Assembly: GCF_047600745.1 (NCBI RefSeq) | Contig: NZ_JASGKI010000006.1 | Location: 496,345-560,344, forward strand | DNA: 64,000 bases | Direction of reading: 5' to 3' | From: Paenirhodobacter sp. | Lineage (GTDB): Bacteria; Pseudomonadota; Alphaproteobacteria; Rhodobacterales; Rhodobacteraceae | In this document: in pieces, positions 1-64,000 of the stretch | How the letters are laid out: each line of letters opens with the position of its first letter | Position numbering within the stretch: position 1 is the stretch's first letter | Notes under the pieces: generated by a model | Databases searched by the model: none | Told to the model about the DNA's origin: nothing | The model's input: the letters and a program-made list of their open reading frames with translations, nothing else | Translations under genes and position numbers: made by a program

Positions 1-199
1 TCCGATGCCACCGGCGCCTGGACCTGGAAAACCGCCGATGACGCCTGCGAAGCGGCAACGGTCCTCTTCCTGCGCAAATAAGGAAAGCCACTTTTCCGCA
101 AGGCCGGGTCTCCGGCGGCGATCCTGCCGCAGCTCAGCAAGATCGCCGGCCTGATGCCGACGCATACGCGCCGCTCCGACGAAGCCCAGACCTTCCAGC
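1..199 (+). pseudogene. Relic of strawberry-notch-type methylase/helicase gene (N-terminal part), interrupted by IS110; continues at 1705-1734
   Basis: Frame 1 reads SDATGAWTWKTADDACEAATVLFLRK*GKPLFRKAGSPAAILPQLSKIAGLMPTHTRRSDEAQTFQ. After removing 200-1704 it continues in frame as QFSTPIPLAY. I recognise THTRRS..Q.FQQFSTP from alphaproteobacterial plasmid/ICE methylase-helicase proteins (from memory). In-frame TAA at 79-81. Confidence 0.7.
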
Positions 200-302
200 A
201 GATGGCATGACCATTCTTGGCGCTCCCGCCGACGTGGGACAGGATCGCCAATGAGTGATCGCGGTCCGCACTCTTCTTCGGTCCGCAGCCGGAGGAGATG
301 AC

Positions 303-1412
303 ATGGAAGACTACAATGCCTTTATCGGTTTGGACGTGCACAAGGACAGCATCTCGGTCGCGATTGCGGATGCCGGCCGGGATGGCGAAATCCGGATGTA
401 TGGGACAATCGCCAATATGCCCGACGCTATCGCGCGCCTGATCCGCAAGCTGGTGCAGCGACATGGGAAGATCGAGGTGACCTACGAAGCAGGTCCCTGC
501 GGCTATGGGATTTATCGGCAACTCGCCGAAATGGGGATTGTCTGTCGGATCGTTGCACCGAGCCACACGCCAAAGCGGCCAGGTGAACGGGTGAAGAACG
601 ACACGCGTGACGCGCTGATGCTTGCGCGCTTGCTTCGTGCAGGCGAACTTACCTTTGTGTGGGTGCCTGACGCCACCCATGAGGCGATGCGCGATCTGGT
701 TCGGGCGCGCCAGGTTGCGTCGCAGGATGTCCGGGCAGCTCGTGCACTGATCCAGATGTTTCTGCCCAAGCATGGACTGCGGTGCAAGTCGAAGGCATGG
801 TGCCTGCGCTATCGGAAGTGGCTGACATCCCTGCCGCTTGAACATGCTGCCCAGAAGTTCGCACTACAGAGCTATATCAATCGCCTGGATCAGGCTGAGG
901 CCCGCAAGGCCGAGATTGAGGGCCAAATGGTCGATCTGATCCCGGGCTGGACGCTCGCCCCCTTGGTCCACGCATTGCAGGTATTCAAGGGGATAGGGAT
1001 GGTCATCGCCGCGACGCTCGCTGCGGAGATCGGGGACTTTTCCCGGTTTGCCAGTCCGCGCCAGTTGATGGCGTATCTCGGCCTGGTCCCCAGCGAATAC
1101 TCCAGCGGCAGCAAGCAGCGACCTGGCGGCATTACGAAAGCGGGCAACAAGATCGCGAGAGTGATGCTGGTCGAGGCTGCATGGTCGTACAAATGACCTC
1201 CTAAGGTCGGCGTGCTGCTCATGCTGAAACGCGAAAACTACAGCCAAGCGCTGAAGGACATCGGGTGGAAAGCCCAGGTGCGACTGAACCAGCGCTTTCG
1301 GCGTCTCGAAGGCAAAGGAAAGCGGAGCACTGTTGCTGCGGCCGCTGTTGCCCGCGAACTGGTCGGCTTCATCTGGGCGACGGCGATCATCGTGATGCCG
1401 AGGGCTGCCTGA
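303..1412 (+). pseudogene. IS110-family DEDD recombinase with one in-frame stop (TGA 1194-1196)
   Basis: Motifs GLDVHK, YEAG and KNDTRDA (DEDD), plus Tnp-domain GLVPSEYSSG and ITKAGN. The same frame continues after the stop to AVARELVGFIWA, ending at 1412. Confidence 0.9.
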
Positions 1413-1428
1413 ATCCTGCGCGTGCGAA

Positions 1429-1620
1429 TGTTGGCAGTGGCCAGGGCATCTGACGCGGGACGAGGCAAACCGTCGGTCGAGAATTGAGATCCGGAACGGT
1501 CCGGACATCTGACAGCAGAGTGAACGAACGCCTCTGACGCTTACCATAATGGGGTTTCGATCCCCGCATCGGAGTTTGAGCAACCGCCGATTAAGTCGGA
1601 TGCCCTGACCTCTGCCAACA
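1429..1620 (+). ncRNA. Candidate bridge/seek RNA of the IS1111-type element
   Basis: Closing stems 1429-1437/1612-1620 (9 bp) and 1444-1453/1596-1605. Target-matching guides at 1475-1486 and 1513-1517 flank a hairpin (1487-1510). An 8-nt match to the predicted circle junction lies at 1567-1574. Confidence 0.8.
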
Positions 1621-1765
1621 CCGCAAGGAGAACGAACATGACGAACTGCGCTCAAGCCGGGCGGCGGGAAACGCATGCCTATCCTCTTGACGAAGGGTCA
1701 TCGGAATTCTCGACCCCGATCCCGCTTGCCTATCATCCCCCGTTCCGGGGCTTGCTTGACGCAAG

Positions 1766-2110
1766 CAAGGCGCGTGCCCGGCGCAAGCTGAAGGAGGTCT
1801 TCGACCGCGACGGCTCCGAGGTCGCGGCCGAGGGCCTGCGCCGCATCGCAGAACTCTACGCCGTCAAGGCCGATATCCGCGACATCTCTCCCGGCCAGCG
1901 CCTGTCTGCCCGTCAGGCTCGCACTGTGCCGCGGATGGCAGCCTTCGGCGAATGGCTTCAGGCGCAGCGCCGGTAAATCTCCGCCAAATCCCGGCTGGGT
2001 GAAAAGCTGACCTACATCCATAACCAATGGGACGGGCTGCAAACCTTTCTGGCCGACGGCCGTGTCGAGATCGACTCCAACAGGGTCGAGAACCAGATCC
2101 GTCCGATCGC
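1766..2110 (+). pseudogene. IS66-family transposase (TnpC) internal fragment
   Basis: ARRKLKEVF...IAELYAV...LGEKLTYIHNQWDGLQTFLADGRVEIDSNRVENQIRPIA, with an in-frame TAA at 1974-1976. Both ends are missing. Confidence 0.85.
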
Positions 2111-2138
2111 GAGTGGCGAGTCATTGTGGCCCTCTTCT

Positions 2139-2541
2139 TCAAGTATCTGGAAACATTGACAGTTGGTCTCGGCTAACGATGTGACGCGGGCGCCCTTTCT
2201 GCCGGAGGGCGTTGATGACGTCATCATTCTCAAGATCCTCGGCCCGGATTTGCCACGGCGCGCCCGGAACGACCTGCGCGACAGGCAGAATCCCGTCCTG
2301 GATCATGCGTCGCACGATATGGCTGGTCACCCCGAGTTTTGCCGCGGCCTCGCGCATTGTGAGCCATGCTCCGTCCTTCTCGGTCGAGCGAAAGGCGTGG
2401 ACCCTGCGGATGGAGGCCACCCGGTGCGCCGTTCAGGTCTTGTCCTGGTCGGTTCGCGCGCCCTTCCGGTTCAAGGTATCCGCGATATCGGCATCGGAAA
2501 AGCGCGTCGCCATGCTTTCCATCAGGACAAGGGCCTGTTCC
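2139..2541 (-). pseudogene. C-terminal fragment of a large serine recombinase (with terminal HTH)
   Basis: ...FSDADIADTLNRKGARTDQDKT*TAHRVASIRR...WLTMREAAAKLGVTSHIVRRMIQDGILP...GAPWQI. TGA at 2433-2435 sits where Trp is expected. Confidence 0.65.
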
Positions 2542-2639
2542 GGTGTCTGACGTGTCCCGCCATCGAACCACCGATGCCCTTCCCGCCAAACCTGAACTCG
2601 CGGGGCCATTGCCCGGTGCGGAGAGGTCGCGACCGGGCC

Positions 2640-3462
2640 TCAACCGCCGGTCGCGTCGTCTTCCCGCACGAGGCGGAACCCCATGTTGTCGGGCGGCGCC
2701 CCGACCGAGCATCCCCCGGCTTTCGGCTCGCGGACAAAGGCCGTCAGCGCGGCGCGGTGCAGCCCCTCGGCCAGATAGATACCGCAACTGTGCCGCTCCT
2801 TGAGGATGGCGCCCTGCGCGTCCACATCCACCTGGCGCAGGCAGGTCGATGTCCATTCCCAGACCGCGCCGCCGATGTCGTGCACGCCGGTCGGGCTGCG
2901 GTTGAGCGTGCCGACCGGGCGGATGTCACGGTCGCGGGACCGGTCGCGCGCGGTTTCGGCATCGTATTCGGCAAGCCAGCGCACCGCCGGATTGGCCGGA
3001 TCGTCCGCGATGCCGAGCGCATCGTCACGGAACAGCGCGCCCGCCGCCTGCGCCCATTCCTCATCCGTCGGCAGCCGCCATGTCTGGCCCGTCCCGCGCG
3101 AGAAGCCAATGCGCATAGGCATTGGCGTCAAGCCAGCTCACCCCCGTTACCGGCAGGGTGTCCCCGGGCGGTCCGCCCGGCGCCGCGCAGGCACCATCGG
3201 CGACGCACCCCATGTATTCGGCCACGCTCACCGGATAGGCCATGATCCAGACCGGCGCGGGGATCTTTACCTCGGCGCGGGGCGGATCGACCGGGCGCCC
3301 CTCGAAGCGCCAGTCGCCGTTCAGGCGGTGCGAGAAGGGCCGTGGCTCAAGACGCACCACCTCCGGCCCCGGCACCATGGGGGCGGCGGAGACCCATACC
3401 CTTGCCCCCGCCCCCGCCGCGAGCGCCAGACCGACAACCGCGGCGATACTCAGGATCCGCAT
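2640..3462 (-). CDS. nirV: NirV (FGE-sulfatase-domain protein), +1 frameshift near 3103
   Basis: Two overlapping ORFs join as WLSRGTGQTWRLPTDEEW if one A at 3103/3104 is removed (273 aa). Motifs PVTGVSW, GAVWEWT and GFRLV. Directly downstream of nirK. Confidence 0.85.
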
Positions 3463-3479
3463 GGCACCCTACCCGGCAC

Positions 3480-4602
3480 TCACACCCCGGAGGGTGCGAG
3501 CACCTGCATCATCAGGTCGTTGTTCCACTCACCCTCGACCTTGAAATGCGCCGCCGCGCCAAGCTCGAAAGCCTCGATCAGGTTATGGTTCACATAGGCA
3601 TAGACGCCGGGCTGCTCGAAAGTATACATCGCCGCCCCCGCCGTGCCGCCCGGAATGAACCAGGTTTCCTGATCGACTTCGGGCGCATTGTGGAACTTGC
3701 CCGTCGCCCAGACGAAATTGCCATGCCCGCCGATCAGGTGCGGCCGGGTATCGCGATTGGCCTGACTGTGCACGATCAGCACCGTCTCGCCGACCTTTGC
3801 CGTCATCGCGTGGTCGCCGGTCAGTGCGCCGACCTTGCCGTTGAAGACGATATGCGTCGGCGTCAGCGTCCGCATCACCTTGAGCGTGTCGTCATAGGAA
3901 TCGGCGGGGCTGTCATACTTCCGGAAGGCGCCGTTTTCGTCGCGCGGCACATAGAAATCCTGCTCGCCGACATAATAGACTCGATCGTAGGTCAACGAAT
4001 TGCCCTTGCCGTCCTTCAGCCCATCGCGCGGCAGCACCATGATCGCCCCGTTCATGCCCTGCACGACATGCCACGCCACCATGCCCGGAGGCGCGCAGTG
4101 GTAGACGAACACGCCCGCCTTGGTCGCCTTGAAGCGCAGGACCGTCTTTTCGCCCGGGTTGACCTGGGTCAGCGCACCACCGCCAAGCGCCCCGGTCGAG
4201 GAATGGAAGTCGATGTTGTGCATCAGGTCGTTGCTTCTCGGGGTTGATGAGCGTCAGTTCGACGTAATCCCCTTCGTGCACCACCATCAGCGGGCCGGGA
4301 ACGGTACCGTTGAAGGTAAAGGCAAAGGTTTCGGTGCCCGCGTCGTCAAGGACGATCTTTTTTTCCTCGATCGTCATCTCGAATTCGACGATCTTCGGGC
4401 CGGTGGTCGCCACCTGCTCATGGGCATGCACGAAAGGCGGATCGACCAGTTCGACCTTCACCCGGGGCAGCCCCTCGGCACTCGTGGCGACCGGGGTCAG
4501 CACTTCCTTGGTCTGGGCTGCAACGGTGCGCACCTGCGTCATGGCGCCCGCGATCGCGGCACCGGCCAGAATGGTGCGGCGGGTCATGGGAACGAATGTC
4601 AT
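3480..4602 (-). CDS. nirK: Copper-containing nitrite reductase, +1 frameshift near 4235
   Basis: Tat-like signal (TRRTILAG). Cu ligands HNIDFH, YHC, WHVVQGM and AYVNHN. Removing one T at 4235/4236 gives [16 protein letters not shown] and a 373-aa ORF. Confidence 0.95.
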
Positions 4603-4675
4603 GGCTTGTCTTCTCCTGGTCTGGCCCGGTCGTTGCCGGTCAGCCCCTCTCTAGCCGGAACCGGGGGCGGCATCG

Positions 4676-4689
4676 TTGTGCCAGCACAA
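4676..4689. promoter_or_regulatory. NnrR/DNR-type binding site for nirK
   Basis: Perfect palindrome TTGTG-CCAG-CACAA (TTG-N8-CAA) between the divergent nirK and Crp/Fnr genes. Confidence 0.8.
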
Positions 4690-4754
4690 ATACCTGCGTA
4701 ATTCCGAGTGTTATCAGCAGGAAAATCCAGGCTGTCCCATGAAAGGCCCTCCCG

Positions 4755-5465
4755 ATGTCCGCTCCCCTCAGCCCCGCCCTGCGCCGGATTGCGTCTCAAT
4801 CCCGACTGTTTGCCACCCTGCCGCCGGATCTGCGCGAGCCTTTGCTCGATTCGGCGCGGGTCAGGCAGTTCGGGCGCGGCGACCCGATCTTCCATCAGGG
4901 TGACACCGCCCTGTCGCTGCACATCGTCGCCGATGGCTGGATCAAGCTCTATCGCATCGCGCCGAGCGGGGCGGAGGCGGTGGTGGGCACGATGACCCGT
5001 GGCCAGAGCTTCGGCGAGCCGATCGCGCTGCGCCGCGCGGCCTATCCGGTCTCGGCGGAGGCCTCGACCGAGGCGCAGGTGATCGTCCTGCCCGCGGAGG
5101 CGCTGCTGTCGATGCTCAAGGCGCGGCCCGAGGCGGCGATCTCGGTCATCGCCTCGACCTTCCTGCACCTTCAGGGCCTCGTCGAGCAGATCGAGCAGCT
5201 CAAGGCCCGCTCCGGCACGCAACGGGTCGCGGAATTCCTGCTCGACCTCTGCCCCGAAGGGGCCGACGAGGCCACCGTCACCCTGCCCTATGACAAGATG
5301 CTGATCGCCGGGCGGCTGGGGATGAAGCCCGAAAGCCTGAGCCGCGCCTTTGCCCGGCTGCGCGAACACGGCGTGCGCGTGCGACAGAACAGCGCCACCA
5401 TCGACTCGGTTTCGGCGCTGCGCGAGATGACGCTGGCCGATCCGGGGGACGCCTGGTCACGCTAA
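4755..5465 (+). CDS. Crp/Fnr-family regulator, DNR/NNR-like
   Basis: cNMP-binding domain (IFHQGD..., GWIKLYR) and C-terminal HTH (LPYDKMLIAGRLGMKPESLSRAF). No FNR cysteines. Confidence 0.9.
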   Translation: MSAPLSPALRRIASQSRLFATLPPDLREPLLDSARVRQFGRGDPIFHQGDTALSLHIVADGWIKLYRIAPSGAEAVVGTMTRGQSFGEPIALRRAAYPVSAEASTEAQVIVLPAEALLSMLKARPEAAISVIASTFLHLQGLVEQIEQLKARSGTQRVAEFLLDLCPEGADEATVTLPYDKMLIAGRLGMKPESLSRAFARLREHGVRVRQNSATIDSVSALREMTLADPGDAWSR

Positions 5466-5686
5466 CCCACCGCATGCAGCGCCCAGATCGCGACGAGCCA
5501 CAGCCCGAGCGGCACCGCAAAGGCCGTCAGCCAGCCCGACGCCCGCGTGAGATGCAAGAACCCCTTCAGGATCGCCAGCGCCTTGAGAAAGGCGACCGCC
5601 AGCAGCGCCGCCGGCACCCCGGCCAGCGCCACCGTCGCCGCGATCAGCACCAGCAGCCACAGCCAGTTCCGTGTGAGCGCATCCAT
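5462..5686 (-). CDS. norF: NorF-like small membrane protein
   Basis: 74-aa hydrophobic protein (LTRNWLWLLVL...KALAILKGFLHL) directly after norE. Confidence 0.7.
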   Translation of the reverse strand: MDALTRNWLWLLVLIAATVALAGVPAALLAVAFLKALAILKGFLHLTRASGWLTAFAVPLGLWLVAIWALHAVG

Positions 5687-5689
5687 CCC

Positions 5690-6205
5690 CTACCCCAACA
5701 GATAAACGGGCGGCAGCAGCAGCACCCAGACCAGATCGACCATATGCCAGAACATCGCCGCCGCCTGCACGGACTCGCGCCGGGGGCGGATCGACACCAG
5801 CAGAAGCACCACCACCCCGGCGATGACATGGGCCGCATGGAACCCGGTCAGCAGATAGTAGAAGGTGAAGAACGGATGCGCCTCCATGGTAATGCCGCGC
5901 GCCGCGTCGCCCGCATATTCCATGCCCTTCACGGTCAGGAACGCCACCCCGCCAAGCGCCGCGAGCCACAGCCAGCCGCGACCGCCATCCCGTTCCGCCC
6001 GCGCCGCGAACAGCCCCGATGTCACCAGAATCGCCGTGTTCAGCGCCGCCATCCGGCCATCGAGCAGCCCCTGCGCGGCGGCAAAGCCCGCCGGATCGGT
6101 CAGCCGCACCGCCTGCATCACCGTGATCCCCGCCGCGAAAACCGCGACTTCGGAGCCGATCAGCACCCACATCAGCAATTCGCCCGGAAGATCGTCGATC
6201 CGCAT
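5690..6205 (-). CDS. norE: NorE (cytochrome oxidase subunit III-like)
   Basis: LPGELLMWVLIGSE, FYYLLTGFHAAHV and FWHMVDLVW. The ATG overlaps the norD stop. Confidence 0.9.
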   Translation of the reverse strand: MRIDDLPGELLMWVLIGSEVAVFAAGITVMQAVRLTDPAGFAAAQGLLDGRMAALNTAILVTSGLFAARAERDGGRGWLWLAALGGVAFLTVKGMEYAGDAARGITMEAHPFFTFYYLLTGFHAAHVIAGVVVLLLVSIRPRRESVQAAAMFWHMVDLVWVLLLPPVYLLG

Positions 6206-8097
6206 CACGACACCAGATGGCGATAGATGTCGGGCAGCGCCAGCGTCAGCCGGTCCGGGTCGCGGATCACGGAAAAGCCGCCCTGCCCGAACAGGCGCGG
6301 GAACCATGCCTGACCGTCGCGGTCGATGGTGATGCCATAGACCGCATGCCCGGCGCGGCGGGCCTCGCGCACGGCCATGGCGCTGTCCTCGATGCCGTGG
6401 CGGCCCTCGTAATGGTCGAGGTCGTTGGGCTTGCCGTCGGTGATGACGAGCAGGAGCCGCCGCCCTGTCCCCTGTGCGCTCAGCCCCGCCGAGGCATGGC
6501 GGATCGCCGCGCCAAGGCGGGTATAGAATCCGGGCTTCAGCGCGGCGATCCGGGCCTCGACGGTGGCGGACATCGGTTCGTCAAACCGCTTGCAGCCGTG
6601 CAGATAGACCCGATCGCGCTTCAGCGACGAAAACCCGTCGATCGCGAACCGGTCCCCGCAGGCATCCAGCCCCCAGGCCAGCGCGGTGAGCGATTCCCGC
6701 GCGATGTCGATCACCTGCCGCCCCGTCACCATCGACTCGGTAGAGCGCGACACATCGAGCAGGATCGACACGGAAAGGTCGCGCCGCTCGGGCCGGGACT
6801 GGCGCCAGATCCGCTCGCTGCCCTGCCCCGTCGCGCGCAGGTCCGCCACCGAGCGCAGGGCGGCGTCAAGGTCGAGCTCCTCGCCATCGGGCTGCGCCGG
6901 GCACAGGACGCGTGCGGGGCGCAGCGCCTCGAACCGGCGCCGCACGGCGCGGATGCGGCGCTGCGCAGGGGCGTCAAAGGTCACGGCATGGGCCGGGTCG
7001 GGTACCACCGGCGCCGCCAGCACGCGGGTATGATCGGGCAGATAGCGCCCCGCCCGCGCCTCCCATTCGGGATAGGTAAAGCTGTCCGACAGCCGCTCCC
7101 GGTCGACATCCTCGGGCGCGAGGTCGAGATGCAGCTTGAGCCGCGTCGCGGGCGCCTTCGCGATCTGGCCCAGACCGATCTCCTCCTGATCCCGGGCGGC
7201 CTTTTTGGCGTTTTCGAGGTCGTCGTCCTCGACCCGGCGATTGAGGTTGAGGAACTGCGTCCAGGACAGCAGCGCCTCGAATTTGTAGATGATGATGCTG
7301 TCCTTGCGCGAGATCCGGTCGGTCGCGTGGCGGCGGGCCTTGCGCGCGGTGCCGTCGCCGCCTTCCTCAGGCGTGCCGCCGACGGGCGGATTCTCGACCT
7401 CGGACGGCGCCGAGAACCGCACCAGCCGCAGGTCCGGCCACATCGGCACCGGGCGGAACGGGCGATACCCGCGCGGCGCGGCCCCGATCCGCGGCGCCTC
7501 CGCGGCAAAGGGATCGGCCAGCACCTGCCGCACATGGTCCTCCACCCGCGCCTCGCTCCCCGTCAGCGGCAGCCGGGGACGCAGCGCCAGATGCGCCGCC
7601 ACCAGCCCGCGCCATAGCGGCGCAAGCCCCGGCGCGGCGGCAAGCGTATCGCGCACCATCCGCCCCGCCGCCCGGATCGCGGCCATATCCGCCGCAAGCG
7701 GATCCTCGGGCAGGGTCACGGGCGCCGGCGCATGGGCCGCCATCGCCGCCAGCCACAGATAGAGCCCGGCGTTCTCCTTCCGCTGCGGAAATTCGGCCAG
7801 CGTCGCGGGCAGGCGCAGCACCTCGCCGTCGAAACTCGCCCGCGCGACCTGTTCGACCGGCATCGACAGCCGCCGCCGGAACCGCAGCCGGTGATGGCTC
7901 TCCTCCGGGGCGACGCCTTTTATTTCGACCGACGGATCCCCCCCAAGCCCCCGGAACAGCACGCCCAGACGCGGGCGGATCTCCTCCAGCGTGACCTCGG
8001 CGGCGGAAAAATCGTGCCCGCCGTCGATCCGCCCGGCCAGCCGGTGCCAGATCTTGCCGACGGTCTCTTCGGGTTCCCAGGGGATGATCTCGACCAT
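6205..8097 (-). CDS. norD: NorD (VWA-domain NOR activation protein)
   Basis: WEPEETVGK N-terminus, VWA LLDVSRS, YTRLGAAIRH, LLVITDGKPNDLDHYEG. Confidence 0.95.
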   Translation of the reverse strand: MVEIIPWEPEETVGKIWHRLAGRIDGGHDFSAAEVTLEEIRPRLGVLFRGLGGDPSVEIKGVAPEESHHRLRFRRRLSMPVEQVARASFDGEVLRLPATLAEFPQRKENAGLYLWLAAMAAHAPAPVTLPEDPLAADMAAIRAAGRMVRDTLAAAPGLAPLWRGLVAAHLALRPRLPLTGSEARVEDHVRQVLADPFAAEAPRIGAAPRGYRPFRPVPMWPDLRLVRFSAPSEVENPPVGGTPEEGGDGTARKARRHATDRISRKDSIIIYKFEALLSWTQFLNLNRRVEDDDLENAKKAARDQEEIGLGQIAKAPATRLKLHLDLAPEDVDRERLSDSFTYPEWEARAGRYLPDHTRVLAAPVVPDPAHAVTFDAPAQRRIRAVRRRFEALRPARVLCPAQPDGEELDLDAALRSVADLRATGQGSERIWRQSRPERRDLSVSILLDVSRSTESMVTGRQVIDIARESLTALAWGLDACGDRFAIDGFSSLKRDRVYLHGCKRFDEPMSATVEARIAALKPGFYTRLGAAIRHASAGLSAQGTGRRLLLVITDGKPNDLDHYEGRHGIEDSAMAVREARRAGHAVYGITIDRDGQAWFPRLFGQGGFSVIRDPDRLTLALPDIYRHLVS

Positions 8098-8099
8098 GC

Positions 8100-8900
8100 T
8101 CAGCCCGCCAATGCCTGCACGAGGTCCAGCAGACCCCGCTTCACATCCGCGTCGTCGGTCAGCGGTTCGATCATCGCGACCTCCACCGCCCGGTCGAAGC
8201 CCATGCCCTGCGCGATCAGCGTGGCCGCATAGACCACGAGCCGCGTCGAGACGCCCTCTTCCAGATCCTGCCCCCGCAGCCCGCGCAGCTTGCCCGCGAT
8301 CCGGATCAGCAGGCGCGCCCGGTCCTCGTCCAGCCCGCTTTCGCGGCACACGACCGGCAGTTCCTGCACCGGGGACGGGAAGGCGAATTCGACCGAGACG
8401 AACCGCTGCCGGGTCGAGGGCTTCAGCGATTTCAGGATGTTCTGGTAGCCGGGGTTATAGGAGGCCACCAGCATGAACCCCGCCCCCGCGTGCAGCTCCT
8501 CGCCGGTGCGGTCAATCGGCAGGATGCGGCGGTCGTCGGTCAGCGGGTGCAGCACCACGGCCACATCCTTGCGCGCCTCGACCACCTCGTCGAGGTAGCA
8601 GATCGCGCCCTCGCGCACCGCGCGGGTCAGCGGACCATCGACCCAGACCGTCTCGCCGCCCTTGAGCAGGTAGCGCCCGATCAGATCGGCGGCCGACAGG
8701 TCGTCATGGCACGACACGGTATGAAGCGGGCGACCGAGCCGCGCCGCCATATGCGCGACGAAGCGGGTCTTGCCGCAGCCCGTCGGTCCCTTGAGCAGGA
8801 GCGGCAGGCGGGCCTTGTAGGCGGCGGCGAAGACATCGCATTCGTCGCCCTGCGGGAGATAGAAGGGGGCGCTGCCCCCTTCGACAAAGGTTCCGTCCAT
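8100..8900 (-). CDS. norQ: NorQ (CbbQ/NirQ AAA+ ATPase)
   Basis: Walker [33 protein letters not shown]. Confidence 0.95.
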
Positions 8901-8904
8901 CGGC

Positions 8905-10278
8905 TTACTCCGCGGCATGTTTCACGACCGGGCCGGGCTCGATCACCTCGCGCCGTCCGGGGATCAGCGTCGCCCCGATGAACAGGAACGCCCCGATCAC
9001 CACCGCGAAACCGGACCCGAAGCGCATCCAGTAGAACAGCGCGATCTCGTCCTGCACATCCATGAAGCCCTCGCCCATGACGCGTTGCAGATGGGTCTGG
9101 AGCGTGCCCGCGAAGGTCAGCACGAAGGTCATGAACAGCATCCCCCCCGCCATCAGCCAGAACGACGACATGATCAGCACCTGGTTGTAGGGGTCGCGGC
9201 CCTTGAGGATCGGCATCGCATAGGTGAACAGCGCGAGGTTGACGCAGACATAGGCGCCGAAGAACGCAAGGTGCCCGTGCGCGGCGGTGATCTGCGTGCC
9301 GTGGGTATAGTAGTTCACCCCGTGCAGCGTATGCAGGAAGCCCCAGACCCCCGCGCCGAAGAACGCCAGCACCGCACAGCCGAGCGACCACAGCAGCGCC
9401 GCCTTGTTCGGATGGTCGCGGCGGCCCTTCCACACCATGATGAAGGCAAAGGCCATCATCCCGAAGAACGGCACGATCTCGAAGGACGAGAACAGCGACC
9501 CGATCCATTGCCAGTATGCGGGCATGCCGATCCAGTAATAGTGGTGCCCGGTGCCGAGGATCCCCGAAAACAGCGCCGTGGCGACGATGACATAAAGCCA
9601 CTTTTCGACCACCTCGCGGTCCACCCCCGTCAGCTTCAGCATCAGGAAGCCGAGGATCGACGCCATGATCAGTTCCCACACGCCCTCAACCCAGAGGTGA
9701 ACCACGTTCCACCAGTATTGCTTGTCGAGCGCGAGGTTCGGCGGGTTGTAGAAGGCGAACAGGAACAGCAGCGCAAGGCCCCACAGCCCGACCAGCAGGA
9801 TCGTGGAGATCACCGTCTTGCGCCCCTTCAGCAGCGTCATCGTGACATTGTAAAGGAAGATCAGCGCGGCGACGACGATGCCCACCTTGACCCATGTCGG
9901 CTGTTCAAGGAATTCGCGCCCCTGCTTGCCAAGCAGGAAGTTGCCCTCGAACAGGTTGAACAGATAGGTCAGCACCGCCCCCGCCGTGCCCGCGACGAGG
10001 ATCGCAAGCTGCACATAGGCGAGGAGCGGCGAATGGATCTCGCGCTCCGCTTCCTCGGGCAGCAGGAAATAGGCCGCGCCGAAGAAGCCGGTCAGCAGCC
10101 ACACGATCAGCGCATTGGTATGCAGCATCCGGCCGATGTTGAAGGGCAGGATCTCGGACAGGAAGTTCGGGTTGACGTAGATGTAGCCAAGCACCAGCCC
10201 CATCGTCACCTGCACCGCGAACAGCGCGAGCGCGACGTAGATATAGGCCAGCGCGATCTTCTGTGTGTGGTATTTCAT
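8905..10278 (-). CDS. norB: Nitric oxide reductase large subunit (cNor)
   Basis: [25 protein letters not shown] and AHGHLAF heme/FeB ligands; 457 aa. Confidence 0.97.
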
Positions 10279-10288
10279 CTCTCTCTCC

Positions 10289-10742
10289 TCAACCGGCGTC
10301 GTTCGGCGGCCAGTTCTGGGTGTCGATCGTGCCGGTCCAGAGCAGGAAATCCGTCAGTTCCCGGATCTCGTCGTCGGTCAGGTGGAACTGCGGCATCTGG
10401 CGGCGCCCCGGGATCCCCGAAGGCTGCGAACTCCATCCAGTTCTTCAGCGTCTCGAAGGCCAGTTCCGGATCCTCTTCCGCGCCCCAGCGTTTCATCACA
10501 TTGCCCAGTTCGGGCGCGAAATAGGCGCCCTCGCCAAGAATGGTGTGGCAGTTGATGCAGCCTTTCTTTTCCCAGATGTGCTTGCCGGCGGCGACGCTGG
10601 CCGTCAGCGTTTCGGCGTTGGTCGAGCGGTTGACGATGTAAAGGTGGCTGTGCGTGAACAGCGCCACGAATATGGCGATGAAGAACAGGGACCCACCGTA
10701 GAAGATGTTTCGGGCCATGCTCTTCGTCAGGACTTCGCGCAT
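10289..10742 (-). CDS. norC: Nitric oxide reductase cytochrome c subunit, +1 frameshift near 10429
   Basis: CINCH heme motif, GEGAYFAPEL. Removing one A at 10429/10430 gives WMESQPSGIPGRRQMPQFHL and a 150-aa protein. Confidence 0.95.
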
Positions 10743-10805
10743 GGCGAGATTCTCCCGGAGCGGTTTCGATCTCCTCCGGCATGCGCCAATCCGCGCGCCC
10801 GGGTC

Positions 10806-10819
10806 TTAACGAAAGTCAA
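10806..10819. promoter_or_regulatory. NnrR/FNR-type site upstream of norC
   Basis: TTAAC-GAAA-GTCAA, an FNR-like half-site pair 64 bp from the norC ATG, between divergent genes. Confidence 0.7.
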
Positions 10820-10871
10820 GGCGGCGCGGGAAAGCCCGGTTCATGGTGGCACGCAACGAAAGGAGGCCGCC

Positions 10872-11096
10872 ATGGACGCGCGTTGGCCGGTCTGGAAACT
10901 CGCCGTTCTGCTCTATGTCTTCGCGGCGGGGGCGGTGGCCATCAATCTGTTCATGCTCGGGCTGCTGTCGCAGGCGGTGGGGTTCACGGCCCTTTCGCCG
11001 CAGGCGGCGGTGGCCGCCTCCGTCCCGCTCGGCCTTCCCGCCGCATGGGCCGCGGGCCTGTGGGTCCGGCACCTGCTGGACGAGGGACAGGATTGA
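10872..11096 (+). CDS. Small membrane protein, NnrT-like
   Basis: MDARWPVWKLAVLLYVFAAGAVAINLFMLG..., good RBS (AGGAGG), divergent from norC. Confidence 0.65.
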   Translation: MDARWPVWKLAVLLYVFAAGAVAINLFMLGLLSQAVGFTALSPQAAVAASVPLGLPAAWAAGLWVRHLLDEGQD

Positions 11097-11297
11097 CCCC
11101 GCCCGACGCGCTTTTCCGGGGTCACGCAGCGCAGGAACGATTCCGCCCGGGAACCCCTTCGGCGAGGATCCACAACCCCCTGCGCGGGAGCACGACCGGG
11201 CAAACCTGCACAGGCAGGCGCCGAAACGTTTGAACATATCGGCGGCGGCGGTGCATAAGCGCGGGCCGGGCGCCGGATCGAAGAGGCACTGAACACC

Positions 11298-11888
11298 ATG
11301 CGCATTCGCATCACAACCGGATCCATCGGGCTGATCGCCGCCGCGGCCATCGCGGCGGCGGCGGGGTGGTTCCTGACCGGTCAGCCGCAGCCGGTGACGA
11401 ACGGCTATGCCGCCACCATCGGCAAGGGCGGCTACAGGCTTACCACCACCGCAGGGGCACCCTTCACGGCGGCGACACTGCGCGGGGCGCCCTCGGTCGT
11501 GTTCTTCGGCTATACCTATTGCCCCGATGTCTGCCCGACCACGCTTGGCGACATCACGCAATGGCAAGAGGCGCTCGGCCCGCGCGCGGGCGATCTGGGG
11601 ATCTATTTCATCACCGTCGATCCGGAGCGCGACACCCTCGACATGCTGGCCGATTACCTGTCCTGGTCCGAGGGCATCACCGGCGTGGCGGGGGACCGCG
11701 CCGAGACGGACAAGGCGATGGAGTCCTTTGCGATCTATGCCCGCCGTATCGGCGACGGGCCGGATTACACGGTGGATCACACCGCCTATGTCATGCTGTT
11801 CGACCGCAGCGGCGATTTCGTCGGAACGATCGGCTATCAGGAGCCGGAGGAGCAGGCGTTGCCAAAGCTCATCCGGCTGCTGGACTGA
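11298..11888 (+). CDS. SCO1/SenC copper chaperone
   Basis: FFGYTYCPDVCPTTL (CxxxC), FITVDPERD, YTVDHTA. Confidence 0.93.
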   Translation: MRIRITTGSIGLIAAAAIAAAAGWFLTGQPQPVTNGYAATIGKGGYRLTTTAGAPFTAATLRGAPSVVFFGYTYCPDVCPTTLGDITQWQEALGPRAGDLGIYFITVDPERDTLDMLADYLSWSEGITGVAGDRAETDKAMESFAIYARRIGDGPDYTVDHTAYVMLFDRSGDFVGTIGYQEPEEQALPKLIRLLD

Positions 11889-11932
11889 TCCCCGGCGGGG
11901 ATCGAACGGCGGCGGGCGGGGGGCCCGCCCGC
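11887..11932. terminator. Two GC hairpins between convergent sco and pseudoazurin genes
   Basis: GATCCCC-GGC-GGGGATC (11887-11903) and GCGGGCGGG-GGG-CCCGCCCGC (11912-11932). No U-tract. Confidence 0.45.
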
Positions 11933-11948
11933 ATCGGAACCGCGCGGC

Positions 11949-12389
11949 TCACTTGACCTGTTCGAAATCCGTGTTCATCCGCCCCTGCGCCTTCTTCGGC
12001 AGCTTCACCGCCTTGGCGGCCTCAAGGTTCGCCGGCGCATCGCCGACCTGTATCAGCCCGACCATCCCCATCGAGAAATGCGGCGAGCATTTGATGCCGT
12101 AAACGCCGGGCTCCGTCACCGTCAGGTCGTAGGGCTTGTTGATCTCGCCCTTGAAGGGCGCCACCCCTTCGGGCAGCATCTTGTCGATCGACTGCACGTC
12201 ATGGCTTTTGTCCGTCGGCACGAAGTGGATCACGTCGCCCGGTTCCGCGCGCACGAAGGACGGCTCGAACACCATCGTCCCGGCGGCGCCCTTGTTGAGC
12301 ATCTTCACCTCATGTTCCGCCGCGAAAGCGGTTGCCGCGAGTCCGATATTCAGGGCCATGGCCGCCAGCAGGCCGTTTCCAAATTGCAT
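11949..12389 (-). CDS. paz: Pseudoazurin
   Basis: Signal peptide, then [19 protein letters not shown] and [12 protein letters not shown] type-1 Cu ligands. Confidence 0.93.
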
Positions 12390-12446
12390 CTTCGATCTCC
12401 GAGATTCCATACCGCCGCAGCGTAGCAAAGGCGGTGAAGCGGAACT

Positions 12447-12460
12447 TTGCGCCACGACAA
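12447..12460. promoter_or_regulatory. NnrR/FNR-type site upstream of pseudoazurin
   Basis: TTGCG-CCAC-GACAA (TTG-N8-CAA), 58 bp from the ATG. Confidence 0.65.
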
Positions 12461-12472
12461 ACAGCGGCGAGA

Positions 12473-13165
12473 TCAGATCTCGGGATCGGCCAGACGCGCC
12501 AGCGCCGCGCGATCGACAACCGTCAGCCGTTGCCGCCCGCCCGCGACCCAGCCCCGCCCCTCCCAGGCCGACAGGATGCGCGAGGCGGTGTGCAGGGTGG
12601 TGCCCGAAAGCTGCGCGACATCCTGTCGGCTGATCGGAAAGTCGAGCCGGATGCCCTCCGCCTCGACCCGCCCCGCCCTGTCGGCAAGGCGCAGGACGGT
12701 ATGGGCGATGCGGCGCTCGACCTCTTCGGTGGACAGCTCGCGCAGGCGGGTATGGGCCTCGTCGAGCCGCTTGCCCAGCGTGCGCAGCGCGCTTGCCGCC
12801 ACCGGCGGGCTGGCCTCGACCACCGCCGGCCAGTCCTCCATCGGCCAGCCGGTCACCGTACTGTCGACCACCGCCCGCGCCGTGCCCGGATAGTCGGGCC
12901 GGTTCAGCGCGCGGGCAAAGCCGAACAGATCGCCCGGATGCACGATCCGCACCATCACCTGCTGCCCGTCCGGCGTGACCTGCGACACCTTCAGCCGCCC
13001 GCGCAGCAGCAGGTAGAACCGTTCGGCGGGCGCGCCCTGATCGAACACGGTCTCGCCGCGCGCCACATCGCGCAGCGTCGCGTTCAGCAAGACGCGCGCC
13101 ATGCCTTCGCCGTCGAGGCCGCGAAACAGCGGCAGGTTGCTCAGCAGGCTCCGGTCGATGGACAA
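12473..13165 (-). CDS. nnrR: NnrR-type Crp/Fnr regulator (start approximate, TTG)
   Basis: [71 protein letters not shown]. Confidence 0.88.
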
Positions 13166-13629
13166 GGGGCAAGGTTCCAGATCAGCGTTTCCCCCACTAA
13201 ACGCAGCCGGTGCCGGGCAACGTTGCTCCAGCGCAACGTTGCCCCCCGTTTGGCCGGGCACCGATCCGGGCGTGCATCCCACGTTGTCATCCCGGGGCGC
13301 GATGCCTGCGGTCTGGTCACATCTGCCGACGGTCAGAACCCCGCGGTCGGGTCGCGCCGCGGCACATAGAATAGCGGCCGTCTCCTTACCCCGGACGATG
13401 AGGCGGACATGGAACAGCGGCCTGCCTCGCTGTCGAAACCCGGGACCGGAATATTCGACCAGAACCTCGTGTTCGCGGGCATAAGCGCGATGTCGCCGCA
13501 CAAGCGCCCTCAACGGTGTCTTGAGCATGGCAGCCTACGGACGATCGCGACGATGTTAAGCTAACTATAACGCCCCATGTTGCGACACGCATCGAAACAT
13601 TCGGTTGCAAGCATTGATAGGACCGTCGG

Positions 13630-14670
13630 CATGCAAACCGAAACTCCTGCCGAAGTTTTGATTTCAACCCGCCCGAGCGTATCCCTCAAACGCTGGCGAT
13701 GCTTTGCCGTCCTCGACGCTCAAATCGACACCTCCGCTGTCAATCTCGCGATGCGCCCGATCGGCGCGAACCTCAATGTTGGGATCGGCGTGCTGCAATG
13801 GATCGTGGGCAGCTATAACCTTGTCCATGCGGTCCTGTTGCTTACGGGTGGCCTGCTTGCCGATCTCTCCGGCCGACGACGCATCTTCCCGGTCGCGTCG
13901 TTGTTATATGCGGTAGACCGATCGCTTCCGTGCTGATTATCAGAAGAGCCCTCGCGGGACTCGGCGCAACTGCACTCGGTGGCCTTACCTTTTCCGCCAT
14001 CCGATCCCGCGATGCGCCGGCGCTTGCGGTGTGGCCTTCCTCATTGCCGTTTTGATGCTTGTCTTGTTTATTCGTGTGGAAGCAAGCAAAGGAACAGACG
14101 CATTGGTGCCACTCAACATATCTCGATCTCGTATATTCTGCGGAACGGCAACATCTATAGCAGGCATGACTTTCGGCATGTGTGGTGTGCTTTTCCTGTT
14201 TCCGCTGTCGTGGCTGAGCGCAAGCCGGTTCAGTGCCTTGGGCGCTAACACTGCCCTGATACCGATGGCGTTGGTGTTCGTCACCATTTACCCGTTTCCA
14301 GCGCGTTGACCGGTCGATATGGTGCACACGTCATGGCCACCAGGAGTTTCGCCATCATTGGCGCCGGGCTTATATTGATCGGCGTCGGTTCAGATCACGC
14401 CAAGATTATCGCTTCCAAAATCAGATTGATTTTGACCGGTTTTGGAGTGGGCTTTACAATCGGACCGCTGATGAGCGCCGCCACCGCAACACGATCGGGA
14501 ACAGCCATGCCCTAACCAACGTCGCGCGCATATTGGGAGCAATGGTTGGGGTCGCCGTCCCCGGCACCGTTTTTGCAATAACCCATGGCATCGTTACCGG
14601 CTTGCAGGTAGCGATGTTCTTGGGCAAGCTGATCCAGATCGCGTGCGCAGTTATCGCATAGCGCTCAATT
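13630..14670 (+). pseudogene. Heavily decayed DHA2-type MFS transporter
   Basis: Fragments across several frames: DTSAVNLAM...LQWIVGSYNL...LLLTGGLLADLSGRRRIF; LVPLNISRSRIF; LILTGFGVGFTIGPL. Many stops and frameshifts. Confidence 0.8.
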
Positions 14671-17174
14671 CAACCAACATGCGCAATGTAGGACCGATCC
14701 TGTTGCGAAAATCCCGAAACATGCGACAATCTATTGTAACGACGATTTCACGATGACCGCGCATCTCTGATCCTTCCCAGATTTCTGCATATCGGTGACA
14801 TATTTTTCCAGTGCCTCGCTGTTATGCACGAAGACTCATTCGGCTTATACCATGCGCTGATATCGTCCCGGATCATCCCCATGGATCATGGCGCGGCCGG
14901 CGTTGACGCGATTGCGTGCCACAACCAGGCCGATAACATGGCTACCGATCGCGCAAGACAGGACGCGCGGAAAGAGCATCATCTAGGATATGCCAACGAA
15001 TACATCGGCAAGGCCGACCATCCACATGCGGAAATACTATTCATTCCAACTATGGGCGCTGTTTCTATGCGCAGAAAGTTGATTAGAAAGATTTCGAATG
15101 ACGCGCTCAAGGACGTTCTCATAATACTGCGAAATACGTCCGCGAACGCATCAGGGGCAGAAGAACAACAAATCAGAGGCACTCCTTCGGCAACAGAATT
15201 TATCCGCTACCAGGAATACCACCACACCGCATCCACAGAGCGCAAATCCCAGCGACCAAGATGGTGATAGGCTTTCGGTGCCGGTAGAGGCCCCATCCAG
15301 AGAATGCATCTCCGTATGAATTCCATGGCGCGTTTATCGAGGTTGGAGAGATATTCCTTATGCTGGAAGGCATCCAGATCCTGTCCGATGGACTGCTAGT
15401 TTTGTCTCCATCAATTCCGTCGAAGGGACGATTTCAAGATCTTCCTTATCAGGATGCAGCAGGTCTGATGGAACCAATCCTCCGGTCTTTTTTGCCAAAA
15501 AATCTTCTACGGAGAAGGCCTATTCTTCCCGCGATCTGGCCGACGAAATGGCCTCTTCAATGTGCAAAGAAGACAGAGGAAATCGTCGTCGTGTGTTCTC
15601 TACGGAGCGGATTTGCGCCCGGAAACGGATTCTCCCACCGCGTTCCGATGCCCCGTTGCAGGGTGTGTTTTCGGCATCGAAACTGGGCAAACGCCTCGCT
15701 TCCACCGCCCGGAAAGCGCGCAAAAATGCCCTTCATCATGCCTCGTCGCTCTCGGCCAGCCGTGCCTTTGACCGCTTGATCGTACCGCGCCAGAAGACCG
15801 TTTTCAGACGAATATCCACGGCCCTTTCCTCGATCCCGATCAGATCCTTTTCCCGGATCAGCCGATGGCATTCCGAACAGAGATCCTTCGCCTCTCGCAG
15901 AAGCTCTGCCAGTATGTTTTCTTCTGTGTTTACAATTTGATGTGCGATCTCCACCTGGTTCTCGCGTTGCGGTGTAGAACGTCCTGTCAGATCCATGCTT
16001 CCCCCGGATTCCGCCTCATGGCGCGTGAGCGCCAGCGACCATTTTTGCGACCATTTTTTGACGCTCGCCGCACAACGCGAACGGACCTTCCAGGTGGGTT
16101 ATTCAAGCGAAAAAGCCGTGGAAAGCTACGTCTTTCAATGTAGAGAACATATGGTGAAAATCGAGGGGGCCAAACCCTGTCCTCTGGTTAGTGCTTGAAC
16201 CCCCGAAAAAACGCTTAAGTTGGACCCCCCCTGGCAAACCCAACATGTAGAGGCGTTTGACCCCCCCTGTTTTGACACAAAGGCGTTTGACACCCCCCGG
16301 ATTTCGCTTTGCTTTTCGCCGATTTTCGGTAGGGTCAGACCCGGCACGATCAACGGCCCGAAAACGCCACCTCCAAACCCGGCCAGGACGGCGAGCTGTC
16401 AGCCGGAAGGCGCCTCCGCCGGGCACCCCCCACGGCCGCATGAGCTGCGGAGAACGCCGCTCATGCGCCACCTTTGTTGCGCGCCACCCCTCCCTAAAAC
16501 CGAAGTGGGTACTCTGCGGCCCGCTCCGTGGCTCCGGCGACATGTTTCAGGTGGGACCGAGCCGTTACTCCGCCGTCCGAGGGTGAATGTAGGTCTTCCA
16601 CATCGATGTGGGTGACGACGCAGAGGGCGACTAGGGCGAGGTCGCGAACCCTCTAGGCCATCGCTCGCGGCTGGCGCCAGCATCGGAGCACACGGCATCC
16701 GATCACCTACCCCCGGAAGCGCCCCGCCTCTCGGCGCAAGCTCACCACCCAGGATCAAGTGGCAAAGTGTGGCACTTTGCCATACTTTACGGAAAAGCCT
16801 GACGACAATCCAGATTTATCCAAAAAGTTTATTCCAGATAGCACCGGTCAATGACGACGTTCTGAAAAGCTTCACGAGAAATCAAACGCCTGGTAATTAC
16901 GTGAAAATATATCTCCTATGGATCTGATACACAACAGGCGACAATTCACAAATGAAAAACACCGAGGAACCAATGATCGCTCCCTTCTATTCTCCGAAAG
17001 GCGGCGCCGGGAAAACCAGTGGTGTCCTGACGTTCTCGATATCCGTCGCAGCTCATAATGTAGACGCAGAAAAATAACCACGATGATCGAACATTTATTT
17101 TATGTACAAAACCCATTACAACGGCCACGTCTGTGTGTTGATTTACTTAAAGAAGATCAGAATCGGAGGAAGCG

Positions 17175-18263
17175 ATGAGAGACGTGATCACTACTTTTTT
17201 GCTCTCCGTCATAGCTATTCTGATCGTGTATGGATCTTTCGCTGCGAATATAGATGTCATCGACGGATTTGCCCCCGGACAGACGTTGGTCATGATTTTG
17301 GGGTCAATCAAACCCGGAGACGACGATCGTTTCACCGGATGACCGAGAGTGCGGAGCGGGTATCCCCCGGAGGTGACGTGGACGCCGGAATTTCTATCGG
17401 TGCGCAGATCGCGATCAGGGGATTCACGAATCTGGTTCTGGATGGAGAGGGTTGTCATTCTATCTGTGCGGTTATCTGGGTTTCGGGCGTGCGCCGTTAC
17501 ATGTCCCCGGATGCGGATATTAGAGTTCACGCCGCTTATTGGGTTGAGGATTCAAAAGAATCAGGTGTCGCAAATGCTAGAATCGGCGCGTATCTTAATG
17601 AGCTTGGTCTGAGCAGGGTCGCTATCGAGTATTTCACGACAGCAAGACCAGGGGAGGAACTCCTTCCGGTCACACCGGAGATCGCTCAGGCGTGGACATT
17701 GACGTTTGCATTCAGGACGGTGAGCGGGTTATCACGCCCCGCAGACAGGCCGACCCCAAGGCGCATCGCCAGACAGGTGACTGATCTTGCCGTTCTTGCA
17801 AACAATTGCGTTGAGCTTCTGAGGGGAACCAAGGGGGAATGGCACGAGCAAGCAGAAAAGACCTTCCGAGAAGGCCATGATTTCTTCGGTGGTGAGACAT
17901 TCATTCCATTTCTTCCGGAGTTTCTCGAAATCAGCAAGGCCGGAATGCAGCGTGACGGGACTGTCCGTTGGTGCCTTTCGGCAGAGGCTGCGTCAAGAAA
18001 GGACGGCATTGAGACCGGAGTCACTGGCCCCGGCTTTGACTGCGGCACGGCAGGAACCCCGACTGAGGTTGCGATTTGTGGTTCTCAAGACTTGTAGGCG
18101 ATGGGACGAGTGGTTGCGAACCTCTTTTATTTTCCGACGCACGGCTGACAGCGCCAAGAAAACCGCCTTTCTGGACAATCAGCGGACCCGTAACGCCTGT
18201 AGCGGCGACCAGACTTGCCTCGTGGAGCGATATACGCCGCGACTTTTCGATTTGGGTTTTTAA
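17175..18263 (+). pseudogene. Decayed periplasmic protein (COG3904/ClpP-crotonase-like domain plus LprI-like cysteine domain)
   Basis: RBS plus signal peptide at 17175; SPGGDV..G, CHSICAVIWVSG..R, VHAAY; C-terminal FDCGTAGTPTEVAICG*...RNACSGDQTCL. Frameshifts and stops present. Confidence 0.6.
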
Positions 18264-18289
18264 TCATCCGGGAAAGGCGGGCACATGCT

Positions 18290-18484
18290 TCCACATCAAA
18301 AGAGGATTAGGCCGCGCAGCACGCAACGGCCGTCAACGCGTGGCCTGCCTCATGACTTTGGAAGGAACGGTCGCAGCCGTTCCATCTGTTCATCGGTCAG
18401 CCAGAAAACCTCGCCCATGATCCCTTTCCAGATCGGGAGGGTGAATCAGGGAAACCGCCTGCGTTTGAGTGGATTTACAGGCTG
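18290..18484 (-). pseudogene. IS5-family (IS427-like) transposase N-terminal relic
   Basis: From ATG 18418: MGEVFWLTDEQMERLRPFLPKS*GRPRVDGRCVLRGLILF*. Confidence 0.75.
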
Positions 18485-18780
18485 TTCGCCCTGGGCGGTC
18501 TCTGGTCAGTCACCGCCCCCTACTCGCGCACCGGCCTGCCGATCAATTCCGAGCGCGGCATGACGCTGCGCCAAAAGGCCGTCACCAGAGATGCGACCGA
18601 TCCGCTAGTTCAAGGTCGCCGCCGTCGCGCCGGAAGCGCCCCCCTCAGAAACGGCCCCTGCCATGCCTCAGCCCGTCGACACATTTGCCCGGCTTCCTGG
18701 CCTGCCGATGCAGGCGCCGCCCGCCTTCAGCCCGGCGCAGACGGCTTATCTGGCGGGCTGCGCCACCGCCCTGCGCGACG

Positions 18781-19968
18781 TCAGCATCTGTCCGGCCCGG
18801 CTGCGGGCCGGAGGCGGCGCAGCTCCGGCCAGTAATCCGCGAGCCACAGCACGAAGCCCAGGGCCCAGAGCGCCGCGGCAAGGAGATATGGCGGGCCGGG
18901 TGGCCAGGGCGTCCACCCCATTTCCGGCAGAGCGCGCAGCAGCACACCCGCGCCCACACAGGCGAAGGCCGCCTTCGTCGCCACATGCAGCCCCAGATCC
19001 TGCCCGGTATGGAACCGCCCGGCGATGGCAAAGACGGCGAGGATCCCGAGGCCAAGCCCTCCCATCAGCGCGATATGCAGCGCCGGGGTCTCGGCCCAGG
19101 GGGCGCCGAGCCGCGATGCCCCGAACGCAAGCAGCCCCACCCCCGCGAAGCCCGCCGAGGCCATCAGCACGACGATCTCCGCCCGCAGCGCCGCCCGCCC
19201 GATGAACCCTTCGGCGATCCGGTCCATGAAGGCCGCGCCCGCCGCGATCCACAGAAACCCGCTCACCGCAGGCGACAGCCCCGCGATTTCGCCCGCCAGC
19301 GCCACGGCGACAAGGCCCGCGGCCAGGTTCACCCGGCCCGGATGCGGACGGAAGGGCGTGCTTTCGCCGGTCGGATCGAGGATCACATTCGTCACCTGCA
19401 CCGTCACCCGCGCCAGCACCAGCCCGAGCAGGCCGAGATACACCAGCCCCGCCACCCGCAGCCAGAAGGCCGCCGCCTCCGCCGCGCCAAGGGCCATCGC
19501 CCATCGCGCCGCCGCGCAGGCCAGCGTCAGCCCCCCGACCCAGACCGCAAAGGTGAGGATGCGGGTCGTGCGCCGCTGCCACGACACCCGCAGCAGATAG
19601 ACAAGCAGCCCCGCAAGCCACGCCAGATCGCACAGCCCCGCCGGGGCCGCGAGCGCATCCGCCCCAAGCAGCCCCGCCACCCGCGCCGCGCCCCACAGCG
19701 CCACAAGCCCCCACAACGCCCGCCCCCGCAGCCGGGGCGTATCGGTCCATTCCGGCACGGCGGTCGTCAGGAAGCCGATCAGCGCCGCCCCCCAGGCGCC
19801 GAAAATCATCTCATTCGCATGCCAGACACCGGGCGGCAGATCGCGCGCGAAGGGCAGATCGAGGCCCCACACCCCGGCCCAGAGCAGCGGCCAGAGCGCC
19901 GCGTACAGCGCCGCCAGCGGGAAGAACAGCCGGAACCCCTCGTCCGACAGGGTGCGGTGCAGGGTCAT
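18781..19968 (-). CDS. nnrS: NnrS family membrane protein
   Basis: FRLFFPLAA, WHANEMIFG, GFLTTAVPEWT, LHIALMGG...GRFHTG. Confidence 0.92.
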   Translation of the reverse strand: MTLHRTLSDEGFRLFFPLAALYAALWPLLWAGVWGLDLPFARDLPPGVWHANEMIFGAWGAALIGFLTTAVPEWTDTPRLRGRALWGLVALWGAARVAGLLGADALAAPAGLCDLAWLAGLLVYLLRVSWQRRTTRILTFAVWVGGLTLACAAARWAMALGAAEAAAFWLRVAGLVYLGLLGLVLARVTVQVTNVILDPTGESTPFRPHPGRVNLAAGLVAVALAGEIAGLSPAVSGFLWIAAGAAFMDRIAEGFIGRAALRAEIVVLMASAGFAGVGLLAFGASRLGAPWAETPALHIALMGGLGLGILAVFAIAGRFHTGQDLGLHVATKAAFACVGAGVLLRALPEMGWTPWPPGPPYLLAAALWALGFVLWLADYWPELRRLRPAAGPDRC

Positions 19969-20696
19969 GGCCGGGCGCGCTCGTCTATGTCATGGATATG
20001 GGCGAAAAGGGGGTCGGTGCGCAGCAGATCCTGCCGCAGGGCGAAGACCTCGGCATCGTCGCGCCCGCCCGGCACGCCGGGCAGCACGCGGGTGCCCGCG
20101 ATCCCCCGGCCCTGCGCATCGAGGACGAGGATGCGGTGGCTGATCCGGATCGCCTCCATCAGGTCATGCGTGATGAACAGCGCGGCAAAGCGCGCCGCCC
20201 CCGCCGCCGCGATCACCAGATCCTGCATCCGCCGCTTGAGCGCGACATCGAGCGCGGTGAAAGGCTCGTCGAAATAGAGGAAATCCGGCTCGGCGATCAG
20301 CGCCCGGGCAATCGCGGCGCGCTGGCGCATGCCGCCCGAAAGCTCGACCGGATAGCGGTCCAGATCCTCGGGCATCAGCCCGGCACGCTGCGCCGCCGCC
20401 TCGATCCGGGCGCGGGGCGCACGGCGGAGCGGAAAGCCGATGTTGCGCGCAACCGTCGCCCAGGGCATCAGGCGCGGCTCCTGAAACACCATCGCGTGGC
20501 GGCGGTAGCGGCGCAGGACGCGGCCCTCGGATGGTTCGATCAAACCGGCGGCGATATGGGCGATGGTCGATTTCCCCGACCCGGACGGGCCGACCAGCGC
20601 CACCACCTCGCCCGCGCCGATGGTCAGCCCGATCCCCGAAAGCACGGAGCGCCCGAAATAGCTGTGCCCGATGCGGTGCAGCTCCAGCAGCGTCAT
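19965..20696 (-). CDS. NitT/TauT-type ABC ATP-binding protein
   Basis: GPSGSGKS, LSGGMRQR, FDEPFTALD. Confidence 0.92.
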   Translation of the reverse strand: MTLLELHRIGHSYFGRSVLSGIGLTIGAGEVVALVGPSGSGKSTIAHIAAGLIEPSEGRVLRRYRRHAMVFQEPRLMPWATVARNIGFPLRRAPRARIEAAAQRAGLMPEDLDRYPVELSGGMRQRAAIARALIAEPDFLYFDEPFTALDVALKRRMQDLVIAAAGAARFAALFITHDLMEAIRISHRILVLDAQGRGIAGTRVLPGVPGGRDDAEVFALRQDLLRTDPLFAHIHDIDERARP

Positions 20697-21517
20697 CGTT
20701 TCACACCCCAGGGCGCGGCGGCGACACGCCAGCGTTCGAGTTCCGCCTGCACCGGGCGGATCAGCAGATATTCCACCACGATCAGCGCCGCCACCGCGAG
20801 GCAGACCCAGGCGAGCGCGCCCGCCACATCGAGCATCGCGCGCGAACGCGCAAGCGCCCCGCCGACGCCGCCCGCATTGGCCAGCAACTCCGCCATCACC
20901 GCGACCTTGAACGACGACCCGAGCGCGAGCACCAGCGCAGGCAGCAGATGCGCCGCGATCTGCCGCCCGGCAAGAAACGCCCGCCGCACAGGCCCCGCGC
21001 CGAAGACCTCGGCCATCTGGTCGAGCCCGCGGTCGCGCGTCACCACGCCCTCGACCGCGCCCGAGAACACCACCGGCAGGGTGGAAACGACGATCGTCGC
21101 CGCGACCGTGGCGGCGGAGGAGCCGAACCACAGCATCGCCAGCACGATCCAGGCGATCGGCGGCACGCCGAGCAGCACCGTCAGCACCGGCCGCGCAAGG
21201 CGCAGCGTCGCGGGCGAATAGCCCGCCGCCACCCCCGCCGCCGTGCCGATCACCGCGCAGGCCGCAAAGCCCGCCAGCGCGCGCAGCACGGTGAGCCACA
21301 GCACCGCCCGCGCCGCCCCGTCCGCCAGCAGGCCCCGCGCCGCATCGAGCGTGGCGAGCGGCGCGGGCAGGATGAATTCGCCGTAAGCCTCGAACCCCGC
21401 CTGCCACAGCGCCCCGAAAAGCGCGAGCCCCGCAAGCCCCGCCCAGCCGGACCAGAGAAACCGCCCGATCCGCCCGGCCCGGTCCTGCACCGCGCGCCAA
21501 AGCCGGTCAGAGGACAT
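20693..21517 (-). CDS. NitT/TauT-type ABC permease
   Basis: Hydrophobic; PPIAWIVLAMLWFG, FKVAVMAELL. Confidence 0.9.
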   Translation of the reverse strand: MSSDRLWRAVQDRAGRIGRFLWSGWAGLAGLALFGALWQAGFEAYGEFILPAPLATLDAARGLLADGAARAVLWLTVLRALAGFAACAVIGTAAGVAAGYSPATLRLARPVLTVLLGVPPIAWIVLAMLWFGSSAATVAATIVVSTLPVVFSGAVEGVVTRDRGLDQMAEVFGAGPVRRAFLAGRQIAAHLLPALVLALGSSFKVAVMAELLANAGGVGGALARSRAMLDVAGALAWVCLAVAALIVVEYLLIRPVQAELERWRVAAAPWGVKR

Positions 21518-22466
21518 AGAACCCGTCATCCGGCAACCTGCCCCCGATCAGCGCCGGGTCCGTTTCCGCCATCAGCGACAGCATCGGTTCGATATCCGCC
21601 CGCGCCTGCCGCGCCGGGCGCGCGACGAGCCGCGAATGCGGGATCGAGGCGGCAATCACCGGCGCGGGGAAATCGAGCGTGGCGGCGGCCTCTTTCGCCG
21701 CCCGGCCCGGATCGGCCAGCACCCCGGCCACCGCCCGTTCCAGCGCGGACTGGATCGGGGCGAGAAGGTCGCCGTGATCGCGCGCGAAAGCGTCGCTCAC
21801 CGCAAGCCCGGCCTGCGGCAGCGCCCCGCGCCCCGAAACCGCCGCCCAGGCGTCCTGAATATCGACAGACCGCACGAAGCTCTTGAACGACAGCTTGCCG
21901 CGGATCCCGACCGCGCTCGCCGCAGGTTCCGAAAGCAGCGCCGCATCGACCTGCCCGGCAAGCAGCATCTGCGCCGCCTCGACCGGGCTGCCCACCGGCA
22001 CCTGTTCCACCTTCCCGGCCAGCCCCGCGCGTGTGAGCAGCGCGCGCAGCACGATGTCGGGCGTATCGTTGACGAATGGCACCGCGAGCCGCCGCCCCAC
22101 AAGCCCCGCAAGATCCGGCGCCGCACCCTCGGGCGCGACGATGCTCAGCAGCCCGTCCGTCATCACATTCACCAGCCGCAGCCCCATGCCGCGATTGTAA
22201 AGATTGGCCGCCGCCTGCACCGGTACGACAGAGAGCCCGATCCGCCCGGAGGTCAGCCCCGCGCGCAATTCATCCGGCGTGCGCCAGACAACGACCTCCG
22301 CAGGCGCGATGTCCTTGAGCAGCCCCGCGGTAACGGCATGCACGAGCGTGATGCTCGGCCCCGCCGGTGGACCATAGAGAGCCAGCGTGGCGGGAGGCGC
22401 GGCGCGCAGAACGGCGGGCGCGGCCAGCGCGGCGATCAGGACGGAACGGCGGGAAACAAAGGGCAT
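21507..22466 (-). CDS. ABC substrate-binding protein (Tat-like signal)
   Basis: VSRRSVLIAALA signal, GPPAGPS, WRTPDELRAG, AANLYNRG, ALLSEPAAS. Confidence 0.88.
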   Translation of the reverse strand: MPFVSRRSVLIAALAAPAVLRAAPPATLALYGPPAGPSITLVHAVTAGLLKDIAPAEVVVWRTPDELRAGLTSGRIGLSVVPVQAAANLYNRGMGLRLVNVMTDGLLSIVAPEGAAPDLAGLVGRRLAVPFVNDTPDIVLRALLTRAGLAGKVEQVPVGSPVEAAQMLLAGQVDAALLSEPAASAVGIRGKLSFKSFVRSVDIQDAWAAVSGRGALPQAGLAVSDAFARDHGDLLAPIQSALERAVAGVLADPGRAAKEAAATLDFPAPVIAASIPHSRLVARPARQARADIEPMLSLMAETDPALIGGRLPDDGFYVL

Positions 22467-22549
22467 CGGAGCCTCCGGAACAGCAGGGAACACGGCGGGC
22501 GCAGGGCTGGCGTTCAGGGGCAGATTAGATGAATTGAAACTGCATGTAT

Positions 22550-22563
22550 TTGACCGGGGTCAA
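22550..22563. promoter_or_regulatory. FNR-type box driving the SBP-permease-ATPase-nnrS operon
   Basis: Perfect palindrome TTGAC-CGGG-GTCAA, with a TAATCT -10 candidate (minus strand, 22527-22522) at class II promoter spacing. Confidence 0.75.
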
Positions 22564-22619
22564 ACCGGCAGGGCGCAGAATTCGACGAAGAACCGCACCT
22601 ACCCGGCACAGCGCCGATC

Positions 22620-22950
22620 GGCGCCTCGAACCGCAGCCGAGCGCCGAAGTAGAACGCCCGGGATGAAGGCCGCCTGCCCCGCCGTCGCGGGATCGCGCGC
22701 CAGCATCGGGGCGGCATAGCGACGGTCGAAGAGGTTCGTGACCTCCAGGATCGCATTCTCGCTCACCGCATAGCGCGCGCCGAGGTTGAACACGGTGTTC
22801 ATATTGTCCACCGGCACCCAATGCGGATCCCCATTGAGCCCGAACCGCTCCGCCGCCTGCCAGTCGAGCGCGAGGGAAATCACGTTCTTCGGCGCCCCGG
22901 CGATGCGGAAATCCTGCCAGGTCCAGGCGGTCAGCGTCTCGGTCAGCACG
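22620..22950 (-). pseudogene. C-terminal relic of a TonB-dependent receptor
   Basis: NTVFNLGARYAVSENAILEVTNLFDRRYA...; a shifted frame gives FYFGARLRF, a typical TBDR terminus. Confidence 0.6.
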
Positions 22951-23782
22951 CCCGACAGGCCGAGTTCAAGCGCGGCAAGCTGCGACCCCATGCGGCAATA
23001 TGGGCGATACGCCCGTCGGAAATCCATTCGAGCGAGTTACGATAATGTACTTCCGGTCCCGGCGCAGGATCCGGCAGACCCGGCAGAAGATCCCGCATCA
23101 CGCGGCGAATCTCTTCCAGCCGCCCCCGGTCGTGCCCGACACAGACCCAATAGTAATGCAGCAACGCACGGGGCTTGTCGTCATAGGCGCCCGCAGCGCC
23201 CTGCTCCATGATCCGCGCGACGAACAGGCGGTTCTTCGGGTCGAAGATGCGGAACAGATGATGCATGTTGATCCTGGGAAACCAGTGATCCAGCAGCCGC
23301 AGCAGCCGGTCGCGCTCCGCCGGATCGCGGTGCATGTCGCTCGACAGGAAATATTGCACCAGCGACATCCCGGCGGTCGGATCAATGCCCCGGCGGGTAA
23401 ACTGATCGCGGATGCGCGGTATGAGCCTCTGCGCCACCGGCATGTCGCCGTCGCGCAGGCTGATCAGCTGTGATGCCGCCGGGGGGATATGTTCGCTGCG
23501 GATCTGTGCCGCATCGGTCGCGGTATAGTCCCGGAAGGCGGCATCGCTCATCGCATCCAGAAATCCGTCGATCTCCGGCTCGGGCAGGCCGCGCAGCGCC
23601 GTGGTGACCATCGCCGCGAAAGCACCGCGCGGGGCCGCCCGCATCAGGCCGGGCAGGTTGATTACCGCCAGCGCCGCCTCGGCGCCCCCGGGCGCGCCGG
23701 TATCCAGAACGGGCAGCGTGATCGCGGCACGCCGCGCGATGGCCTCGGTCAGCGTCTGGATCTGTTCTGTTACCTGGGTCAT
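22943..23782 (-). CDS. Hypothetical protein
   Basis: 279-aa ORF with an RBS-like GGCGGAGA and normal codon style. No family recognised; the C-terminus runs into the TonB relic. Confidence 0.55.
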   Translation of the reverse strand: MTQVTEQIQTLTEAIARRAAITLPVLDTGAPGGAEAALAVINLPGLMRAAPRGAFAAMVTTALRGLPEPEIDGFLDAMSDAAFRDYTATDAAQIRSEHIPPAASQLISLRDGDMPVAQRLIPRIRDQFTRRGIDPTAGMSLVQYFLSSDMHRDPAERDRLLRLLDHWFPRINMHHLFRIFDPKNRLFVARIMEQGAAGAYDDKPRALLHYYWVCVGHDRGRLEEIRRVMRDLLPGLPDPAPGPEVHYRNSLEWISDGRIAHIAAWGRSLPRLNSACRAC

Positions 23783-23966
23783 TGAAATCTCCGCCTGGAA
23801 ATTGGGTGGGGCCCGGAAATGCTGGCTTGCGGCGCCGGACGACGCGCGCGGGGGCGGTCAGACCGTCCCGGCGAAGCTGCGTAGCAGTGCCCCGGTCTGG
23901 GTCTGGACGGTGGCATATTCATCGGGCGTGCCGCTGAAGAAGATCTGGTCCGGCCCGATCACATCA

Positions 23967-24352
23967 TAACCGCGCAGGCGCCGCCCGTTCAGCAGCACGA
24001 TCTCGACCGGCGAGGGCGTGATGGCGGCCGCGACCGTCTTCTCGCCCGTCACCTCAACGGGCAGGAACGCGGTCTCCTCCATCAGGCCTTCGCCGCGTCG
24101 ACGGAACTCGGCCCGCCACTGATAGATGTGCTGCCGGGTCAGGTCGTGACGGCGCGCCCCGTCCACACCAACCTCCGCCAGGATCGAACGCTTCATCCGC
24201 ATCCGACCAGCGCAGCCGACGCTCGACCCCCGTCAATATCTCTTGCCGCATGATCCCATCCGCCACAGACGACGTCGGTAACGACGTCAATAACGACAGA
24301 TGGCTAGACCACAAAACAAACCATCGGAAGGTGGCCTCAACCGGGTGCCTAC
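23967..24352 (-). mobile_element. IS66 left-end relic (IR plus decayed tnpA)
   Basis: End sequence GTAGGCACCCGGTTGAGGCCACC; tnpA-like EILTGVERR.RWS, RRHDLTRQHIYQWR, FLPVEV, VEIVLLNGRRLR. Confidence 0.75.
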
Positions 24353-24570
24353 AGCCTTTCTCCGGATCTTAATTTCATTTTCGGTCCGGTCACAACGCAC
24401 CGTTGGCTCCGCAGGATCGGCTTGATAGGTGTGCAGTGGAGCAATTAACAGGAAAACGAGATGGTTTGAGTGGTGATTCCGGGGATATTGGAACCCGATT
24501 GTTTTCGGCACCCCGGACGACACGGCCTTTCCTCTCACCTAGGCGTTCAGATCGAGCCAATGCAGAAAAT

Positions 24571-26238
24571 CTAGCCAGGAAGAGCCAAGTCAGATCTTAA
24601 TTCCGCAATAACCTCATCTTCACTGGCAAACCTGAAGGTAGAGGAACGCTCCATCATGTCATCATAATCCATGAAAGATATGGCGTTTACTCCACTGGAT
24701 GGCAAGTGAGGTGTGTCACGCTTGTCTCTCCATACAACCGTCTGTGGATTTCCGTCATTTTGAATGGTAAGAAATCTGAAGTGCGGGAAGAATGTATCAA
24801 TGGCGAAAATAGACTTGTATACATCGCCATGCCACGCTTTACGATCGCTGCCGGCTTGTTTCCGAAGTTCAAGAGCCCGTGCGTGATCCCGGTCTGCTGA
24901 ATATCGGTCTACCGGGAAAACATTGTCGATCAAAAAGACACTACGCTCATGCGCAAGCGCGGTAGCTAATGTGAAGGTACGAATCGTATCTTCAAACAGA
25001 TGACAGTTATTAATGAAAATAAGGTCAAACTGCTTCCCCTTGCTAAAATATTGCAGGTAACGTTTCGGGGAAACCTCGAAGAATGAGGTGCCGGGATCTG
25101 TGAAGGCTCTCACGTCAAAACCGAGCTTTTCACCTACGCCAACACGCGTTGGAATCTTGACATTGTGGAATACAGCGCCATTTCCGACAGAAAACTCAAG
25201 ATAGCTGTTAGCGCCAATAGCTTCGCCGATGCGATTTATGCGGCGCAGCGACCAATTTCCTGCTGTAGATTTGACAGAAGATCTTGAGATCGGGATTTTC
25301 AAACAGTTCATCACTTGCGCGGCGTTCGGCGCCAACCTGCGGACCTCACGCCCCACCTTACTGATCACTGCATCATTGCTGGTAGAGTGGAAAAATTGTC
25401 GAACGTTGCGCGCATTTCCGATAGTGTGGAATGACATATGCTCAGGACCGTTTCTTCGAAAAACATGAAACGTTTTCTGCGATACGTCCTTCAAAAGAAG
25501 CAAGCTGTGAAAGGCAGACCCTTCCTCCCCACCGATAACCTCGGCTGTGGCGAAGGCATTCAGTTGTTCGGGAACGGAGTGCAATTCCGGACAAAAAATA
25601 TCCCAACCGAAATTCTTGAGGCGGCTCTCAAATATGGGGCTGTTGATGATTCCTACAGAATTTTCAACATTTTTCCGCGACAACCAGAGCTTACGCCCGG
25701 GGATTTGCCCAGAACCATCATATGCCGCCAAAAATTTGGCATGATCAGGGTGGCACCAATCAGCATATCTATAACCTGGTTCTGGAACATGTAACTTGCT
25801 GAAACGTTCCGGCCGAATAAGAACGCGGAGCGGGTTTTTAATTCCTATAATATCGAGGATGCTTTTCTGCCAGCTGCGAAACTGTGGTGGTGTCGGCCAG
25901 GAGTCCACCCCGATCCAGACAACAGGCAGATCCGGTCTGCTTTTGGCATACCAAAGCCTCGCGAGGCTCTCTAAAAGAAAATGTCCATAATGATGAAAGA
26001 AAACGCCCGCATATATGCCCTCGGGTTCTTCCGCATCCGTTATGTTGTCATACAGATCTAAATCCGCAGCCCGATATAAGTGGGTTCCATGATGGCGATC
26101 CCCAATAGTATCCTGAATCAGTTTTCCGCTCTGATCAAAAACGCCAAGGTTCTGAATGTGAGCTTGCATCAACGCCTTCTGGATTGGCGAGACTGTTGCA
26201 TTCCTATATACGTTGGCAGTGAGAGGGATATTGTTCAT
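24571..26238 (-). CDS. Glycosyltransferase family 61 (DUF563) fused to a SAM-methyltransferase-like domain
   Basis: HYGHFLLESLARLW, KLWLSR, PELHSVPEQL, GEEGSAFH; C-terminal YLEFSV, FDLIFI...H, WHGDVYK. AT-richer than its neighbours. Confidence 0.75.
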   Translation of the reverse strand: MNNIPLTANVYRNATVSPIQKALMQAHIQNLGVFDQSGKLIQDTIGDRHHGTHLYRAADLDLYDNITDAEEPEGIYAGVFFHHYGHFLLESLARLWYAKSRPDLPVVWIGVDSWPTPPQFRSWQKSILDIIGIKNPLRVLIRPERFSKLHVPEPGYRYADWCHPDHAKFLAAYDGSGQIPGRKLWLSRKNVENSVGIINSPIFESRLKNFGWDIFCPELHSVPEQLNAFATAEVIGGEEGSAFHSLLLLKDVSQKTFHVFRRNGPEHMSFHTIGNARNVRQFFHSTSNDAVISKVGREVRRLAPNAAQVMNCLKIPISRSSVKSTAGNWSLRRINRIGEAIGANSYLEFSVGNGAVFHNVKIPTRVGVGEKLGFDVRAFTDPGTSFFEVSPKRYLQYFSKGKQFDLIFINNCHLFEDTIRTFTLATALAHERSVFLIDNVFPVDRYSADRDHARALELRKQAGSDRKAWHGDVYKSIFAIDTFFPHFRFLTIQNDGNPQTVVWRDKRDTPHLPSSGVNAISFMDYDDMMERSSTFRFASEDEVIAELRSDLALPG

Positions 26239-26247
26239 TTTGCCATA

Positions 26248-27438
26248 TCAATCCTTATTCCGCGGGAATGAATAGGCTTGCTGAAGCGCCGAGAATTCCC
26301 CGATCGCCCGCTGTGCCTGCGCAATTTCGCGGATGGTCCTGACCTGAGCCTCGACCTCCTTGAGACGGGTCTCCATGTCGCGCAGCCGCTTTTCCAGACC
26401 CTTGGTTTCGCGGTCGATCCGCGACAGGATCGCCCGGTCGGCATTAGCGCGCCAGAAGGCCACGACATCCCAGACCCCGCCGGGCAGCCGCAGGCGGGCG
26501 GCCTGATGCCAGGTGGCCGAGGCCAACATCTCGGTTTCGAGCACCTGCCAGTCGGCATCGGAAATCCGGTTCAGCGCGTCATGCGCGCGCGCCGCATAGG
26601 GAAAGAAGGCGGCCGGTTGCAGGCGCGGGATATGCCAGGACATATTGCCGATCAGCCAGCGCCCGGCCTGTAGCCGCAGATCGTCCTGACCCTCGGGAAT
26701 TCCGGCGGTGATCGTGTCGAAATGGGTGAAGAAAGCCGCCAGTTCGACCCCGACCGAGGCCATGGTCTGCCCCGGCCGGTTCACCCGGTGGTGGCAGGTG
26801 ATCTGGCGCGAAAAGCCGATGCTTTCGGCCAGAATGCAGACCTTCCAGTGAAAAGGATTGTCCTCGAAGAAGAAATCGCCCTCGGGGAAGCGGATGCGGT
26901 GCCGGCGCAGGAATTCCGTCCGGTAGAATTTGCGCCAGGGCACGGCGATCAGGCCGATGGCGGCCAGCCGGATCTCTGCCGGTGTCACCGCCTGCCCCAG
27001 GGTCGCCCATTTGCGCGCATCGGCAGGCGGTTTTGTCTTGCCCGCCTTCTGATCGAATTCCAGATAATCGGTGAAATGAATGTCCGCGCCCAGGGCCTCG
27101 TATTCGCGCCGTGCCGCCCGGAATGCCTCGGGGATCAGGTAATCGTCGCCATCGACGAAGAACACGCTGTCGCATTCCACCATATCGAGGCCGATATTGC
27201 CGGGGATCCCGACGCCGCCGAAGGTATTGGTGCCCAGCCAGACCGGCGTGACGCGCACGCCCGGCCCGAAACCGGCCCCGTCCAGAAACTGCCGGACGAT
27301 TTCCTCGGTCTCGTCGGTCGAACCATCATCGACGATGATCACCTGATCGCCCGGCCGGGTGCAGGATGCAAGGCTTTCCAGACATTGCGCGATATAGGGC
27401 GCGATGTTGAAGGTGGTGACGATGAAGGAAATGCCCAT
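26248..27438 (-). CDS. Glycosyltransferase family 2
   Basis: ISFIVTTFN, VIIVDDGSTD, FFVDGDD, PWRKFY, FFEDNPF. Confidence 0.9.
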   Translation of the reverse strand: MGISFIVTTFNIAPYIAQCLESLASCTRPGDQVIIVDDGSTDETEEIVRQFLDGAGFGPGVRVTPVWLGTNTFGGVGIPGNIGLDMVECDSVFFVDGDDYLIPEAFRAARREYEALGADIHFTDYLEFDQKAGKTKPPADARKWATLGQAVTPAEIRLAAIGLIAVPWRKFYRTEFLRRHRIRFPEGDFFFEDNPFHWKVCILAESIGFSRQITCHHRVNRPGQTMASVGVELAAFFTHFDTITAGIPEGQDDLRLQAGRWLIGNMSWHIPRLQPAAFFPYAARAHDALNRISDADWQVLETEMLASATWHQAARLRLPGGVWDVVAFWRANADRAILSRIDRETKGLEKRLRDMETRLKEVEAQVRTIREIAQAQRAIGEFSALQQAYSFPRNKD

Positions 27439-27443
27439 ATCCG

Positions 27444-28412
27444 CTAATCCCCGATGATGAAGCGGTTGATCCTGCCTGCCAACTCGGGGTCTCGGTACGC
27501 GATCAGGCTCATCAGCCGGTGGTCGAGACTGGTCAGGTAGAAGTCGCGCAGCCCCGCGCGCAGGCCGGGGCCATGATCCGGCTCGATATTCTCGGCGATC
27601 CAGGTCAGCAGATCGGCGCTGAAGCGCGCGAAGGGCGCCAGATAGCCCAGCCGGGCCATATCCGGCGTTGCCGTGATATGGCCCATGACATTGCGAAAGG
27701 CCCCGAACACCTCCAGCCGCTCGGCGCTGCGCCGGTTGGTCAGCCGGTTGCCGCCGTTGGTGACGAAATGCGTGGCGCCGATCAGGCCGCTGGCCAGAAT
27801 CCGTTCGGCGACGATGAAGCTGCTCCAGTGCAGTTCGACATCGTTATGCACCATGGTCTCGGTGCAGCGGATGGCGTTGTCGCGCAGAAAGGCCGTGCGG
27901 CAGATCTTGTTCCAGGGATAGGCCGCGACCTGAACCAGCCCCCGCGCCTGCGAGGGGCTGAGCAGGGCCGGTTCCTCGCCAAGGTGCAGCGCCTGCCAGC
28001 GCTTTTCGTCGCCGCTCAGCATGCCGGTGCCGCCCTCGTCCAGAATCCGGCTGTCGTGATGGCGGAAGATCAGGAAATCGAAGGGTTCGGCAAGGGCGGC
28101 CTGTTCGGCGATGCGGGGGAAATCGGCGGCGAACAGATCGTCCGAATCGAAGAAGATCACATGATCGCCGCGCGCCCGCGCAAGGGCCATGTTGCGCGCA
28201 TGGCCCGCGCCGCGTCGGCGGTCGCTGCGCAGCCAGACCAGCCGGTCGGCCAGCGCCGCCGCTGCCGGCAGATTATGCGGACCCGGCGCCTCGTCCGAGG
28301 CATCATCGGCGATGATGACCTCGCAAAACACCTCCATATCCGCAACCTGACGCAGCAGCCGGTCCAGCCCCGGCAGATCGTTCCAGACAGGAATGATGAG
28401 AGAAAGCGCCAT
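27444..28412 (-). CDS. Glycosyltransferase family 2
   Basis: LSLIIPVWN, VIIADDAS, GAGHARN, IFFDSDD, PWNKI. Confidence 0.9.
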   Translation of the reverse strand: MALSLIIPVWNDLPGLDRLLRQVADMEVFCEVIIADDASDEAPGPHNLPAAAALADRLVWLRSDRRRGAGHARNMALARARGDHVIFFDSDDLFAADFPRIAEQAALAEPFDFLIFRHHDSRILDEGGTGMLSGDEKRWQALHLGEEPALLSPSQARGLVQVAAYPWNKICRTAFLRDNAIRCTETMVHNDVELHWSSFIVAERILASGLIGATHFVTNGGNRLTNRRSAERLEVFGAFRNVMGHITATPDMARLGYLAPFARFSADLLTWIAENIEPDHGPGLRAGLRDFYLTSLDHRLMSLIAYRDPELAGRINRFIIGD

Positions 28413-28479
28413 GTTGTCCTCGTTCCGGGCATTTCACACCCGCAGGAACTGTCGGCCGGGGTGGTTCAGGCCCCGCGGC

Positions 28480-29019
28480 TTATACGATGAAGACCCGCAG
28501 ATCCCGGATGTCGAATGTGGCCGAGGTGGTCTGGAAGAACAGGATCAGCTCGCGCCATGCCGCGCGCGCCGGCACATCCGGATGCCCCTCCAGCCGCAGC
28601 AGATCGAGATGGGTGCTGTCCGCCGCGAAGGCCACGACATGTTTCGGCAGGAACGTGTCGGTGAACCCGTCGGCGGTGGCCGAGCGCAGGCAGATCCTGA
28701 AGGTTGCCGCCTCGGGTGCGCGGGATTTGCACACGACGCCGAAGACCGACGCCTGGCTCAGATCCACCCCGCCCATGGCCACATGCAGCGCCAGCCAGCG
28801 CGGCCGCTTGTCGATGGTATAGGACAGCCGCAGCAGACCGTCGCCCCCGGTGACGACATTGCCCGCAACCTGACCCCCGGTCTCGCTGTCGACGGACAGG
28901 AAAACCCCGGGGGCGATCCGGGCGCCGTCCGTCAGCGGCATGTCCACGCTCAGCGAGCGCAGCGAGGCAATCGCGTGATTGACTTGGGCATCAGGCCCGA
29001 GGTGCAGACTGTCCGTCAT
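28480..29019 (-). CDS. Hypothetical protein of the polysaccharide locus
   Basis: About 180-aa ORF co-oriented with the GT genes; beta-rich composition. No family named with confidence. Confidence 0.6.
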   Translation of the reverse strand: MTDSLHLGPDAQVNHAIASLRSLSVDMPLTDGARIAPGVFLSVDSETGGQVAGNVVTGGDGLLRLSYTIDKRPRWLALHVAMGGVDLSQASVFGVVCKSRAPEAATFRICLRSATADGFTDTFLPKHVVAFAADSTHLDLLRLEGHPDVPARAAWRELILFFQTTSATFDIRDLRVFIV

Positions 29020-29489
29020 CACCACTCCCAATTGTATTTCATATGGCAGGGGTAACCTGTGCGACAGTCGGCATCAAGCGGCATTCGTGACGGTGGGAAC
29101 CTCATTCATGCCACCGGGTCATCGGCATATCCGCGCGACACCGGTTCGGCCCGGACGAAGCGGCCAGCGGCAAACATGAGGGTCAACCGAGGCGGAAGCG
29201 GTTGCAGACCATGCCCCTGTCGGTGGCTCCGATTGTCGCGCGACCTGATCCCGTCCTCAGGGACGTCACGCCCGCCTTCCAAAGCCCGTCCCTGACCCGA
29301 GCGACGGAAAGGCCGGGGTGCCCACGCAAACCTGCATGACGATGACCAGTCGCTGCACGCCGTGGCGTCAGGACATTCGGATACGCACACGCTTACCGGA
29401 AGGGCCAGCCTTGAACAACAACGCGTCGCGCTTTGACCTGGCCCCGTCTCGCCCGGACACACAGGCCGGAACACGGAGGCCTGGGCTTA

Positions 29490-30555
29490 TGGGCCATCCC
29501 CGCAGGTGTGGGGAACAGGCGATAGCGCACCGAACCGGAGGGCAGGATCTCGGGTCATCCCCGCGAGGGCGGGGAACAGGCGGTGGAGATTTCGGCCTCC
29601 ACCTATCTGGCCGGGTCATCCCCGCGGGGGCGGGGAACAGGCTTGCTTGCCAATCTTGCTGTCGCGCTGCGGCGGGTCATCCCCGCGGGGGCGGGGAACA
29701 GCCGAAATTCGCGACCGCACTTAGGGTATGACCCGGGTCATCCCCGCGGGGGCGGGGAACAGAAATCCACGCCGTGACGCCGGGCCGATTTGATCGGGTC
29801 ATCCCCGCGGGGGCGGGGAACAGCCTGATCTGGGCAGGGGACATGAACATTCTTCCGGGTCATCCCCGCGGGGGCGGGGAACAGCACCTCGGGCTGTGAC
29901 GCGCCGGTCATCAACGCGGGTCATCCCCGCGGGGGCGGGGAACAGAAAATTCATCACCGACGCCGGGTTCGCATCCACGGGTCATCCCCGCGGGGGCGGG
30001 GAACAGTGGCGGATCGTTACGCGATATACGTCGCCGGGCGGGTCATCCCCGCGGGGGCGGGGAACAGGATCACCAGATCCGACCAGTTGCCGAAAAACAC
30101 GGGTCATCCCCGCGGGGGCGGGGAACAGGTGGTGCGGCAGGCTGGTGCCCGGACGTTCGACGGGTCATCCCCGCGGGGGCGGGGAACAGTCCACGGAAGC
30201 CGGGTATTTCGATGGAACGAACGGGTCATCCCCGCGGGGGCGGGGAACAGTCAGCGAGATTCGTTTTCGGCCCGGGCTTGCGCGGGTCATCCCCGCGGGG
30301 GCGGGGAACAGTCGCCGTGCGCCGTGATGCCCCACCCCTCGGCCGGGTCATCCCCGCGGGGGCGGGGAACAGCTGTGCTGGATGGACGTCAGTCAGGTGG
30401 ACAACGGGTCATCCCCGCGGGGGCGGGGAACAGAACACGCGCTTCTGGGCCCGCAGGTTTTCCTTCGGGTCATCCCCGCGGGGGCGGGGAACAGTTGATC
30501 GTGTTGTCGCGATCAAACGAGAAACCCGGGTCATCCCCGCGGGGGCGGGGAACAG
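29490..30555 (-). CRISPR. Type I-E CRISPR array: 18 repeats (29 bp) and 17 spacers (32 bp)
   Basis: Exact 61-bp period. Minus-strand repeat CTGTTCCCCGCCCCCGCGGGGATGACCCG. The leader-distal repeats at 29490 and 29551 are degenerate. Confidence 0.99.
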
Positions 30556-30634
30556 TCTTGCTGTAGACTATTGATTCACGGTTGTTTTAACAATTTCAAA
30601 GAGCGCACCGGATTTTTGGTGGTGGAAATGCGGG
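30556..30634 (-). promoter_or_regulatory. CRISPR leader with IHF-like site
   Basis: AT-rich 79 bp between cas2 and the first repeat. Minus-strand AATCAATAGTCTA (30576-30564) is a near match to WATCAANNNNTTR, 8 bp from the repeat. Confidence 0.7.
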
Positions 30635-31844
<1,210 letters not shown>

Positions 31845-31848
<4 letters not shown>

Positions 31849-32573
31849 CCTGCCCTCCGGATCAGCATGAGACCGCAGCCGAACGCCTTGGCGCGACCGA
31901 AGCCGAGCGGCAGTTGCGCAAGAAAGGCCTCCGGGGCGGTGACTTCGATCCGGCCTGCCAGGTCGAGGATGCCAAACTGCGGCTGCCCCTTGCGCGGGGC
32001 GCGATGGCCGGGCAGCACCACGGTGCTATAGTCCATGACCTCGGCGTGCAGCAGGCAAAACCCCGCCTTCTCGCCCTGACGTGCCAGCCAACTGCGCGCG
32101 ACCTCCTGTGCCCGATCCATCCGTTCGGGCGCGCGCCGGCTGTCAGCGCCTTCAGGCAGATCCTTGCGGCCGGGAACCGGGTGCAGCGCATCCATCACCA
32201 GGTCGATATGACGCTTCTTCTCCTTGCCATTCGCCGACAATCCGCCGGTCTTTTCCGTGCGGGTCGCGTTGCAGCGCAACTGGAAATCCAGCCGGTCACC
32301 GGGCGTCAGAACCGGGGCGAAGTCACGCACAAGATGCGGCTGGAACAGCTCGCTCGGCGCTGGCGGGCGGGCCGAAAGGGCCATGAAACTGCCGTCCCGC
32401 TCCTCCCGCCACAGGAAATCGCGGCGCCGGTCTGGGCCATCGGCGAAGACCGACCACAGCAGGTTGTGCTGCGCCGAACGCCGGGCCGCCGGGTTGGAGG
32501 GCGCCAGCAGCGGAGCCAACGCCTGCGCCGCCGGGCTGCGGGCCAGACGGATCTGGCTGAGATAGAGCGTCAT
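31845..32573 (-). CDS. cas6e: Cas6e
   Basis: LYLSQIRL, HNLLWSVF, LDFQLRCNAT, GFGRAKAFGCGLM. Confidence 0.95.
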
Positions 32574-33234
32574 GCCGCACCGCCTTCCGCCGAGCGGACA
32601 GCCACCCGTCGCGGTGCGAAATGCCAGCGCGCGCGGTCGATGGCAACGTCATGCACCACCTCCCCCGCCGGATCCTCGACGATCAGGCTGACCAGCCGCG
32701 CGCTCTTGCGCCACGGTGGCACGATCACCTGCGCCAGCGCCGCCTCCGCCCCCTCCGCATCGACCACCCGCGCACCGGGCGGCGCCGCCAGCGGACAGGA
32801 CTTGCGCCCGAGATACAGCGTGAAGGCCGGGGCGTTCAGAGCGTCCTTCAACGCTTCCAGCCCCTGCCCCGCCACGGCCACCCCGAAGAACGGCCCGGTG
32901 CGATAATCGCGCAGCGTGATGGTGGTATTGGTGCGGCCCCGCGCCGCCCGCAATGCCTCGGGCCGGGAATTGGGCGCCTTGACCGCCGCCGAGGGCACGG
33001 TCTCGATCGTGTGGTAATCGCGCAGGGGCGCGCCGCTGTCGTAGATGCCGACCGTGATCTCCAGCGCCTCCAGCGCCGAGAAATCGCCGTCGCGCCGGAT
33101 GCCGAGCGCCGCCCCCATCAGCCCGATCACGGCGGACCGGCCGGGCCATGCCAGTGCCCCGCGCCGCTCATGCCCCGCCAGTTCGCCCATGGCGCCAAGG
33201 CTGGCGGTCAGGCCGAATATCAGGAAGCGCTGCA

Positions 33235-33235
<1 letters not shown>
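32570..33235 (-). CDS. cas5e: Cas5e
   Basis: LTASLGAMG, PGRSAVIGLMGAALG, LRDYHT, LYLGRKSCP. Confidence 0.95.
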
Positions 33236-34804
<1,569 letters not shown>

Positions 34805-34808
<4 letters not shown>

Positions 34809-36263
34809 GCGGCTTTCCCTTTCTTCTCGGGCAGTTGCAGGCCAAGCGCGTCATAGATCGCCTTGCCCTGCCTGCCATGTCCGGCAAAGGCGAGACCGAG
34901 GAATTTGCGCGCGTCGGTGATGCGCTTGATCTGATCCGTCTCGCGCTGGTCGATCCCCGGCACGGCCAGCGCATCGAACTGCCGAAACGCCTGCGCCCGC
35001 AGATCGGCCAGCCAGTCGGCGCGCGGATCCGCTCCCGCACGCAGCGCCGCCAGATGCACGGCAAAGCGCGCCTCGGTGGCGGTGAAGAATGCCTCACGCT
35101 CAGCCTCGCGCGACTCGCCGCCCGCCAGGACCGGCTCCAGCGCGCCGCGCAATGCCACGCCCGCCGCCTCGGCCCCGAGGATCAGCCCGGCCAAGATGTC
35201 CTCGGCCTCCGGCTCCAGATTAAGGAAGGGCTCGACCGAGAAGCGTGAAATCGCGCGGCTTCATGTTGTCCATCGCCCAACCGGCAACAATGACCGCGCC
35301 CCCGCCCTGCCGATTTCCCCAATCGCGCAGGGAAAGCGACAGTTCCGACAGATCACCTTTCGCCTGCCCCGCGACGATGCCCAGCCAGTTGCGATAGCCG
35401 AAGCGCCCGGCGCGCGGGTGTTTCGGCAGCCATTCGGTGCCCGGCTTCATCCGGTAGTAAGGCGAAAGCGGATGCTTCCAGAGCGCGTAATTCGTGCCGT
35501 AGGGCTTCTGGATCACCCCGGTCACCCCCGCCTCATCGGCCACCAGCCGCAGCCGACGCGGCATGCCAAAGAACGCCTCCGGCCCAAACAGCGCACCATC
35601 GGGCGGCAGAGTCTCCAACCCCTTTTCCGAACTGCGGGTGGCCCGCATCCACGGCAGGCTGGCCGGCACGGCGGGCTGACCACAGGGCACATTCGCCCAG
35701 ATCATCGGCCACAGCCCCCGCCCCGGATCAACCAGCGTGACCAACGGCCCGCCGCCCCGCATCGAGGTCCGGTTCCCCGCCCCGCCCGAAGGCGCAAACG
35801 CCTGAAACGTATAAAGCGCCATGGCCGCCAGTGGCAGGTCGAGCGCCGGATACCGCCCCCGATGCACCATCAGATCGGCATTGTTGCGCGCCGTCTGCGC
35901 CCCCGCGCTGTCGATGAACAGCATGTCGGGCGGGTTGGGATCACCCGTCAGCGGCTCCATGTCCTGAAGAAACAGCGGCCCGTCACCCAGCAGGTTGAAG
36001 GCCGGCGCGAAACCCGCCAGCCGGTCGCGCAGCCGGTCCGGGTCCGGCGTTTGCCGATTGTCCCAGTCATAGACATCCGCGGGCGGATCAGCCAGATAGA
36101 CCAACCCGATCAGCAGTTCGAGACAGGCGATATTCAGATCGGGGCGCGGCCAGTCAGGAGTTTCAATCCCCGGCTCGGCCATCTGCCAGGGCGCGATGAT
36201 CCGCCGCGATCCATCGGCGCAACGTACGGGAATCCACGGGTCGGCAATCAGATTGAGAGACAT
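34805..36263 (-). CDS. cas8e: Cas8e (Cse1/CasA), +1 frameshift near 35241
   Basis: LNLIADPWIPV, GGAGNRTSMRGGGPLVTL, FFGMPRRLRL, HPLSPYY. Removing one A at 35241/35242 gives DFTLSVEPFL and a 485-aa ORF. Confidence 0.92.
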
Positions 36264-36645
36264 GAATACTCCCGGGAACAACCATAGGGAGAAGATCCTG
36301 TCCCGAACGCAAAGTAAAGCCGGAAACTGACAAAAATTGTCTAATTTTCAATATAAAGCGACCCCATTGAACCAGAGCAGACAGGGAATGACAGGGATCA
36401 TCCACCCCTTTCCGCGCTCGCAGGAAATGCCGACTAAGCGCATAGGCAGGAGGGTCGGGAACGGCTTTTACGTTGTTCCTGTTTTTCCGTGCCGAGGACG
36501 GATGGGCCATCGGGAACCACAAGCGTATGATCCTGTCCTGCGGATTTTCCAGCTTTCAATCATCGGACCCGCAAGCAAGCGCGTCAGGTGATGCACTGCG
36601 TTCACGCGATAACCACCCCGGAGATCGTTCCTGCCCCATCCCCGA

Positions 36646-39138
36646 TCAATCCGGGGAGACGAATAGCAGACCGCAATCCGCGTCGTAGCGCAAGCCATCG
36701 CAGATCGTCCCGTCCTCATCCACCGGGCACAGCACCGCCTCGGCGCGCTTCCATTCGGGCCAGTGCTGCGTAACGGCTGCAATGTCGGGCAGCGATTGAT
36801 CCGGCAGCGGCAGGCGGTCGAGGCGGCTGCGGCGGGCGGAAACCTCGGACAGCGCCCAGTTCTCCGGCGTTCCCTCACCGGCCCACGGCAGCAGCCCGGC
36901 CCCGGTCCCGCGCGCCAGAACCAACGTCCGGGTTTCGTCGCCCAATCGGGTCGGGTAGGTGACATCGCTCTCACCCTTCCCCGCATTGCGATAGTCCTTG
37001 GATAAATCGACCAGATTGTGCTGGGCCAGCGTTCCATCCGCCGCGCCCTTCCCCATGGCCTGTAGCTCCGACGGAAGCAGCACCTCGGGCAAATCCACCG
37101 CCGCCGCCCCATGAACGGCCTCGATCAGCGCACGCAGGCCCCCCGGCGCCGTGATCTGCCCCGCCTCAAACAGCACCCGCGCGGAACGCCAGACGTCGGC
37201 CAGCACATAGACATAGGCACCCGCGCCGAGGGTGCCCTGCAACCACCGGTCATCGCGCACCACCGCGGGATCGGGCGAGAGGACGTGCAGCACCGGCTCC
37301 GGCACCGGACGACCCCTCACAGGCCGGCGGTCCATATGCCGCCACAGCCTCCCCGCCCGCTGGATCAGCGCGGCGATCGGGGCGATATCGGACAGCATCA
37401 CGTCGAAATCGAGATCGAGGGACGCTTCGAGAACCTGCGTCCCCACCAGAACGAACCCCTCCCGCCCCACGCCATCCTTGCCGACGCGGGCCAGCACCTC
37501 GGCCTCGATCCGCTTGCGGTCGGCCAGGGCGAAACGTGCGTGCAAGAGCCGCGCCTCCACCCCGCGCGCCCGGAGCGCCGCCACCCCGGCGATGGCGTCG
37601 TCCACCGCATTGCGCACCCAGACGCAGGCCGCCCCCTGCCCCGCCCTCTCCACCAGAAGATCGGCCGCTGCCTCGGCATCGGCGATCCGCTCCACCCGCA
37701 CCGGGCCTTTCACCGGACGGGTATCGGGCGGAAAATCACCCCGCGCCTCGCCCCCGGCCACCGTCAGCGCCGGATAGGCCGGGCCGGGGTTCTCCCCGCC
37801 ATAGGTCTTCAGCAGCTGCCTGCGCAGATCCATCGGCAGCGTCGCCGTCAGCAGGATGGCCGAGCCGCCCGCCGCGCGGTGCATCTGCAACAGCCGCTCC
37901 AGCTCGCGGCCGATGTAAGGCTCGCCCATCTCATGCACTTCGTCCACGATCAGGATCTTCGAGGACAGGCCGAAATGGCGCAACGTCTGATGCCTGACCG
38001 GCAGGACGGAGAGCAGCGCCTGATCCACCGTGCCCACGCCCACATCGGCCAGAAGCGCGCGGCGGCGGCTCTCGGCCAGCCAGTCGGTGCAGGAGGGCGC
38101 ATCCTCGCCCCTCTGATCCGATCCGACCAGATCGCGGAACGCGTCGGACAAGGCCGCCCGCCCATGCGCCAGGGTCAGGGTCGGCGCGGTCAGCATCCGC
38201 CCGACCACATCGCGGGCACGCCCGAACATCGCATCGCTGGTCGCCATGGTGGGCAGGGCGAAGTAGAGGCCGCGCCCCTTCCCCGCCTGCATCATCCGAT
38301 GCGCGAGCAGAAGCGCCGCCTCGGTCTTGCCCGCACCCGTCTCGTCCTCGATCACCGCCAGCATGGGGCCATCCGGCAAGGCAACCTCGGCGCAGGCGGC
38401 TTGCATCGGGCGCAACGTGAAATCAAACAGCGGCCCGGGGCAGACGGCAGCCCCTGCCAACCCTGCCTCCCGAACCGCCGTTTCCGCGATAGCACGGGCG
38501 CGGCGCAGATAGTCGGACACATCCGGCTGCCCGTCTTCGGGCAGAAACCACCGCGTGTTCGACCCCACCCAATCCGCTGCCGCGCACAGCCCCGGCAACC
38601 ACCATGACAGCGGCACCTCCGCGCGCAGGTCAAGCCCGGCCAGAGACGCCCCGGGCCAGAGCGCGCAGAAGGCGTCGATCACCTCCCCCGCCGGCGTCAG
38701 GCCGGTGCCGATCTGTTTCAGCGCCGTCCGCATGTCTCGCTCCGGCCGACCGGGCTGCCCGAGACCCAGATCGGACGGTTGGCCATGATGCCCGGCGACC
38801 GAGGCATAAAGCGCCTGCCGCTGCCGCCAACTGCCGCCGATCCGCGCCGCCAGCCGCTCGTCATGCGCGAAAAGCAGCGCCTCGGTCAGTTGCCAGTGCC
38901 GGTAGCCCTGCGGCACCCCGCTCTCGATCATCGCGCGGAAGCTGTCGCTGATCTTGCCCAGATCGTGCAGCGCAATCAGTAGCACCAGCGCATCGCGCAG
39001 CGGCTGATCAAACCCGAAGGGCGCGATCAGCCGTTCCGCAACCGCCGCGACATCGAGCATATGGCAAACCGCTGGATGCCGGGGCCCGCCCTCGACCGGA
39101 GCGCTTTTGCCGGGCCAGTCAAACCACGCGTCATCCAT
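36646..39138 (-). CDS. cas3: Cas3 HD nuclease-helicase
   Basis: CHMLD, ALHDLGK, GHHG, ETGAGKTEAA, VDEVHE, TATLP, QRAGRLWRH. Confidence 0.97.
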   Translation of the reverse strand: MDDAWFDWPGKSAPVEGGPRHPAVCHMLDVAAVAERLIAPFGFDQPLRDALVLLIALHDLGKISDSFRAMIESGVPQGYRHWQLTEALLFAHDERLAARIGGSWRQRQALYASVAGHHGQPSDLGLGQPGRPERDMRTALKQIGTGLTPAGEVIDAFCALWPGASLAGLDLRAEVPLSWWLPGLCAAADWVGSNTRWFLPEDGQPDVSDYLRRARAIAETAVREAGLAGAAVCPGPLFDFTLRPMQAACAEVALPDGPMLAVIEDETGAGKTEAALLLAHRMMQAGKGRGLYFALPTMATSDAMFGRARDVVGRMLTAPTLTLAHGRAALSDAFRDLVGSDQRGEDAPSCTDWLAESRRRALLADVGVGTVDQALLSVLPVRHQTLRHFGLSSKILIVDEVHEMGEPYIGRELERLLQMHRAAGGSAILLTATLPMDLRRQLLKTYGGENPGPAYPALTVAGGEARGDFPPDTRPVKGPVRVERIADAEAAADLLVERAGQGAACVWVRNAVDDAIAGVAALRARGVEARLLHARFALADRKRIEAEVLARVGKDGVGREGFVLVGTQVLEASLDLDFDVMLSDIAPIAALIQRAGRLWRHMDRRPVRGRPVPEPVLHVLSPDPAVVRDDRWLQGTLGAGAYVYVLADVWRSARVLFEAGQITAPGGLRALIEAVHGAAAVDLPEVLLPSELQAMGKGAADGTLAQHNLVDLSKDYRNAGKGESDVTYPTRLGDETRTLVLARGTGAGLLPWAGEGTPENWALSEVSARRSRLDRLPLPDQSLPDIAAVTQHWPEWKRAEAVLCPVDEDGTICDGLRYDADCGLLFVSPD

Positions 39139-39227
39139 CCGAAGCCCCCTTCGACACCACTCAACCACGCCCACTACGCCCGTTCAACCGCCGAAACGGT
39201 GGCCAGAACCGCCGTCGTCAAGGTGGA

Positions 39228-39260
39228 GGGGTCAGCCGCGCAGGATCACCCGGGGAACAG
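39228..39260 (-). repeat. Solitary degenerate CRISPR repeat upstream of cas3
   Basis: Minus strand CTGTTCCCCG-GGTGATCCTGCGCGG-CTGACCCC: the first 10 nt are identical to the repeat and the last 8 match 6/8. Confidence 0.55.
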
Positions 39261-39318
39261 AATTCACCCGGATCTTCCCGTGACAGTTCCGCTGCGATCG
39301 GCGCGGGCGTCGATCCCC

Positions 39319-39340
39319 CCTCCGCCGAAACCGGCGGAGG
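39319..39340. terminator. Hairpin downstream of the PQQ dehydrogenase
   Basis: CCTCCGCCG-AAAC-CGGCGGAGG, a perfect 9-bp stem; no U-tract. Confidence 0.5.
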
Positions 39341-39355
39341 AGGGAATCCGGCCCT

Positions 39356-41713
39356 TCAGGGAAGGGTATAGGAGAGGATGTCGTCGCCCGGCTTCGTGCC
39401 GACCGAACCATGCCCGCCCGCGACGATGACGACATATTGCTTGCCGTCGACCGCATAGGTCATCGGGGTCGATTGCCCGCCCGCCGGAAGACGCGCCTGC
39501 CACAGCTGTTCGCCGGTGGTGACGTCATAGCCCCGGAGGTAGTCGTCCACCGCCGCCGCGAGGAAGGCGAGGCCCGAGCGCGTCACGATCGGCCCGCCGA
39601 TCCCCGGCACGCCGAGCTTGATCGGCAGCGGCAGCGGGGTCATGTCCTCGACCGTGCCGTTCTTCAGCTTGTAGACCACGCTTTCGCTGCGCAGGTCGGC
39701 ACCGGCCACATAGCCCCATGGCGGCGCCATGCAGGGCACGCCGAGGGGCGACAGGAAGGGCCCCATGACGACGCCGTAGGGCGCGCCGTCGTTGCGGTTC
39801 AGGCCCTGCTCGCTGGCCTTGGCACCGGCCTCCTTCGGCGGGATCTGGGACGCCGGAACCAGCCGCGACGTGAAGGGCAGATAGGTCGGCATGCCGAACA
39901 GGATCTGCCGCTCCGGATCGACCGCGACGGAGCCCCAGTTGAAGGTGCCGAAGTTCCCCGGGAAGATGATGCTGCCCTTGAGCGAGGGCGGCGTATACTG
40001 CCCCTCGTAGTTGAGCGAGCGGAACTTGATCCGGCAGGACAGCTGATCGAACATCGTGCCGCCCCACATGTCCGCCTCGGTCATGCGCTCGGGGCGGAAG
40101 GTCAGCTTGCTGATCGGCTGGGTGGGCGAACTCCAGTCCTCGGGGATGGCGCCACCGGGGGCGGGCAGTTCCTCGCGCGGGGACAGCGGAACGCCGGTGC
40201 GGCGGTCCAGCACCCACAGGTCGCCCTGCTTGGTCGGGCCGACGAGCGCCGGGATCACCCTGCCCTCCCGCGTCAGGTCCACGAGCACGGGCTGCGCGGG
40301 CACGTCCATATCCCAAAGGTCATGATGCACGGTCTGGCGGACCCAGCGTTTCTGCCCGGTCTGGATGTCGAGCGCGACGATGGAGGAGGAATGCTCCTCG
40401 ACCTCGGGCGAGCGGTCCATGCCGAGCTGGTCGGGCACCTTGTTGCCCATCGGGATGTAGACGAGGCCGAGCGCTTCGTCATAGCTGAAGACGGACCAGC
40501 TGTTGGGCGAATTGGTGGTGTAATACTCGCCCTCCGCAAGGGGCTCGGTCCGGTCGGGGTTGCCGCTGTCCCAGTTCCAGATCAGCGCGCCCGAGTCGAT
40601 GTCAAAGGCGCGGATCACGCCCGACTGCTCGGTGGTCGAGAAGTTGTCGTTGACCGCGCCGCCGATGATCAGCTTGCCGCCCGTGGCCACCGGCGGAGAG
40701 GTGGAGTAGTAATAGCCAGCCGGGTTGTATTTCATCCCGGCCTCAAGGTGCAGCACGCCCTCTTCGGCGAAGAACGAACAGACCTTGCCGGTATCGGCAT
40801 TAAGCGCAATCAGCCGCGCATCCGCCGTCGGCAGATAGACCCGGCGCGGGCATTCGGCCAGCGCCTGCGCATGCAGCGCCACCTGTTCCGGCGTGGCGCC
40901 CGCGGGCGGGGCGGTCGGGGTTTCCCACCAGGTCACGCCGCGGCATGTCTGGTGCTGCCGGTCCGGGTTCATGCGGGAATTGGCGTCGTAGCGCCAGTTT
41001 TCCTTGCCCGTCACCGCATCGAGCGAAATGGCGATGTTGTGCGGCGTGCAGACGTAGAGGTTCCGGCCCACCTTGATCGGCGTGACCTGATAGGTCGTCT
41101 CGCCGATGTCGTCGGGGCGCTTCACGTCGCCGGTCTTGTAGTGCCAGGCGAGCTTCAGCGTGCCGACATTCGCCGGGGTGATCTGCTCAAGCGGCGACCA
41201 GCGCTGACCGAAGCCGGTCCGGCCATACTGGCGCCAATCCTCATCGCCGGCCTCGTTGCCGGTATTGATCCTGTCGCGCATCGGCAAGGCGATGTCCCGC
41301 GTCAGTTCGCCATGGAGCGAGGACGGGGTTTGCAGCATGGAATAGCCTGCGGTCGCCACCGAGGCCAGCGTGACCGCGCCGAGCGCCACTCCCGGCACCC
41401 CTGCCCCGGCAAGGTTGCGCCGCACGGCGGGCAGCAGCAGCGCAAGGCCGAGGAGTACCGGAATGCCGCCGCGCGGCCCGAGCTGCCACCAGTCGAAGCC
41501 GACCTCCCACACCGCCCAGACGAGCGTGCCGCCAAGAACGATGGCATGGATCAGCAGCGCCGTGCCCCGCCGACGCCACAGCAGGACGCCCGTCGCGATA
41601 AAGCCGATCCCCGCGACGAGGTAATAAGGGCTTCCCCCCAAAGCGAGGAGCCAGCCTCCGCCCAACGCCAATGCGGCCCCGGACAGCAGGAATATGAAAG
41701 CCAGTATGAGCAT
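39356..41713 (-). CDS. gcd: Membrane-bound PQQ-dependent dehydrogenase, glucose/quinate/shikimate family
   Basis: N-terminal TM helices, WRQYGR, QHQTCRGV, HHDLWDMD, FPGNFGTFNWG, ARLPAGGQSTPMTY. Confidence 0.92.
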   Translation of the reverse strand: MLILAFIFLLSGAALALGGGWLLALGGSPYYLVAGIGFIATGVLLWRRRGTALLIHAIVLGGTLVWAVWEVGFDWWQLGPRGGIPVLLGLALLLPAVRRNLAGAGVPGVALGAVTLASVATAGYSMLQTPSSLHGELTRDIALPMRDRINTGNEAGDEDWRQYGRTGFGQRWSPLEQITPANVGTLKLAWHYKTGDVKRPDDIGETTYQVTPIKVGRNLYVCTPHNIAISLDAVTGKENWRYDANSRMNPDRQHQTCRGVTWWETPTAPPAGATPEQVALHAQALAECPRRVYLPTADARLIALNADTGKVCSFFAEEGVLHLEAGMKYNPAGYYYSTSPPVATGGKLIIGGAVNDNFSTTEQSGVIRAFDIDSGALIWNWDSGNPDRTEPLAEGEYYTTNSPNSWSVFSYDEALGLVYIPMGNKVPDQLGMDRSPEVEEHSSSIVALDIQTGQKRWVRQTVHHDLWDMDVPAQPVLVDLTREGRVIPALVGPTKQGDLWVLDRRTGVPLSPREELPAPGGAIPEDWSSPTQPISKLTFRPERMTEADMWGGTMFDQLSCRIKFRSLNYEGQYTPPSLKGSIIFPGNFGTFNWGSVAVDPERQILFGMPTYLPFTSRLVPASQIPPKEAGAKASEQGLNRNDGAPYGVVMGPFLSPLGVPCMAPPWGYVAGADLRSESVVYKLKNGTVEDMTPLPLPIKLGVPGIGGPIVTRSGLAFLAAAVDDYLRGYDVTTGEQLWQARLPAGGQSTPMTYAVDGKQYVVIVAGGHGSVGTKPGDDILSYTLP

Positions 41714-41852
41714 GAGGTCTGATCTTCCCGAACCGATTAGGACTGAAGAGGTATCCTAGATGCTGGTTTTACACCATGAAAGCCCGAATTGCGCATAACA
41801 CCTGCCCACGTCGCCGGGGGCAGGTGCGGTTCCGGCATATCCGGGCCCGGCC

Positions 41853-43451
41853 TCAGAAGACCTGACGCAGGATGGTGAACAGCACGAAGGACAGCGCGAT
41901 CGAGGCCGGCAGGGTCAGCACCCAGGCCATCAGCATGTTGCGCACCGTCGCCCATTGCAGGCCGGAGCCGTTCGCCGCCATCGTCCCCGCAACGCCCGAG
42001 GACAGCACATGCGTCGTGGAGACCGGCAGCCCGAAGTGGTCCGCCGCCCCGATCGTCGCCATCGCGACGACCTCGGCCGCGGCGCCCTGACCATAGGAGA
42101 GATGCGTCTTGCCGATCTTCTCGCCGACGGTGACCACGATCCGCTTCCAGCCGACCATCGTGCCCAGACCGAGCGCCATCGCGACGGCGACCTTCACCCA
42201 CATCGGGATGAACTTCGTCGCATCATCCACGGCGGCGTGATAGGTCTTCACCGCCGCCAGATCCGCCGCGTCCATCGGCAGCAGGTGGCGCTTGTCGATC
42301 AGCCGCAGCGCCTCGCCGATCAGGTAGATGTCGTTGCGCAGGTTGTTGACCAGCGTGCCCGGCAGTTCCTGAAGCGTATGATAGCCCGCCACCTGCTGCT
42401 GGGTGGACTCGACGAATTTCTCCAGCGCGACGGTGGTTTCATCGCTCCATTCCCGCTTCTGCACGGCATGAGCAATGACCGCCCTGGGATCCTCCACCGC
42501 GATCCCGGCGACGGCGTATTTCTCCAGCGACCGCTCCACCGCGACCGAGGCCGCCCGGAACGCCTCAAGCTGGCGCGCGTCCGGCGTGCGGTTCAGCGCG
42601 AAGGCCGTGGGCACCAGCCCGACGAGGATCAGCATGATCAGCCCCATGCCCTTTTGCCCGTCGTTCGAGCCATGCGCAAAGCTCACGCCGGTGCAGGTCA
42701 GGATCAGCAGGCCGCGAATCCACAGCGGCGGGGGCTGGTTCCCCTTGGGTTCGGCGTAAAGCTCCCTGCTTTTCACAAAGACCTTGAGCGCGAGCAGCAG
42801 CCCCGCCGCCGCGAAGAAGCCGAGGACCGGCGAAATGAGAAGCGACAGGCCGATGCTGCCCGCCTGGCTCCAGTCCACGCCGCTCGTCGCGGTATCGCCC
42901 GCCGCATGGAACTGGTTCGCAAGACCTACGCCGATGATCGACCCCACGAGCGTGTGCGAACTGGAGGCCGGCAGGCCGAGATACCAGGTGCCGAGGTTCC
43001 AGATGATCGCCGCGATCAGCAGCGAGAACACCATGGCAAGGCCCGCGCCCGAGCCGACCTGCATGATCAGTTCGACCGGAAGCAGCGAGATGATCCCGAA
43101 GGCAACCGCCCCGCTCGACGCCATGACACCGAGGAAGTTGAAGAAGCCCGACCACAGCACCGCGATCTCGGCGGGCAGGGAGCGGGTATAGATCACCGTC
43201 GCGACGGCATTGGCGGTGTCGTGGAAGCCGTTCACGAACTCGAAGCCGAGCGCGATCAGCAGCGCGATGCCCAGAAGCAGCCACGGCACGGCGCGCTCGT
43301 TCTCAAGCTCGCCGCCAAGGGACCGGAAGATGTAGATCAGCCCGCCGACGAGGATGACCGCGAAGAGCGGAAGGAACCATTTGCCGACATGGCTGGGCCC
43401 CTCAAGAGGGTGATCGGCAGATCCGTGGATCTGCGGAGAGGTGTCTGTCAT
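41853..43451 (-). CDS. PiT-family inorganic phosphate transporter
   Basis: GFHDTANAVAT, PASSSH, HGSNDGQK, PVSTTH. Confidence 0.93.
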   Translation of the reverse strand: MTDTSPQIHGSADHPLEGPSHVGKWFLPLFAVILVGGLIYIFRSLGGELENERAVPWLLLGIALLIALGFEFVNGFHDTANAVATVIYTRSLPAEIAVLWSGFFNFLGVMASSGAVAFGIISLLPVELIMQVGSGAGLAMVFSLLIAAIIWNLGTWYLGLPASSSHTLVGSIIGVGLANQFHAAGDTATSGVDWSQAGSIGLSLLISPVLGFFAAAGLLLALKVFVKSRELYAEPKGNQPPPLWIRGLLILTCTGVSFAHGSNDGQKGMGLIMLILVGLVPTAFALNRTPDARQLEAFRAASVAVERSLEKYAVAGIAVEDPRAVIAHAVQKREWSDETTVALEKFVESTQQQVAGYHTLQELPGTLVNNLRNDIYLIGEALRLIDKRHLLPMDAADLAAVKTYHAAVDDATKFIPMWVKVAVAMALGLGTMVGWKRIVVTVGEKIGKTHLSYGQGAAAEVVAMATIGAADHFGLPVSTTHVLSSGVAGTMAANGSGLQWATVRNMLMAWVLTLPASIALSFVLFTILRQVF

Positions 43452-43949
43452 GATGAGGAACTGCCCAACAATTTACGGGCAGGGTTTAGTCCCGTTCCTT
43501 GACAGTTTCATGATACGGATCGGATTGATCAGGCCCTCACGTCATCCTTCGCAAGGATCGCTGGGGCAATCGCTTCGCGCGCGCATTCCATGGCCAGTTG
43601 CACAACGGCTCCCACAATGCTGCGCTTTGCTGGCGGCGGCCGGCAGATTGGACACCTCAGGTCACCGGGGTCTCTGGCCCGTGGTCGGAACCCCGCCTCG
43701 ATGGCGCCACGCCCGTGGACCCGAAGTTACGCCCCCGGAGCCCCTCACCTTTGTGATGCGAAAGCGACAGGGCGGCGAAATATTCCCGAGTGATTTTATT
43801 GGAATTGCGCCGGACGGGCCGCGCCGCTATCACCGCCGCAGGCACCTGCCCCCCGGGCGCGGTGCGCGTTCATGCCAGCCCTGTGCCAGCCCCTGCCATG
43901 CACTCTTGTTCCGGGTGTCTCCGTGGATGGCCCCGGGTTGGGGATTTTC

Positions 43950-45956
43950 ATGTTTCACTTCCAGAACTCCTTGCGGATGACGACGGCGATGGGCCTGCTG
44001 ATCGCGGCGGGTCTTGCGGCTCCGGCCCTCGCGCAGGAACCGGCCGAGCTTGCGACCATCACCATCAGCGGCGACGCGCAGGCCCAGGGCGCGGGCGACA
44101 ACGCCACCTCCGTCGACATGACCGCCGAGAACCGCAAGGGCGGCACCCGCAAGCTCGACGAAACCCTGCGCGAGGTGCCGGGCGTCTTCACCCGCGTGAA
44201 TGCCGGGCAGCCGGGCGTTGCGGTAAACATCCGTGGCTTCGAGGGTTCGGGCCGCGTCAACACCACGATCGACGGCGTGCGCCAGAGCTTCCGTTTCACC
44301 TCGCACGAGGCCTCGGGCTTCACCTATGTCGATCAGAACCTGCTGGCGGGGATCGACGTCACCCGGGGCGCGGATCTGGGCGCGGGCGGCGGCGGGCTGG
44401 CCGGTTCGGTCAATTTCCGCACGCTGGAGGCCGATGACGTGTTGGCGACGGGCAAGACCCGCGGCAGCCTGATCCGCTTCGGCTATGGCGACAACGGCTC
44501 CGACCATTCGGAGATGATCGCGACCGCGATGCGGGGCGAGAGCCTCGATATCGTCGGCGCGCTGTCGAAGCGCAACGCCAAATCCTACAGCAACGGCGAT
44601 GGCGATGTGGTGGCCAATTCCGGGCAGGATCTGACCTCGGGCCTGTTCAAGGCGACCTGGCACATCGACCCGCGCCAGTCGCTGCAACTGGGCGTGACCC
44701 ATTACGACAACGACTTCTTCGCCAACAGCTACTTCCAGACGGTGAAAAGCAACATCTTCACCGCGAAATATCGCTATGACGCGGGCGACGGGCTGATCGA
44801 CTTCCGCCTGAACGCGCATTACTCCGACCTGAAAATGACCTATACTGGGGGCGGCTCGCCGATGGCGGGCTCTGTCGGGCGCGAGATCAAGGATCGCGGC
44901 TGGGGCTTCGATGCGTCGAACGTCTCGACCTTCGCGGTGGGTGGCGGGTCGCTGCGCTCGACCAACGGGGTCGAGGTGTTCCGCGACGATGTGACCTCGA
45001 AAAAGGGCGGGGTGAACCCGACGGATGGCAAGGTCACCACTTCCGCGCTGTTCAGCGAAAACGTCTGGACGCTGGGCCAGTTGGAAATCTCGGGCGGTGC
45101 GCGGCTGCAAAGCTACAAGGTCGAGGGCACCGCACAGACCGGCGCGGCCACCGAGCGGGTGGACAATTCCGACACCTCCTTCGACCCGAAGCTGACCGTG
45201 GCCTATTCGGTTCTGGACGGGGTGCAGCCCTATCTCACCTGGCAGCGCACGATGCGCGCGCCGACGCCGCAGGAAACCATGCTGGGCGGGGTGCATCCGG
45301 GCGGCACGGTGGCGGGCATGGTGCCGAACCCCAACCTGAAGGCCGAAACCTCGCAGGGGTGGGAACTGGGCGTCAACCTGGACCGCGCCGATGTCTTCGC
45401 CTCGGGCGACCGGCTGCGCGGGCGCGTCGCGGCCTGGTGGATGGATGTGGACGACTATATCGTGGCGGCGTCCAATGTGTCGCGCAGCTACTGGTACATG
45501 AACGTCGATGGCACGTCGAAGACCCGGGGCGTCGAACTTGAACTGGGCTATGATATTGCGCGCTACAGCTTTGGCCTTGGCTACAGCAAGTCGGATTCGG
45601 ACCTGCCGAGCCAGATGCCGGGCCTTGGCTCGGGGCAGACCCTGCCGGATGAAACCGTCACGCTTTATGCCTCGGCGCGGTTCCTTGACGATGCGCTCAC
45701 GGTGGGCGGAACGGTCAACCACGTCTCTTCGGGCCAGATCTCGGGCTATAACGCCGACTGGAGCGGCGGCGCCCATGAGAAGGGCGGCGACGACTACAAC
45801 CTCGTGGATCTGTTCGCAAGCTGGCGCGCGACCGAGAATCTGGACCTGAACCTGCGGGTCAGCAACCTGTTCGACGAGCAATATACCCCGTTCCTGTCGA
45901 CCTCGGGCGACGGGCAGGGGCGGACGATCTACCTCGGCGGACAGTTGCGGTTCTGA
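43950..45956 (+). CDS. TonB-dependent receptor, heme/HasR-like
   Basis: Signal peptide, VNIRGFEGSGRVNTTIDGVRQ plug, RAPTPQE, PNPNLKAE, C-terminal GQLRF. Confidence 0.9.
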   Translation: MFHFQNSLRMTTAMGLLIAAGLAAPALAQEPAELATITISGDAQAQGAGDNATSVDMTAENRKGGTRKLDETLREVPGVFTRVNAGQPGVAVNIRGFEGSGRVNTTIDGVRQSFRFTSHEASGFTYVDQNLLAGIDVTRGADLGAGGGGLAGSVNFRTLEADDVLATGKTRGSLIRFGYGDNGSDHSEMIATAMRGESLDIVGALSKRNAKSYSNGDGDVVANSGQDLTSGLFKATWHIDPRQSLQLGVTHYDNDFFANSYFQTVKSNIFTAKYRYDAGDGLIDFRLNAHYSDLKMTYTGGGSPMAGSVGREIKDRGWGFDASNVSTFAVGGGSLRSTNGVEVFRDDVTSKKGGVNPTDGKVTTSALFSENVWTLGQLEISGGARLQSYKVEGTAQTGAATERVDNSDTSFDPKLTVAYSVLDGVQPYLTWQRTMRAPTPQETMLGGVHPGGTVAGMVPNPNLKAETSQGWELGVNLDRADVFASGDRLRGRVAAWWMDVDDYIVAASNVSRSYWYMNVDGTSKTRGVELELGYDIARYSFGLGYSKSDSDLPSQMPGLGSGQTLPDETVTLYASARFLDDALTVGGTVNHVSSGQISGYNADWSGGAHEKGGDDYNLVDLFASWRATENLDLNLRVSNLFDEQYTPFLSTSGDGQGRTIYLGGQLRF

Positions 45957-46940
45957 TCAGCGCGCGGCTCCGGGCTTAGCCCCGGGGCCGCGACCATGCG
46001 GCGCAGCCCGGATAGGCCCCTCCCCCGCTGCCTTGGCCTTGAAGACCTCCTGCAACCAGTCGAGAAAGACCCGCACCGCCGGATTGGCGCCCCGGTTGAC
46101 GGGCCAGAGCGCCGTGATGTTGTGGCGCGTAACCGCGTAATCGGCCAATACGGGAACAAGCTCTCCGCGTGCGACATAGGGCGCGGCCAGAAAGCTGGCC
46201 GTCACGCCGATGCCGCCGCCTGCGGCGATGATGGCAACCACCGCGTCGCTCACATCGGCCATGATGCCCGCCGTCGGCACAATTTCAATCGTCCGCCCGC
46301 CGATCTGGAAAGGCCAGCGCAATGCCTGACCGCTGCTCTGATGGCGCAGGTTCACAATGTCATGCCCCTCCAGGTCATCCGGATGCAGGGGCGTGCCGCG
46401 CGCGGCAAGATAATCGGGGGCGGCAAATGCACAAAGCTGGCACGGCCCAAGCCGGCGCGACATCAGTTGCGTATCCGCGATGTCTCCGATCCGGATCGCC
46501 ACGTCGATCCGATGCTCGATAATATCCACGACCTGATCGCTTATGCGCAGGTCGATGCTGACCTTGGGATAAAGCCTGCGAAATGTCGGCAATGCGGGCC
46601 CGATGATATGCACCGCGATCGGAAGCGAGGTCGCTATGCGCAATAGCCCGGCGGGCTCGGCGCGGACCGTCATCGCCACCTGCTCGATTTCTTCGGCTTC
46701 CTGCAAAAGCCGAAGTGCGCGTTCGTGCAGTTCCCGGCCCTCGGGCGTCAGGGTCAGGGCCCGTGTCGTGCGGGTGAACAGCGACACCCCGAAGTGCTGC
46801 TCCAGCCGCTGCACGCTCTTGCTCACCGCCGAGGGCGAAATGGAAAGCGAGCGTGCCGCCGCGCTGAAACTCCCCAACGAGCCCGCACGCGCAAAGGCGA
46901 TCAGACCCGCCAGCCGTTCCAGTGCCATTTGTTCCTTCAT
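45957..46940 (-). CDS. LysR-family regulator
   Basis: [44 protein letters not shown]. Confidence 0.93.
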
Positions 46941-47027
46941 GGCACAATAGAAAGGATTTCCACTCATATTGTCAACCGAAATGCGGGGTTTACATCCGGA
47001 TCATGATCCCAACCCCAGAGGTGACAG

Positions 47028-48044
47028 ATGGAAAATTCGATGATGGCGGTGCAGCTGCATGAATTCGGCGCACCTGACGTTCTGCGCTACGAAGAGGTTC
47101 CAAAGCCCGAACTTGCCCCCGGCGCGGTGCGCGTGCGCGTTCATGCCGCCGGTCTCAACCCGCCCGACTGGTATCTTCGCGACGGCTATCGGTCGCTGCC
47201 TCCGGAATGGCAGCCGCACCCGTCCTTTCCGTTGATCCTGGGTTCCGATATTTCGGGAATTATCGAAACCGTTGCCGACGACGTGACCGCATTCCGGCCC
47301 GGCGATGCCGTCTATGGCATGGTGCGCTTTCCCGAGAACGTCATGGAGGGCAGCAGGGCCTATGCGGAATATATCTGCGCGCCGCAATCCGATCTGGCGC
47401 CAAAGCCCGCCGGGGTCGATCATGTCCACGCTGCGGGCGCGCCCATGTCTTTGCTCACGGCGTGGCAGTTCCTGATCGAACTCGGCCATGACGAACCCAA
47501 TCCCTTTCAGCCGTTCAGGCACAGGCCGCTGCCGCTCGAAGGCAAGACCGTCCTTGTCAACGGCGCTGGCGGCGGTGTCGGGCATCTTGCCGTACAACTG
47601 GCAAAGTGGAAGGGCGCGCATGTCATCGCCGTGGCCTCCGGCAGGAATGAGCCATTGATGCGCGAATTCGGCGTCGATCAGTTCATCGACCATACCAGGA
47701 CCCCGGCCGCCGATATCGTGCGCGATGCGGATCTGGTTCTCGATGCGGTCGGGGGCAAGGAAACGCGCCGTTTCCTGCGCACGCTCAAACGCGGGGGCGC
47801 CCTGTTTCCGGTCTTCCCGATGGGATTTGACGGCCAGGCCGAAGCCGAACGTCTGGGCATTACGGTCTCATCGACTCAGGTCCGTTCAAATGGCGGGCAA
47901 CTCGCGGAAGCCGGGCGGCTGCTCGACGATGGCACCCTCCGTATCGTTGTGGACAGCACCTTTCCGCTTGCCGAAGCAGCACAGGCCCATAGCCGGGCCG
48001 CCCAAGGCGGCATTCAGGGTAAAATCGTTCTGACTGTCGCGTGA
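47028..48044 (+). CDS. NADP-dependent oxidoreductase (MDR/quinone reductase-like)
   Basis: VRVHAAGLNPPD, LGSDISG, VNGAGGGVGH, GKIVL. Confidence 0.92.
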   Translation: MENSMMAVQLHEFGAPDVLRYEEVPKPELAPGAVRVRVHAAGLNPPDWYLRDGYRSLPPEWQPHPSFPLILGSDISGIIETVADDVTAFRPGDAVYGMVRFPENVMEGSRAYAEYICAPQSDLAPKPAGVDHVHAAGAPMSLLTAWQFLIELGHDEPNPFQPFRHRPLPLEGKTVLVNGAGGGVGHLAVQLAKWKGAHVIAVASGRNEPLMREFGVDQFIDHTRTPAADIVRDADLVLDAVGGKETRRFLRTLKRGGALFPVFPMGFDGQAEAERLGITVSSTQVRSNGGQLAEAGRLLDDGTLRIVVDSTFPLAEAAQAHSRAAQGGIQGKIVLTVA

Positions 48045-48098
48045 CGCCCCAATTGGGCGCCATATCCGCAACGACTTAACGGAAACAAGGAGTTTTCC

Positions 48099-48512
48099 AT
48101 GACAAAACGCGAAGCGGTTTTTCCGGCAAACCGCCATGCGCTTTACGAAGCCCATGGCTATTCGGCCGCCATCCGATCCGGTGATCTTCTGTTTGTTTCG
48201 GGGCAAGTCGGGAGCCGCGAGGACGGTTCACCCGAGCCAGTGTTCGAAGATCAGGTGCGCCGCGCCTTCGCCAATCTCCACGCGGTGCTGGCGGCGGCAG
48301 GATGCACATTCGCCGATGTGGTCGATGTCACCTCGTTCCACACGGATCCGGAAAACCAGATGGCAACCGTACTCGCCGTGAAGGCCGATGAAATCGGAGG
48401 CCCGCCTTATCCGAACTGGACCGCCGTCGGGGTCAACTGGCTCGCCGGATTCGACTTTGAAATCAAGGTCATCGCCCGCATTCCGCCAGCAGGAACAGAC
48501 GATGGCCGATAA
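48099..48512 (+). CDS. RidA/YjgF-family protein
   Basis: YSAAIRSGDLLFVSGQVG, YPNWTAVGVNWLAGFDFEIKVIA. Confidence 0.92.
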   Translation: MTKREAVFPANRHALYEAHGYSAAIRSGDLLFVSGQVGSREDGSPEPVFEDQVRRAFANLHAVLAAAGCTFADVVDVTSFHTDPENQMATVLAVKADEIGGPPYPNWTAVGVNWLAGFDFEIKVIARIPPAGTDDGR

Positions 48513-48924
48513 GGTGAAAATTGCGCAGGGAACCCCTGCCTGGTTCGAGATGGTGGGCAGCATGATGAGCGAAGCCGCCGCGCGCGCGCACCTTCCGGAA
48601 GATCTCAACGTCTCGCTGGTGGAACGATATATCGACGGGGCGGAAATCTTCCCCGGTCGGTTTCAGGGGCTCCGCTTCGATATAAAAGGGGGGCGGCCAT
48701 CCTTCAAGGTCGGTGTTACCCCGGATGAAATGGGCGACATCGTGATCGAAGTGACCTTGCAAGCTGCCCGGTCACTCAATCTTATTCCCGGCACTGATCC
48801 TGAGTATCAGGCGGCCCGCAACCGTTTTGCGAAGGACGGGAGCTATCGGGTAAACGGCGATCTTTCAAAGCTCGGATCGTGGCTGAAGGATATCCACGAT
48901 CCGATCGTCAATCGCACGGCGTAA
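48502..48924 (+). CDS. Hypothetical protein
   Basis: 140-aa ORF overlapping the ridA stop, with an RBS (AGGA); operon-coupled. Confidence 0.7.
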   Translation: MADKVKIAQGTPAWFEMVGSMMSEAAARAHLPEDLNVSLVERYIDGAEIFPGRFQGLRFDIKGGRPSFKVGVTPDEMGDIVIEVTLQAARSLNLIPGTDPEYQAARNRFAKDGSYRVNGDLSKLGSWLKDIHDPIVNRTA

Positions 48925-48968
48925 TCATGCAAGCGCCGATGAAACCACGCACTGAAGAGGAGTTTTGA

Positions 48969-49826
48969 ATGACGGTCCTTTACAAGAACCAACAGGTTGG
49001 CGACGTGAATGTCTTTTATCGCGAGGCTGGGCGAAAAGATGCGCCGGTGCTGTTGCTGCTGCACGGGTTCCCCTCGTCGAGTCATATGTTCCGCGACCTG
49101 ATCCCGCAACTCTCCGACACATACAGGGTCATTGCGCCCGATCTTCCCGGTTTCGGATACACCAAGGCTCCGGCACGTGGTGCTTTCGAATATACATTCG
49201 ACAATCTGGCAGCCGTCATCGGCGATTTCGTCGAAGCACTGGAGTTGAAAGAATACGCGCTCTATATTTTCGATTACGGCGCGCCTGTTGGCTTGCGCCT
49301 GGCCGTCGCACATCCGGAACGGGTGACGGCGATCATCAGTCAGAACGGCAACGCCTATCTCGACGGTTTCAGCGACGGATGGGGCGCATGGCAGGCCTAC
49401 TGGCGTGACGACACTCCCGAAAATCGGGAGGCGTGCCGCGCGAGCCTATCGGCCGACGTCATCGAGAACTGGCAATATCGAACCGGGACGACGCCCCGCC
49501 TGCTGAGTCCGGACGGATATATGCTGGACATTGCCCTGATGGCCCGCCCCGGCGCCGAGGAAATCCAGCTTGATCTCATTCGCGACTATGCCACCAATGT
49601 GGAGCGATACCCCGAGTTTCAGGCGTATTTCCGCGAATACCAGCCGCCGTTCCTCGCGGTTTGGGGGCGCCATGATCCCGCTTTTGTTCCCGCTGGCGCG
49701 GAAGCCTTCAAGCGCGATCTCCCGGACGCGCAGGTCCATTTGCTCGACACGGGTCACTTTGCGCTCGAAACGCATTGCCGCGAAATCGTCGGCTTCATCC
49801 GGCCGTTTCTAGCCCGGCATCTGTAA
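48969..49826 (+). CDS. Alpha/beta hydrolase (epoxide hydrolase-like)
   Basis: LLLHGFPSSS, APDLPGFG, FDYGAP, WGRHD, TGHFALE. Confidence 0.93.
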   Translation: MTVLYKNQQVGDVNVFYREAGRKDAPVLLLLHGFPSSSHMFRDLIPQLSDTYRVIAPDLPGFGYTKAPARGAFEYTFDNLAAVIGDFVEALELKEYALYIFDYGAPVGLRLAVAHPERVTAIISQNGNAYLDGFSDGWGAWQAYWRDDTPENREACRASLSADVIENWQYRTGTTPRLLSPDGYMLDIALMARPGAEEIQLDLIRDYATNVERYPEFQAYFREYQPPFLAVWGRHDPAFVPAGAEAFKRDLPDAQVHLLDTGHFALETHCREIVGFIRPFLARHL

Positions 49827-50078
49827 GTGCCCCCTACAGCCTGAGCCCTCATGATTGGACATGGATCATGGGGGCTCAGATGGAGAGGTCCCTGCCCGGC
49901 CACGCTCTGCACCTCGATCGGCCAGCCGTTCACCGACCATGCGGCTCAGCGCGGCGGGCGATTTCACCGGCCCGGTCGGGCAGCCTGTCTCGTCATGCTA
50001 TCTCCGGCGTCAGTCCTTTCCGGGGCGGCCGACCTCCCCATATCCTTCCCGCCGCCGACCTTCCCCGCGGGGAAGATG

Positions 50079-50765
50079 TCAGCACACCACCTCCACCCGA
50101 TGCAGCGCCGGATCCGCCCGCCGCACCGCATGGATCAGCACCTGCTGGTGATGGGTGACGATATAGCTTTGGCGGAAACTGTTGCTGGCGCAGAGCACGA
50201 GGCACCCTTCCCCGGTCTCGACCTCGGTCAGTTCCTGGAGCCAGGCCGCATAGAGCGCCGGTTGCTCCGCCGCCAGCAGCGCCGCCGCCCGCGCCCAGGC
50301 CCCCTGCCCTTCCGGAACCACCGGAGCCGCGCCCTGCCGGTGCAGCGGCACGACGTTCGTTCCGGCCTCGGGCACCTCCCCCGGCGCCATGCGGGCCACG
50401 AAGTCCTCGCCGATCCGGGGCCAATGCGCCCGCGTGTCCTCAAGGATCCGCACGATTCCCAGCCCGTAGGTGCTGATCCGGCCCCGGGTGCCGCGGCTCT
50501 TCTGCACCAGCCAGCCCAGCGTGCGGAACCGCGCCATGTCGCGCTTCACCGTCCGCTCGTCGACAGACCACATCCGCGCGATCTCCCGCTGCCCCACGCA
50601 CAGCTCGTCGCGCTGCCAGTTGTAGCGCGTGGTGATCAGCGCGATCAGCCGCAGCATCCGGGTCTGGTCGCAGCTTTCACCCGCCAGCGCAAACACCGTC
50701 ATCGCTGACAGCAGGTCATATTTCCTGGACGCCGCCTGACGCCCGACGGGCTTGACGCTCTGCAT
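50079..50765 (-). CDS. DnaA-like plasmid replication initiator
   Basis: KYDLLSA, LITTRYNWQRDEL..GQREIARMWSVDERTVKR (wHTH), C-terminal DnaA-N-like domain. Divergent from parA. Confidence 0.82.
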   Translation of the reverse strand: MQSVKPVGRQAASRKYDLLSAMTVFALAGESCDQTRMLRLIALITTRYNWQRDELCVGQREIARMWSVDERTVKRDMARFRTLGWLVQKSRGTRGRISTYGLGIVRILEDTRAHWPRIGEDFVARMAPGEVPEAGTNVVPLHRQGAAPVVPEGQGAWARAAALLAAEQPALYAAWLQELTEVETGEGCLVLCASNSFRQSYIVTHHQQVLIHAVRRADPALHRVEVVC

Positions 50766-51022
50766 GAATCCATCCTGTAATGACGCCGCCACCGATTGCC
50801 CGCACGGATCGCCCCCGCCCGTTCACCGATACCGGTCAGTCCTGCTCTGCTCAGGGTCTTATGACCTCACCTTGCCGAAGCCGTTTCAAACGCACTTCGG
50901 ATCATGTCCATCATTTACGTCCGGCGTTTCGATTCTGTCAAGCAACCGTGCGGTAGGCTCGGACAGATACCTCAGATCAAAAATTGAATCTGGGTATTAA
51001 TGGTATTGGGGGACGTCTTGGG

Positions 51023-51084
51023 TGTCCCCTGATCGGCCCGATTTGTCCCCTGATTGGCCGGATTCGGCACGGGAATGTCCCCTG
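51023..51084 (+). repeat. Iteron-like repeats in the candidate origin
   Basis: 21-bp tandem TGTCCCCTGATYGGCCSGATT at 51023 and 51044, plus a third TGTCCCCTG at 51076. Confidence 0.6.
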
Positions 51085-51283
51085 TTCCGGCGTGCCTGGG
51101 CCGCAGAATCGCCCATGCGCCCTGCCCCGACCGATTCGGGCCGCAATCCCCATCGCGGCAAGGAAATACCAGGCCCGGAGCCTTCCCCGCGGGGAAGATG
51201 CGCAGACAGTAAACTTCGCTTTTGCGCTTTTGGCAAATCCGGCGTATTTGAGAGTTAATCCCTGATTTGCGTTGAGGCAGAGC

Positions 51284-52576
51284 ATGTATGATCACACCGA
51301 CCTGGCCCGGCTCCAGTCCCAGTCCCTGAAGATGCAGGGCTGGATCCGGCAGCACACCTTCAGCCCGGAGAATACCAAGAAGCTGCGCCGCTTCTCGTCG
51401 TGGGAGGTGTCGGAGCTGATCCTGAAGATGAACCAGTCGACCTTTCGTGGCAAACTCGCGGCGGATCCGTCCCTGCCCGGCGGCGAGGTCGAGGAGGATG
51501 GCCGCCAGCGCTGGTTCTCGCTCGAAGAGATCAACGAACTGCGCCGGCGGGTGAAGGCGAATCGCAAGTCGCTGCTGCCGCCCCGCCCCGCTGGCAAGCG
51601 CGCCTTCCGCGCGGCGGTCGCCAATTTCAAGGGCGGCGCGGGCAAGACCACGGTGGCGCTGCACCTGGCCCATGCGGCGGCGCTCGACGGCTACCGGGTG
51701 CTGGTGGTGGATTTCGACCCGCAGGCAACGCTGTCGCATTCCATGGGCCTGACCGATGTGAGCGAGGATTACACCGTCTGGGGCATCATGGTGCGCGACC
51801 TGATCCGCGAGACCGACCGGATGAACAGCGCTGCGACCGGCGCGGCCAGCGGCACCGCGCTGCCGCAGCGCAAGCTGCCCGCCTCGATCCGCGACATGGG
51901 GCTGGAGGATCTGCGCCATGCCGATTTCATCCAGCCGACCTCCTGGTCCACGATCGACATCATCCCGTCCTGCGCCAATGCCGCCTTTGTTGAATTCGCC
52001 TCGGCGCAGTATCGGCACCTGAACCCGGAGTGGAGCTTCTTCGCGGCGGTGTCGCGCTTCCTCGACGGGATCGCCGATGACGATTATGACCTGATCCTGT
52101 TCGATTGCCCGCCCGCGATTGGTTATCAGTCGATGAACGCGGTCTTTGCCGCCGACATGCTCTATATCCCCTCGGGGCCGGGCTACTGGGAATATGACAG
52201 CACGACCTCCTTCATCGGCCAGCTGTCGGAGGCGCTCGAAGACCTCTCCCGGGGCGAGACGACCTTCCCCGCGGGGAAGATCCGGCTGCCGAAAGCCTTC
52301 GTCGATATCCGCTTCCTGATGACGCGCTACGAGCCCGGCAACGACCTGCACCGCGCGATGCTCGAAGCCTTCCGCAAGGTTTTTGGCGATCATGTGACGC
52401 GCCACCCGGTGGAGATGACCCGCGCGGTCGAACAATCCGGGCGCTTTCTGAGTTCGGTCTACGAGATCGACTATCGCAACATGACCCGCGAGACCTGGCG
52501 CCGCGCACGGGCCAGCTTTGACCGGGCCTATGAGGAATTCCGCGGCAATATCATCGCGGGCTGGGACAAGATCTGA
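51284..52576 (+). CDS. parA: ParA partition ATPase (type Ia, N-terminal HTH)
   Basis: NFKGGAGKTT, VVDFDPQA, FDCPPAIG. Confidence 0.95.
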   Translation: MYDHTDLARLQSQSLKMQGWIRQHTFSPENTKKLRRFSSWEVSELILKMNQSTFRGKLAADPSLPGGEVEEDGRQRWFSLEEINELRRRVKANRKSLLPPRPAGKRAFRAAVANFKGGAGKTTVALHLAHAAALDGYRVLVVDFDPQATLSHSMGLTDVSEDYTVWGIMVRDLIRETDRMNSAATGAASGTALPQRKLPASIRDMGLEDLRHADFIQPTSWSTIDIIPSCANAAFVEFASAQYRHLNPEWSFFAAVSRFLDGIADDDYDLILFDCPPAIGYQSMNAVFAADMLYIPSGPGYWEYDSTTSFIGQLSEALEDLSRGETTFPAGKIRLPKAFVDIRFLMTRYEPGNDLHRAMLEAFRKVFGDHVTRHPVEMTRAVEQSGRFLSSVYEIDYRNMTRETWRRARASFDRAYEEFRGNIIAGWDKI

Positions 52577-52591
52577 GGAGGCTGAAGGACC

Positions 52592-53695
52592 ATGGTGAAG
52601 AAGCGTCGGATCTTTGACATCGACATGCCCGACCCGGAAACCCCGGCGGAAACCTTCCCCGCGGGGAAGGAGGACGGCGCCCGCCGCCGTGGCCCGATGG
52701 CGGTGGCGATCGGCGAAACCGCGGATTCGACCCGCGAGCGGCTTGAGACCGAGGCCAGCATCCGCGCCGAAAATGACGCGCTGGCGCATGAATATGTCCG
52801 GCTGAAGCGGCTCGGGCTGGTGCTGGAGATGGTGCCGCTCGATCAGGTCGACACCACCAAACTGGTGCGCGACCGCAAGCCGGGGCCGGATCTGGAGCTT
52901 GAAGACCTGAAGGAATCGCTGCGCTCGATCGGGCTTTCGAACCCGATCCGGGTCGAGGAAGCGGGGGCGGGGCATTACGAGCTGATCCAGGGCTATCGCC
53001 GGCTGACGGCCTACAAGGCGCTGCTGGAGGAGACCGGCGACGCCGAGACCTGGGGCCGGATTCCCGCCGCCGTTTCGCCGCGCGGCGAGGGGATCGAGAC
53101 CCTTTACCGCCGGATGGTGGACGAGAACCTGGTGCGCAAGGACATCTCTTTCTACGAGATGGCGCAGCTTGCGCTCGACTATGCCGCCGATCCGGCCACC
53201 GCCGAGAACGATCCGGAAAAGGCCGTGGCGCTGCTGTTCAAATCGGCCCGCTACCAGAAGCGCAGCTACATCCGCGCCTTCATCCGGGTGGTCGGTCGGA
53301 TGCAGGGCGGGCTGCTTTACCCCGAGGAAATCCCGCGCGCGCTCGGGCTCGCGCTGTCGCAGCGGATCGAGGAGGACGACGGCTGCGTCGCGGCGATCCT
53401 GGCCGAGTTGAAGGACTGGGACGGGCGCAGCATCACCGACGAGCTGGGCGTGATCCGGCGGCACCTGGGCCTGGCCGGGGCAGGGGAGGGCGACCCGGCG
53501 CCGAAGAAGGCCGCGCCGCAGCCGCGCGACGGCGGCAAGGCCCGCACCAGCTTTCAGATCGACCGCCCCGAGGGCCGCGCCCGCTGCACCGCCGCCGATG
53601 GCCGGCTGGAAATCCGCCTGCCGCGCGACTTCACCACCGTCGACCGCCGGCGGCTGGAGGACGCGGTGCGCCGGATGCTGGACCAACTCGGCTGA
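52592..53695 (+). CDS. parB: ParB partition protein
   Basis: LKESLRSIGLSNPIRV, LIQGYRRL, VDENLVRKDISFYE. Confidence 0.93.
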   Translation: MVKKRRIFDIDMPDPETPAETFPAGKEDGARRRGPMAVAIGETADSTRERLETEASIRAENDALAHEYVRLKRLGLVLEMVPLDQVDTTKLVRDRKPGPDLELEDLKESLRSIGLSNPIRVEEAGAGHYELIQGYRRLTAYKALLEETGDAETWGRIPAAVSPRGEGIETLYRRMVDENLVRKDISFYEMAQLALDYAADPATAENDPEKAVALLFKSARYQKRSYIRAFIRVVGRMQGGLLYPEEIPRALGLALSQRIEEDDGCVAAILAELKDWDGRSITDELGVIRRHLGLAGAGEGDPAPKKAAPQPRDGGKARTSFQIDRPEGRARCTAADGRLEIRLPRDFTTVDRRRLEDAVRRMLDQLG

Positions 53696-53749
53696 CCTTC
53701 CCCGCGGGGAAGGCCGGGCCTTGACCGGCCCGCGCGAAACGGGCGTGCC

Positions 53750-53798
53750 GCCCTGCGCCCTGCGCCCTGCGCCCTGCGCCCTGCGCCCTGCGCCCTGC
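53750..53798 (+). repeat. Heptamer tandem repeat (GCCCTGC)x7
   Basis: Seven perfect 7-bp units just downstream of parB. Confidence 0.95.
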
Positions 53799-54330
53799 GG
53801 GCATGGGCGTGGCGCGCGGGAGAACGGCGCGTCATGAGCGGCTGAATTCCACGGAGCATCGTGGGCCCCCGGCACCGCCTTCGTCCCGACCTGTCGCGCG
53901 GACGATGGCGGATGCGCCGCGTCCGCTCCATCGCCCGGCGCGTCCTGACCGTTCGCGTGCGGAGGATGGGTCCAGAAGCTACGCCGTAAGTGCCCGCGCA
54001 GCGCCCGGACCCCACGCGCGTGGGCGATGGCCAATCCGCCACAGACGGCTCTCGAACTCAAGGTGCCCCGACCCTGCATGCGTGGTCGATGGACCGCATG
54101 GACCGGCGGTATCGACGCCAGATCCCTGAGCGCCCGGTGCGGGGAAGGGGGGGTAAATCGGGGCGGATCATCGGGATTGTCGGTCTGCCGGAATTCGTGA
54201 GATTGCGATCCATTTGTTTTCAAGGCTTTGCTGGTTCTTCATTTTGCGATTGAGTCGGAATTCATGAGACTGCACATGGTTGTGAGACACTATTCGTGAG
54301 GCTACACAGCATCCGTGCGTTGCTCAGGTC

Positions 54331-55977
54331 ATGTCCGATAATTCCGTGGCCGACGAAGACCGGGAAGAGGCCGCGTTCCGCGTGCGCGTGCTTGCGGAGT
54401 TGCCGGAACAGCTCGCCCAGGGCGAGGTGGAACGGGCCATGCGCCTGCTCGGCGTCAGCCGGGCGACGGTCTATCGTCTGGCGAAGCAGCTTCGCGAAGA
54501 TGCGAGGACCAGCGCGCTCCTGCCAAATACGTCGGGCCGCAAACCGGGGATGCAGCCGCTGGACCCTGCGGTCGAGGCGATCGTGGCCCACCATTTCAGG
54601 GAATTCTACGCCACCCGCCGCAAACCGACCAAGACACGGTTCTGGCGCGAGGTCGCGGCCGATTGCCAGGCGCGGGGACTGGCGACACCCTCGATCCGGC
54701 GGCTGGGACGCTGGCTTAACCTGAAGGATCAGGCGAAGCTGATGGTCAGGCGGGAGGGGAAGGACAAGGCGGAGCGCCGTCACCTGGCCACGCCCGGCGC
54801 GCTCACCGCTGGCCGCCCGCTCGACATCGTCCAGATCGATCACACAAAGGCCGATGTGACGGTTGTGGATCCGGTGACCCGACGCCCGCTCGGTCGGCCG
54901 ACGCTTACCGTGGCAATCGACGTCAATTCCCGGATGGTCCTGGGGTTTCATCTGTCTCTGGAACCGCCCTCGCTTCTCTCCGTCGCGCTCTGTCTGACCC
55001 ATGCAGTGATGGAGAAAACGCACTGGCTGACGGCGCGGGGGGTCAACACGGACTGGCCCGCCCATGGTATTCCCAAGGCGATCTACGTCGACAACGGCGC
55101 GGAGTTCCATGCCCGGGCCTTCGGGATGGCCTGTGCGGAATACCAGATCGATCTGCGGTACCGCCCGCCCGGCACGCCACGCTATGGCGGCCATGTCGAG
55201 CGCCTCATCGGCACGATGATGGGGGCGGTGCACCTGCTTCCGGGCTCGCATTTCTCGAACGTCTTCGAGCGTGGAGACCTCGACGCCGAGGCCGAGGCGG
55301 TGATGACGCTCGACGAGCTGGAGACCTGGCTCGCGCTGGAGATCACCGGATCCTACCACACGCGGGTCCACAGCGCGCTGGAGACGACACCCACGGCGGC
55401 CTGGGCGGCGGGGGAGGACGCCGCTGGGCTTCGCATGCCGGCCGATCTCCGGCAGTTCCTGGTCGATTTCCTGCCCTCGGAACAGCGTGTGCTGCAGCGC
55501 GACGGCTTTCATCTCTTCCATATTCGCTTTTGGTCGGACGAGTTGCGCTGGCTGATGGGCCGGGATAGCGGCAAATACACGCTCAAATACGACCCGCGCG
55601 ATCTCTCCCGCATCTTCGTCGTGACGGATAAGGGGATCATCGAGGCTCGGCCGGCGGATCTGACGCGGCCCGCGATCACGCTCTGGGAACATCGCGCGGC
55701 GCGGCGCGCCCTGAGGGAGGCGGGACGCCGGTCCGTTGACGAGGAGCTCATCTTCCGGACGATCGAGGCGCAACGGGACGTCGTGGACAGTGCCCAGCGG
55801 CAGACCAAGGCGATCCGTCGCCACCAGGCCCGGCGGGCGCATCTGGACCCGCACCCGATGATCGATGTGACGCCTGGGCCAGAGGCACCTGACGCGCTTC
55901 CCGCCCCGGAAAACAAGGGCAATGCGCTCAAGGATCACCCGGGCTTCTATGTCGAGGAGTGGTACGATGACGACTGA
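54331..55977 (+). CDS. tniA: TniA/TnsB-like DDE transposase
   Basis: HTH (LGVSRATVYR), QIDHT, YVDNGAEF, VERLIGT, Mu C-terminal domain (KYDPRDLSRI). Confidence 0.93.
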   Translation: MSDNSVADEDREEAAFRVRVLAELPEQLAQGEVERAMRLLGVSRATVYRLAKQLREDARTSALLPNTSGRKPGMQPLDPAVEAIVAHHFREFYATRRKPTKTRFWREVAADCQARGLATPSIRRLGRWLNLKDQAKLMVRREGKDKAERRHLATPGALTAGRPLDIVQIDHTKADVTVVDPVTRRPLGRPTLTVAIDVNSRMVLGFHLSLEPPSLLSVALCLTHAVMEKTHWLTARGVNTDWPAHGIPKAIYVDNGAEFHARAFGMACAEYQIDLRYRPPGTPRYGGHVERLIGTMMGAVHLLPGSHFSNVFERGDLDAEAEAVMTLDELETWLALEITGSYHTRVHSALETTPTAAWAAGEDAAGLRMPADLRQFLVDFLPSEQRVLQRDGFHLFHIRFWSDELRWLMGRDSGKYTLKYDPRDLSRIFVVTDKGIIEARPADLTRPAITLWEHRAARRALREAGRRSVDEELIFRTIEAQRDVVDSAQRQTKAIRRHQARRAHLDPHPMIDVTPGPEAPDALPAPENKGNALKDHPGFYVEEWYDDD

Positions 55978-56848
55978 GTTTCCGCATCTCTACCCAGGTG
56001 CGGGCAGGATCGCGGCGCTGAGCGCCGAGGAGCGCATTTTGCGCATCCACGCCGACCGCTGGATCTCCTATCCGCGCGCGGAAGCGGCACTCGCGAAGCT
56101 CGAAACGCTCATGTCCTTCCCAGAGCGCGCCCGGATGCCGAACCTGCTCCTGGTCGGCGAAAGCGGCATGGGCAAGACGATGATCATCGAGAAGTTCACC
56201 CGCGATCATACCTCGAGTTTCGACGACGCCACCGGGCGGCTCAACATGCCGGTCGTCGCGGTGCAGATGGTCTCGGGGCCCGACGAGGCCCGCTTCTATC
56301 GCCGGATACTGGCGGCGATCGGCGCCCCGGAACCACCACGCGCGACGCTGTCCGTCCTGGAAAGCCTGGCATTGCGGCTGCTCACCGAACTGCGGCCCCA
56401 CATGCTGGTGATCGACGAAATCCACAGCCTGCAGGCGGGCACGATCCGGGAACAGGCACGGTTTCTGAACATGCTGCGGTTCCTCGGCAACGAGTTGCGC
56501 GTGCCGCTGGTCTGTGTCGGCACCGCGCAGGCCCGCAATGCGCTGCGCACCGATGCCCAGCTGGTGCGCCGGTTCGAGGCTTTCGCCCTGCCGCCCTGGC
56601 AGGAGGGGGCGGATTTCACCGGGCTGATGAGCACGCTCATGCGCAGCCTGCCGCTCCGACGCGAAAGCGAGATCGACGACAAGGCGCTCGTGCGGATCAT
56701 CAAGGCGACGGGCGGCATCACATCGGGCATCTTCTCGATCCTGTCGCAGCTGGCGATCGCCGCCATCGAGAGCGGCGAGGAGCGGATCCTGTCGCGCGAT
56801 GTCCTTGGCGGCGACCGGTTGCAGGCCACCCTGGGAGAGCCCGTGTGA
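55967..56848 (+). CDS. tniB: TniB/TnsC-like AAA+ ATPase
   Basis: GESGMGKT, LVIDEIH, LRFLGNEL, QLVRRF. Confidence 0.93.
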   Translation: MTTEFPHLYPGAGRIAALSAEERILRIHADRWISYPRAEAALAKLETLMSFPERARMPNLLLVGESGMGKTMIIEKFTRDHTSSFDDATGRLNMPVVAVQMVSGPDEARFYRRILAAIGAPEPPRATLSVLESLALRLLTELRPHMLVIDEIHSLQAGTIREQARFLNMLRFLGNELRVPLVCVGTAQARNALRTDAQLVRRFEAFALPPWQEGADFTGLMSTLMRSLPLRRESEIDDKALVRIIKATGGITSGIFSILSQLAIAAIESGEERILSRDVLGGDRLQATLGEPV

Positions 56849-57861
56849 CGGGCCGCGAGCGCCTGCCGGTCGTGTTCGCGCCCGCTGCCGACGCGCGCCT
56901 GTCCTCCTGGATCGCCCGCATGGCGCCTTTCTACGCAATGACAGTACCGGAGTTCCTGGCCGAGCTCGGGTTTTTGGGCTGCGACGTCTTCGACCTCGAA
57001 TGGCGTCTTTCGGAAGGGGAGGGGGCGTTGATCGGAGCCCGGACCGGGGTTTCGGCCGAGGCCGTGCAGGCGATGACTTTCGGGGAGCTGATCCCCGAGG
57101 CCCGGGTGATGATCCGCCGGAACCGGCACCATTGCCCGCAATGCCCCGCCGCTGTGCAGAGCAAGTCCGCGGCCCTGCCTTGGGTCTTTCGCTGTACCGT
57201 ACACGGCGCGAATCTGGAAGATGTCACAGGCGGGTCCCTTTCGGATCTTCTGGGCGCCGGGCAGTTGGCGGCGATGGAAGCACACGCGAAAGCCGGCGCA
57301 GCCATTCTCGATGCCTGGGCCCACGATGCCTGCCAGCAGGGCTTCGGCCCGGTCGAGATGCTAGCCTTACTGACGGTGCGGCACCGGCGCGCCTCGCCAC
57401 CTTCTGCGCGCGAACAGCCGCGCATGTCGCAGCAGACCCGCCGGGATTACCACGAGTTCCTGACGACGCCGATCATCCGCCAAGCGCTGACGGTCGTCGT
57501 CCCCGAGTACGACGCGGTGGCACCCGTGCTCGCAAAGCCCGTCCGCCCCGGACTGCATAGCCTGGCCCAGGGCTCGCTGCTGCAGGCCTTCGCTCTGGCG
57601 GTCGGGATCGGGCGCATCGCCGAGACCCCGGTCGATCAGACGATCTCGGTTTTGCTGAAGAGCGATGCGGACGGGCAGGGGCAGGTCCGGGACGCCCTCA
57701 GATCATGGCCTCTCTCGTTGAGGAGACGCATCTCTGCCCGTCTCTGGCGCGCTCAGCGCGACGAGAGAGAGCGTCAGGTCGCCCAGAAACCCACGAGACG
57801 GCGCCAGTCTCACGAATACCGGCGCGTCCAGTCTCACGAATGCCGCTCGAGAATCTCATGA
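56845..57861 (+). CDS. tniQ: TniQ-family target selector
   Basis: LSSWIARMA, CPQC...RCTVH zinc-finger remnants; GTG start overlaps the tniB stop. Confidence 0.8.
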   Translation: MTGRERLPVVFAPAADARLSSWIARMAPFYAMTVPEFLAELGFLGCDVFDLEWRLSEGEGALIGARTGVSAEAVQAMTFGELIPEARVMIRRNRHHCPQCPAAVQSKSAALPWVFRCTVHGANLEDVTGGSLSDLLGAGQLAAMEAHAKAGAAILDAWAHDACQQGFGPVEMLALLTVRHRRASPPSAREQPRMSQQTRRDYHEFLTTPIIRQALTVVVPEYDAVAPVLAKPVRPGLHSLAQGSLLQAFALAVGIGRIAETPVDQTISVLLKSDADGQGQVRDALRSWPLSLRRRISARLWRAQRDERERQVAQKPTRRRQSHEYRRVQSHECRSRIS

Positions 57862-58214
57862 GCCCCGGCCTGCTTTGCAGGGAAGGGCTTGAATCTCATG
57901 AATTCAGGCTATCCGACAGATTGTTCGGGTTTCAGGCGGTGCGTGTGTTCTTTGGCAGCATCATCCGATAAGGCAAGATTATCGGCTATTTGTGATATTC
58001 CACATGCGCGGCTATTATTTGTAAAAATTTGCTTATGAACCGCCGTTTCAGGGAGCGGGTCGGCGGGAATTTTCCCCCGGTGGAGCGGTGTAAGTAAGGC
58101 CGTGGGCTACGGTTTTTCGGCTCGGTTCTCTGCGGGACAGGCCGCTTCGGGAGCCGCGCCGTGGTGTGGTTTGTGGCCGGTTTCTGCCTTCGGGCCGCCG
58201 GGTTTGGGTTGCGG

Positions 58215-58360
58215 CTCCCGTCAGGCGCCGTGAAAGGCGGGTTTGTGGCCAGACGCGGTGAAAGAGGGCCGTTGATGGCGCCTGACGCGGTGAAAGGGCT
58301 CGGTTTGCCGTCCGCCATCGCGAAATGGCCGGTTTGCCGTCAGACGCCGTGAAAGGCGGG
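58215..58360 (+). repeat. Repeat tract with about 30-bp period (CAGACGCSGTGAAAGG-like)
   Basis: GTGAAAG cores at 58230, 58258, 58290 and 58349, plus a degenerate copy near 58320. Confidence 0.6.
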
Positions 58361-58579
58361 TGCCGACTGACGCGGGGGATGGTGGGGGTTTCCGGCGGTA
58401 TCGTGACGCGGTGGGGCGGCGATTATGGCCTTTCGGTCGGCCGGGATCGCGTGCGGGTCGGATCTGCGGCGTGGCGGGCGGGCGGATCGGGTCGAGGGCT
58501 CTTGTGGTCGGCTTGCGTCGCGGGATAGAAACCTGCGGGGAATGCGCGGCATCATCAACGGCAATGGGGGGATGAGCGG

Positions 58580-59374
58580 ATGGCACCGGCCGTCGATCTA
58601 AGGGCTGTGGACATCACCTTCACCGCGAAGGGGAAACCGGATTTCCGGGCGGTGGCCGATGCGAATCTTCGGGTTGCGAAGGGGGAATTCGTCGCCATCG
58701 TCGGGCCTACGGGGTCGGGCAAATCGACGCTGCTCAACGCGGCGGCGGGGCTGCTGAAGCCCTCGGCCGGGACGGTGGAGATCGAGGGCGTGCCGCTCGA
58801 CGGGCTGAACCGCAAGGCGGGCTATCTGTTCCAGGCCGATGCGCTGATGCCGTGGAAGACCTCGCGCGACAATGTGGCGATCGGGCTCGAAATCGCGGGG
58901 ACGCCGCGGCGCGAGGCGCTGGCGCGGGCCGATGACTGGCTGGCGCGGGTGGGGCTGCGCGGCTTTGGCGACCGGTATCCGCATATGCTCTCGGGCGGGC
59001 AGAGGAAGCGCGTCGCCATGGCGCAGGTGCTGATCCGCGATCCGGACATCCTGCTGATGGACGAACCCTTCGGCCCGCTCGACGCGCAGACCCGGCTGAT
59101 CATGGGGGATCTGCTGCTCGATCTGTGGCAGCAGGAGCGCAAGGCGGTGATGTTCGTGACCCATGACCTTGAGGAGGCGATTTCGCTGTCCGACCGGGTG
59201 GTGATCATGTCCACGGGGCCCGAGGCGCGGCTGATCGGGGATTTCCCGATCGCGCTGGAGCGCCCGCGCGACGTGTCCGAAATCAAGCTGACGCCCGGGT
59301 TCCAGCGGATCCACCGCGAGATCTGGCAGATGCTGAAGGAGCAGGTGCTCAAGGCCTATGGGGGGAAAGCGTGA
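58580..59374 (+). CDS. NitT/TauT ABC ATP-binding protein
   Basis: GPTGSGKS, LSGGQRKR, MDEPFGPLD, VTHDLEEA. Confidence 0.94.
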   Translation: MAPAVDLRAVDITFTAKGKPDFRAVADANLRVAKGEFVAIVGPTGSGKSTLLNAAAGLLKPSAGTVEIEGVPLDGLNRKAGYLFQADALMPWKTSRDNVAIGLEIAGTPRREALARADDWLARVGLRGFGDRYPHMLSGGQRKRVAMAQVLIRDPDILLMDEPFGPLDAQTRLIMGDLLLDLWQQERKAVMFVTHDLEEAISLSDRVVIMSTGPEARLIGDFPIALERPRDVSEIKLTPGFQRIHREIWQMLKEQVLKAYGGKA

Positions 59375-60159
59375 TGAAACGGTCGCTTCTGGTGGCGCTG
59401 CAAGTGCTTGTCGCGGTCGTGGTGCTGCTGTTCTGGTGGGTGCTGACGAATACCTCGCTGATCGGCGATGTGGCGCGGATGCGGTTCTTCTTCTCGACGC
59501 CCGCCGATGTGTTCTGGCAGGTGGTGGCGTGGTTCCGCACCGGCGAGATCTGGTATCACCTCTGGGTCACGCTGCTTGAGGCGGCGCTGGCCTTCGTCAT
59601 CGGCACGGTGGCGGCGCTGGTCCTGGGCTTCTGGATGGCGCGCAGGCCGGGGCTGGCGGCGGTGTTCGACCCGTACATCAAGGCGGCGAATGCGCTGCCC
59701 CGGGTCGTGCTGGCGCCGATCTTCACGCTGTGGTTCGGGCTGGGGATCTGGTCGAAGGTCGCGCTCGGCTTCACGCTGGTGTTCTTCATCGTCTTCTTCA
59801 ACGTCTATCAGGGCGTGAAGGAGGTGAACCGCACCGTGCTGGAAAACGCCCGGATGCTGGGCATGTCGGAGCGGCAGTTGCTGCGCCATGTCTACCTGCC
59901 CTCGGCGCTCAGCTGGGTGTTCTCGTCGCTGCATATCTCGATCGGCTTCGCGGTCGTGGGCGCGGTGGTGGGCGAATATCTGGGCGCGAGCGCGGGGCTG
60001 GGCTATCTCATCGCGCAGGCGGAGGGCATGTTCGACATCGCGGGCGTCTTTGCCGGGATGTTCGTGCTGTCGGCCTTCGTGCTGCTGATCGACTGGGGCG
60101 TGACGCTGGCGGAGCGGCGGCTGCTGGTGTGGCGGCCCGACAGCGCGCAAGATCACTGA
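59371..60159 (+). CDS. NitT/TauT ABC permease
   Basis: NALPRVVLAPIF, GAVVGEYLGASAGLG. Confidence 0.93.
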   Translation: MMKRSLLVALQVLVAVVVLLFWWVLTNTSLIGDVARMRFFFSTPADVFWQVVAWFRTGEIWYHLWVTLLEAALAFVIGTVAALVLGFWMARRPGLAAVFDPYIKAANALPRVVLAPIFTLWFGLGIWSKVALGFTLVFFIVFFNVYQGVKEVNRTVLENARMLGMSERQLLRHVYLPSALSWVFSSLHISIGFAVVGAVVGEYLGASAGLGYLIAQAEGMFDIAGVFAGMFVLSAFVLLIDWGVTLAERRLLVWRPDSAQDH

Positions 60160-60182
60160 TGGTCATCAAGGGAGGACATGCG

Positions 60183-61178
60183 ATGACGTTCACCAGAAGC
60201 CTGATCGCCGCAGTGGCGCTGAGCGCGGCGGTGCCCGCGGGCGCCGAAACGGTCAAGGTCGCCATCGGCGGCTCCAGTTGCATCTGCTATCTGCCGGTCG
60301 TGCTGGCGGAGCAGCTGGGCAATTTCGACAAGCACGGCGTGGATGTCGAACTGATCGACTTCAAGGGCGGTTCGGCCGCGCTGAAGGCGGTGGTCGGCGG
60401 TAGCGCGGATGTGGTGTCGGGCTATTACGAACACACGATCAGCATGGCCGCGAAGAAGCAGGACATGCAGGCCTTCGTGGTGCAGGGCAAGCTGCCGGGG
60501 ATCGCGCTGGTCGTGGCGCCGAAGAACACCGGCAAGATCAACAGCATCGCCGAACTGGACGGGAAGACGGTGGGGGTGACGGCGCCGGGGTCTTCGACCG
60601 ATTTCTTCCTGAAATACATGCTGGCGAAGCAGGGCGTTTCGCCGAAGGCGGCCTCGGTCGTGGGGGTCGGCGTGGGGGCGACCTCTGTCGCCGCGCTGGA
60701 ACAGGGGCAGATCGACGCGGCGGTGACGCTCGATCCCGCGATCTCGCAGTTGCAGAAGATGCACCCCGATCTGCAATTGCTGGTGGATACGCGAAAGGAA
60801 GCGGACACCCGCGAATTCTTCGGTGCGGATTACGTCGGCGCGGTGCTGTACAGCCGCCGCGAATGGGTCGATGCGCATCCGCAGGAGGCGGGCGCCATGG
60901 CCGCCGCGATCGTGGACACGCTGCGCTATATCCACGAAACCGACCCGGCGGAGATCGCCGCGCAGATGCCCGCCAACATCACCGGCGCGGACAAGGCGAT
61001 CTATGCGCAATCGCTGGCGAGCAGCCTTGAGATGATTTCCGAAGATGGCAAGGTGGACGAGGCCGGCGCCCGCGTGGTGCTCGACGTGATGGGCTTCAAC
61101 GCGCCCGAGATCAAGGACGCCGGGATCGACCTGTCGCGCACCTACACCAACGCCTTCGTCGAGAAGATCGCACCCTGA
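60183..61178 (+). CDS. NitT/TauT ABC substrate-binding protein
   Basis: Signal peptide, CICYLPVVLA, GVTAPGSSTDF, GQIDAAV. Confidence 0.92.
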   Translation: MTFTRSLIAAVALSAAVPAGAETVKVAIGGSSCICYLPVVLAEQLGNFDKHGVDVELIDFKGGSAALKAVVGGSADVVSGYYEHTISMAAKKQDMQAFVVQGKLPGIALVVAPKNTGKINSIAELDGKTVGVTAPGSSTDFFLKYMLAKQGVSPKAASVVGVGVGATSVAALEQGQIDAAVTLDPAISQLQKMHPDLQLLVDTRKEADTREFFGADYVGAVLYSRREWVDAHPQEAGAMAAAIVDTLRYIHETDPAEIAAQMPANITGADKAIYAQSLASSLEMISEDGKVDEAGARVVLDVMGFNAPEIKDAGIDLSRTYTNAFVEKIAP

Positions 61179-61210
61179 GGGCCACGGATCCGGGACCGGA
61201 AACCGCCGCC

Positions 61211-61729
61211 ATGTCCTCTTTTGTGCTTCAGTTGGGCAGCCTGTTCCGCAGCGAGCGCCACCGGCTCCTGCGGCGGGTGCGCCATGTCGTGCGCTGCCGG
61301 ACGGAGGCGGAGGATCTGGTGCAGGAGGTCTTCGTGAACCTGTTGCGCGGCGAGGACCGGCTGTCGGTCGGATCGCCGCGCAACTACCTCGCGCGGGCGG
61401 CGACGAATGCGGCGCTCGACCATCTGCGCCGGCAACAGGTGCGGGAGGCGGTTCTGGACCACGGCCGATGTGCCGCCAGCGTCGCCGCACCGCAGCCCGG
61501 GGCGGAGGCCATCGTGCAATCCCGGCAGGAACTGGCGATCCTGCACCGGGCCATCGACGGGCTGCCGGTGAAATGCCGCGTGGTGTTTCTGCTCTCGCGC
61601 GAGCACGGCCTGACGATGCGCGAGATCGCCGGGCGGCTGGGGATTTCCGAAAAGACGGTGGAGAAGCATCTTCTCAAGGCGATGACGCGGCTCCGGGCGG
61701 CGCTGCGCGCGGCGGGGCGGGACATTTGA
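61211..61729 (+). CDS. fecI: FecI-like ECF sigma factor
   Basis: AEDLVQEVF, YLARAATNAALD, EIAGRLGISEKTVEKHL. Confidence 0.9.
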   Translation: MSSFVLQLGSLFRSERHRLLRRVRHVVRCRTEAEDLVQEVFVNLLRGEDRLSVGSPRNYLARAATNAALDHLRRQQVREAVLDHGRCAASVAAPQPGAEAIVQSRQELAILHRAIDGLPVKCRVVFLLSREHGLTMREIAGRLGISEKTVEKHLLKAMTRLRAALRAAGRDI

Positions 61730-61743
61730 CGCGCGACGGAGAG

Positions 61744-62682
61744 ATGACCGATACCGGGGACCGGCTGTTCGAGGAGGCCGCGCGCTGGCATATCCGGCTG
61801 CGCGATCCCGATGCCCCGGCACGGGTGCATGACGCCTTTCTCGACTGGATCCGGCAAGACCCGCGCCATCTGGCGGCCTATGACCGGGCGGAGGCGCTGT
61901 GGCAGGCGATGGAGCCCCCCGCTCCCGCGCGCGACGAAGCGGCGATTTCGGCGCTGGTCGCGCAGGGCCGTGGCCGAAAGGGCAGGGGGCTCGTCTGTCT
62001 GGCGCTGGCCGTTGGGCTGGGCCTGTGGCAGGGGCCGGACGCCTGGGACAGCCTGCGCGCCGACCATGTGGCCCGGACCGGATCGCGCGACAGCATCGTG
62101 CTGGAGGAGGGCAGCCGGATCGACCTGAACAGCGGCTCGGCCATCGCGGTGGCCTTCGGCCCCGGCGAACGGCGGGTGCGGATGTTCCGGGGCGAGGCGT
62201 TCTTCGACGTCGCCCATGATGCCGCGCGCCCCTTCGTCGTGGACATGCCGGAGGGCAGCCTGCGCGTCACGGGCACGCGTTTCAACGTCGATCTGGCGGG
62301 GGAGGCGGCGGAGGTCGCGCTGCTGGAGGGCCGCGTGACGCTCTCGGCACGCGATGCGCCGGGGACCACCGCCCTTGCCCCCGGGCAGCAGGCGGCCGTC
62401 CGCCCGTCCGGGGTCGGCGATCCGGCGCCGTTCGACGCCGAAAGCCGCACCGCCTGGCGCGGCGGCCGGATGATCTTCTATCGCACGCCGCTGCGCGAGG
62501 TCATCGCCGAGCTTGGCCGCTACCGGCGCGGCGCGGTGCTGTTGCTGAACGACGGGGCGGCGGAACTGCCGGTGACGGGGGCGTTTTCGACCGAAGACCC
62601 CGATCAGGTGATCGACATCATCGCCGAGACGATGGGCCTCTCCGTCCACCGCGTGCCCGGCGCGCTGACGGTGCTGCGCTAG
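61744..62682 (+). CDS. fecR: FecR-like anti-sigma/signal transducer
   Basis: EAARWHIRL, LEEGSRIDLNSGS, GEAFFDVAHDAARPFVV, VTGTRFNV, AWRGG. Confidence 0.92.
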   Translation: MTDTGDRLFEEAARWHIRLRDPDAPARVHDAFLDWIRQDPRHLAAYDRAEALWQAMEPPAPARDEAAISALVAQGRGRKGRGLVCLALAVGLGLWQGPDAWDSLRADHVARTGSRDSIVLEEGSRIDLNSGSAIAVAFGPGERRVRMFRGEAFFDVAHDAARPFVVDMPEGSLRVTGTRFNVDLAGEAAEVALLEGRVTLSARDAPGTTALAPGQQAAVRPSGVGDPAPFDAESRTAWRGGRMIFYRTPLREVIAELGRYRRGAVLLLNDGAAELPVTGAFSTEDPDQVIDIIAETMGLSVHRVPGALTVLR

Positions 62683-62804
62683 CGCGCGAAAAAAATTGCG
62701 CGGCGGAGTGGGGGAAAGCGGGGGGCTGGCGCGTCCTACCGTGCAAGACCCTGCATCGCACGCGAGATGCCAGCTCAGTGGGGAGGTTTCATGGAGAGCC
62801 CCAG

Positions 62805-64000
62805 ATGAGTCATTCCCGCCCGTCGCCGCTGGCCGCATTGCTGCTTGGCACCTGCCTTTCGCTGGCGCAGACCGCCGCAGCCCAGAGCGTTCCCCTCGCC
62901 ATCCCCGCGCAGCCGTTGCCGCAGGCGCTGGCCGCGCTCTCGGCCCGGAGCGGAGTGCAGGTGTTCTACACCGGCGAAGCGGCCTACCGGCTGCGGTCCA
63001 ATGCGGTGAACGGCAGCTATTCCGTGGATCAGGCGCTGGCGCACATGCTGGCGGGAACCGGCGTCACGGCCCGTCGGGTGGGGCAGAACGGGGTCACCCT
63101 CTCCGCCGCCGGGGACGCCGCGCCGGGCAATGCCGTCACGCTGGACACGATCACGGTGACCGGCAACCCGAACTCCACCATGGGCCTGCCCGGGGAATAT
63201 GCCGGGGGGCAGGTGGCGACGGGCGGGCAGTTGGGCATGCTGGGCAATCGGGACGTGATGGACACGCCGTTCAGCCAGACGAATTTCACCAACGGGACGA
63301 TCCGGAACCAGCAGGCCCAGACCCTTCAGGACGTGCTGGCGAATGATCCTTCGGTCGTGACCAGCACACGCAGCGGCGGGAGTTTCTATGAACAGACCAC
63401 GATCCGCGGGTTTGTCGAATCCGCGGATGAATCCTCCGGCAGCCTGAATGGCCTGATGGGCATGTCGCCGTCACGTTCCGCCGAAATGGATTATATCGAG
63501 CGGGTCGAGGTCATGCGCGGGCCGAACGCCCTTTTGAACGGCATGTCCGCCAACGCGAATGGCGGTGTCGGCGGTTCGGTTGCCCTTGTCACCAAGCAGG
63601 CCGGGGATGAGCCGCTGACCCAATTGACGACCCGGTTCAATTCGCGCGCGCAACTGGGCGCGCATCTGGATATGGGCCGCCGCTTTGGCGAGGGGAACCG
63701 GTTCGGCATCCGGTTCAACGGTGCCTTCCGGAAGGGGGACGGCGCGCTCAGGGACAGTTCGACCGAAGTCGGGTCGGCGGCGCTCAATCTGGATTATCGC
63801 GGCGAGCGGTTCCGCTTTTCGGCGGATGTCACGCATCAGTCGGAGGAGTCCAGCCCCGCCAATATGCAATATCTGCTGATCACCGATTTCATCCCCAGGG
63901 CGCCGAAGGGCGATGTCAGCTTCCTTCCGCCATGGAGCGAACACCGCGTCGAATCGACAACGGTCATGGCGCGGGGCGAATATGACATTGCCGAAAATGT
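62805..64000 (+). CDS. TonB-dependent siderophore receptor with N-terminal signalling (STN) domain, truncated by the window edge
   Basis: Not in the ORF track. Reads MSHSRP...IPAQPLPQALAALSARSGVQV...LDTITVTG...DTPFSQT...IERVEVMRGPNALLNG. Confidence 0.9.
   Translation, partial: MSHSRPSPLAALLLGTCLSLAQTAAAQSVPLAIPAQPLPQALAALSARSGVQVFYTGEAAYRLRSNAVNGSYSVDQALAHMLAGTGVTARRVGQNGVTLSAAGDAAPGNAVTLDTITVTGNPNSTMGLPGEYAGGQVATGGQLGMLGNRDVMDTPFSQTNFTNGTIRNQQAQTLQDVLANDPSVVTSTRSGGSFYEQTTIRGFVESADESSGSLNGLMGMSPSRSAEMDYIERVEVMRGPNALLNGMSANANGGVGGSVALVTKQAGDEPLTQLTTRFNSRAQLGAHLDMGRRFGEGNRFGIRFNGAFRKGDGALRDSSTEVGSAALNLDYRGERFRFSADVTHQSEESSPANMQYLLITDFIPRAPKGDVSFLPPWSEHRVESTTVMARGEYDIAEN

Follow-up and report, generated by a model that had tools for sequence, protein, structure and literature searches.

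Near the left edge of the 64,000-nucleotide stretch of Paenirhodobacter sp. DNA analyzed here (the window), an IS110-family element splits a gene of mobile replicons, and the locus raises the question of whether the element was guided to that gene by its own RNA and, if so, what it would gain there. By every feature that can be tested on the sequence, the element is a member of the IS1111 group of the IS110 family. Its transposase matched the Pfam profiles DEDD_Tnp_IS110 (PF01548; E 4e-17) and Transposase_20 (PF02371; E 9e-23), a 3' noncoding region of 292 nt extends beyond the transposase stop, and the sub-terminal inverted repeats sit 7 nt (left) and 3 nt (right) inside the IS ends, as in the IS1111 group. 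These repeats are 10 bp long and agree at 9 of 10 positions in the window copy and at all 10 in relative L005; IS1111 repeats usually measure 11 to 13 bp (PMC11187229) within a range of 7 to 17 bp (PMC11208160), and the window repeats fall slightly under the usual length and inside that range. At all sites the insertion has a single orientation and no target-site duplication, and removal of the IS restores the reading frame. The first-pass annotation had recognized an IS here but gave it an extent of 186 to 1734; the true span is shorter, with two equivalent placements (Table 1) because one A is common to the IS end and the target. The TTGACG hexamer at the right end may, to judge from its -35-like sequence, be part of a promoter. 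The window copy is dead because codon 298 of its transposase is TGA, where intact relatives have Trp (comparison with L005); the transposase is intact in relatives of this IS.

Table 1. Features of the interrupted locus, in window coordinates
Feature	Position	Strand	Basis
5' remnant of strawberry-notch methylase-helicase gene; starts before the window, TAA at 79-81, ends ...T-F-Q-Q	1..199	+	tblastn/blastp
IS1111-group insertion sequence, 1505 bp	200..1704 (or 201..1705)	+	Same end sequences shared by 22 distinct variants
Left sub-terminal inverted repeat ATGACCATTC, 7 nt inside left end	207..216	+	9/10 match to right repeat
DEDD transposase gene, 369 codons, broken by TGA 1194-1196 (W298 to stop)	303..1412	+	Pfam and intact L005
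Predicted bridge/seekRNA: enclosing stem, target-binding part and donor-binding part	1429..1620	+	Inverted repeat 1429-1454/1595-1620
Predicted target guide versus top strand of right flank: GGTCGAGAATTG; conserved core TCGAGAATT	1475..1486	+	Covaries with target in sister lineages
Predicted target guide ACAGCAG, equal to top strand of left flank plus core (pairs bottom strand)	1512..1518	+	
Predicted donor-binding segments CCAT (1544-1547) and CATCGGAG (1567-1574)	1544..1574	+	Match to predicted circle junction TCATCGG-AG-ATGG
AAGGAG (1625-1630), ATG (1638) and 22 open codons in frame with F-S-T-P	1625..1704	+	Fused ORFs by gene callers
TTGACG -35-like hexamer (1687-1692); right sub-terminal inverted repeat (1692-1701)	1687..1701	+	
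3' host-gene remnant F-S-T-P-I-P-L-A-Y, ended by IS66 fragment	1705..1733	+	Translation
IS66 tnpC fragment in place of the rest of the host gene, stop 1974-1976	1734..2111	+	Pfam DDE_Tnp_IS66, E 8.5e-10

The window retains only the N-terminal part of the interrupted gene and F-S-T-P, and the assignment of the gene is by similarity: the left flank is 47 to 51% identical to the host protein of the relatives (blastp E 1e-29; tblastn with the reconstructed protein, E 9e-15). In those relatives, the host gene has EPSAGTG and NPPF motifs, and its downstream half matches AAA_34 (E 2e-120), Helicase_C_4 (E 1e-40), and, weakly, MTS; in L152 and L154, N6-methyltransferase motifs (TP, EPSAGxG, NPPF) are followed by AAA_34 and Helicase_C_4. 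This arrangement fits the DarB-like methylase-helicase family, a dyad with a strawberry-notch SWI2/SNF2 ATPase, in which the TP motif caps the helix before the methyltransferase core and for which an antirestriction role has been proposed (PMC5512222). The likeness extends to the TP and NPPF motifs, the SF2 ATPase, and the occurrence on plasmids and conjugative elements; IS insertion is not described there. The IS lies two codons ahead of the TP motif and interrupts the frame T-F-Q-Q/F-S-T-P-I-P-L (the slash marks the insertion point); without it, the site reads CAG CAA TTC TCG ACC, and the frame is regained on translation, which bears out the earlier description of Q-F-S-T within TFQQFSTPIPL. 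Beyond the IS, the host gene ends after about 9 codons at the IS66 fragment. Given the premature stops in both transposase and host gene, both partners in the window are relics.

The initial reading of the host gene as a strawberry-notch gene of mobile replicons is supported by these Pfam domains, by plasmid records, and by proximity to VirB4. The family is found on 548 PLSDB plasmids, 300 of them typed as conjugative. In a sample of 61 genomes, 17 passed the cutoff for it, with a patchy distribution and up to about 5 copies. Three genomes checked place it either on small replicons that also bear VirB4 or 28 kb away from a VirB4 in the chromosome; in a fourth, where several copies are chromosomal, no match to VirB4 was found. 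The flanks of related loci include Rep3, ParB, toxin-antitoxin pairs, radC, and a trb-like operon. A search of the source genome found no AAA_34 domain and no VirB4, and the contig that carries the window (C6) gave no match to tRNA, DnaA, RepC, Rep3, RPA, or VirB4.

Several side observations concern the neighborhood. At 1734 to 2700, the IS66 tnpC fragment adjoins an opposite-strand C-terminal remnant with an HTH_17/MerR-type domain, giving a graveyard of mobile-element pieces. Farther along, on the minus strand at 3480 to 4602, lies a nirK-like copper nitrite reductase gene (recognized from its sequence) with an apparent split into two frames near 4230 to 4250; the adjacent nirV-like gene at 2640 to 3462 also appears to be split, and an nnr/nor-like cluster runs on to about 10740. 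About 300 to 970 bases upstream of the window, on the minus strand of C6, an AbrB-type antitoxin and a PIN-domain toxin-like protein form a vapBC-like pair, likewise recognized from sequence, and toxin-antitoxin pairs also precede the host gene in several related loci. The same genome carries two copies of a more distant IS1111-group element (G000:C1:327000-328300 and C3:292700-294200), with a 3' noncoding region and different flanks.

The 3' noncoding region of the IS folds with a z score of -4.45, with compensatory change in 27 of 59 consensus pairs; an Rfam search of the predicted bridge/seekRNA returned no match. The reverse complement of the target CAATTCTCGACC lies in this region, at 1475 to 1486, as the sole exact match in the window and genome, and only 429 of 200,000 random genomic 40-mers (0.2%) have a 12-mer in common with the IS 3' region; this uniqueness, together with the rarity of shared 12-mers, argues that the guide match is real and beyond chance. 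The exact 12-nt match on which the first-pass annotation relied therefore exists, but its single 12-nt guide is ruled out: the full 12-mer matches at just 3 of 30 natural sites, and the guide is two-part. Within the RNA, the complement of the top strand comes first and the bottom-strand match second, the order known for IS1111 seekRNAs (PMC11187229). Farther downstream are the putative donor segments, the second of which varies along with the right end across sister lineages. We regard the RNA over 1429 to 1620, with its two-part target guide and donor segments, as a predicted seekRNA.

Relatives were gathered by transposase similarity, and their flanks were thus not chosen in advance. Among 41 distinct flank pairs, 36 proved to be the host gene at the same codon, 4 were other sites, and 1 was not assignable. 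Collapsing the flank pairs at 97% left 31 host alleles, which are interrupted at the same codon despite being only 33 to 95% identical (median, 59%); they come from Tabrizicola, Neotabrizicola, Sulfitobacter, Pseudosulfitobacter (two plasmid loci), Sphingomonas, Sphingobium, and metagenomes and are carried by plasmids, ICE-like islands, and metagenome contigs. Across the whole clade, 31 of 35 insertions lie in the host gene. The expectation that relatives with this guide would occupy the same codon of the gene family holds for 30 of 31 same-guide sites; the same guide was found in an unrelated gene once, in L010, where a perfect DNA match lies in a urea-ABC periplasmic binding-protein gene, and this exception argues that the element reads DNA, not the gene. 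In L011 and L197/L201, which are also outside the host gene, the guides are off by 1 to 2 nt. As a side observation from L010/L042 and L240, the guide has a repeated off-target match in P-E-Q-Q-F-S-T-L of urea-ABC-type binding-protein genes; this site is filled in L010 and empty in L240.

Some loci sample one event repeatedly (for example, L174 to L183 and many Pseudosulfitobacter plasmids), and the Pseudosulfitobacter plasmids with the IS are typed as nonmobilizable. In a DNA search, full-length copies occurred in 2 of 400 genomes of the family, so the element is rare; scanning 401 genomes from across the class for the guide pattern found none in those searched, and a scan of viral contigs for the IS right junction gave 13 matches, none of them an IS. 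More distant relatives, at about 50% identity, are inserted at other targets, and neither host protein is matched there; those in L077, L079, L084 to L090, L127, and L140 occupy mostly CTA/GACTAG-like sites and form a different target class.

Alignment of the 30 natural sites defines an effective target of CAGCA-R-TTY-(Ser)-AC. CAGCA and TT are invariant, the core is A in 17 sites and G in 13, the third Phe position is C in 23 and T in 7, the serine codon is TCN or AGC, AC is nearly invariant, and the next base is free; CA-R-TTCTCGAC is matched by 15 of the 30, and the +9 position is not conserved. The core position faces U in one guide and G in the other, and the C/T position faces G, so that wobble pairing would absorb both synonymous changes. 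The AGC serine introduces three mismatches, yet such sites are used, and pairing past the first four bases must therefore be loose. Conservation at +7 and +8 may reflect the Thr codon and not pairing. If only CAGCARTTY is counted, the source genome has 315 sites, which indicates that the guide does not fully explain the specificity. The first Gln codon is CAG in 30 of 30 filled sites versus 23 of 26 empty ones, there being few CAA alleles.

We consider it likely that an IS1111-group IS is guided to the Q-Q/F-S-T codons of the methylase-helicase gene and hitchhikes on mobile DNA. By analogy with the characterized IS1111 and IS621 systems, a circle with an AG core would be excised by the transposase; one loop of the RNA would pair with the circle junction and the other with both target strands, and the circle would go in at CA/R in a single orientation. 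Through G-U or G-T wobble, the guide could tolerate either Gln codon at the core and either Phe codon. The guide would be kept for the sake of a stable landing site, a protein-constrained motif that a mobile gene carries from genus to genus; the IS would parasitize the mobile element, often inactivating its gene, and spare the chromosome. The earlier idea of homing for horizontal spread gains support from one identical 1505-nt IS that occurs in both Sulfitobacter and Sphingomonas, in host flanks only 33 to 85% identical, and from the accessory, mobile nature of the gene. Overall, identical IS sequences were found in host alleles that are 33 to 89% identical (L008 and L009 are isolate genomes), which implies independent recent insertions and movement between orders. 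Weighing against the hitchhiking reading are the four sites outside the host gene, the nonmobilizable typing of the Pseudosulfitobacter plasmids, and the position of the window copy in a gene remnant on a contig with no VirB4 match.

One alternative explanation is that availability and survival alone produced this distribution: an arbitrary guide happens to match the motif, copies pile up at the commonest tolerated match, chromosomal hits are purged, and there is no benefit from cotransfer. The background of available sites gives this some substance, since the 61 genomes contain 46 empty sites that fit CAGCA-R-TTY-(Ser)-AC, of which half (23) are in the host gene, as are 14 of the 20 perfect ones. 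Insertions fall in the host gene more often than available sites do (Fisher p 9e-6 for the same guide and 3e-4 for the whole clade), but both p values are inflated, because the hosts are related and IS-bearing cells are probably richer in the gene than the sampled genomes, so that the proper baseline may exceed 50%. Filled alleles are also often decayed, and off-target copies exist. On the side of the preferred reading, a perfect site at G000:C4:1352538-1352551, which lies antisense within a gene for a PfkB-like kinase on the source genome's largest contig, is unoccupied, a single observation in a genome where the IS is dead. Against availability alone, the guide hardly varies among transposases that are only 75 to 82% identical, L163 has it retuned to a variant of the target, and the guides of sister lineages are likewise aimed at a mobile-element gene; arbitrary guides would not be expected to arrive repeatedly at coding motifs of mobile genes. 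On balance, we judge this explanation rather unlikely.

The covariation of guide and target therefore deserves closer description. In L163 (76% identical), the counterpart of the 1512-1518 segment is AGATCAG, and the site is D-Q/F-S-T-P of the same gene family. Three sister IS1111 lineages (59 to 67% identical; L250, L253, L259 to L267, and L301 to L304) are inserted antisense in IS66 tnpC genes, where the corresponding guide is CAGCCAG at the N-W sites, R-K-(N or S)-W-L-F, and CAGGTAG at the N-Y sites, K-N-Y-L-F. The guides thus follow the W versus Y variant, covariation is seen in four lineages, and all three sister lineages examined target a mobile-element gene. In the transposase tree, 15 methylase-helicase rows group together (100/100), with two IS66-targeting rows successively below (98/95 and 100/99); this tree omits P0073, includes three outgroup rows, is midpoint rooted with long end branches, and has no one-clade test. 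The IS66 and methylase-helicase targets both contain CA/GTTCT. Together, these data suggest that guides were re-aimed from IS66 to the methylase-helicase gene. A more elaborate scenario, in which an IS1111 lineage specialized on mobile-gene coding motifs began at the IS66 K-N-(W or Y)-L-F motif, was re-aimed to Q-Q-F-S-T by a few guide changes, follows variants of each motif by wobble and by mutation of its guide, and, in the main clade, allows part of the host protein to be made from a start that the IS provides in frame, is doubtful when taken as a whole.

The last element of that scenario can also stand by itself, as a self-mitigating insertion: the IS right end would provide a ribosome-binding site and start, so that about 1300 downstream residues, with the TP, SAM-binding, NPPF, and helicase portions, would still be made, lacking the first 105 to 130 or so. 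Of 10 close variants of the right end, 9 have AAGGAG, ATG, and an open 22-codon frame, the diverged L184 among them, and at four loci gene callers start fusion ORFs of 1286 to 1360 aa in the leader. The frame is open in all lineages at the host gene and closed in the L197 lineage, which is sited elsewhere. Nevertheless, the leader gives no signal of coding selection (synonymous to nonsynonymous changes of 10:25 versus 36:95 possible), and the ATG is missing in four variants (L174, L162, L010, and L163), three of them at the host gene. Downstream halves are also broken before 850 aa more often in filled than in empty alleles (10 of 17 versus 3 of 20; p 0.0075), a comparison in which the threshold was our choice and the filled set includes metagenome contigs. 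Insertion is thus more likely to inactivate the host gene than to rescue it; the in-frame start is suggestive only, and self-mitigation is improbable. The first-pass annotation had supposed little cost to the chromosome; under the guided, hitchhiking reading that we prefer, the chromosome would indeed be spared, but the excess decay of filled alleles suggests that the cost falls on the mobile element. As a practical aside, the leader makes annotation pipelines call near-full-length host proteins. At L175:2680-5399, where the leader ATG was lost, a small host deletion joins an ATG of the inverted repeat, in frame, to an ORF of 1330 aa; this single event in the L174 lineage is probably due to chance.

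Vertical inheritance of a few old insertions with the mobile element and no repeated targeting, to which the resampled loci (L174 to L183 and the Pseudosulfitobacter plasmids) lend some color, is barely credible and is refuted by the identical IS copies in diverged alleles, which need independent recent insertions, unless the assemblies are chimeric, and L008 and L009 are isolate genomes.

The proposed mechanism has clear counterparts. The element resembles ISEc11, ISKpn4, ISPst6, and ISPa11 (PMC11187229; PMC11208160) in its DEDD and Transposase_20 domains, sub-terminal repeats, long 3' noncoding region, guide order, and orientation. The targets described for those elements are noncoding (attC and REP), whereas here the target is a protein-coding motif with mostly synonymous variation. 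Partridge and Hall reportedly found in 2003 that IS4321 and IS5075 target the terminal repeats of the Tn21 family. These two and the attC-targeting ISKpn4, ISPst6, and ISPa25 are, like the present element, IS1111 members on other mobile elements; however, their target is a recombination or end site and not the conserved codons of a backbone gene, and no switch between IS66 tnpC and a methylase-helicase gene has been described for them. Integrative mobilizable elements in the SNF2-helicase, Maff2, or traG genes of Tn5252-family ICEs (PMC5704250) are likewise fixed-site parasites of a conserved ICE helicase-type gene, for which hitchhiking has been proposed. Unlike the IS described here, which would be RNA guided, is 1.5 kb, has no cargo, and is found in Alphaproteobacteria, they are protein guided by serine integrases and belong to Firmicutes. 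Group II introns home into conserved genes of conjugative elements, as Ll.LtrB does in a relaxase gene, and, as proposed for the present IS, they use RNA to recognize a conserved site within a coding sequence of a mobile element; they splice out and leave the gene working, whereas here repair would be only by excision, as far as shown. An incomplete literature search, with ISfinder not covered, found no paper on IS110 and strawberry notch, and no relevant one on IS1111 in IS66, on in-frame rescue, or on a series leading from IS66 to the methylase-helicase gene. The target class, a protein-coding motif of a mobile gene, is well supported and is unusual for the IS1111 group; the mechanism itself is known.

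How natural bridge RNA and seekRNA guides get their aim is largely open, and this lineage gives a defined case, in which a single codon of a mobile gene has been hit independently dozens of times and the background of available sites has been measured. It also provides data on natural mismatch tolerance in IS1111-type recombinases, which here accept either Gln codon, either Phe codon, and even TCN versus AGC serine, together with a short natural retargeting series (N-W, N-Y, D-Q, and Q-Q) that makes the hitchhiking idea testable. Finally, the element would offer a ready-aimed tool to mark or disrupt a gene that is widespread on plasmids and ICEs of Alphaproteobacteria and has only a predicted function.

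Follow-up and report, generated by a model that had tools for sequence, protein, structure and literature searches.

A probable bridge RNA gene in the 3' end of an IS1111-group insertion sequence from Paenirhodobacter sp.

The question raised by this locus is whether the non-coding DNA behind a recombinase gene in Paenirhodobacter sp. encodes an RNA whose guide segments spell out both the site in which the element lies and the ends of the element itself. The stretch of DNA analyzed here, called the window below, comprises 64,000 nucleotides of contig NZ_JASGKI010000006.1 (positions 496,345 to 560,344 of the forward strand; assembly GCF_047600745.1), and all coordinates refer to it unless stated otherwise. 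An earlier, sequence-only reading had proposed an IS1111-type bridge or seek RNA at 1429-1620. We conclude, with a probability of roughly 0.9, that positions 200-1704 are an IS110-family element of the IS1111 group and that its 3' end (about 1429-1620, plus strand) encodes a bridge RNA, or seekRNA, of about 190 nt. Bridge/seek RNAs of IS1111 elements have been described since 2024, and a bridge RNA has been predicted in 93% of the catalogued IS1111 elements (PMC11208160); the guide RNA of the present element is a further case of this known kind, without a new mechanism.

The whole element measures 1505 bp (200-1704, plus strand), its ends having been placed by alignment with copies in other sites and by the end pattern of the family. 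It begins with a 7-nt left terminal extension, AGATGGC (200-206), whose first two bases, AG, are the core dinucleotide, followed by a left subterminal inverted repeat, ATGACCATTC (207-216), and it finishes with a right subterminal inverted repeat, GAAGGGTCAT (1692-1701), and a 3-nt right terminal extension, CGG (1702-1704). The right repeat contains one mismatch and reads GAATGGTCAT in relatives; the left and right repeats agree at nine of ten positions in the window and at 12 of 12 in close relatives. Comparison of copies in different sites gave ends with these 7-nt and 3-nt extensions and no target duplication, and removal of 200-1704 rebuilds the empty site ...CTTCCAGC^AATTCTCGACC (^ marks the insertion point here and below), just as the sequence-only reading had claimed. 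Non-coding DNA amounts to 103 nt upstream of the recombinase gene (200-302) as against 292 nt downstream of it (1413-1704). Elements of the IS1111 type are told apart from those of the IS110 type by subterminal inverted repeats, usually of 11-13 bp, by terminal extensions, of which the 7-bp left one is a stated trait of the group, and by a longer 3' non-coding region (PMC11187229). The present element displays these features, and its guide segments stand in the order published for IS1111 (PMC11187229), which supports the proposed IS1111-type bridge/seek RNA.

The recombinase gene (303-1412, plus strand) has 369 codons and is interrupted. Its translation contains a DEDD (RuvC-like) domain (Pfam PF01548, E 5.9e-17) and a C-terminal Transposase_20 domain (PF02371, E 7.8e-23), and residues 260-269, GLVPSEYSSG, correspond to GL-P----S(T)G, a motif in the C-terminal domain of IS1111 transposases (PMC11187229). 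The recombinases of relatives are intact and 369 aa long, a length above the range of 330-350 aa given for the transposases of IS1111 elements (PMC11187229). The nearest named relative of the transposase is ISEc45 (52.7% identity over 296 aa), while ISSso6 shares 43% and weaker matches on Enterobacteriaceae plasmids about 29%. These last matches are annotated just as IS110 family transposase, and we presume that they are of the IS4321/IS5075 type. The supplement of PMC11208160 enters both ISEc45 and ISSso6 under IS1111 and places their bridge RNAs at the right end.

The interruption of the gene is an in-frame TGA at codon 298 (1194-1196), already pointed out in the sequence-only reading, where every relative examined has TGG (Trp). 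It removes 72 residues, many of them at invariant positions. The mismatch in the right inverted repeat is absent from relatives, and the element is the sole full copy in its genome. Because a TGA replaces an invariant Trp codon, an inverted repeat is mismatched and the copy stands alone, we consider the window copy to be probably inert; the gene that it interrupts is likewise no more than a remnant. Continued mobility of this copy, either through reading of the UGA at codon 298 as Trp at a low rate or through recombinase supplied in trans by family members in the same genome, appears rather unlikely to us. It would be consistent with the RNA region, which carries no disabling change relative to 95%-identical relatives, and with the two or three further members of this IS/RNA family that the genome contains (at about 293 kb of G000:C3 and about 327 kb of G000:C1; L002, L003, L005 and L006), whose RNAs match the family profile with E values of 6e-40 and 3e-23. 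In addition, the transposases of ISKpn4 and ISPa25 are just 46% identical and their seekRNAs are very similar, a seekRNA not being rigorously confined to one closely related transposase (PMC11187229). However, the other family members in the genome have transposases that are 51% identical, with different ends and donor guides, and the lost residues, the repeat mismatch and the lone copy all speak against mobility, as does a perfect 16-nt target-like site, CCAGCAGTTCTCGACC, which is unoccupied in an unrelated gene elsewhere in the genome (G000:C4:1352536-1352551, L089). A pattern search of the genome for target-like sites found four, all of them in unrelated genes and all empty. One right end among the same-genome family members looks damaged.

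Behind this interrupted gene, the structured core of the 3' non-coding region (1429-1620, plus strand) is a homologous block present in 51 elements and constitutes the putative bridge/seek RNA gene. The region 1413-1704 folds with z = -3.06, and none of 200 shuffles folds as well. The single-sequence minimum-energy fold paired the guides with other parts of the RNA and did not give the structure of the family, and the alignment-based structure was therefore used. In this structure of 48 pairs, 83% of the cells are paired, compared with 38-47% when partners are slid by one to three columns; 303 cells are changed on both sides, compared with 88 in shuffles (0 of 500 reach the observed value), and 35 of the 48 pairs contain changes on both sides. 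The helices contain many G·U pairs, whose counterparts on the opposite strand would be C·A, so it is the plus strand that is folded, as an RNA-level or single-strand structure.

From 5' to 3', the architecture consists of an outer stem, a short helix, a target loop, a donor loop and a return strand. The outer stem P1 joins 1430-1454 to 1596-1619 by 20 aligned pairs, all of which show compensatory changes in the family, so that the long-range pairing proposed to enclose the whole region is borne out. The target loop is closed by GAGGC (1462-1466) and GCCTC (1530-1534), with family columns GGG/CCC, at the coordinates given earlier, and it contains, in order, a T guide, a hairpin with a conserved AC bulge and a B guide. 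This hairpin, AGAT-CCGG-AACGGT-CCGG-AC-ATCT (1487-1510), had likewise been proposed to lie between two guide stretches, as it does; its seven pairs all show compensatory changes. The donor loop contains a short guide, an invariant hairpin of the GCGG/CCGC type and a junction guide; in the window the hairpin reads GGGG-TTTCGAT-CCCC (1551-1565), and it is 100% paired in 51 sequences. By analogy with the published RNAs, the 73-nt target loop would correspond to a short seekRNA and the whole fold to a long seekRNA or bridge RNA. A search of 1-2400 against Rfam 15 gave no match at E up to 1, which means that there is no fitting model, not that the RNA is absent.

Two further helices cross each other in alignment A4 (columns 32-36 with 177-181 and columns 126-129 with 182-185), both with compensatory changes. 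In the window they fall at about 1455-1458 with 1584-1587 and 1536-1539 with 1589-1592, and the second is weak in the window's own lineage. It is possible that these helices would tie the target loop to the donor loop in the manner of an H-type pseudoknot.

The segments predicted to act as guides were compared with the DNA that they would read. The target T guide, GGTCGAGAATTG (1475-1486), is the exact 12-nt reverse complement of the top strand C^AATTCTCGACC, as previously claimed, and only 1 of 20,000 shuffles of the non-coding region of the window reaches such a match. The target B guide, CAGCAG (1513-1518), has the same sense as the left flank CAGC followed by the core AG, and the T and B guides overlap on C^A. 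The sequence-only reading had paired CAGCA (1513-1517) with the left half of the site: the match itself stands, and G1518 extends it to the left flank CAGC plus the first bases AG of the element, but alone it is no evidence, being reached in 14,931 of the 20,000 shuffles (75%). It is credible only because it lies in columns of the alignment that follow the left flank from one family member to another. In the donor loop, the B guide CATCGGAG (1567-1574) is identical to the predicted junction of the circle, in which the right end CATCGG is followed by the left end AG, again at the coordinates noted earlier; this 8-nt match is reached in 721 of 20,000 shuffles (3.6%). The donor T guide, CCAT (1544-1547), is weak, being complementary over 4 nt only to ATGG in the left end (202-205), which is at chance level in the window. 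Since the 8-nt and CAGCA matches are weak in shuffles, the window alone proves the T guide only, and the rest needs the family. Moreover, the last two positions of the 12-nt match (G1475 and G1476) are in part fortuitous: in the family, G1475 is conserved as the base that closes a stem, and the 95%-identical relatives have A at the position next to it, yet the same target motif.

To obtain the family, one genome per species was scanned, which gave 80 loci with relatives at 45-64% protein identity, and look-ups of closer proteins added loci at 76-96% identity; Pseudosulfitobacter plasmid copies share 83% of their DNA sequence and about 90% of their protein sequence with the window element. Element ends were placed from inverted repeats (ATG.../...CAT, 8-17 bp) in 55 loci, almost all of which follow the pattern flank ^ AG + 5 nt + ATG... 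...CAT + 3 nt ^ AG + flank. A copy of ISSso6 (L101), between virF and ospE2 on an invasion-type plasmid, was left out. Alignment of the 3' regions with MAFFT, to which no structural information was supplied, revealed a single block of homology, about 190 nt long.

Guide segments were taken from fixed alignment columns and matched to the element's own DNA partners and to the partners of other elements in 47 loci. The T guide matches its own partner at 5.79 of 10 positions on average and those of others at 3.52, and the left-flank part of the B guide at 2.85 and 1.28 of four positions. The three variable bases of the donor B guide match the element's own right-end extension at 2.87 of three positions (others, 1.36), and the second donor guide matches its own left end at 3.85 of six (others, 3.12). 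None of 2000 permutations reached the observed value in any of these tests. The expectation that guide positions covary with the insertion sites of homologs is thus borne out for the T, B and donor junction guides in about 50 homologs of 45-96% protein identity; homologs with other targets differ at the guide columns instead of keeping one guide sequence throughout. For the B guide, a test based on the longest exact match barely separated own from foreign flanks, and the column-anchored test alone separated them. Matches between guide and site are poor in some homologs, for example in L014, L094 and the ISEc45 copy.

The permutation tests leave in the shared descent of guide and site, and cases of retargeting are the better evidence. 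One clade (L012, L015, L018, L019 and L035) has transposases that are 80-94% identical and inverted repeats that are identical; at least four of its members (L012, L015, L018 and L035) carry different T guides, each matching its own right flank over 7-9 nt. In L043, where the left end has TG in place of AG, both the B guide and the donor guide have TG and the T guide has AG. The donor guide follows the element's own end, reading CATCGGAG, CATAGGAG, CATGAGAG, CATCAGAG, ATATCAGA or CATAGAAGTC, and the columns of the donor T guide track the left end, with GGTC for GACC and GTCATC for GATGAC.

The site occupied in the window consists of a left half, ...CCTTCCAGC (188-199), whose last 4 nt would be read by the B guide, and a right half, AATTCTCGACCC (1705-1716), which contains the codons ..F-S-T of the remnant of a methylase-helicase gene. 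In the close lineage (76-96% identity), at least seven sequence contexts, or independent insertions, were found, each time at one fixed point within the motif ...(C/G)A(G/C)C^A(A/G)TT(C/T)(T/A)(C/G)(G/C)AC.... In all cases (including L007, L008 and L093-L099) the interrupted plasmid gene reads ...F/L-Q-Q-F-S-T-P...; it goes on with a methyltransferase-like part, in which EPSAGTG and NPPF occur, and a helicase domain of the AAA_34 type, and a ParB-like gene adjoins it. Of this host gene the window retains a remnant, which has a stop at 79-81 and gives way to an IS66 fragment about 55 nt past the insertion (at about 1760). An IS66 transposase gene was considered as the host of the insertion and rejected, as the Pfam IS66 match begins about 55 nt downstream of the insertion.

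The core differs between the two boundaries of the window element, being AG on the left and AA on the right, and a core mismatch is also observed in L096-L099, L023, L040, L060 and L043. The T guide encodes UU, matching AA, in the window lineage, L040 and L060, and the B and donor guides of the window lineage have AG. Opposite the core, the UU of the T guide is complementary to the AA present in the window and its 95%-identical relatives, and it may accept the AG of the Pseudosulfitobacter copies by U·G wobble. Judging from its sequence, the B guide GAUC of L095 can likewise pair with its left flank GACC by wobble.

Another observation concerns the right end, inside which an outward-directed ribosome-binding site, AAGGAG, and an ATG at 1638 (together 1625-1640) were found, reading through 1704. 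The frame from this ATG (M-T-N-...-S-S-E-F-S-T-P) stays in register with the downstream half of the host gene, into which it leads. This outward start is kept in the window, L096, L007 and L008, another start is present in L094, and none is present in L093 and L095. The start could allow translation of the split gene to resume, or it could have arisen by chance.

Could the 3' structure be a DNA or mRNA element instead, such as a transposase binding site, a fold of single-stranded DNA or a 3' UTR stabilizer or terminator, with the complementarity to the flanks arising secondarily from a preference for certain targets? The position of the structure directly behind the recombinase gene would suit such an element, as would a scan of 100-1800 for promoters and terminators, which found no sigma-70-like promoter in the linear element and hence none belonging to the RNA itself. 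The same scan found no terminator behind the RNA, however, and no terminator-like T run follows the structure; G·U pairs are frequent in its helices; and four short segments track the right flank, the left flank, the right end and the left end across about 50 elements, a pattern that a stabilizer or terminator does not predict. In addition, RNAs of IS1111 members have been purified with the protein and reprogrammed (PMC11187229). We therefore regard a DNA or mRNA element as very improbable. That the guide matches are a coincidence in a G+C-rich non-coding region, with the site chosen by protein-DNA contacts alone, can practically be dismissed: CAGCA (5 nt) and CCAT (4 nt) are indeed at chance level in the window, but the 12-nt match is not, all the family permutation tests gave 0 of 2000, and retargeting occurs within a clade of 80-94% identical transposases.

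For the bridge RNA, the following course of events is suggested by analogy with ISEc11 and IS621. The RNA would be transcribed with or behind the recombinase mRNA, probably from a promoter that arises where the two ends of the element meet in the excised circle. A -35-like hexamer, TTGACG, lies near the right end (1687-1692, plus strand) as a candidate half of such a promoter, and TTGAC is kept in the family 12-13 nt from the right end. Across the circle junction (1687-1692 with 205-210), TTGACG would stand 17-18 nt from GCATGA/CATGAC, a weak -10 preceded by TG; other family members have a better -10 at the junction (TATGAT, TATGTT). The arrangement of TTGACG would fit the junction promoter known from ISEc11 (PMC11187229). 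The DEDD recombinase would bind the bridge RNA, as in ISEc11 and IS621. In the target loop, the T guide (1475-1486) would pair with the top strand over the right target half, the core dinucleotide and one base of the left flank, and the B guide (1513-1518) with the bottom strand over the last four bases of the left flank and the core. In the donor loop (about 1536-1590), CCAT would read the left end and CATCGGAG the junction of the excised circle. In this manner the RNA would bring the circle junction alongside ...CAGC^A(A/G)TTCTCGAC...; exchange of strands beside the AG core would then lead to insertion without duplication. Transcription of the RNA, its binding by the protein and its directing of recombination are thus expected from the better studied relatives.

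The closest parallels are the seekRNAs of ISEc11, ISPa11 and ISKpn4 (PMC11187229), in which the RNA is also encoded downstream of the DEDD transposase gene and the guide complementary to the top strand also lies 5' of the guide complementary to the bottom strand, the two overlapping at the insertion point. This order in IS1111 seekRNAs is the reverse of that in the IS110 type (PMC11187229). Also shared with these three elements are subterminal repeats, 7-nt and 3-nt extensions, the lack of duplication, a -35-like box near the right end for a junction promoter and natural retargeting in relatives (PMC11187229). In contrast, the transposase shares little protein identity with that part of the family and has 369 aa, not 330-350 aa, and the target is a coding motif in a plasmid gene, neither a REP nor an attC site nor the end of a transposon.

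The clade of ISEc45 and ISSfr2, listed as IS1111 with a right-end bridge RNA (PMC11208160), is nearer in protein sequence through ISEc45. The 3' non-coding region of ISEc45 matches the RNA profile built from our alignment (nhmmer E 1.2e-6) and has the same layout, with a donor guide AATAAGAG for the right end CATAAG plus AG. ISEc45 differs in its host, an E. coli plasmid, and in its guides and ends, and the site of the ISEc45 copy examined matches its T guide at just seven of nine positions.

IS621 (PMC11208160, PMC11208158, PMC13626964) resembles the window element in having two internal loops, whose left- and right-type guides read both strands of the target as well as of the donor, in a core dinucleotide conserved at both boundaries (CT in IS621, AG in the window element) and in a recombinase with the same DEDD plus Tnp domain architecture. 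Unlike that of IS621, the RNA in the window lies in the 3' end and not in the 5' end, its guide-strand order is reversed, and the element has one long outer stem around both loops and long inverted repeats. Furthermore, the second base of the core can differ between the boundaries, as it does in the lineage of the window and in several others with AG on the left and AA on the right, whereas the core of IS621 is described as invariant.

A few features possibly go slightly beyond the literature, none of them being established: the crossing helices, the AG/AA core, the target in a coding motif and the outward start codon. We put forward only tentatively, and consider doubtful as a whole, the idea that the ISEc45-like clade may use a structurally undescribed bridge RNA architecture, namely a closed fold of about 190 nt with target and donor loops tied by two crossing helices (an H-type pseudoknot) and a T guide whose U at the second core base accepts both AA and AG, and that a sub-lineage may be specialized on the Q-Q-F-S-T-P codons of a plasmid methylase-helicase gene, with an outward ribosome-binding site and ATG restarting the downstream half.

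As the mechanism is already established, what the locus offers is an example and a resource. All four guide segments of the IS1111 type can be read here, in a clean natural setting, against known DNA partners, and the alignment of about 50 relatives separates the programmable columns of the RNA from its scaffold. This alignment could aid the choice and engineering of IS1111-type recombinases, which are less studied than those of the IS621 type. For the family itself, repeated insertion in one conserved coding motif would mean spread between replicons by way of a sequence that selection on the host gene holds constant.
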